Shown here in pieces: positions 1-32,677 of a stretch of DNA of 32,677 nt. The notes beneath the pieces were generated by a model. The model saw nothing but the letters and a program-made list of their open reading frames with translations, had not been told where the DNA came from and searched no databases. This DNA comes from an uncultured Candidatus Saccharibacteria bacterium (GTDB taxonomy: Bacteria; Patescibacteriota; Minisyncoccia; UBA6257; JACOXY01), in contig CAYHMC010000003.1 of assembly GCA_964357615.1 (NCBI GenBank), positions 1 to 32,677 of the forward strand, given 5' to 3'. Position 1 is the stretch's first letter, and each line of letters begins with the position of its first letter. Both the position numbers and the translations under genes were made by a program.

Positions 1-39
1 CCTATCTAATGATAAGTATACACCATTATATCAAAATTG

Positions 40-597
40 TCAATCCCCACCCTTCTTCCCTGTCATAATAAAATACCCTGGGATGTTTAAATGAGAATAT
101 TTTAAAACTACATTATCAAAACAATCCTTCAAATATTTTTTCATAAGGGGCGAATATTGATACACAATAAAAGAACCCCCTGGTTTTATTATTCTGTGCG
201 TACTACTCACAAGACTTGCTCTTTCTGAACTAGAAAAAAATGTGAATGGAATACTAGAAACTACATAATCTACCTGACTAATTCCTTCTGAGTTTAAAAT
301 TTTTAATACATCTTGTGCGCTTCCTTTTATATTTATTAATCTACTATCTTTAATTGTATTTAAATAGCTAATAAAATCTTTGTTAGTCTCTATTGTAATT
401 AACTTAGAATTTGCACTAAGCTGTTTCAAAATAGCTTTGGTGCAAACTCCAGTACCAGGACCATACTCGACAATAATTAAATCTTTAGAAAAATCGATAT
501 TCGAACAAATTTTTTTAATTGTCAAAGAAGATGTTGGCGTAAGAGCAGCCACATTTTTATCTTTTAAAAAAGTTTTTAGGAAGTTAACCTGCTTCAT
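40..597 (-). CDS. Phospholipid N-methyltransferase-like class I SAM methyltransferase (PmtA-like)
   Basis: Motifs VAALTPTSS, IVEYGPGTG (SAM binding), VVSSIPF and FIVYQYS fit this family. ATG at 597 (MKQVNF) is preferred over the ORF-track start at 660. Confidence 0.75.
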   Translation of the reverse strand: MKQVNFLKTFLKDKNVAALTPTSSLTIKKICSNIDFSKDLIIVEYGPGTGVCTKAILKQLSANSKLITIETNKDFISYLNTIKDSRLINIKGSAQDVLKILNSEGISQVDYVVSSIPFTFFSSSERASLVSSTHRIIKPGGSFIVYQYSPLMKKYLKDCFDNVVLKYSHLNIPGYFIMTGKKGGD

Positions 598-727
598 ATA
601 CTTAACTTGATAATCTTTATTATAGTAACTGAATCCAACTTGAACAATGCTTTCAAGCACAGCGTTAAAATTTGATAAATAAAAGCAATAAGAGCAAAAT
701 TAGTTACACAGACTTACTAATGCATCT

Positions 728-1555
728 ATGTTTAATTATCTTAAAAGACAAAAGAAAGTTGGACTAGCTCTTGGTGGAGGTAGCGCAAAGGGATTTTCTC
801 ATATTGGCGTAATTAAAGTTTTAAAAGAAAATAACATACCAATTGACTATATTGCTGGCACAAGCATAGGAGCCTTGATAGGCGGAACATTTGCCGCGTT
901 AAACGACATTAATAAAATTGAAGAAATTGCATTAAAAACAAACTGGCGAGAAATATTACCACTTCTTGACCCATCTATAGTAAATGGCTTACTTAGCGGA
1001 GAAAAATTAACAAGATTTATTGAATCACAAATAGGCAAAATAAATTTTAGCGAATTAGATATTCCCTTTACTGCAGTAGCAACGGATTTAGAAACTGGAA
1101 ATGCTGTTCATATAAATGATGGATCCGTTTCGGAAGCAATTAGAGCAAGTCTATCTTTGCCATTAGTTTTTAAACCAGTCAAACATAACAAAATAACCTT
1201 GTCTGATGGTGGATTATCAGAACCAGTGCCAGTAAAAGCACTTAGAGAAATGGGTGCTGAAATTATTATTGCCGTAAACTTACTCACTCATTATTCATCG
1301 CAGAATAGAAAATCTTTTTCTGGTTTAGGTTTTTATAATATAGCGAGCGACTCAATAAGCATTTTAAATCACCATTTAGCAAACCATAATACTAAAGATG
1401 CTGATATTGTAGTTTTGCCTGAAGTTTATAATTTTGGTTGGAAAAGCATACTAACATCTAAGAGCACGGAAGAAGTCATAATGTCCGGCGAAAAAGCCAT
1501 GTCAGAGAAAATAGAAGCACTTAAAAACAAACTTAACAAAAAAATATTCTGGTAA
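728..1555 (+). CDS. Patatin-like phospholipase (RssA/NTE family)
   Basis: GLALGGGSAKG oxyanion motif, GTSIG nucleophile and DGG catalytic Asp. Confidence 0.92.
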   Translation: MFNYLKRQKKVGLALGGGSAKGFSHIGVIKVLKENNIPIDYIAGTSIGALIGGTFAALNDINKIEEIALKTNWREILPLLDPSIVNGLLSGEKLTRFIESQIGKINFSELDIPFTAVATDLETGNAVHINDGSVSEAIRASLSLPLVFKPVKHNKITLSDGGLSEPVPVKALREMGAEIIIAVNLLTHYSSQNRKSFSGLGFYNIASDSISILNHHLANHNTKDADIVVLPEVYNFGWKSILTSKSTEEVIMSGEKAMSEKIEALKNKLNKKIFW

Positions 1556-1608
1556 CCACAAAACTATGAACTAAATCCTAATTTATTTTATTGTATTAAT
1601 ATAAAATT

Positions 1609-2919
1609 TTAATTTTGAGTATTGTAGTCTGTCAAAATCTCCGCCGGAGAAAGCACTCTATTGTATATTCGCACATTATCTATTAGTCCTTCATAATAAC
1701 CAATGCCCGCCCACTCTGTTCTGCCAATCCAAAGTGGTTTTGAAATATCACTGTTGTGTGTGACATCTCCATTCTGCGTTAGTGAAGGGTCGTAAGAAGA
1801 AACCTCAGCACCATTTACATACACGGTAACATTAGTTGGCGGATCGGTTGGAGAAGCAATTCCATTTCCACTATATACTACTGCTAAGTGGTACCATGTA
1901 CCGTTTGATGGAGCTGTTCCATATCGTCGAACGTTTCCTGTCCCACCGCTGTAAAGTGTATCCGAACCAACTTTGTCGCCATTCAAATTATTTCTATATG
2001 CCACCACCCAGCCAATATTCACATTATTATCACTCTTAGATAAAATAGCTCTTTGGCCAGTGTTGCTTCTGTTAATCCATGCCGTCCAAGTAGCTGGGCC
2101 CATACCAATTGAAGCATTAACACCACCATCCACATAATCATCAACACCATCAAGATAAAGTGCGCTACCAAATCCCGGCATGCTTATGGTTAATACGGTT
2201 GCGCCACCATTTAAGGCTCCATGATTTCCGTTACCAGACGAATCATTTACGGTGCCATTAAAATTATATGACGCAACCAAACCAGCAATTTGAGTGCTTG
2301 ATGAATTGCGAAGTGGAGTGATATATAATTTATTTCCAGCCTCATAGGCATTGATATCATCCCCTCCATCCGAAAGTAAAAATGGTTTTAATTTTTCAGA
2401 CTCAAGAGATGTAGTTAATTCTGGGTCACACACATATGTAAAATATTGTCCTGATGCAAAAGTATTAGTGGGGTCTATTGGTAAGACAGGGAATTTTGCG
2501 CCAAGTCCGGCCCCACCAACACCAAAATTAACTGGTATCCAGCCACTGCCATCAATTCTGTATAAATTACTACTTGATACCTGCGCCCACGACCATCCAA
2601 TCGGCAATGTTGGTGCAATTTCTCCATTATCACTTGGAACTGATACATATACTTTTTGATTAGAATCTCCATAACAAGTATTTGAGAAAAGCGGGCCATC
2701 GAAGTCAACCACACCATTACTAGTTACCAAGATTAAATTAATAGCCGAGTTTATGACACCAATATCGTTAAGACGCTTAGCGTCTCGTGATTGTCTTAAA
2801 AACTCAACTGGACGCAAAACTAAAATAACCGCAACTGCAAGAATCGCTATTATTCCTATAACTATTAAAAGCTCTATAACAGTGAAGCCCATTATTCTGC
2901 TTAATTTGATTTCTGGCAT
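1609..2919 (-). CDS. Type IV pilin-like protein with C-terminal LamG/concanavalin-like domain
   Basis: Prepilin site GFTVIELLIVIGIIAIL. LamG signatures YNFNG..DSSGNGNHG, ALYLDGVDDYV, WYHLAVVY and GLIDNVRIYNRVLS. Confidence 0.9.
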   Translation of the reverse strand: MPEIKLSRIMGFTVIELLIVIGIIAILAVAVILVLRPVEFLRQSRDAKRLNDIGVINSAINLILVTSNGVVDFDGPLFSNTCYGDSNQKVYVSVPSDNGEIAPTLPIGWSWAQVSSSNLYRIDGSGWIPVNFGVGGAGLGAKFPVLPIDPTNTFASGQYFTYVCDPELTTSLESEKLKPFLLSDGGDDINAYEAGNKLYITPLRNSSSTQIAGLVASYNFNGTVNDSSGNGNHGALNGGATVLTISMPGFGSALYLDGVDDYVDGGVNASIGMGPATWTAWINRSNTGQRAILSKSDNNVNIGWVVAYRNNLNGDKVGSDTLYSGGTGNVRRYGTAPSNGTWYHLAVVYSGNGIASPTDPPTNVTVYVNGAEVSSYDPSLTQNGDVTHNSDISKPLWIGRTEWAGIGYYEGLIDNVRIYNRVLSPAEILTDYNTQN

Positions 2920-3027
2920 AAAAATTCTTTTCCAACCCTTCCTTGTTTAAATAAATAATTTAAAGTAGATTATTAATATTATTATACTTCTGATTTATTT
3001 TTATTCATAATATAAAAATTAAAAAAT

Positions 3028-3369
3028 ATGCGATTTATATTGCGCTCAAAAATTCATAAAGCGACGGTCACTGATGCAAATTTAGATTACATTGGAAGCA
3101 TAACTATTGACGAAGAGCTGATTGAAAAAGTTGGTTTCTGGTTAGGCGAAAAAGTATTAGTAGTGAGCAACACAACTGGAGCTCGTCTTGAAACTTATAT
3201 AATAGGTGGCGAAAAAGGAAGCGGAATAATATGCATGAATGGTGCCGCCGCACATCTAGTCAAAAAAGGAGAAGAAATAATAATAATGGGATTTGAGCTA
3301 TCTGATAAACCTATTGTGCCTACAAACGTTCTGGTAGACAAAAATAATCATTTTTTAAAATACTTATAG
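3028..3369 (+). CDS. panD: Aspartate 1-decarboxylase precursor
   Basis: SKIHKATVT, YIGSITID (Gly-Ser autocleavage), RLETY and ICMNGAAAHL motifs. Confidence 0.95.
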   Translation: MRFILRSKIHKATVTDANLDYIGSITIDEELIEKVGFWLGEKVLVVSNTTGARLETYIIGGEKGSGIICMNGAAAHLVKKGEEIIIMGFELSDKPIVPTNVLVDKNNHFLKYL

Positions 3370-3393
3370 TTCGGCTAAAAATACAGTTAAAAT

Positions 3394-3421
3394 AAAAACT
3401 GCTAAAATTTGCAGTTTTTTT
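3394..3421. terminator. Bidirectional intrinsic terminator
   Basis: AAAAACTGC-N8-GCAGTTTTT between convergent genes. Confidence 0.7.
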
Positions 3422-3427
3422 AATTTC

Positions 3428-4693
3428 TTAATTTGTACTAAGTAACGCAATCGCCTTTTTTAATTGTTCGTCATTTTTTACATCCAACTTACTAGATGTC
3501 AGTAATAAAATATCAGATAATGATTTGCGAGAATCAGTAACGGCATAGTCCGGCTTAAGGCCAGTTTCGTTTATTTTAACTTTACTATTTCCAACAAAAT
3601 ATTCATCGGTCGTGAGAATAATCGCACCTCCCGAGGGCAAACGATGAACAGTTTGAACCAATCCTTTACCATAAGTTTTTTCACCAACAAGTAGTGCTCC
3701 GAACCAATCTCTTAGTAAACCAGCTAATATTTCAGCGGATGAAGCAGATTCGGCATTAACCAAAACTACAACTTGTGATTCATTTAGAACGCCAGTAAAT
3801 GCTAATGAGGGATATAATCCTTCGTTAAGCATATCGCCTACGGTAATTACCTTTAATTTTTCCGCTCTGCCTATTAGAGAAACTATAAAATCATCATTAC
3901 TATTAGCAAAGAACATAGAAATCCCTAAAACCGAATTAAGTGTCCCCCCAGGATTATCCCTCAAATCTAATATAAGTTTATTAATAGTATTTCGGCGAGA
4001 AATTTCCCTGTAAAGCCTAAGTGCATCTTCAAGAAATTCATCGGTGGTTTCTTCATTAAATTTTAAAATTTTTACATAACCAATGTCACCCCCTAACATT
4101 TCTGATTCAACAGAACGATTAACAATTGGTTTGCGGATAAGTGTAACTACATCTTGAATGACACCATCCCTCCGGACTTGAATTGAAACATTAGTACTCT
4201 CGGCACCCCTTAATTTTGAAACAATAAAATCTAAAGGCTTCTTTTCAACGTCTTCGCCATCAACACGAGCTATTATATCTCCTCGCTCTAACTTACCACT
4301 TTCTATTGCAGAAGAATTGGTCAAAAGAGAAATAACAACATTATTATTTTTTATAGTTGCAACCTCAATGCCAATTCCAATATATTTTTCATCTCTAGCA
4401 AAAGTTTTCTCGTCGTAAGACGACGGAGACAAGTAACCTGCATACTTATCATTAAGACATAGTGGCAATCCACCCTGAAGAGTTTTCAAAAAACAATCTT
4501 TCTTATTTTCTGGAGTATCAGATATTTCTTTGATAAAATTATTGACTACCAAACCCCAAATTGCATCGAAGTCCTCAAACTCACTTGGTGCTCTCGAAAA
4601 AGTCACAAGCTCCGGCTTTATAAATAAATATGCCACGAGAAACCCAGTCGCAAACATTAAAAAGACCTTAGATACTCTCCGTAGTCTAAGCAT
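3428..4693 (-). CDS. S41 carboxyl-terminal protease (CtpA-like), N-terminal membrane anchor
   Basis: PDZ loop YIGIGI, LILDLRDNPGG, catalytic SASSAE and KTYGKG. Confidence 0.92.
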   Translation of the reverse strand: MLRLRRVSKVFLMFATGFLVAYLFIKPELVTFSRAPSEFEDFDAIWGLVVNNFIKEISDTPENKKDCFLKTLQGGLPLCLNDKYAGYLSPSSYDEKTFARDEKYIGIGIEVATIKNNNVVISLLTNSSAIESGKLERGDIIARVDGEDVEKKPLDFIVSKLRGAESTNVSIQVRRDGVIQDVVTLIRKPIVNRSVESEMLGGDIGYVKILKFNEETTDEFLEDALRLYREISRRNTINKLILDLRDNPGGTLNSVLGISMFFANSNDDFIVSLIGRAEKLKVITVGDMLNEGLYPSLAFTGVLNESQVVVLVNAESASSAEILAGLLRDWFGALLVGEKTYGKGLVQTVHRLPSGGAIILTTDEYFVGNSKVKINETGLKPDYAVTDSRKSLSDILLLTSSKLDVKNDEQLKKAIALLSTN

Positions 4694-4758
4694 TTTTACC
4701 TTTTTTACTTTTTAAAACGCCTATTCGCATTCTACCTATATTTTTAATTATTTAGCAA

Positions 4759-4905
4759 ATGAATCCCGTCAGAAGCGATAAAATAAAAGTCGTTAATATA
4801 ACAGAATTTACATTTATAATGTGTTTTAATTACTAGATCAAATTTGCACGGATATGCCAGCATATCCTGCTTCTAACGGGATGAATCCGACTAGAAGCGA
4901 TAAAA
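4759..4905. repeat. Short element with TIR ATCCCGT(C/T)AGAAGC followed by a degenerate second left end
   Basis: ATCCCGTCAGAAGC (4763-4776) is inverted with GCTTCTAACGGGAT (4869-4882). 4759-4783 is repeated directly at 4881-4905 (21/25 identical). Confidence 0.75.
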
Positions 4906-4961
4906 ATTCACAAACAAAATATCCAATATCTACTAAATGTTGTATACTTATTATTATTGAT

Positions 4962-5444
4962 ATGGAAAAAGAAAAAACAATTATTAATTGGGAAGCGCCA
5001 GAGTTTAGTTATATAGAAAAAGAACCTATCTGGTTTCTATCTGTTGGATTATTTGGAGCTATTTTTCTGATTTATTCTATTTGGCAACAAAATCTACTTT
5101 TTGCTATTTTTATTATCATTTCATCTCTGCTTTTATTTCATTGGGCCAAAGAAAAACCAAAAACACTACTTTTTACACTAAGCGAAGATGGTATTAACAT
5201 TGGAGAAAATCATTCCTATTTGTGGAGCAACTTAGAATATTTTTGTATTTTAAAATCTCATAGAGAACATGACCACTTTGGAGAATTAATTATTAGAAGA
5301 AAGGATAGAATCAATCCATATCTTACAATTCACATTCCGGCAAATCAGCTCGTAGAAATAAGAGAATACTGTCTTTTGTATCTTAAAGAATCAGAATATA
5401 CAGAAACATATACTGATGCGATTCAAAGACTAATAAAATTTTAA
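4962..5444 (+). CDS. Conserved CPR-type membrane protein (two TM helices plus soluble C-terminal domain)
   Basis: INWEAPEFSYIEK followed by two hydrophobic helices. ATG 4962 is preferred because the ORF-track extension lies in a repeat. Confidence 0.75.
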   Translation: MEKEKTIINWEAPEFSYIEKEPIWFLSVGLFGAIFLIYSIWQQNLLFAIFIIISSLLLFHWAKEKPKTLLFTLSEDGINIGENHSYLWSNLEYFCILKSHREHDHFGELIIRRKDRINPYLTIHIPANQLVEIREYCLLYLKESEYTETYTDAIQRLIKF

Positions 5445-5470
5445 ACCGATATACAAATATCGGTTTTTTT
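5443..5470 (+). terminator. Intrinsic terminator
   Basis: AAACCGATAT-ACAA-ATATCGGTTT plus T run. Confidence 0.75.
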
Positions 5471-5554
5471 AAGCAGTGAAAATCATCATTTGCACATTTA
5501 ATATTTCAGATATAATCTTTTAAGTAGTAGAATGCAAACAACTAGGCAAACGAA

Positions 5555-6016
5555 ATGAAATTATGGGTCGCTAATATTTTTTTGTTTTTAATTTTATCTC
5601 TAGCTAATCCAGCAAAATCAGAAGATAACTTTAATCTTAATGAAATAGAGTCTGAAATAATTCGCACCCAAATAGCTATTCATGTTGATTTTTTGGGTGA
5701 ACTTAAGGCGCCATTTGTGTGTCTTAAAGTTAACGGCAATGACCCAAGCGATGAAATGCTCGAAACTCTTCACGATTCTATAATTCCGGTAAGAAAGATT
5801 TCAGAATGTGTTAGTCCAGCGATTGAAATATGGCTTCACAACACCACCATTGTAGGCGACAGTGCATTTGCAACAAGTGGACTAAATATTGAAGACAAGC
5901 CCATATCGCTTGCGCAATATATGCTTATTAAAGAAAATGAAAAAAATATCAGAATTCGCATAAAACAAATGTGGTTTATAGAACGAAATAAACCAGCACC
6001 CAAGCAGAGCATCTAG
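5555..6016 (+). CDS. Hypothetical secreted protein
   Basis: Signal peptide MKLWVANIFLFLILSLANPAKS, two Cys, and a terminator (6002-6028) overlapping the stop. Confidence 0.7.
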   Translation: MKLWVANIFLFLILSLANPAKSEDNFNLNEIESEIIRTQIAIHVDFLGELKAPFVCLKVNGNDPSDEMLETLHDSIIPVRKISECVSPAIEIWLHNTTIVGDSAFATSGLNIEDKPISLAQYMLIKENEKNIRIRIKQMWFIERNKPAPKQSI

Positions 6017-6028
6017 TTCTGCTTTTTT

Positions 6029-6160
6029 ATCCCGTTAGAAGTAGAATACTCCGAGAGACTTCAACTGAAGCTCGCCCGTTTTCCTTGTCACGGGGATGAA
6101 TGCTCACTAATCGGGCGGCGAGTGCGGGGCTTAATACCCCATGTGAGCTTCTAACGGGAT
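6029..6160. mobile_element. Non-autonomous miniature element with perfect 13-bp TIR
   Basis: ATCCCGTTAGAAG (6029-6041) and CTTCTAACGGGAT (6148-6160). GC-rich interior with hairpins CGCCCG/CGGGCG and GGGG..CCCC. Confidence 0.75.
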
Positions 6161-6178
6161 TTATTTAAAATTAACTTT

Positions 6179-7402
6179 CTAAAATTCGCCACGCAACTTA
6201 TCAATTTTATCGAGATCTTCAACGCGAGAGCGCAATCCATTAGTTTCTGGAACATCCTCTATCACTAAAGTTCCGGTACGATATTGCTCAATCATAGATG
6301 TCATTTCATCGGCGCTTATCGAACCTTCCGCGCCAGTAATTTCACCAATTGAATAAATAGCTCTATATAATTCTTCAAAATTCTTAGCTGATTGTATTGA
6401 TTCTCTGTTTCTTGCATCCCCACTTTCTACTTGGATTTCAGCAACCTGCTCCTGATCTTCAACTTTAGTTTCAATATTTTGATTATCAGCACCAGCTTCT
6501 GTTTTTTTACCTTCAATAGAAATTACAACTGAAGTAATATCGTCTTTTTTAGAACGATCAACACCTTCGCGAGACCTAGCTTGTGCAGCTTCCGCAAGTT
6601 TTTTTGAAATTTCTTCCGGAGGAGTATTTAACGCAATTTCTTGTATTTCTGAATCTGTAAGATTGTCGTGCACGCCATCAGATGTAATTATAATTTTATC
6701 TCCGTTATTTAGTTTAACGGTATAAATATGTGGCTCAAAAGCCGTATCGGGCGTTGCGCCACCAATTGCTCCAGTAATAACATTTCTATTTTTATAGTTT
6801 TTCAGTTCTGCTTCTGTAAGTGATGATATATCAGTTAGCTCAGCAAATTTTTTCTGTTCTTTCCTTGCTGCTTCTTCGCCTTCGTCTCTTAATACGGTAC
6901 TAAAATAAATATTATCGTCTAGAGTAATTTGCCTAAGCTCGCCAGACGCACTTTGAACATACACTCTACTATCTCCAACATTACCAATAACTGCATTTAG
7001 TCCATCTTCTTGTGTTTCAAGCAATTTAACTAAAGATGCAGTGGAAGCCATTCCATGAAGTGTTGGATTTTCTGCTACGAGCTTGTACGAATTTTGATTT
7101 GCTTCGGCTAATATTTTTGCCATTTCTTCCTTGACTTGATCTAGCGTTAAGTCTGGAGCCAAAGCTTCAATTTTCTGTAAAATAAAATTTCGATTTTCTC
7201 TCGAAGCAACTTCACCGGCAGTATGCCCTCCTACTCCATCTAATACAGCAAATATCTTTTTTTCTGCATCATTAATAAAAGCATCTTCGTTTCTTTCTGG
7301 ATGCTTATCACTAGCTAAACTTTCTGAAGTTGCAAATAATCTTGCCTCTTGATCCTCTTTATCTTCAAAAGCGTTTCTTATTTCTTGTAGTTTTTCAGAC
7401 AT
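6179..7402 (-). CDS. PP2C/PPM Ser/Thr phosphatase with C-terminal extra domain
   Basis: RNEDA, FAVLDGVGG, NVGDSRVY, TSDGVHD and DDIT metal-binding motifs. Confidence 0.9.
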   Translation of the reverse strand: MSEKLQEIRNAFEDKEDQEARLFATSESLASDKHPERNEDAFINDAEKKIFAVLDGVGGHTAGEVASRENRNFILQKIEALAPDLTLDQVKEEMAKILAEANQNSYKLVAENPTLHGMASTASLVKLLETQEDGLNAVIGNVGDSRVYVQSASGELRQITLDDNIYFSTVLRDEGEEAARKEQKKFAELTDISSLTEAELKNYKNRNVITGAIGGATPDTAFEPHIYTVKLNNGDKIIITSDGVHDNLTDSEIQEIALNTPPEEISKKLAEAAQARSREGVDRSKKDDITSVVISIEGKKTEAGADNQNIETKVEDQEQVAEIQVESGDARNRESIQSAKNFEELYRAIYSIGEITGAEGSISADEMTSMIEQYRTGTLVIEDVPETNGLRSRVEDLDKIDKLRGEF

Positions 7403-7556
7403 AAATTGATAATACTAAATGTTAGAACAACTCAAATGATTGATAGTATTTTGATGGTTTTATTTGACTCTCAAAGCCATTTGACATATTTTATATTATA
7501 TAATAATTTCTATATTTTGTCAATTATAGCAAATTTCTTATAATAAAAATTTACGT

Positions 7557-7629
7557 TGGTGCGCTCGTAGGGATTCGAACAAAATTTTGTAAGACGAAAT
7601 TTTTTGAAACCCATCGACTTCAATACTTC
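7557..7629 (-). repeat. tRNA 3'-end fragment (T-loop to CCA) fused to conserved core
   Basis: Minus strand reads GTTCGAATCCCTACGAGCGCACCA (7580-7557). Core 7579-7629 matches 13586-13649. Confidence 0.85.
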
Positions 7630-7635
7630 TGTACA

Positions 7636-8025
7636 TTATTTAAAGCTATGACCAAAGCGATATGTAGGACCAGCACAACGCTCTAAATCTAAATTGGTTC
7701 GATAGTCAGGAGTGAAGTATATGAAAGATGCAATCATCAAACCAAGAACAATTATCCAAAACCCACTAAAGCGAAACTTTTGATTAAAGTAGGGGGATGT
7801 GGGAATATTTCGGTTTTTATGCCAAAGATAAAGCATGCGCATTCCCCACGCCATAATTAAAATACCAAATAGAAAACCAGAAATACCAAGAAAGTCGTGG
7901 TAATCACAACCATAAAGTCCGGCCGATCCATATGTAATATTTGGACTAATAATTAAAGCTATCAATCCCAGAAGAATAATCCAATTAAACATGGAGCTAC
8001 GATAAGATAAGAATAAATGCCACAT
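7636..8025 (-). CDS. Hypothetical membrane protein (about 3 TM helices)
   Basis: 129 aa ORF with three hydrophobic segments, located between tRNA-Arg and the tRNA fragment. Confidence 0.65.
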   Translation of the reverse strand: MWHLFLSYRSSMFNWIILLGLIALIISPNITYGSAGLYGCDYHDFLGISGFLFGILIMAWGMRMLYLWHKNRNIPTSPYFNQKFRFSGFWIIVLGLMIASFIYFTPDYRTNLDLERCAGPTYRFGHSFK

Positions 8026-8091
8026 ATATTATTATAAACTTTCTCCGCCCCGCTTGCCATTTCAGGCAACTATTCGCGCCTTGACATACGG

Positions 8092-8163
8092 TGCGCTCGA
8101 GAGGAATCGAACCTCTATCGCAAGATCCGCAATCTCGCATCCTATCCGTTGAACGACGAGCGC
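8092..8163 (-). tRNA. tRNA-Arg (GCG), CCA not fully encoded (CCG follows)
   Basis: Acceptor GCGCTCG/CGAGCGC, anticodon arm CGAGA-TTGCGGA-TCTTG and T arm AGAGG-TTCGATT-CCTCT. Confidence 0.93.
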
Positions 8164-8260
8164 ATATTAATTACTTTTATACTACCCCAAAAATACCATC
8201 TTACGCAAGAAAACATGACTTTGATTTCTATAGTCATCACAAAACACAATTTCGGTGTGT

Positions 8261-8289
8261 TTGCCTTAGTGCCAAATTTAGGATATTAT
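8261..8289 (+). promoter_or_regulatory. Putative sigma70 promoter for rny
   Basis: TTGCCT-N17-TATTAT. Confidence 0.5.
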
Positions 8290-8424
8290 ACAATCATAAA
8301 ATAGAAATTATTAATCGTGTTCCTAGCCAAAATGACTACAAGTTACCTATCAATATGCACATCTCGGATATAAATTCGTAATTGGTAGCCAATTATAATA
8401 TGAAGTTAGTGAACAATTTAACAT

Positions 8425-9951
8425 ATGAATACTACAACCCTAATCGTGGGTGTGATTTCAGTTCTTGTGGGTATAGGAGTGGGATACTTTATTCGTCAAT
8501 CTCTCGCTTCGCGAACCCTAAACTCAGTAGAGGGCAAAATTAAATCTAAGCTTAAAGAAGCAGAAGAAAAATCTCATTCTGTGGTTCTAGAAGCAGAAAA
8601 GAAAGCTGCTGATATTTTGGCGCAAACAAAACTTGACGAAAGAGAACTTAGAACTAAGTTAGAAAAACTTGAAGAGAGAATTTTAAACAAGGAGGAGGAT
8701 TTGGATAAGAGAATGACGGGGCTTGGAGAAGAACGCAAAAAACTTGATGCGGAGCTCGCCAAAATTAAAACCGTAGAGCAAGAAGCAATTGAACTAAAAA
8801 ACCGTGCGGTTACAGAACTTGCGCAAGTTGCAAAACTTTCCGAATCAGAGGCTAGAGATAGAATGATGGCAGAGATAAAAGAAAAATACAGAATTGACCT
8901 TGCCGAACTAATGGCCAAACTAGAAAAAGAAAAAACAGAAACACTTGAAAAGCGTGGACTTGAACTTATTACAACCGCAATTCAACGCTATGCTAGGAGT
9001 CATATCTCAGAACTAACAACTAGCGTATTTAATATTCCAAACGAAGAATTTAAAGGGAAAATTATAGGACGAGAAGGAAGAAACATAAGAACTCTCGAAA
9101 GAGAAACTGGAGTTGAATTTATAGTTGATGAGTCACCCGATGCCATTATAATATCTTCATTCGATCCAATGCGGAGAGAAATAGCAAGATTAGCGCTAGA
9201 AAAACTAGTAACTGACGGACGAATTCAGCCAGCTAAAATTGAAGAGAAGGTCGAAGAAGCAAGACAAGAAATTATGAAACGAATGCATGAAATTGGTGAG
9301 GCTGCTTCATTTGAATTAGGTATCTATGACCTGCCAAAAGAAATTATTCAATTATTGGGAAGACTACATTTCCGCACGAGCTTTGGACAAAATGTTTTAA
9401 ATCACTCAATTGAAATGGCATATATTTCTGGAATGCTTGCCGCAGAGCTCGGCGCAAACCCCGAAATAGCAAAAAGGGGCGCATTAGTTCACGATATCGG
9501 AAAAGCTATTGATCAAGATGTTGAAGGAACTCATGTTGAGCTTGGCAGAAAAATACTTAAGAAATATGGTGTTGATACTCGCATTATTCAAGCAATGGAA
9601 TCTCATCACGAGGAATATCCATTTTCAACTCCAGAATCTTTTATAGTTACTGCGGCTGATGTGCTCTCTGCCGCAAGACCAGGAGCAAGACGAGGTACTG
9701 TTGAAAACTACTTTAAGCGCATAGAAGATTTAGAAAAAATTGCTATGAGTTTTGCTGGTGTTAAAACCGCGTATGCAATAGCGGCTGGACGCGAACTTCG
9801 TATATTTGTTATACCTGAAAAGATTGATGATTTTGGCATGCTTCAACTTGCAAGAGATGTTGCATTTAAAGTTCAGTCTGAACTAAAATACCCTGGTGAA
9901 ATTAAAGTTAATGTATTGCGTGAAAGTCGAGCAGTAGAATACGCTAAGTAA
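8425..9951 (+). CDS. rny: Ribonuclease Y
   Basis: N-terminal TM, coiled coil, KH domain (KGKIIGREGRNIR) and HD domain (VHDIGKA). Confidence 0.97.
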   Translation: MNTTTLIVGVISVLVGIGVGYFIRQSLASRTLNSVEGKIKSKLKEAEEKSHSVVLEAEKKAADILAQTKLDERELRTKLEKLEERILNKEEDLDKRMTGLGEERKKLDAELAKIKTVEQEAIELKNRAVTELAQVAKLSESEARDRMMAEIKEKYRIDLAELMAKLEKEKTETLEKRGLELITTAIQRYARSHISELTTSVFNIPNEEFKGKIIGREGRNIRTLERETGVEFIVDESPDAIIISSFDPMRREIARLALEKLVTDGRIQPAKIEEKVEEARQEIMKRMHEIGEAASFELGIYDLPKEIIQLLGRLHFRTSFGQNVLNHSIEMAYISGMLAAELGANPEIAKRGALVHDIGKAIDQDVEGTHVELGRKILKKYGVDTRIIQAMESHHEEYPFSTPESFIVTAADVLSAARPGARRGTVENYFKRIEDLEKIAMSFAGVKTAYAIAAGRELRIFVIPEKIDDFGMLQLARDVAFKVQSELKYPGEIKVNVLRESRAVEYAK

Positions 9952-10126
9952 ATTCAATTCTAATAACATTTGACTCCTCTATTGGTATGATATAATAAAA
10001 ATATGATAGAGGGTATTGATAAATAATTAAAAGGTCGGTAATAAGCCTTGGAATTGCGAAGTTATTATTAAATTGTGAATAATTTATTTACTAATTAATA
10101 CATTTCACGCATTTCACAAGAATATT

Positions 10127-10402
10127 ATGAAAAAAATAGGATTAATTGAAGCAATAATGAAGGCTTGTGAAATAGAAAAAAAGACACAAGCAACTGCGAT
10201 TGTAGATACTATATTTGATACAATCACAAAAACTATGAGTCGAGGTGAAGAGGTTGCCATTCCTGGATTCGGTGTTTTTCGCGTGGCAAAACGCGCTGCA
10301 AGAGAAGGCAGAAACCCAATGACAGGAGAAAAGATTCAGATTAAAGCCTCTGTAAAGCCAAAATTCCGAGCTGCTAAAGCACTAAAAGAAGCAGTCTTAT
10401 AA
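10127..10402 (+). CDS. hup: HU family DNA-binding protein
   Basis: GFGVFRV and AAREGRNPMTGEKIQIKA signature. Confidence 0.95.
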   Translation: MKKIGLIEAIMKACEIEKKTQATAIVDTIFDTITKTMSRGEEVAIPGFGVFRVAKRAAREGRNPMTGEKIQIKASVKPKFRAAKALKEAVL

Positions 10403-10470
10403 AATAACAAGGCGCCTTGTTATTGTAAAAAAATCCCCCGCCGCTAAATAAGGGTGGGGGATTTTTATTT
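10403..10470. terminator. Double hairpin / bidirectional terminator
   Basis: Perfect palindrome AATAACAAGGCGCCTTGTTATT (10403-10424), then AAAAATCCCCC...GGGGGATTTTT. Confidence 0.75.
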
Positions 10471-10515
10471 GGGAGAGCGCTAACACTTTTTACATGTGCT
10501 CTCAATTAAAAAATA

Positions 10516-11484
10516 TTAAAGTCCTAATATATTTCTTACAGTTACACTAATTTTTAGATAATTATTATATGCACTCTTAAGTGATCCGATAGATGACTTT
10601 ACGAGGCTAACTACTGTCGATGTTGAAGTTGGCATTGGTGTGGATTCGATTATTCCAGATTCAATTCCCTTTTTAATTTCTTTTACGGTACCAGAACTAT
10701 TTGCGGTTGTACTTGCTAGAGATTGAGTGCCAGTTGCCACAAGCATCACTGAACTAGTTGACTCTGTGCTTAGTATTTCAGTTGGCACATAAAATTTAAG
10801 CACCAATTTATGAGCATCGCTACTTAGCTTATCAGCCTTTTCAGTAAGCTTCGATGATTCAACAAGCAAGCTCTTTATTGATGGAACGCTTGAAAGACGC
10901 AAAATCGTAATAGTTGATTTGATTTTATCAAAGCGAGCTCGTGCTATTTTAATTGACTGCTCGTTATTTATTACGAGTATAAAATCGTTTATTTTACTAA
11001 GTAGTGGCACATAATCATTTTTTCTCCATTCCAATATGTCCTCTGCCAATTTTTTAATATCTGTAAGTCCAATGCTTGTAGAGACTGCCTCACTAAATTT
11101 AGCGTAACTTTCTTCACTTGTTACTAATGAAGCCAAAAATTGTGTTCGCATACCTTCGTCTTCTGGTGTTTCCAATACAAGACCTTCTAATTTTTCTTTT
11201 ATTTGATTAATTTCTTCGTGTGCACAAATTATAGTTTGCTCAATAACAGCTTTTCTAGCTTTAAATTCAGCTCTGTCACGAGCAAGCCCTGTTAGTGCAC
11301 CATCTTTAATAGACAAGAGTTCGTCTACTGCTTTGTTCAGCTCACAAGCAGGCGCCACTTCAGGAATAGTAGAAGTTGCGGTTTCTGCTTTTGCTAAACT
11401 TAATCCAATTAAGCAAAAAGAATAAGCAAACGCTAATGCAAAAAATATTATTCTGTGTCTTATTTTAATTTTATTTATAATCAT
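10516..11484 (-). CDS. Hypothetical secreted helical protein in ECF sigma operon
   Basis: Signal peptide ending AKA-E, helical body and Ser/Thr-rich linker. Starts 2 nt after the preceding stop. Confidence 0.75.
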   Translation of the reverse strand: MIINKIKIRHRIIFFALAFAYSFCLIGLSLAKAETATSTIPEVAPACELNKAVDELLSIKDGALTGLARDRAEFKARKAVIEQTIICAHEEINQIKEKLEGLVLETPEDEGMRTQFLASLVTSEESYAKFSEAVSTSIGLTDIKKLAEDILEWRKNDYVPLLSKINDFILVINNEQSIKIARARFDKIKSTITILRLSSVPSIKSLLVESSKLTEKADKLSSDAHKLVLKFYVPTEILSTESTSSVMLVATGTQSLASTTANSSGTVKEIKKGIESGIIESTPMPTSTSTVVSLVKSSIGSLKSAYNNYLKISVTVRNILGL

Positions 11485-11486
11485 AT

Positions 11487-11945
11487 TTAATTTGCACTTG
11501 CTTCTAGTGCGCTATCAATGTCTTTGTCATAAAATTGTTCCGTATTCAAATCTTCTACTTCTCTTTTTAAAATAGTTGTATTCAAGTGCCCAGGCCCGCT
11601 TTTTGCCGACTCTTCTAGAGCTGCGTCAGTTTCGTTGCTCGCAAGTGAAATTTCTTTAATTTCAGCGAGATTTAAGTTTATATCAAGTTCCTCTGCTTCT
11701 GCTTTTAAGTCACGAACATCGAGTCCTGCAACCTTCATTGGAATCGAGCTTTTTGAAACAGCAAACAAAGCAAGTACCAACATAACTCCTACGGTACTAA
11801 TTCTAACCAAAAGAGTTCGCCAGCCGTTTAGCTCTAAGTCTTCTTGCCTTCCAGCCATAATAAGCCTAAACGATTTTTGGCTATATTCTTTATCTGGTTC
11901 TATTCCTTTAAATTTTTTAAGTTGTTGTAAAAAATCTTCAGTCAT
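11487..11945 (-). CDS. Putative anti-sigma factor (single TM)
   Basis: Directly follows the ECF sigma; short cytoplasmic N-terminus, one TM and an acidic exterior tail. Confidence 0.6.
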   Translation of the reverse strand: MTEDFLQQLKKFKGIEPDKEYSQKSFRLIMAGRQEDLELNGWRTLLVRISTVGVMLVLALFAVSKSSIPMKVAGLDVRDLKAEAEELDINLNLAEIKEISLASNETDAALEESAKSGPGHLNTTILKREVEDLNTEQFYDKDIDSALEASAN

Positions 11946-11958
11946 TGTTTCTAGTTAT

Positions 11959-12489
11959 CTATAAAATTAGTTTTAATGCTTTTAATGCTCTATTGTGCAT
12001 CAATTTTACTGCACCTTCAGACTTTTGAAGAATTGAGGCAATTTCATTATTAGTCATATCTTCCACATATTTCATAACAATAATTTCCTGATATTCTGGT
12101 TTTAACTGCGAAAGAACTAATTTCACTTTTTTAAGTGCCATTTTTGTTTCAAGCGCACTAATAGCTGTACTTGAAGCAAACACGACATCTTCAGAAATTA
12201 ATTCTAGTGATTGAGTTTCTTTTCTGGTGCGATAATAATCGATGGTCAAATTTCTAGCTATACGATAAAGATAACTTCCAAAAGGATACCCCCTATCTGT
12301 ATATGCTTTTAAATTAACCCATGCTTTTAGAAAAACTTGATGGGTAAGGTCCTCGGCTTCCTCACGATTGCTCACTTTAAGATATATAAACCGATAAATT
12401 TTCGGTTGATAGTAATCATAAAGTAAGCCAAAAGCCGAGGCCTCTCCCTTAATGGCATTCCTTATTATGTTGTTCTCGCCATCTAACAT
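11959..12489 (-). CDS. ECF RNA polymerase sigma factor
   Basis: AFGLLYDYY, AEDLTHQVFLKAW, YLYRIARN and region 4 EIASILQKSEGAVK. Confidence 0.95.
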   Translation of the reverse strand: MLDGENNIIRNAIKGEASAFGLLYDYYQPKIYRFIYLKVSNREEAEDLTHQVFLKAWVNLKAYTDRGYPFGSYLYRIARNLTIDYYRTRKETQSLELISEDVVFASSTAISALETKMALKKVKLVLSQLKPEYQEIIVMKYVEDMTNNEIASILQKSEGAVKLMHNRALKALKLIL

Positions 12490-12524
12490 ATAAAACGATA
12501 ATAGCTAATATAAGTTACGCGTGG

Positions 12525-12797
12525 GAACCCATCTCAATACTATCTTCAGCCGCGATACTGGTCAATTTCGTTTGGCACAAGGAGCTAGGGCGAGGTGTAC
12601 TCAGAGAGTACATTAAGTCCGAAGCGACACCGTGATCAAATGAAATTGACTGTATCCCGAAGGGTTTTCGCTATTTTCCTGATTCACTTCGTCACTCCTC
12701 GTCGAAGTAGCCAGAGGCTACACCTTTCTCGTCCTTCCTTGTGAAATCAGGAAAATATCTGAAAACGCGACTTGAAGCATAGTTTTGAGATGGGTTC
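12525..12797. mobile_element. MITE-like palindromic element with ~30-bp TIR and two internal long hairpins
   Basis: GAACCCATCTCAATACTATCTTCAGCCGCG is inverted with CGCGACTTGAAGCATAGTTTTGAGATGGGTTC. Confidence 0.85.
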
Positions 12798-12913
12798 TAG
12801 ATATACCTTATATTATACAATTTAAAGTAGGTAGATTATAGCAAAATTATTGACAAAACACAAGTAAATATGTATTTTAAGTGACTACTGTGACCTTATA
12901 TATCAGTAAAATA

Positions 12914-12936
12914 ATAAGTCACCCTAGGTGACTTAT
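12914..12936. terminator. Hairpin terminator after dCMP deaminase
   Basis: ATAAGTCACC-CTA-GGTGACTTAT. Confidence 0.7.
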
Positions 12937-12941
12937 GCTTC

Positions 12942-13382
12942 TTACTTAATTATTATAAGCCCAACTCCGGCTTCACTAAACATTTCTTCAGCCAACTTAA
13001 AATCTTCAACCCAGCGCGGATTATCTGAAAATGGTGCAATTACTTCTGAAATCCCCTTTTGGATAATCATGGCCGCGCAAGGCGCACACGGCAACATTGA
13101 AGTATAAAGGCGACAACCCTTCAAGTCACGATTTGCAAAAAGTATTGCATTTCTTTCACCATGGATAATTAACTTGTATTTGATTTCTCTATTTTCTAAT
13201 CGCTCAGGTGTGTCTTCTACTCCCCTTGGAAAACCATTATATCCAATTGATACAATTCTATTTTCTGGGTCAGCAATTACTGCACCAACTTTTGTCGATG
13301 GATCTTTGCTCCAGCCCGAAATAAATCCAGCAAGTTCCAAAAATCGCTTATCCCATTTTTCTGACATTTTAATTTTCTCCAT
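12942..13382 (-). CDS. dCMP deaminase (ComEB-like)
   Basis: SKDPSTKVGAVI, GYNGFPRG, HGERNA and PCAPCA zinc motifs. Confidence 0.92.
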   Translation of the reverse strand: MEKIKMSEKWDKRFLELAGFISGWSKDPSTKVGAVIADPENRIVSIGYNGFPRGVEDTPERLENREIKYKLIIHGERNAILFANRDLKGCRLYTSMLPCAPCAAMIIQKGISEVIAPFSDNPRWVEDFKLAEEMFSEAGVGLIIIK

Positions 13383-13562
13383 AATTCAATATCTATAAAA
13401 AGATTAGTTTGTTTAGCAACTAGCGTCAAATTATTTAAATGGTGAAGTTATCATAAATTGTATTCCCTCGTCGCCCTTCGGGCAAGGCTCCTCATTTCAA
13501 TCGTCGCTCCTCGGGACTCCTCTAAATGCTATCCGTCTTAGTGGCGGATGACATTTTCTAGT

Positions 13563-13752
13563 CGGAGCGGGTAAGGGGAAATCTCACAAAATTTTGTCCG
13601 CCAGTTGGCGGATACAAAATTTTTTGAAACCCCTCGGTTTCAATACTTCCGCCACGGGGAAACAAACGTTTCCCCGACCCCCTTCTTGTTCGACTCCCCT
13701 ACCACTTCTAGAAATAAATTCACTCAACCAAATTGGCTGAGTGAATTTATTT
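13563..13752 (-). repeat. tRNA-linked element: fold-back arm, conserved core and direct copy of tRNA-Gly 3' end
   Basis: GGAGCGGGTAAGGGGAA at 13564-13580 equals 13754-13770. Inverted copy GTTCGACTCCCCTACC at 13688-13703. Three internal hairpins. Confidence 0.85.
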
Positions 13753-13826
13753 TGGAGCGGGTAAGGGGAATCGAACCCCTGTCAACAGGTTGGAAACCTG
13801 TGATAATGCCATTATACGATACCCGC
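13753..13826 (-). tRNA. tRNA-Gly (TCC)
   Basis: Acceptor GCGGGTA/TACCCGC, anticodon arm ACAGG-TTTCCAA-CCTGT, T arm AGGGG-TTCGATT-CCCCT and encoded CCA. Confidence 0.96.
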
Positions 13827-13965
13827 TTCTAATATTTATTTACTTTAACATCCCAAATTACTTTTTTCAAACACTAAAACAACAGATTATTACATACATT
13901 GTTTTTTATTTATATTGCTGTAATATTTGAATTAGCTTAAGTGTATTTAAATAGGAAACTATATA

Positions 13966-14313
13966 ATGGAATCTTTTGAAGCTTCAGAAAAAGTAATGGA
14001 AGTATTGCAAGTGTTTATACTTACAAAACAAACACCCGAAGAAATAATTAAAAGAGGTAAATGGGCTCGCTTAGAAATATATAAAATTATTTTTGAATTA
14101 TTGAAGGGGGCTGGAATCGAAAATGCAGAAGCAGAAACTTTTGCCAGAATATCTGCGAAATCACTTTTTGATGCAATTAAGATTGCACTAAATTCATCTA
14201 ATCCAAGTGACGAATTTGATAAGATTATGAATTCCGCAATGATACAAATTGACAAACAAATCCAAAGATTGCAAGGCACCAAAAAATCAAAACGACAACT
14301 TCGCTTTATATAG
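13966..14313 (+). CDS. Hypothetical protein
   Basis: 115 aa helical ORF with a terminator hairpin (14294-14327) overlapping the stop. Confidence 0.65.
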   Translation: MESFEASEKVMEVLQVFILTKQTPEEIIKRGKWARLEIYKIIFELLKGAGIENAEAETFARISAKSLFDAIKIALNSSNPSDEFDKIMNSAMIQIDKQIQRLQGTKKSKRQLRFI

Positions 14314-14426
14314 CGAGGTTGTTTTTTAAAATTATATCGTTTAGAATAAATTCATTGGGGTTACTCCCATTTTTTAATAAATAATAGAGTTCTGGGCATT
14401 TCTACTTTGCTTTAAGTTAAATAAAA

Positions 14427-15035
14427 ATGGAAATAATACTAAAAAAAATAATGAAATATAGGAAATTTTTGTTATTATTTACAGTCATTTTTGTAATCTT
14501 TTTTTATACATTCTGGTCTTCTTTTGCTACGAAAGACTTTATAATAGTTCCCCAAATGTTTTCTGATGCCCGTGTAAAAAGTGATGCAATTGCTGAAGAA
14601 TTTGTTGAACTTTCCAAATCAACAAAAGAAAATTTAGAAAAAATTAAAGCACTTGAAGAAAAAGGGAGTTCTAATCTTGCTCTTACTCAAATTAGAGAAC
14701 AAATTAGTCGTGGTGATACTTTAAAAGCAAAAGGCGCAGAACTTTTAACATCACTCTCCCAAATGACTTATAGTTTGAGCGGTATTCGACCAGAAGGAGC
14801 TCGTGCCACAGCATATTCAGCCATAACATATCGCATTGAAATGGTAGATGGCTTAATCACCTATAGTAGTGAACTTGAAGAGATACTGAAACTTTTAACA
14901 TCGAGAGTAATTTATGGAGATAATATACGCACAAAACTACAAGACAAAATTAATTCTGCCAACGAAAATGCAAAAAAAATAAATGAACTAAATTTGAAAT
15001 TTAACGAAGCAATGAAAAAATTAGAAAATCTATAA
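14427..15035 (+). CDS. Hypothetical membrane-anchored coiled-coil protein
   Basis: N-terminal TM followed by long heptad-like helices. Confidence 0.75.
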   Translation: MEIILKKIMKYRKFLLLFTVIFVIFFYTFWSSFATKDFIIVPQMFSDARVKSDAIAEEFVELSKSTKENLEKIKALEEKGSSNLALTQIREQISRGDTLKAKGAELLTSLSQMTYSLSGIRPEGARATAYSAITYRIEMVDGLITYSSELEEILKLLTSRVIYGDNIRTKLQDKINSANENAKKINELNLKFNEAMKKLENL

Positions 15036-15053
15036 TTAGAAAATCTATAAAAT

Positions 15054-15084
15054 AAAAACTCCCCTTGCGGGGAGCTTTTATTTT
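15054..15084. terminator. Bidirectional terminator
   Basis: CTCCCC-TTGC-GGGGAG flanked by A and T runs between convergent genes. Confidence 0.8.
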
Positions 15085-15090
15085 GAGAAT

Positions 15091-15426
15091 TTAGTAAGAA
15101 TCTCTTCCGAAATCCCTTCTACCGCCTCCGCGGTTTCCGCCACCACCACCGAAGTCTCGGCGTGGTCGCTCTGGCCTATCACCCATTGGGCGGGCCTCGT
15201 TTACGGTAATTGCTCTACCTTCTATTTCTTTTCCGTTAAGCTTTTTTGCGGCTTCTGTAGCTTCATCAGAACCCATTTCAACGAATCCAAATCCGCGTGA
15301 ACGGCCTGTGAATTTGTCTTTAATGACGTTTGCTGAAGTCACTTGACCAGCTTCGGAAAACATAGCCTGGAGCTCTTCATCACCTGTGCTCCAAGGTAGA
15401 TTACCTACGAATAACTTTGCTGCCAT
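15091..15426 (-). CDS. RRM RNA-binding protein with Gly/Arg-rich tail
   Basis: RNP2 KLFVGNL, RNP1 RGFGFVEM and RGGG tail. Confidence 0.96.
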   Translation of the reverse strand: MAAKLFVGNLPWSTGDEELQAMFSEAGQVTSANVIKDKFTGRSRGFGFVEMGSDEATEAAKKLNGKEIEGRAITVNEARPMGDRPERPRRDFGGGGGNRGGGRRDFGRDSY

Positions 15427-15647
15427 TTATATTTTCAAGTTCAAATACCTTGTAAAGATTATTGGAAATAAATTCCGATTCGCTTAGTACTTGATATATG
15501 ATCTTGATTACTATACTAACACTGTAGCAAACCCGAGTGGGTTAGGACCTTTTCTCTACTTGCACTCGAGCTTGCCGATAAGAAGCAGTGCTTCTTATTA
15601 TGGTTGCTACGCGAGCTTTGGAGGTTGTTTTACCTACAGTTAAAGAC

Positions 15648-15676
15648 AGTATAGCATACTTTAAGCAAATAAGCAA
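15648..15676 (-). promoter_or_regulatory. sigma70 promoter for RRM gene
   Basis: Minus strand TTGCTT-N17-TATACT with extended TGn. Confidence 0.65.
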
Positions 15677-15739
15677 GGGGGGGGCATTTTGGCCTAAAAA
15701 ACCAGCTAATATTAGCTGGTTTCACATTTTGATTATAAA

Positions 15740-16174
15740 TCAGGTTCCTAAAGTTGCCTTACCAATTTCAGTAACTTGATAAACATCCCTATCTTCAGGA
15801 TGAGGAAAAATAAGACCATAATCAACAAGCTCTGGCACGCACGCTTGATCTACCACTCTCCAGTCCATGCGACCATCACTTTTCCACCTAAGAGATGGTA
15901 TAACTTTCCAATGCGATCCGATGGGCTTTGCGACAAGGAAATCATTTATCGCTAAATACCCAAGTAAATTATTCGCATTTAAAGAAAGATCTTTTGAGCG
16001 TATAAAAACAGTTTCGCAACCGGGCTGGATTCTAACTCCATCAGAGTGGCTAGGGGCTCGCCTCCAAGTTCCATCACTGCAATCATAAAAATCAGTTCTT
16101 TTAATAAGTGCTCCGACACCAAGCCTCACTCCATTTATAAGAGTATCTGAAATAGGATGCCTGTATTCTTTCAT
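15740..16174 (-). CDS. Hypothetical protein
   Basis: Open frame followed by a hairpin at 15698-15722. ATG 16174 is preferred over 16222; no family recognised. Confidence 0.55.
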   Translation of the reverse strand: MKEYRHPISDTLINGVRLGVGALIKRTDFYDCSDGTWRRAPSHSDGVRIQPGCETVFIRSKDLSLNANNLLGYLAINDFLVAKPIGSHWKVIPSLRWKSDGRMDWRVVDQACVPELVDYGLIFPHPEDRDVYQVTEIGKATLGT

Positions 16175-16291
16175 GGGAACCTTTATAAAACAAAACAACT
16201 TTTTACAATATAAATCAACCAATAATTTTTTACAAGTTATTTAAAACAAAATAAAAAGGCTCAGATTTTGAGCCGATTAGATTAAGCAATT

Positions 16292-17563
16292 TTATTTTAA
16301 TCTTAATATTTCAATAGCTTTTCTAAGCTGTAAGTCACGCCTTAAGTCAAAAATGCTTTGACTGCCAGAATCATTTTCACCTTCAATAAAGTCATTATTA
16401 TCAACCCAATAATCTGGATTCATGCCAACCTTATTTATCTTAACTTGGCGATTACCAACAAAATACTCTGCTGTTGTTAGCCTAATGCCATCTCCATCGC
16501 TTAATTCATTTTCATCTTGAACACTACCTTTTCCGTAAGTCCTAACACCCACAATCGGCACTCCAAGCCATTCGCGGAGCAATGCAGCCATAATTTCTGC
16601 AGCTGAAGCAGTGCTATCGTTTACCAAAATAACCATTTTAGCTGATGCGAAAATTCCAGCAGGAATTTCAAAGAGTGGGTTAATTTTTCTAACCTGCTCA
16701 ATTATGTTTCCTGAAGAAGTAATATCTTCTCCGCTGTTAGTTTTAAGAGTTACTACTAAATCATCGGGGTGAAGTGCAAATAGATAACTTGCGAGTTTTA
16801 CTGAAATTAAAAACCCTCCCAAATTATTTCTTAAATCAATAACTACAGACCTTAATGGTTTACAGTGCATTATTTCGCCTCCTTCATCAGCAACTGCGGA
16901 AGCAAAAGCCGTAAAGAAATCTCCAAAAAAAGTTCTATTAAATTCGCTGATTTTAATATAATAAATATCTTTGGATATAGGACTATGTTCTATCGCCGAT
17001 TCAACAATCTCAGCCCTTCGAAGAACTACGGGTGACATTAATTTATCATCTCGACGAACCTGAATAGCAACATTAGTTCCATTTAGTCCATGGATTTTAT
17101 CTACAACATCACTAAGACTCTCGCCCAAAACACTAACTCCATCAATTTTTTCGATTAAATCTCCTCTTCGAAAGGATTTGGACTTTCTTGCCGGAGTATC
17201 GCGCATAACAGAAGAAATTGAAGTTCTTGAACCACGCTCTACAAGAACAAGACCAACGCCAACATAGGAAGACCCTTCTTCAGATTGATACGCATCCCAT
17301 TCAGTTTTTGTAAAATATTTTGCATATGGATCTTTTAAGCAAGACGCCAGCCCTCCAGTCAAAAGACTAGAAAAACATTTAAATTTTTCTTCTTTATTAT
17401 CTTGTAATTTAGTTAAACTATGCTTAACAACATGCTTCCAAACTTCTTCAAACTTCTTAGGATATAACTCTTCGACTTCTATTACAGGACTTGGTTTTGG
17501 AATTCCACAACCACACAAAAAGCCCAAAAAAACTAAACTAACTATCGCTTTTTGAAATGCCAT
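16292..17563 (-). CDS. S41 carboxyl-terminal protease (CtpA-like), probable lipoprotein
   Basis: Lipobox LCGC, PDZ YVGVGL, VIDLRNNLGG, TASAAE and RTYGKG. Confidence 0.92.
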   Translation of the reverse strand: MAFQKAIVSLVFLGFLCGCGIPKPSPVIEVEELYPKKFEEVWKHVVKHSLTKLQDNKEEKFKCFSSLLTGGLASCLKDPYAKYFTKTEWDAYQSEEGSSYVGVGLVLVERGSRTSISSVMRDTPARKSKSFRRGDLIEKIDGVSVLGESLSDVVDKIHGLNGTNVAIQVRRDDKLMSPVVLRRAEIVESAIEHSPISKDIYYIKISEFNRTFFGDFFTAFASAVADEGGEIMHCKPLRSVVIDLRNNLGGFLISVKLASYLFALHPDDLVVTLKTNSGEDITSSGNIIEQVRKINPLFEIPAGIFASAKMVILVNDSTASAAEIMAALLREWLGVPIVGVRTYGKGSVQDENELSDGDGIRLTTAEYFVGNRQVKINKVGMNPDYWVDNNDFIEGENDSGSQSIFDLRRDLQLRKAIEILRLK

Positions 17564-17749
17564 TCTAGAATCTCCAACTCAAGCTATGCATCTGTAAAAA
17601 ATTCAAGAAACTATTCGTAGTATAATAAATCGGAACTTAAATGCAAACTATCAAAAATAAGGCATTAACTTATAGTGAAAATCTAATTTTTAACTTAATT
17701 AAAAATTGAATAAGTTGTCTTGAAATACTGCCTCTGTTAATATCAGAAC

Positions 17750-18190
17750 ATGGATATTTTGCGCTTAGCATTAAAATCTTTTTTATTAATTGCACTACTC
17801 GCAACAATACATATAACTGCAATTAATATTGGTTTCTATCAAGGCAAAGTTTGGATTGATATTCCACTGCATATAATTGGTGGATATATGCTTGGTTTAA
17901 TATGGATATGGATATTAGATTTCCGTACACTCAGAAAAAAAATAGTTCCAGATTTTTTTATTATTTCCGTAACTTTTATAGGATGGGTGCTTCTTTTTTC
18001 ATACTTTTGGGAATACTTTGAGTTTTTAGTAAGAGAATATTCTCCTGAACTTGCCAGCACATGGAAGCTCTATCCACCAAACCTATCTGACTCGCTTTCT
18101 GATTTAGCTTTTGGACTACTCGGTGGACTAATCGCGCTTGTATATGCTCGCCTTACACGATATAGGAAATTAAAAGATTCTAAAATATAA
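17750..18190 (+). CDS. Membrane protein (VanZ/DUF2238-like)
   Basis: Four TM helices with D..LH..GG, WEYFEF and DSLSDL...LLG motifs. Confidence 0.7.
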   Translation: MDILRLALKSFLLIALLATIHITAINIGFYQGKVWIDIPLHIIGGYMLGLIWIWILDFRTLRKKIVPDFFIISVTFIGWVLLFSYFWEYFEFLVREYSPELASTWKLYPPNLSDSLSDLAFGLLGGLIALVYARLTRYRKLKDSKI

Positions 18191-18195
18191 AGAAT

Positions 18196-19065
18196 ATGAA
18201 TTTTGAGAGTGAGCTACAACCAGAAGAATCTGCTGAAGAAAAAAAGCTCGAGACATCTAAGCGCTTACTTATGGCACTAGAGTCGGTTCGTTTGAATTTC
18301 AGCAAAATTGAGGTAATTGGCGAAGAATATTTAAAAGAAATTCCGGAGGGGGCAAAAATTGTTATTGCAGTTGACCACCTAAACAACCTTTCTATTCCTA
18401 CGGCAGCGCTTGAACTTGGAAGTAGATTGCCCATACAAATATCAAATCAATCAACACAATTCTCCTTTCGTGAAAACCCTGGTGGCAATATTGGCGTTGT
18501 AGCTGGCGGTAAAAAGAATTTTAAGGGTATTGATTATGACTCAGAAACTGACAAACCAAAAACATTCAATCCTGAAAACTTTGACGAAATGCTAGATCCA
18601 TTAAGCGAAGGATATGCGATGGTTGTTGCCGCGCATAATCCAGTAAACAATAATAAACTCCCCGAAAAGGGTGGCTATGGCGCTGCATATCTTGCATCCA
18701 TTGCAGACGCCTATGTGGTTCCAGTTTCGGTTAACATTAAATCAGAAGTTCATGTTATGGAGGGCAATGCTGGAATTATAAATAATTTAAAAGGAGCTGT
18801 CAGTATGCTAAAAAATCGACCCGAAGCAGTAATTTCAATAGGCAAGCCACGAAAGGTTGCAGAGGAAGCAAACATCCAGAAATTTCATTCTTTGTTTATG
18901 AAACGAAAAGAATCTGGTAGGTTATCTGCGGACGAATTAGAAGAATTTAAACGCTTGAGAGCCTCACTAAACAGTGCTTCAAATGAAATTATGGAAGACA
19001 TTGCAATTATGCTTCCAGAAGAGAAAAAAGGTACTTGGTCAAAAGGAGATGAAATAGAATCTTAA
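18196..19065 (+). CDS. Divergent glycerolipid acyltransferase-like protein (PlsC-like fold)
   Basis: VIGEEYLKEIP..IVIAVDHLNNLS, YVVPVSVN and VISIGKP occur in PlsC motif order. Confidence 0.6.
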   Translation: MNFESELQPEESAEEKKLETSKRLLMALESVRLNFSKIEVIGEEYLKEIPEGAKIVIAVDHLNNLSIPTAALELGSRLPIQISNQSTQFSFRENPGGNIGVVAGGKKNFKGIDYDSETDKPKTFNPENFDEMLDPLSEGYAMVVAAHNPVNNNKLPEKGGYGAAYLASIADAYVVPVSVNIKSEVHVMEGNAGIINNLKGAVSMLKNRPEAVISIGKPRKVAEEANIQKFHSLFMKRKESGRLSADELEEFKRLRASLNSASNEIMEDIAIMLPEEKKGTWSKGDEIES

Positions 19066-19073
19066 AATAAATC

Positions 19074-20042
19074 TTATACTTTCTCCGCAACAATAACTTG
19101 CATCCTAGAAATTACTTTAACCTTACCAGCAGGCACACTAGGGTCATATCTTTTAAAAACTGAACCTAGGTTATTTTCGAAATAATTGTAATTAGGGAAC
19201 TCATCATATTTTTCGTCTCTATCGATAATTTTCTCTTTTGTAACAATTTCACTTTTTACTAGTTTTAAACCATTGTTTTCGATTGATTTTTCCATGCTAC
19301 CTGAAAATGCCTCTCCAAATTCAACTGTCTCATTACCAAATCCCCATTTTTTAACTGTTTCCGCTATGTCTATATTTATGCGTTGATCATTTTGTTCAAG
19401 ATATGCATAAGTGTACATTGGATTATCTACATACAAATCAATCATGGGTCTTCTAAGTGGGTCAATTTCATCTTTTATTCTTTCAAAATCTTCTAGTTTA
19501 ACTAATCTAAAACCAGAAATTGTACCACCTTCAAAATTAGGAAATGGTATCATCCCCTCTGGCAATCTATCCATTACTATATGAGCATTAGGTTGAAGAT
19601 CAATCATGTGAACAAATTTTCCTTTACTCTTAAGAACTCTTTTCACTTCAGACATCGATTTATCTAAATCATCAAGAGTATCAAAAACAGCAAATGAAAC
19701 AACGCTATCGGTTGCTTCATCTTGTATTGGAAGCTGTTCTATATCTCCGACAACAAGATTTGCATCCTTATTTACCATCTTATTAATTTGACCAAACCTT
19801 TTTGTTCTCTCTAGGCCAATCAAGCGATTGGCATATTTTTCCGAAACAAGATTTTCCAATTCACCCACACCACTTCCAAGCTCAACAATAGGCCCACTCT
19901 CTGAAACATCATCTTTAAATATATCAACGATTAAATCTTTCGCAGTATCTCTGAAAAGTTTTCTTGCAGTATTATAATGTTCAAAAATTTCTGGATTTTG
20001 CCACCCCTCTCCAATTGATTCTTTTTGTTTAGCTTTTTCCAT
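19074..20042 (-). CDS. Class I SAM-dependent methyltransferase
   Basis: IVELGSGVG, GDIEQLP and EVKRVLKSKGKF. Confidence 0.85.
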   Translation of the reverse strand: MEKAKQKESIGEGWQNPEIFEHYNTARKLFRDTAKDLIVDIFKDDVSESGPIVELGSGVGELENLVSEKYANRLIGLERTKRFGQINKMVNKDANLVVGDIEQLPIQDEATDSVVSFAVFDTLDDLDKSMSEVKRVLKSKGKFVHMIDLQPNAHIVMDRLPEGMIPFPNFEGGTISGFRLVKLEDFERIKDEIDPLRRPMIDLYVDNPMYTYAYLEQNDQRINIDIAETVKKWGFGNETVEFGEAFSGSMEKSIENNGLKLVKSEIVTKEKIIDRDEKYDEFPNYNYFENNLGSVFKRYDPSVPAGKVKVISRMQVIVAEKV

Positions 20043-20211
20043 AATTTTTAATTATCCTTTACCGCTGTATCCCAATTTAATAGAATTACTTTCTGGGAAA
20101 TAAAACCTGTGTAACTTTCCATGTTTACATTGTATTTGAAGGGGTCTTCATTAAATGATTTTTAAGCAAAGCCAAGTAATAGATCTATGGCAAAAATAAA
20201 AGTCCAAAGAC

Positions 20212-20763
20212 CTAAAATTGCGCGTAGCTAAAAAGGACTCCAAAAGCTCGACACCATATCATGGCATTTTTATATTTACTAACATCAGTGCCAGCATGAA
20301 TAATATAGTTCGCACTTCCTTCAGTCGCTCTAATTGGGCCAAGATCTATAAAATCCTTGGCATCAAGACCAGATGAAAGGTATATTCGTAAGTCAGGACC
20401 GTTGATGGTCTTGAGATTTTCAAAGCGTAGATAAGTCTCATTACCAGATTTAACCAATAATGCCACTCCAGATACTTCATGTGCCCTTGCAACCATATTC
20501 GCTCGACTGAAAATAGTGGTACCACCTGCTGGCATTGCATCATTTTCTTTCATCATTTTATTCTTCATGTCCATGGTTTGCTTTTCAAAATCTATTTTTG
20601 TCGTTGAATCCATAACTTCAAAATTATCGTTGATCATCAAGTTAGTAACACCAGGCAACTCTTCATTTAATATCACATTTCTCCAAATAGGTGATATTAG
20701 CCAGTATGCTACAAACGATACAATAACAGCTATAAAGATTATGATGAAGATTTTTTTGCTCAT
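20212..20763 (-). CDS. DM13 electron-transfer domain protein
   Basis: AHEVSG, LRFENL..NGPDLRIYLS and IWCRAFGVLF, with an N-terminal TM. Confidence 0.9.
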   Translation of the reverse strand: MSKKIFIIIFIAVIVSFVAYWLISPIWRNVILNEELPGVTNLMINDNFEVMDSTTKIDFEKQTMDMKNKMMKENDAMPAGGTTIFSRANMVARAHEVSGVALLVKSGNETYLRFENLKTINGPDLRIYLSSGLDAKDFIDLGPIRATEGSANYIIHAGTDVSKYKNAMIWCRAFGVLFSYAQF

Positions 20764-20787
20764 ATAGTTTATATATTTATATTAATT

Positions 20788-22059
20788 TTAAAAATATTCT
20801 GTTATACCATGCGATATAGCATAAGTTGGGGGCGTAGTTAGAATTGTTTGTAGCCGATTACTAATTAAAAATTTTCTTTCCCATGAAAATATATCGTCAA
20901 ATTCATTGCGACCAGAAAGAAATTTTTCAGCAGCATAATAACCCAAAGTGGCAGCCCATGGCAATCCAGTTGCCGCACCGGTAAGCCAAATTTTATTTGA
21001 GCTTCTGTCAAAACCCATAATAGGTAGTAGATCTTTGCTCACCCCAAGCATCCCGGGCCAAACATATTCTAAATCTATAGTAATATATGGGAATTTGTTT
21101 TTAATATATTTAGTTAATCTCCGCTTAAATCTTTCGGTATTCTCCGCAATTTTATGCTTGTATGTATAAAATAAATCTCCGCCGCCAATTAATAGACGAT
21201 TCTCTCCTGTTAACCTAAAATAATTATAAACTAAATTAGTATCCCAGACCATCATTTTATTTTTTGGAAATATTTTATTTACTTCAATGTCAGCGAGTGG
21301 CTTCGAAATACCAAGAAACGTCTGAACATGATATATTTCTTTTTTTACACTTAAAAGCTCTGGAATAAATCTATCGGTGCATACGATTATAAAATCGGCG
21401 CTTATTGATCCAAATTCAGTTTTAACATTTCCTTCTTTTATTTCTAATGCACTGGTTTTTTCATAAACTCTTACACCTTGATCAACTAAAATATTTTTAA
21501 GCGACTGGCAATAGAGAAATGAATTAATTCCAAATGTATTTGGATATTGTACACCGCCACTAAACCCCCTGGATCCAATAACATTTTTAATAGAAGCTGG
21601 ATCGTGGAGTGTACTTTTAAAACCGAGCTTTTGTCTTACATCATGTTCATGGCTTGGATATTTTAGCGACAATTTAGAATTAGCAATATATAAAGAATCT
21701 TGAATTTCAAAATCACAATCAATCTTATAGTTCAATATATTTCTACGAATTATTTCAACTCCAGATAATACAAATTCCCATATTTTTTTGGCTTTTAGAA
21801 CACCATAATTCGACTCGAGGGCGCTTAGTTCAATCTCTGAATCAGGAGTTATGAATCCAGAAGTTTTGCCACTCGCCCCTGAACCACAAAAATCTTTTTC
21901 GATTAAAATCACGGAGTGACCCTCATTAATGATTCTTTGGGCGGCAGAAAGTCCCACCATACCACCACCCACAATAACTACTTCCGCCTTCTCGTGACGA
22001 TTAAGTTTCGGCAAATAAGATATTTCTTTAGTTGTGTACCAATAAACTTGAGAAGTCAT
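20788..22059 (-). CDS. FAD-dependent oxidoreductase (DAO/PuuB-like)
   Basis: VVIVGGGMVGLSAA, GASGKTSG, YFRLTGENRLLIGG and WPG...DLLPIMG. Confidence 0.9.
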   Translation of the reverse strand: MTSQVYWYTTKEISYLPKLNRHEKAEVVIVGGGMVGLSAAQRIINEGHSVILIEKDFCGSGASGKTSGFITPDSEIELSALESNYGVLKAKKIWEFVLSGVEIIRRNILNYKIDCDFEIQDSLYIANSKLSLKYPSHEHDVRQKLGFKSTLHDPASIKNVIGSRGFSGGVQYPNTFGINSFLYCQSLKNILVDQGVRVYEKTSALEIKEGNVKTEFGSISADFIIVCTDRFIPELLSVKKEIYHVQTFLGISKPLADIEVNKIFPKNKMMVWDTNLVYNYFRLTGENRLLIGGGDLFYTYKHKIAENTERFKRRLTKYIKNKFPYITIDLEYVWPGMLGVSKDLLPIMGFDRSSNKIWLTGAATGLPWAATLGYYAAEKFLSGRNEFDDIFSWERKFLISNRLQTILTTPPTYAISHGITEYF

Positions 22060-22068
22060 TTTCGTTGC

Positions 22069-22143
22069 TGGAGCGGGTAAGGGGAGTCGAACCCCTATCT
22101 GATCCTTGGCAAGGATCTATAATAGCCGCTATACGATACCCGC
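22069..22143 (-). tRNA. tRNA-Gly (GCC)
   Basis: Acceptor GCGGGTA/TACCCGC, anticodon arm GATCC-TTGCCAA-GGATC, T loop TTCGACT and encoded CCA. Confidence 0.96.
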
Positions 22144-22298
22144 AAAAATTATTATTTGCGAAGCTCGCCCAAAGGGCGACCCGCATTAACTTTAAATAAA
22201 TATTACATCGACTTACGACATAAATCAATTACTTAAAAAAATATTGCATTGTTTAAATTTACAAACTTCAGAGTATACTTAGTATGTAGATTCTAGCT

Positions 22299-22859
22299 AT
22301 GGAAAATAAACCAGATAAAATTCAATACGCGGATGACGATACAACTCCCACAAAGCGTTTGCTTGAAATGAGATTGCCATCATTAATAATTGGATTAATT
22401 TTGGGTATTATACTTTCAATTATTACTTCCAAATTTGAAAAAGTACTTCTGGAAAATGTAAAAATAGCATTTTTCATTCCCCTTATTGTATACATGGCTG
22501 ATGCGGTCGGCACACAAACTCAAAATATTTATGTTAGAGACTTGGGGAAAGGTGCTGTGCACTTTCACAAATATTTAGTAAAAGAAACTTTGCTTGGGAT
22601 ATTTTTAGGACTACTTTCAAGCACCCTCACCTTTACTACAATTATTTTTATGTTTAATTCTCTAGAACTAGCGCTTGCAGTTTCTCTAGGAATGTTTGTG
22701 GCTGTAGCTGTCGCACCTCTAATCGCGCTTGCAGTTGCAAGACTTCTTCAATTGGAACATTCGGACCCAGCGGTGGGCGCTGGACCAATTGCTACTGTTA
22801 TTCAAGATACAGTGAGTATAGTTGTATACGGCATAGTTGCAACGCTTATTATTCTCTAG
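22299..22859 (+). CDS. MgtE-family magnesium transporter, membrane domain only
   Basis: RLPSL, FFIPLIVYMADAVGTQT and DPAVGAGPIATVIQD; no CBS domains. Confidence 0.88.
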   Translation: MENKPDKIQYADDDTTPTKRLLEMRLPSLIIGLILGIILSIITSKFEKVLLENVKIAFFIPLIVYMADAVGTQTQNIYVRDLGKGAVHFHKYLVKETLLGIFLGLLSSTLTFTTIIFMFNSLELALAVSLGMFVAVAVAPLIALAVARLLQLEHSDPAVGAGPIATVIQDTVSIVVYGIVATLIIL

Positions 22860-22892
22860 AAAAGCTGGGTAAAATAAACCAAAACCCCATAG

Positions 22893-22921
22893 TTGACTTT
22901 TTGGCAAAAAAGATGTATAAT
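22893..22921 (+). promoter_or_regulatory. Near-consensus sigma70 promoter
   Basis: TTGACT-N17-TATAAT. Confidence 0.75.
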
Positions 22922-22948
22922 TAAAAAAGCTAAGAAAGGGAGGCCAAA

Positions 22949-23131
22949 ATGGCCACATTTTTGGATGTACTCATTCATCTGCCGGGGTACTTTTTTATGT
23001 GTATCCTTCCCCTCGCAGCAAACGACTTCACTCCCACTGCGAACGCCGAATGCGAGAAAATCCACTGGGAAGAACCAGCTACCCCAGAAGAAGCCATCGC
23101 GCCGACCGAGCAGGCTAACCCAGGCAGATAA
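22949..23131 (+). CDS. Small hypothetical protein (60 aa)
   Basis: Has its own promoter, a GGGAGG SD at 22938-22943 and a downstream terminator. Confidence 0.65.
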   Translation: MATFLDVLIHLPGYFFMCILPLAANDFTPTANAECEKIHWEEPATPEEAIAPTEQANPGR

Positions 23132-23170
23132 CCCACGCCGACACCAAGCAGTTAGAAAATCTAGGCAACA

Positions 23171-23200
23171 AAAAGCCCCGGAGCAACTTCCGGGGCTTAT
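23171..23200. terminator. Bidirectional terminator
   Basis: AAGCCCCGGAG-CAAC-TTCCGGGGCTT. Confidence 0.8.
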
Positions 23201-23223
23201 TCATTTATACAAAGAATTAATAT

Positions 23224-26200
23224 TTAAGGCGCCAATATAACATACAAATCCATATAGGTTCCGGCTTTAAGAACTACATCCCAGAAAGCGTCACGCAATC
23301 CTTGACCGGTTGCATCATGATCATTGCTCACAATCATTTCTTGGAATCTAGTACTGGCGTTTGGACAAGTATCATCATTCTCGCAAATTGCCATTGCAGC
23401 TTTTGTATAACCCCTTGGCATACCAATCCTAAGTTGATAGTGCATTGCGCCATAACTATAACCTGTCCCACCTATGGGGGTTGGCAAATCACTCCAAACA
23501 ACTGAATAGCGATTTTCCGGCATTGTTTGTTGAGTAGATTGTGTTTTAATGCTCTGAAGACCTGCTGAAGCACTAACGCCATTACTCCCAGCATCAGTAA
23601 TTCTAACTCTTATTAATCCCTTATCAACACTAACTGCTGGCGAATGCACTTCAGTAACTGGTGGTAAAGAACAAAGATATAAAATGCCTGGTTTTTCATC
23701 CCAATCTGACATACTTGCAATTGGTATTGGCAAATATCCAGTCCTACAAGAACAAGAATACTGAATTGTGGCTCCTCGCAGTCCATATGCCTTACCCAAA
23801 AGTGACCTGTAAGTTAAGACTCCAGTAGAATCAGTTCTCCAAGCTTCAGTTATTGATTGATCTCCTATAACATTTCCTGTAATACAATCTCCATCTAAGT
23901 TTGTTTGGTACATTCCACCATATGAATCTCTACTAGTTCCAGCAAGCATAGTATTTGGGTTTCTACATGACCAAATATACATAAAGTTTTGGTCATCTTG
24001 ATCTACAATTTTTTTCTTTAATCCCCTACCAACCAAATCTTTAACCGTGCCGGCAGGACAAGAATAATCATTTGTCGTTAAATCGTTTCTTTGAGTTCCT
24101 GCTTCATCGTAAATCCACTGTGTCGAGTATCCGCCCTGATACCCATAAGTACTCGAATATTGATTTCTGACACACATATAATCAAAACCTGGACTTCCTG
24201 GAGTATATGGTCCTTTTAATGCTTGTAAAAGTTCAGTGACTCCTGTTTTTATTAACATTATTAATATTTGCACGTAGGGTATCGGGGCGGTTATACCAGG
24301 AATTTCAAAAGTAACAGTTAGGCTTGGAACTAGGTTGGAAACTGGAAGTTCAAACGGAAGAATATTTATTTGATTAATTCCCCAAAAACCAAAATTAATA
24401 ATAATTTTTTCAGCAGATGGAAGAGAAGGAAGACCAAGAAATGGATCTATATATGCTGGTAAATCTGGAAAATCTGCGAACGCTCCATAAGTATTTAATA
24501 TCTTACCAGAGAAAGAATCAGATTTTAATTCCTCTACAGCTCCAAATCCGGGAGATAAAAATGCTTTATCTGTTCCGCGAACTGATGCAAAATTTACGCC
24601 ACGAAAACCGGCGGGGCACGAGCAACCTCCGGTCAATGGATTTTGTGATGTGCAATCATTGTTATCGCGAAGATGATATCCTCCGGCAAGTGATCGATAA
24701 CTGTCCTCAATACACTGATATATCTTAATCGCAACCGGATTATGCGCGGCAAGATTTAAAATTGCATTTCCATCATCTCCATTTACGACATTATTACAAT
24801 CTACATCAGAGGCATAAAATTTATCAGACCCAGCAGCACACGGAAATTGACCATCGGCACATTTCAGAGCGAGAATTCCATCAATAATACTAATTTCTTC
24901 TCTCGGTTCGGAGTATGGATTATTGCCACCACTATCATCCACATCTCCTTTTGTCGCATACAAACCGCCATGCAAAACATTAATTCCAGCGGTAAGTTGT
25001 GTTTGGTCAACATAATACAAATACAATTCTTTCACCCAGCCGTCTAAACCAGAATCAAAATTTACATTTAACCACTGCGCTCCGCCAGACGATGTTGGTC
25101 CGCCAATAACAGTTCCCTGTGCAATTAAACTCTGATTGCCTAGAACCGGACCATTGGCGGAACTATGAACTGTAATTGGATTTTTAAAGATTGACACAAC
25201 TCTTGCGTTTGTCTGAAGCTTACCTGTTCTATATTGACATTGTTTTGCAACACCGGGAATCGGATCATTAAAAACATTTGTATCGCACATTGTGCCACCA
25301 GTAAAAGCTCTTAGTCCATTTTTAGCTGTGTCGGTAAACACACCATTTGCTCCATATCTCACTTCTTTAGTGCCAGTAAACACGCAGTTTTGACCATTAT
25401 TTGCACAGAACGTCCAGCCGCCAGCTAAAGTAGTTGGTGGCGGAACTGGGGATGAAAATACATTCTTAGGAGTAAGCGCCCACCAAAGCCTGGCAAAGCC
25501 ACCCGAGGGAACGCTTATTGTGACACTATTTCCAGTAACCCATGGATTTATATTAACGCATGCATCGCTATTAATACATAAATTATATTCTGCTTTTGAA
25601 TATCCTGGTGGAATTTCAATGCTGACAGTTTGGTTTCCTGTAGCGCTAATTGAATATGAATATTTCGGCTTAACTGTTGTATATCTTGCACCTGTGCTTT
25701 GCAAAGTTAGTGTTGCGCTAAGGCCATCTCCAGTTCCTTTACTTAATATAAAACCTTGAATGGTGCCTGGGGATGTGCCTGGGTCAGGACAAGGGAAAAA
25801 AACTGTGAGTCCCGCTGCCTTTCGAAGCGCCTTTACTCCATCTGTAACTGTTACCTGCCCATCACATGTCATGTCAGCTTTAACAATAAAATCTGGGTCG
25901 ATTGTGCCTGAGCTACAAGGCGCAAGACCAGCGGCGCATCTTAAAATATTTACTCCATCCGTAACCGAAACTGGAGATTGGCCCCCCGAACAATCAATGT
26001 CTCCTTTTGTGGTAAAACAAGTATTTCCTGAAACAAGCGCAGCTTGATTTACTTGGGCTTCAGTATAGCCAAGTAAATTATCTGGAACCCACCCATCTAC
26101 ACCAGAATTAAAATTAATATTCCAATATATCGTTCCATTTGTATTAGTAATGGGTCCGTCAATTACAGTACCTTCGACAAATTCGCTTTGCGTTCCCAAA

Positions 26201-28420
26201 TTCTGCACTGCGTTTGGTCCCGAGAACACAGAGTTACTAGTTTTTAACATAGCCTTGGTACCTAGCGGATACTTCCTCCCAATCGGCTTATCATAAATAA
26301 GTATGTCATCTATTCTTGTGGACACTACACCAATATCGGAGAATTGATTATCGTTATAGCCAACAATAATCTTTTGGATGGTTCTGCCACTTAGTTTCCC
26401 TAGATTTACTTTGATTGTTTTCCAGACATTGATATTAAAATTTGCGTGATTCCTTTGTTCTTCGGGACTCATGCGAACTGCGTCTTCAGCATATATGCCT
26501 AGGTTGTGAAGATATGTTCCATCGTCTAGTTGAAAACTCACTGCAATATTCTTTCCGTTTTCGTTTTGTGGAAGAATCTTGTATTCAAGAGTTGTGCTAG
26601 TGCCTATACTGATACTTGTATTAGCTATGGTGTAGTAGTGGCGTGAATCATTGCCGGCACAGTCATCGGTTCCAGTGAAATTTATTGTTCCCCTGCCTAT
26701 CTTAGGATCAGTTGTACTAATTGTAGGAGTAGCTATATTTGCACAATATCTTATAAATGTTGATACGGGTGCAAATGCTGATATGTCAGTAGGGAGTTCA
26801 TAGTCGGCTACATATCTAAGTGTTGGTTTTTGGTTTGATAAAGAGAATGTGTTGAATTGTGCCCAGCCATTTTCTGCTCTAGCTACATCAGATACCCAGC
26901 CAGAAAGAGTGTTGCTAGTTACAGGAGCTGTAAACCTGGGGCTAAATGTCACTACAAATGTTGCTGTTCTTGAGTTTCCCGATACAGTGGTACTGCAAGA
27001 AATTAAATTCATGTTTATTGATCCGTATCCGTCAAATAAGGCACCTTGTCCTCCTCCTGAACATGTTATGGGGCCTTGTCTGAAGGCATTATTAGCGTGA
27101 GGGAAATTTTGTGTTGACCACATTAGGTAGCCTCTGTGCTGTCCGTTATTTGTTCCTTGATGATTTATTATTTCATAGAGACTTGCTATGTCACTGCTAC
27201 CGTTCGGATCTGATGCGGATACGGACATAGTATATTGTGTTAAGCCGTCAGGAGTTATTGAGGATGAATTTATTGTGGCTCCCGTTACAGTTGGTCCTGA
27301 ACTTATGGTGAAACAGTGTGGTCCGACAACTCTATTATTACCATTAGTGTCATATGCGGTTGCATATATACAGTGCTGACCTTGAGGAGTTGTGGCTGTT
27401 ACCGGAATAGATAGTGAGTATGGTGATGTGTAATCTCTGGTTTCTTGAAATAGCTGTCCGTTAGGACTGAGTAGCACATTAGAGATGGCAACATTATCTG
27501 ATGCATTCGCAGTTATTGTAATTGTTTGACCGGGTGCAAAGGTGGCTCCTGATGCTGGACTTGCAAAAGATATTGTTGGAGGTGTTGTGTCAGTTGGTGC
27601 TGGTCCTGCACATTTTATACTCTTTGGAGATCCAGTTAAGTAATTGTTAGCAATGAGTCCTGAATTTATATCTACTGCATACGCATAAAGATAGTGAGTG
27701 AAGTTATCTTTGAGTGCGGTTGGTGTTGTAAAAGAAAAACCATGATTAGACGTTCCATTCCCGCAGACAGTGCCTACCGCTGATTCTCTTGAAAGATTCG
27801 CTGTACCCTGAGCAACTGGTTGTTTGCCAGATATATAAACTCCATCATAAATCCTTACTGTTAGTGCAGTGGGCCAATTAGTTTGGTCGCAAGCCCAACC
27901 TTGTATATTTGTACAACTTGCACCATCGAAAGTTCCTATGGGTTGGACATTAGTTGGTGTTGTGGGAGTAAACTTCCAGCGTAATTTGAGAGTTGCTCCT
28001 GCCGTTGGAACGGAAACATATGCAACACCACCGGATATCCAACCGGTAGAGCAATCGAGGCTACGGCCAGTTTGTGTACCTCCGATACAGTGATGTGCCC
28101 AGCTATATCCAGACGGCAAGGGTTCAGAAACTGATATACGATAAGATCTGCCTACGGTGGCATTTATCATATTGTAGTAAAAACCACCGCCTGAGCCAGT
28201 AAAAAATGATGGTAATCCCTCCATATTTACTTGAGCTGCTACACCTGCCCCTGTACTTGCATTAAAGGTATAACCTGCAATTGTACCCAAACCTGATATT
28301 TGAGTAAGAAGAGAGTTTTGGCTGGATATATTAAAGAGAGCTTATCCCCAAGACTAAGACAACGAAAATAATAATAAAGACTATTTTGTTGAACAATAAG
28401 TTATTTGTTGCGTGTTTCAA
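23224..28420 (-). CDS. Giant mosaic surface protein (Ig-like, two SH3-like, two dockerin-like, Cys-rich repeats), frameshifted near 28335
   Basis: Long ORF 23224-28290 lacks an export signal. A 29-codon TM-encoding ORF at 28331-28420 lies one base out of frame. Confidence 0.8.
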
Positions 28421-28548
28421 TTTATAATTTCGTAATTATAGCGAATATAAATAAGTACCTTTATCGATAATATGTTTATTATATATCTTATTTAAAAAAG
28501 ATGCATGTGTATAAAAAAATAAAGGATAAAAACACATTCTTTCACAGC

Positions 28549-28577
28549 TTGCTAAATTGGTAAGTAAAATATAAGAT
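28549..28577 (+). promoter_or_regulatory. Putative comEC promoter
   Basis: TTGCTA-N17-TAAGAT. Confidence 0.5.
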
Positions 28578-28592
28578 GGGCGTAATTTTCAA

Positions 28593-28752
28593 TAGACCTT
28601 TTGCGCGATTCTTTTCGTAACGAAAGTTCCAGATTTTGAACGAAGCGAAGTAAAAATTTTAGGGTGTATATGAAATATACTTCTAGAAATTTTTACAATG
28701 CTATAGCCAAAATGTGGAAATTGCAGTAGAAAAAAATTGTGCAAAAGGTCTA
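28593..28752. mobile_element. RPE-like palindromic element (160 bp)
   Basis: TIR TAGACCTTTTGC/GCAAAAGGTCTA and internal stem GTAAAAATTTTAG...CTAGAAATTTTTAC with apex GTATAT-GAA-ATATAC. Confidence 0.85.
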
Positions 28753-28756
28753 ATAT

Positions 28757-30211
28757 ATGCCCCCATACAAGTTATTTTTTTATTCTACACTGCTTTTCGT
28801 TTTGGGTGTTTTAGTTATTAGCCTAGAGATATCTTTCTGGTACATACTACAACTGACCTTAGTCACCCTTATAGCTCTTATATACAATTTTGGCTTTCGA
28901 CCAATTATATTCATATCGTTACTTATAATAATTGGTGGTTTTTATTACCTCATAGATGATTACCGATATTATAATAATCTAAAACTAATTAGAAACGCAG
29001 AAGATTACGACGGCATCATAAACAATAATCCAGAGGCTAAAGAGAATTATCAGTCTTTTTATTTAAAAGCACCAAGCAACTCAAAATATAAAAATACAGA
29101 AATTTTAGTTAAAACAAAACTCGATCAAAAATATTCATACGGAGATGAATTGCAAATAATTGGAAAAATTAAATCCCCTCCCGATGATTATTTTGGAAAT
29201 TATTTAGCGAAAGAAAAAATACATGGAACAGCTGATTATCCTGAAATTAACTTGCTTGGGTCTAAAAAGGGCTCGCCTATTTTACTAACACTATTTAATA
29301 TAAAAAATTATATAGATGAATCGTTTAAAAAAATACTTCCAAAGGACGAATCGGCATTTTTATCTGGAATAACTCTCGGGGTCACTTCTAATTTCTCAAA
29401 AGAATTAATTGATAAATTCTCGTTGAGCGGAACAAGACATTTGGTAGCCATATCGGGGCTAAATATGACAATTATTGCAACGCTTTTTCTAGTATTTTTT
29501 TCTTATTTATTACCTAGGAAATATTCTTTCTTTTTAACCTCGCTAGCAGTTATTAGCTTTACTGCAATGATAGGCTTTGAACTATCGGCTGTTAGAGCTT
29601 CCATTATGGGCATCATCGCTGGCGCGTCGAGAACCATAATTGGTAGACCCCATCTTCAATATAATGCAATTGCCTTTACAGGATTTGCGATGATACTAGT
29701 TAATCCAAAAGTATTAGTGCATGACATTGGATTTATATTATCTTTTTTGGCAGTTATAGCGATAATATACCTAACACCAATTTTACTTTTTATATTCAAC
29801 TCTAATAAGAATAAAGGTTTTTTAAACTGGAAAGAAATGCTCGCAATGACAGTCTCGGCTCAAGTTGCAACAGCGCCAATCTTAATTACGCAATTTGATA
29901 ACTTTTCACTTATATCGCTTGTGGCAAATCTTTTAGTCCTTCCTGTTATTCCAATTCTTACTTGGATGGGTTTTTTGATGGGCGCTCTTTCTTTTGTTTC
30001 AGTAACCCTAGAAATTATAATTGCCCTTATTATTTCGCCAATATTAAAATATGTTCTGTTCGTTATTGACGTATGTTCAAAGTTTGGAGTAGTTATAAAT
30101 CCATATTTAAACTGGCCAATTATTATTGTTTATTATGGAATGCTAATTTATTTAATTTATGAATTTCGCTCTACGGACAAATATCAACAAATCAAGAATT
30201 TGAAAAAGTAA
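28757..30211 (+). CDS. comEC: ComEC/Rec2 competence channel (no beta-lactamase domain)
   Basis: FLSGITLG, SGTRHLVAISGLNM, SAVRASIMG and DIGFILSFLAV. Confidence 0.95.
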   Translation: MPPYKLFFYSTLLFVLGVLVISLEISFWYILQLTLVTLIALIYNFGFRPIIFISLLIIIGGFYYLIDDYRYYNNLKLIRNAEDYDGIINNNPEAKENYQSFYLKAPSNSKYKNTEILVKTKLDQKYSYGDELQIIGKIKSPPDDYFGNYLAKEKIHGTADYPEINLLGSKKGSPILLTLFNIKNYIDESFKKILPKDESAFLSGITLGVTSNFSKELIDKFSLSGTRHLVAISGLNMTIIATLFLVFFSYLLPRKYSFFLTSLAVISFTAMIGFELSAVRASIMGIIAGASRTIIGRPHLQYNAIAFTGFAMILVNPKVLVHDIGFILSFLAVIAIIYLTPILLFIFNSNKNKGFLNWKEMLAMTVSAQVATAPILITQFDNFSLISLVANLLVLPVIPILTWMGFLMGALSFVSVTLEIIIALIISPILKYVLFVIDVCSKFGVVINPYLNWPIIIVYYGMLIYLIYEFRSTDKYQQIKNLKK

Positions 30212-30238
30212 TTAAAAAAGAATAGGATACCACCACAA

Positions 30239-31180
30239 ATGAAACAAAATATATCTAAAGTAATGATTGGCGCGTTAATAGCACTTTTCCTTATCGTAGT
30301 ATCTATCCGCAAAATTGATGGTAGCTTCTTTGCTTATCTATCAGAATTATTAAGTGGTTCTTACAAAGAACAAGTCGCAAAAATAGAAGGTACAGGAAGT
30401 TCAATGCTAAATGAAGGAGAAAATAGAACTCCATCATCTCTAATTAAAAAATGTTCATTTGAAAGTAAAAATTCTCCAACTCACTCAGGTGCAATTTTTA
30501 ACGAAATTGCTTGGATGGGAAATAACGAAGATACAAAAAACGAATGGATTACCTTAAAGAGAATATCCACCAATGAAATAGATATTTCCCATTGGCAAAT
30601 CATTAATCAAAGCGGAAAATTACACATAACAATTCCTAAAGGAAAAATCCTAAGCAAAGATAAACAATTCTATACTATATCGAGACAAACAAAGATTGAT
30701 GGCATTATTCCGGATTTTGTTTTTATAGGCATCGTCAAAAATTCAAATGAAGTTTTAAGGTTGTTCAATAACAAATGTGAGTTAATAGATGAAGTTTCTG
30801 CAAATCCAAATTGGCCGGCCGGCGATAATGGTTCGGACTCGCTCACCACAGGCAAAACAAAAAAACCAATGGTTCGGCTTGCTAATTTAAGCTGGCAAAC
30901 CAAGGGTAATTTAACTAAATTCACCACAAGCGAAATAAAAGTGCCTACGACTCAGATTCTAATCACTACTCCCACACCAACCTGTATCAACATCAATACA
31001 GCTTCAAAATCAGAGCTCACAAAAATAATTCATATAGGAGAAAAAACTGCAGAAAAAATTATAGACTACAGAAGTTCAAGTACATTTTCTTCTGTTGATG
31101 AACTAACGAACATCAATGGTATTGGATCTTCTACGCTAAAGAACATAAAGGAACAAGGATTGGCGTGCATAAGCAACTAA
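30239..31180 (+). CDS. comEA: ComEA-like protein: TM, lamin-tail-like domain and helix-hairpin-helix
   Basis: FNEIAWMG..NEWITL (LTD) and ININTASKSELTKIIHIGEKTAEKII..INGIG (HhH). Confidence 0.8.
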   Translation: MKQNISKVMIGALIALFLIVVSIRKIDGSFFAYLSELLSGSYKEQVAKIEGTGSSMLNEGENRTPSSLIKKCSFESKNSPTHSGAIFNEIAWMGNNEDTKNEWITLKRISTNEIDISHWQIINQSGKLHITIPKGKILSKDKQFYTISRQTKIDGIIPDFVFIGIVKNSNEVLRLFNNKCELIDEVSANPNWPAGDNGSDSLTTGKTKKPMVRLANLSWQTKGNLTKFTTSEIKVPTTQILITTPTPTCININTASKSELTKIIHIGEKTAEKIIDYRSSSTFSSVDELTNINGIGSSTLKNIKEQGLACISN

Positions 31181-31206
31181 AATATTGTTGTTACAAGAAA
31201 TAAAAA

Positions 31207-32127
31207 TCAGTTAGTCTTCGGTTTAAATATAGAGTAAAGCGGCCCCTTGCAGTTTGCTGCTGGTTTACCATCTGCTATCTCCTTATCTGTAAAACCACAA
31301 ATCATATCACTTCCAACAAGATTAATTAATGTACCTTCGCTATAAACTGTTCTTACTAAACACTCGCTTCCTTCTTTCCACATTATTTCACTTGTATATA
31401 CTGACATATTTGGAGCGTCTGGCGTCATTGTAAACCTTAAACTAAATTTTGCCGGTTGGCATTCTTTTAGTTGTTTTTCAAAACAAGTGTACTTGCTACT
31501 CGTGCTAGTGCTCGCGCTAGTATTTTCTTCACCACAATCAGCAAAATTTTTACCAAGTAACTTACTTTTGCGAATAGAGTATTCGCTATAATTTATTTCT
31601 GAGTTGTCAGAATAATCACGAATCAGGTTAATTACACCAGATGACGAACTTAATAATTCTTTGCCTTCGTCAACATCAAACACCCCGCTTCCACTTACAT
31701 TGAAATTAGAACTGGCTACGAAATAATATTCTCCTAAGCATTTTTTATTATCTTCCATATAGCTTCCCTTAACATAAATTGATTCCAATAATGCTTTAAT
31801 CTTTGCCTCAAAATGTAACTTAACTTTGTCATATGCTATAGATTCGCATCTTTTTTTTAATTCCGAAAAGTCGTTAGGTAAATTTTGGGTTATTGTTGAA
31901 GTCGGAATTATGGGCGTAGTTAAACTTTTATCAATTTCGTCTATTTTGCTTGATTCTTCTAGTGTTGTACTTGATTCTAAACTATTCTTTGGCATATAAG
32001 ACTCAAACAAGTTTTCAATACTATTCACGTTATTAAAATAATATAATCCAAAACTTCCACCGACAGCAGCGACAATTATTATAAACGCAAATAATGCAAT
32101 CGACACAAAGCCTTCATTTTTCAACAT
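31207..32127 (-). CDS. Hypothetical membrane-anchored Cys-rich exported protein with prepilin-like N-terminus
   Basis: MLKNEGF followed by a hydrophobic helix without Glu5; multiple Cys in the exterior part. Confidence 0.7.
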   Translation of the reverse strand: MLKNEGFVSIALFAFIIIVAAVGGSFGLYYFNNVNSIENLFESYMPKNSLESSTTLEESSKIDEIDKSLTTPIIPTSTITQNLPNDFSELKKRCESIAYDKVKLHFEAKIKALLESIYVKGSYMEDNKKCLGEYYFVASSNFNVSGSGVFDVDEGKELLSSSSGVINLIRDYSDNSEINYSEYSIRKSKLLGKNFADCGEENTSASTSTSSKYTCFEKQLKECQPAKFSLRFTMTPDAPNMSVYTSEIMWKEGSECLVRTVYSEGTLINLVGSDMICGFTDKEIADGKPAANCKGPLYSIFKPKTN

Positions 32128-32177
32128 AAATTAATTGTAACATACAATAAACAGCTAATGCGTGTTAAAATAAATTA

Positions 32178-32677
32178 ATGAAAAAGTCTTTCTTTTTGGT
32201 AATTTTAGATGGTTACGGGGTTGGCACTCAAATGCCAACAAATGCTATTTATGTAGCACAACCAAAAAACTTAACCTATATTAAAAGCCACTATCCAGCC
32301 GGCACCGTGCAGGCTTCGAGTATTGCCGTCGGCATGCCGTGGAACGAAGAAGGAAACAGCGAAGTGGGGCATTTAACAATCGGTGCAGGTCGTGTAATTT
32401 ATCAACATTATCCCAGAATCTCACTTTCAATTAGAAATGGCGATTTTTTTTCTAATCCAGTTCTTAAGTCTGCATCTGAACATGTAAAGAAAAATAATTC
32501 TTCAATAAATTTTATTGGCCTTTTAACTACTGGCACGGTGCATTCCGCATACGAACATCTTGTGGCGCTACTTGAGTTTGCGGAACGCGAAAATATTTCG
32601 AAAGTAAATTTACATCTTTTCTCGGATGGTAAAGATAGCGCTCCACAGTCAATTAAAAAATTTGTTAAAGAACTTCC
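32178..32677 (+). CDS. gpmI: 2,3-bisphosphoglycerate-independent phosphoglycerate mutase (partial, runs off window)
   Basis: Translated by hand: MKKSFFLVILDGYG...GNSEVGHLTIGAGR. Absent from the ORF track because it has no stop in the window. Confidence 0.95.
   Translation, partial: MKKSFFLVILDGYGVGTQMPTNAIYVAQPKNLTYIKSHYPAGTVQASSIAVGMPWNEEGNSEVGHLTIGAGRVIYQHYPRISLSIRNGDFFSNPVLKSASEHVKKNNSSINFIGLLTTGTVHSAYEHLVALLEFAERENISKVNLHLFSDGKDSAPQSIKKFVKEL

Follow-up and report, generated by a model that had tools for sequence, protein, structure and literature searches.

The DNA analyzed here, hereafter the window, is a 32,677 nt stretch from an uncultured Candidatus Saccharibacteria bacterium (GTDB lineage Bacteria; Patescibacteriota; Minisyncoccia; UBA6257; JACOXY01), namely positions 1 to 32,677 on the forward strand of contig CAYHMC010000003.1 (GCA_964357615.1). 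The window carries the genes for tRNA-Arg(gcg) and tRNA-Gly(tcc), both upstream of, and on the same strand as, a conserved hairpin core that leads into a second, partial tRNA 3′ end (Table 1). Below, the terminal part of the functional gene is called copy 1, its spare sense repeat copy 2, and the antisense version of the gene end arm A′. The source genome (G000, 1.285 Mb) was compared with its relatives, G001, G002 and G003 among them, within a set of 41 genomes of the order.

Table 1. Features of the two tRNA loci in the window
Feature	Coordinates	Strand	Remarks
Intact tRNA-Gly(tcc); copy 1 from position 53 on	13753–13826	−	ARAGORN; Rfam tRNA, 60.4 bits
Locus-specific spacer with terminator-like hairpin and T run	13706–13752	−	Unrelated to the spacers of other copies
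Arm A′, antisense to tRNA-Gly from position 53 to ~70, decayed	13688–13705	−	
Conserved core: three hairpins, the strands joining them also conserved	13588–13685	−	Model R1, E 4.6e-36; compensatory changes
Copy 2: 3′ end of tRNA-Gly from an altered T-loop on (3′ strands of T-stem and acceptor, discriminator, CC)	13563–13587	−	
Flank after Gly copy 2	13400–13562	−	Homologous, in register, to the DNA directly 3′ of intact tRNA-Gly(gcc) in G003
Intact tRNA-Arg(gcg)	8090–8163	−	ARAGORN; Rfam; T-stem same as in G001 and G003
129-aa ORF, no Pfam family	7636–8025	−	Occupies the expected place of the antisense arm and core 5′ half
Core 3′ half, two hairpins	7581–7629	−	Covariance model, E 5.1e-17
Copy 2: 3′ end of an Arg tRNA from the T-loop on (3′ strands of T-stem and acceptor, CCA)	7557–7580	−	

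A preliminary description of this DNA had proposed that the two loci share a core containing a 12-mer. We recovered this 12-mer, a palindrome, at 7579–7590 and 13586–13597; the one further site in the genome (C23) also lies in a copy. Alignment of 7594–7629 with 13614–13649 reproduced the 32 identities in 36 positions that had been counted. A covariance model (R1), trained on six copies from the source genome itself and then scanned over that genome, returned 15 copies, and both window copies scored far beyond chance. The shared core is real, and its extent had been understated. At the Gly locus, the conserved unit spans 13563–13705 and includes a 5′ antisense arm and an extra hairpin, both missing from the first reading, and the Arg copy has only the 3′ half of the core.

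The second T-loop, T-stem and acceptor end that had been described is present at both loci. At the Gly locus, we observed no mismatch between copy 2 and the gene over positions 61–73, and arm A′ had one mismatch to copy 1 over positions 53–65 versus seven to copy 2. At the Arg locus, copy 2 is less close to the local tRNA: it differs from the neighboring tRNA-Arg(gcg) in the T-loop and T-stem and is a single mismatch away from the 3′ part of the same genome's tRNA-Arg(tcg).

We also compared the DNA beyond copy 2 with that of the relatives. The flank at the Gly locus aligned with G003 from its first base (score 33; shuffles averaged 18.6 with a maximum of 30, and 0 of 500 reached the score). 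Similarly, collinearity with the region 3′ of the G001 tmRNA gene was seen for the flank beyond copy 2 of the tmRNA target, with an equal distance to the next promoter (score 50; maximum among shuffles 36). Judged from these alignments, copy 2 looks like a former gene end with its native downstream flank. G002 has a bare tRNA-Gly(tcc) gene; its downstream synteny is lost, hence this comparison gave no boundary. A six-base repeat around the Gly unit is absent from other copies and was taken as chance.

Eight sequencing runs from two studies are listed for the source, none of them RNA. Contigs from four DNA runs contained both window loci unchanged and yielded neither a joint that skips the element nor a circle joint. 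A joint from 13685 to 13763 (depth 3.3, side 20) was of low depth and looks like a repeat artefact. The empty-site pattern had 0 matches in metagenome contigs. With neither an empty site nor an excised form found, no element boundary is proven.

Architecture and targets of the gene-end unit

The unit measures ~120–170 nt and holds no genes. It consists of arm A′ (12–21 nt, the reverse complement of the target gene end), a hairpin core of ~100 nt, which is one part of this larger unit and not the whole conserved region, and copy 2, which repeats in sense the terminal ~20 to >80 nt of a conserved gene. The unit sits just outside the functional gene, which stays intact; its core is flanked by the antisense version of the gene end and, on the opposite side, by the spare sense repeat. 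Core structure is conserved across the family: one hairpin pair is AT in 40, GC in 40, GT in 2 and AC in 0 of 82 cases, and in the next hairpin covariation is seen at the outer pairs. Neither of two strand tests gave a clear bias (G:T versus A:C stem mismatches, 28 versus 17 outside a doubtful helix; C>T versus G>A changes in A′, 56 versus 44), and RNA and DNA are therefore not told apart.

Copies linked to a tRNA gene have a junction fixed at the T-loop, as had been proposed, with the inner end of A′ complementary to tRNA position 53 in nearly all 76. Copy 2 was detected in 64 of these 76, and many second copies carry GA in place of TC at T-loop positions 55–56. Arm A′ is closer to the functional copy 1 than to copy 2 in 53 of 55 informative copies. 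Of 48 copies, 11 also repeat the trailing spacer at p ≤ 0.01, or 17 if the threshold is set at p ≤ 0.05; in the other 31, the similarity ends with the tRNA end. Arms vary from target to target, the direct repeat has no fixed length, and the element also occurs in tandem arrays (L014).

Within the order, 19 of 41 genomes had matches, and elsewhere in the phylum 9 of 150; in the genome_contigs collection, more than 114 stretches matched, nearly all labeled Patescibacteria. Between genomes, presence is patchy and copy number ranges from 1 to 15; across classes, the core keeps a strongly conserved sequence. The element is widespread in these ultra-small bacteria, where it lodges at the termini of housekeeping genes, those for tRNAs included. 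No catalogued family matches it, in line with the preliminary description. In an Rfam scan, no family except tRNAs was at or above its gathering threshold (the best other was the hairpin ribozyme, at 19.9 bits versus a threshold of 65); IMG/VR returned 0 matches to two core patterns, and blastn against phage and plasmid collections gave no match to the element. A literature search, with supplements and subscription journals outside its coverage, found no published description of the element.

Many integrases cross over in tRNA T-loops and duplicate the 3′ end of the gene, each normally using one tRNA type. Tabulating linkage over 121 copies, we found 76 behind a same-strand tRNA or tmRNA gene; 19 tRNA isotypes and tmRNA are represented, and the distance is no more than 100 nt in 67. 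Recognition of the universal T-loop, which had been put forward as the targeting rule, does not account for the remaining targets. The same core and architecture occur at the 3′ ends of genes for uS9 (four genomes), EF-G and a bL33-like protein, at the 5′ ends of TypA (three genomes) and GT4 glycosyltransferase genes (two genomes) on the opposite strand, and, in one copy, at the 5′ end of tRNA-Leu. The T-loop rule fails because each copy mirrors its own target, bearing sense and antisense versions of it; the common factor is the end of a conserved gene, on either strand. The genes upstream of one copy (C22) are for lipid synthesis, with no integrase among them.

Core relatedness was set against genome and target. 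Of 70 cases, 17 had the nearest neighbor of a core in the same genome and 4 had it at the same target, and among 14 copies of the source genome core similarity bore no relation to target similarity (Mantel r 0.10, p 0.18). Spacers beside related cores were unrelated to each other.

Histories of the gene ends and candidate enzymes

At the EF-G, TypA and bL33 targets, copies 1 and 2 differ mostly at synonymous positions, and both keep the reading frame and the stop or start codon. CCA is present in copy 2 and absent from the gene in 13 of the 52 copies whose gene lacks CCA; conversely, it is present in the gene and absent from copy 2 in 6 of the 12 copies with a CCA-encoding gene. These differences indicate that copies 1 and 2 can stem from different lineages.

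The preliminary description had inferred a non-autonomous element mobilized in trans, and the copies support a gene-less family, presumably mobilized in this way: no recombinase gene lies in or beside them, and no copy encloses a transposase. The source genome has one Xer-like recombinase (its only Phage_integrase match), one DGR reverse transcriptase and one RAYT-like gene. A tyrosine recombinase is found in 41 of 41 genomes, and its presence is therefore uninformative on a link to the element. Of 19 genomes with the element, 9 encode a reverse transcriptase and 10 a Y1 transposase, versus 3 and 6 of the 22 without it; both are only loosely associated with the element across related genomes, which are not independent samples. 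A bAvd gene is a hallmark of DGRs, and the only reverse transcriptase of the source genome adjoins one, which makes it DGR-type. The RAYT-like ORF scored 66.9 bits versus a cut-off of 80 and has no copy nearby. We rejected IS110 (in 1 of 41 genomes, and in 0 of the 19 with the element), TnpB (0 of 41) and resolvase (0 matches) as movers in the source genome. Overall, no candidate enzyme tracks the element among the 41 genomes.

Proposed crossover within a conserved gene end and competing readings

Our preferred reading, which we rate about as likely as not, is that the copies belong to an integrative element of Patescibacteria, gene-less and non-autonomous, whose crossover falls inside a conserved gene end, keeping the gene intact and displacing the old end. 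An element-borne copy of the gene end would cross over with the chromosomal gene inside the conserved end, leaving one intact gene on the left and the displaced old end (copy 2), with native downstream DNA, on the right. Arm A′ may pair with the gene end across the core to form a hairpin whose stem mimics the target, and this folded hairpin would be the cis-acting part. The machinery would be supplied in trans, possibly by the single Xer-like recombinase or by the host's own homologous recombination acting on DNA acquired from relatives. Targets at the termini of highly conserved genes, on either strand, fit recombination that needs conservation and selection that needs an intact gene; repeated trailing spacers and tandem arrays are expected from recombination between repeats. 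However, the clustering of cores by genome counts against crossover, since it calls for frequent retargeting, with both arms renewed, or for gene conversion among copies. Unrelated spacers beside related cores also count against it, being odd if spacers travel with the element, as do the failure to find an empty site or excised form and the lack of a candidate enzyme that tracks the element. A simple crossover leaves the origin of new arms unexplained, and a plain element-borne hairpin does not predict that A′ follows copy 1 and not copy 2; this would need an extra process, be it selection or a template switch inside the inverted repeat.

Campbell-type insertion-duplication involves a circle carrying a terminal gene fragment, and homology-facilitated recombination can follow DNA uptake. 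Such an insertion likewise gives an intact gene, an insert and a truncated terminal copy, and accounts for hits at termini only and in conserved genes only. It is, however, a laboratory or general recombination outcome with no named element, and leaves the conserved core and the antisense arm unexplained. The proposed crossover also resembles attP × attB recombination inside a tRNA gene. CTX phage attP(+) and integron attC are attachment sites formed by folded single-strand hairpins, and they share with the predicted structure a size of ~100–150 nt, a stem that mimics a double-stranded target and, often, a small central mismatch (here TC to GA at positions 55–56). They act at a fixed, protein-recognized site (dif or attI) with a dedicated or Xer recombinase, whereas here the stem sequence is target-specific and the genome has one tyrosine recombinase.

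Cores that group by genome across different targets, together with locus-specific spacers, would be natural for a target-templated insertion, which we regard as possible though unlikely. In that case, the core alone would be mobile, and on insertion the stretch between junction and insertion point would be duplicated, with an inverted copy made of its first 12–21 nt. This could proceed by template switching at a hairpin during replication, or by staggered breaks and fold-back synthesis. It would also suit the repeats that run on into the local spacer or terminator, and the way A′ tracks local T-loop variants of the intact gene. Against it stand the 31 copies with nothing similar past the tRNA end, and the synonymous differences and CCA differences (19 of 64 copies), which point to separate histories for copies 1 and 2. 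Furthermore, we know of no enzyme that produces variable target duplications of 20–80 nt plus an inverted copy.

Rather doubtful is a programmable, homology-guided module, in which the core would serve as a scaffold of folded single-stranded DNA or RNA. The antisense arm of ~20 nt, jointly with the sense arm, would set the target by base pairing, both being renewed at each hop between unrelated gene ends of a genome, and the recombination activity would be unlike the families searched here. Group II introns (EBS/IBS) and IS110 (bridge RNA) are elements that carry antisense to their target, and the gene-end unit resembles them in having an internal stretch complementary to the insertion site beside a structured scaffold. 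However, it has none of the domains of group II introns, and the DEDD recombinase of IS110 has no counterpart here, given the absence of IS110 from element genomes.

Hairpins conserved with compensatory changes, the strong conservation of the core across classes and the shared strand of tRNA and unit in tRNA-linked copies would all be compatible with a structured non-coding RNA kept for a cellular function. This might be a tRNA-like minihelix of acceptor and T-stem that holds a large insert, or else a 3′ element that acts in cis in tRNA transcripts, with arms that co-evolve with the neighboring gene. We consider it improbable: the unit begins 0–50 nt past the terminator, which leaves no room for a promoter, the copies at TypA and GT4 5′ ends are antisense to the gene, the strand tests gave no RNA signal, presence is patchy, and no Rfam family matches.

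A retro-element, in which copy 2 would be cDNA made from the 3′ portion of a tRNA, mature or precursor, and linked to a core RNA by a reverse transcriptase, is disfavored and very unlikely. It would explain CCA in second copies whose gene does not encode it, and the greater frequency of reverse transcriptase in element genomes; however, 10 of those 19 genomes lack the enzyme, that of the source genome is DGR-type, and some targets are 5′ ends, of protein genes as well as of a tRNA gene, on the opposite strand. CCA is present in just 19 of 64 second copies, and A′ has no CCA complement in the 12 copies in which it spans positions 53–73; on these counts, we rejected a mature-tRNA origin of copy 2. 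It is just as hard to credit that the copies are decayed att scars left by ordinary prophages or islands that integrate in tRNA genes, because the classic att signature of duplicated tRNA/tmRNA 3′ ends comes here with one core shared by 19 isotypes and protein genes, in cargo-free units with no IMG/VR, phage or plasmid matches and a single tyrosine recombinase in the source genome.

Returning to crossover of a mobile element inside the gene end, we compared it with known families. Genomic islands and prophages integrate in tRNA and tmRNA genes at the T-loop sublocation and have integrase-less derivatives, the cis-mobilizable elements or CIMEs (cf. PMC5704250, PMC3146451). These resemble the present unit in the direct repeat of the gene 3′ part, the restored gene, the displaced end on the far side and tandem accumulation at one gene. 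They differ from it in that the present unit is so short and gene-less and carries an antisense copy of its target. Moreover, each such family uses one attachment gene and a cognate integrase, in contrast to the range of tRNA, tmRNA and protein-gene targets found here and to a lone Xer-like gene beside no copy. MITEs and REPIN/RAYT hairpin repeats (cf. PMC11602168) are likewise small, gene-less, hairpin-rich, multi-copy and mobilized in trans, and the source genome has its one RAYT-like gene. MITEs, however, have constant terminal inverted repeats, a short target duplication of fixed length and a parent IS whose transposase shares their ends; here the arms are target-derived, the repeat is 20 to >80 nt, and transposase-enclosing copies, IS110, TnpB and resolvase are all absent from the source genome. 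REPINs co-occur with a single RAYT gene and flank it; a relation to such a system is neither favored nor disfavored here, with one RAYT-like ORF, no copy near it and weak co-occurrence with Y1 transposase.

Patescibacteria have tiny genomes with few recognizable mobile elements. The element described here represents a way for gene-less DNA to colonize essential genes without harm, and it marks the ends of tRNA, tmRNA and translation-factor genes as recombination hot spots, where it also breaks assemblies. For annotation, it means that spare tRNA ends are not to be equated with pseudogenes of duplicated tRNAs. If the arms truly direct insertion, the unit would be a minimal sequence-specified targeting system.

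The hairpin unit and its family

Each unit consists of an antisense arm (A'), a conserved hairpin core and a second sense copy (#2) of the end of an intact target gene, whose own end we call #1. At the Gly locus of the window, tRNA-Gly(tcc) is followed on the minus strand by the spacer, A', the core and #2; behind tRNA-Arg(gcg), only the 3' core half and #2 remain. The ORF at the Arg locus represents either cargo or a subsequent insertion. The preliminary description had placed a 12-mer at 7579-7590 and 13586-13597 and matched 7594-7629 to 13614-13649 at 32/36, all of which, with its other coordinates, proved correct on re-checking. The covariance-model scan that it proposed, run on 41 genomes of the order, with the own genome among them, and on 150 others of the phylum, revealed a large family.

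The model, built from six own-genome copies, recovered 15 copies in the own genome (1.285 Mb) at E<=7.7e-10. Twelve lie behind an intact tRNA or tmRNA gene, two are at contig ends, and one, on contig C22, has Ser-type arms, yet no tRNA lies less than 900 nt away. C22 also carries a 387-aa ORF (L035, 982-2145, plus strand) with CarS-like (CDP-archaeol synthase family) and acyltransferase domains, clustered with UbiA, a CDP-alcohol phosphatidyltransferase and a PEP-utilising enzyme. Of the 41 genomes of the order, own genome counted, 19 had matches at E<=0.001 (up to 13 per genome); of 150 further genomes sampled from the rest of the phylum, 9 had matches at E<=1e-6. Searching one-genome-per-species contigs with the exact pattern of a single core hairpin gave at least 114 stretches, nearly all labeled Parcubacteria, Paceibacteria, Saccharibacteria or other Patescibacteria. 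No Rfam family matched the unit, IMG/VR, phage and plasmid records held no match to the element, and we found no description of the family in the literature.

We compared 121 copies (15 own, 29 from relatives and 77 from the species collection). A tRNA or tmRNA lies upstream on the same strand in 76, within 100 nt in 67 of these. In nearly all tRNA-linked copies, A' has the complement of tRNA position 53 at its inner end, and #2 begins at positions 53-60; the 64 copies with a recognisable #2 represent 19 isotypes plus tmRNA. The 12 copies whose arms are best preserved have an A' that covers positions 53-73, with no complement of CCA. The outer part of A' has decayed through C>T (56) as well as G>A (44) changes. 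The core hairpins are maintained through compensatory change: one pair is AT in 40, GC in 40, GT in 2 and AC in 0 of 82 sequences, and outer pairs of the next hairpin alternate among TA, CG, GC and AT. Spacers are locus-specific. Tandem arrays also exist; at L014 (1501-1807, minus strand), two units follow one tRNA-Ala and the tRNA end with its terminator is present three times, as expected from unequal recombination between repeats.

Several own-genome contigs end at or near copies or partner tRNAs, so these repeats fragment the assembly; the copies at the ends of C6 and C23 have arms matching tRNA-Ser(tga) and tRNA-Leu(taa), whose genes are on other contigs. CCA is encoded in only about a third of own-genome tRNA genes, and most others still have C after the discriminator.

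Coordinates and handles of the features (bare positions refer to the window; G000, own genome)
Feature	Location	Strand	Remarks
Intact tRNA-Gly(tcc)	13753-13826	minus	
Spacer 3' of tRNA-Gly(tcc)		minus	47 nt, terminator-like hairpin inside
A', Gly copy	13688-13705	minus	18 nt, decayed reverse complement of tRNA, position 53 outward
Core, Gly copy	13588-13685	minus	98 nt, three hairpins
#2, Gly copy	13563-13587	minus	T-loop, T-stem 3' strand, acceptor 3' strand, discriminator
tRNA-Arg(gcg)	8090-8163	minus	
Hydrophobic ORF	7636-8025	minus	129 aa, without Pfam family; at expected site of A' and 5' core half, Arg copy
Core remnant, Arg copy	7581-7629	minus	3' half only
#2, Arg copy	7557-7580	minus	
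uS9 3' end	L071, L081, L058, L115		Target
EF-G 3' end	L063		Target
bL33-like 3' end	L118		Target
TypA 5' end	L072, L080, L056	opposite	Target
GT4 glycosyltransferase 5' end	L073, L116	opposite	Target
tRNA-Leu, first 26 nt mirrored	L018	opposite	Target
Reverse transcriptase and bAvd-like gene	L165 (G000:C6:13500-21500), ORFs 3534-4478, 4575-4895	minus, plus	
IS200-like/RAYT-like Y1 protein	L166 (G000:C41) 3923-4594	minus	223 aa, C-terminal extension
Copies or partner tRNAs at G000 contig breaks	C6:71294-71413; C23:11612-11784; C29:44-133 and 6577-6661; C39:5106-5194		

Targets and the origin of the duplicated ends

The preliminary description held that the element recognises the universal tRNA T-loop. 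This rule fails, since the same layout occurs at protein-gene ends and at one tRNA-Leu start. Among the 45 of 121 copies without a called upstream tRNA, some are at contig edges or next to partial tRNAs, and at least 11 are at protein-gene ends with the layout unchanged; a target was assigned for all but about twenty copies. When any protein-end copy, or L018, is read in the direction of the element, the functional gene lies to its left. The initial 11-19 nt of the repeat have their antisense in A', and #2 extends to the gene terminus.

We observed that #1 and #2 can differ in origin, giving xenologous copies. At the EF-G, TypA and bL33 targets, their differences are mainly synonymous and both retain the frame and the stop or start codon. 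The Arg #2 of the window has one mismatch to the 3' part of own-genome tRNA-Arg(tcg) and four to that of the neighboring tRNA-Arg(gcg), whose T-stem is also present in two relatives (G001 and G003). CCA is found in #2 only in 13 of 64 copies, in the gene only in 6, in both in 6 and in neither in 39. Many #2 share a replacement of TC by GA at positions 55-56 and retain local bases 57-60. A' is closer to the intact gene than to #2 in 53 of 55 informative copies, unusual local T-loops included, with some #2 mismatch counts inflated by indels. Of 48 testable copies, 11 have a repeat that includes the trailing spacer at p<=0.01 (17 at p<=0.05); in the other 31, the repeat ends at the tRNA end.

Judged by alignment, the sequence beyond #2 appears to be what was once the native flank, as seen at two own-genome loci. 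For the Gly #2, the alignment with the DNA following intact tRNA-Gly(gcc) of G003 starts at the first base (score 33; shuffles 18.6 +/- 2.8; 0/500 as high). Behind the tmRNA #2, the sequence runs collinear with the region downstream of the G001 tmRNA, with ~40 nt to the next promoter in both. The stretch behind the Gly #2 (13400-13562, minus strand) resembles L160:2228-2480, the G003 DNA behind tRNA-Gly(gcc), which terminates in one more duplicate of a tRNA-Gly 3' end. This stretch may belong to a distinct second family of elements, stacked behind the first. In the own genome, blastn detected no additional copy of it.

Candidate enzymes and a proposed mechanism

No copy encloses an enzyme gene. 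The own genome has one tyrosine recombinase, an Xer-like enzyme found in all 41 genomes; no IS110 transposase, resolvase or TnpB was found in it. Its one reverse transcriptase adjoins a bAvd gene, a hallmark of diversity-generating retroelements, and is therefore part of such an element. Its one RAYT-like Y1 gene scores under the curated cut-off; 16 of the 41 related genomes contain similar genes of 230-260 aa. Both genes are only loosely tied to the element: of the 19 genomes with it, 9 have reverse transcriptases and 10 have Y1 genes, versus 3 and 6, respectively, of the 22 without it, related genomes not being independent samples.

The observed order of intact gene, insert and truncated terminal copy with the old flank is the one that results when the chromosome and a gene-end copy borne by the element undergo one crossover, and we propose that such a crossover took place. 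The active form would be a folded hairpin of A', core and gene end, and the crossover itself could be made by host recombination or the Xer-like enzyme. Sequencing runs showed no empty site or circle and yielded no evidence at the RNA level.

This crossover leaves unexplained the locus-specific spacers and the clustering of cores by genome: the nearest core neighbor is in the same genome for 17 of 70 copies (permutation mean 2%, maximum 10%) and at the same target for 4 of 70, with no clustering by target. Together these point to retargeting within genomes with both arms renewed, or to core gene conversion. In the own genome, core similarity does not track target similarity either (r 0.10, p 0.18), so a target-templated mechanism stays a serious rival. 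In favor of the crossover, its outcome would be viable solely at gene termini and, between diverged genomes, feasible solely in highly conserved genes. These limits match the observed targets, and on this basis the unit is most likely a miniature integrative element, supplying a replacement for the gene end.
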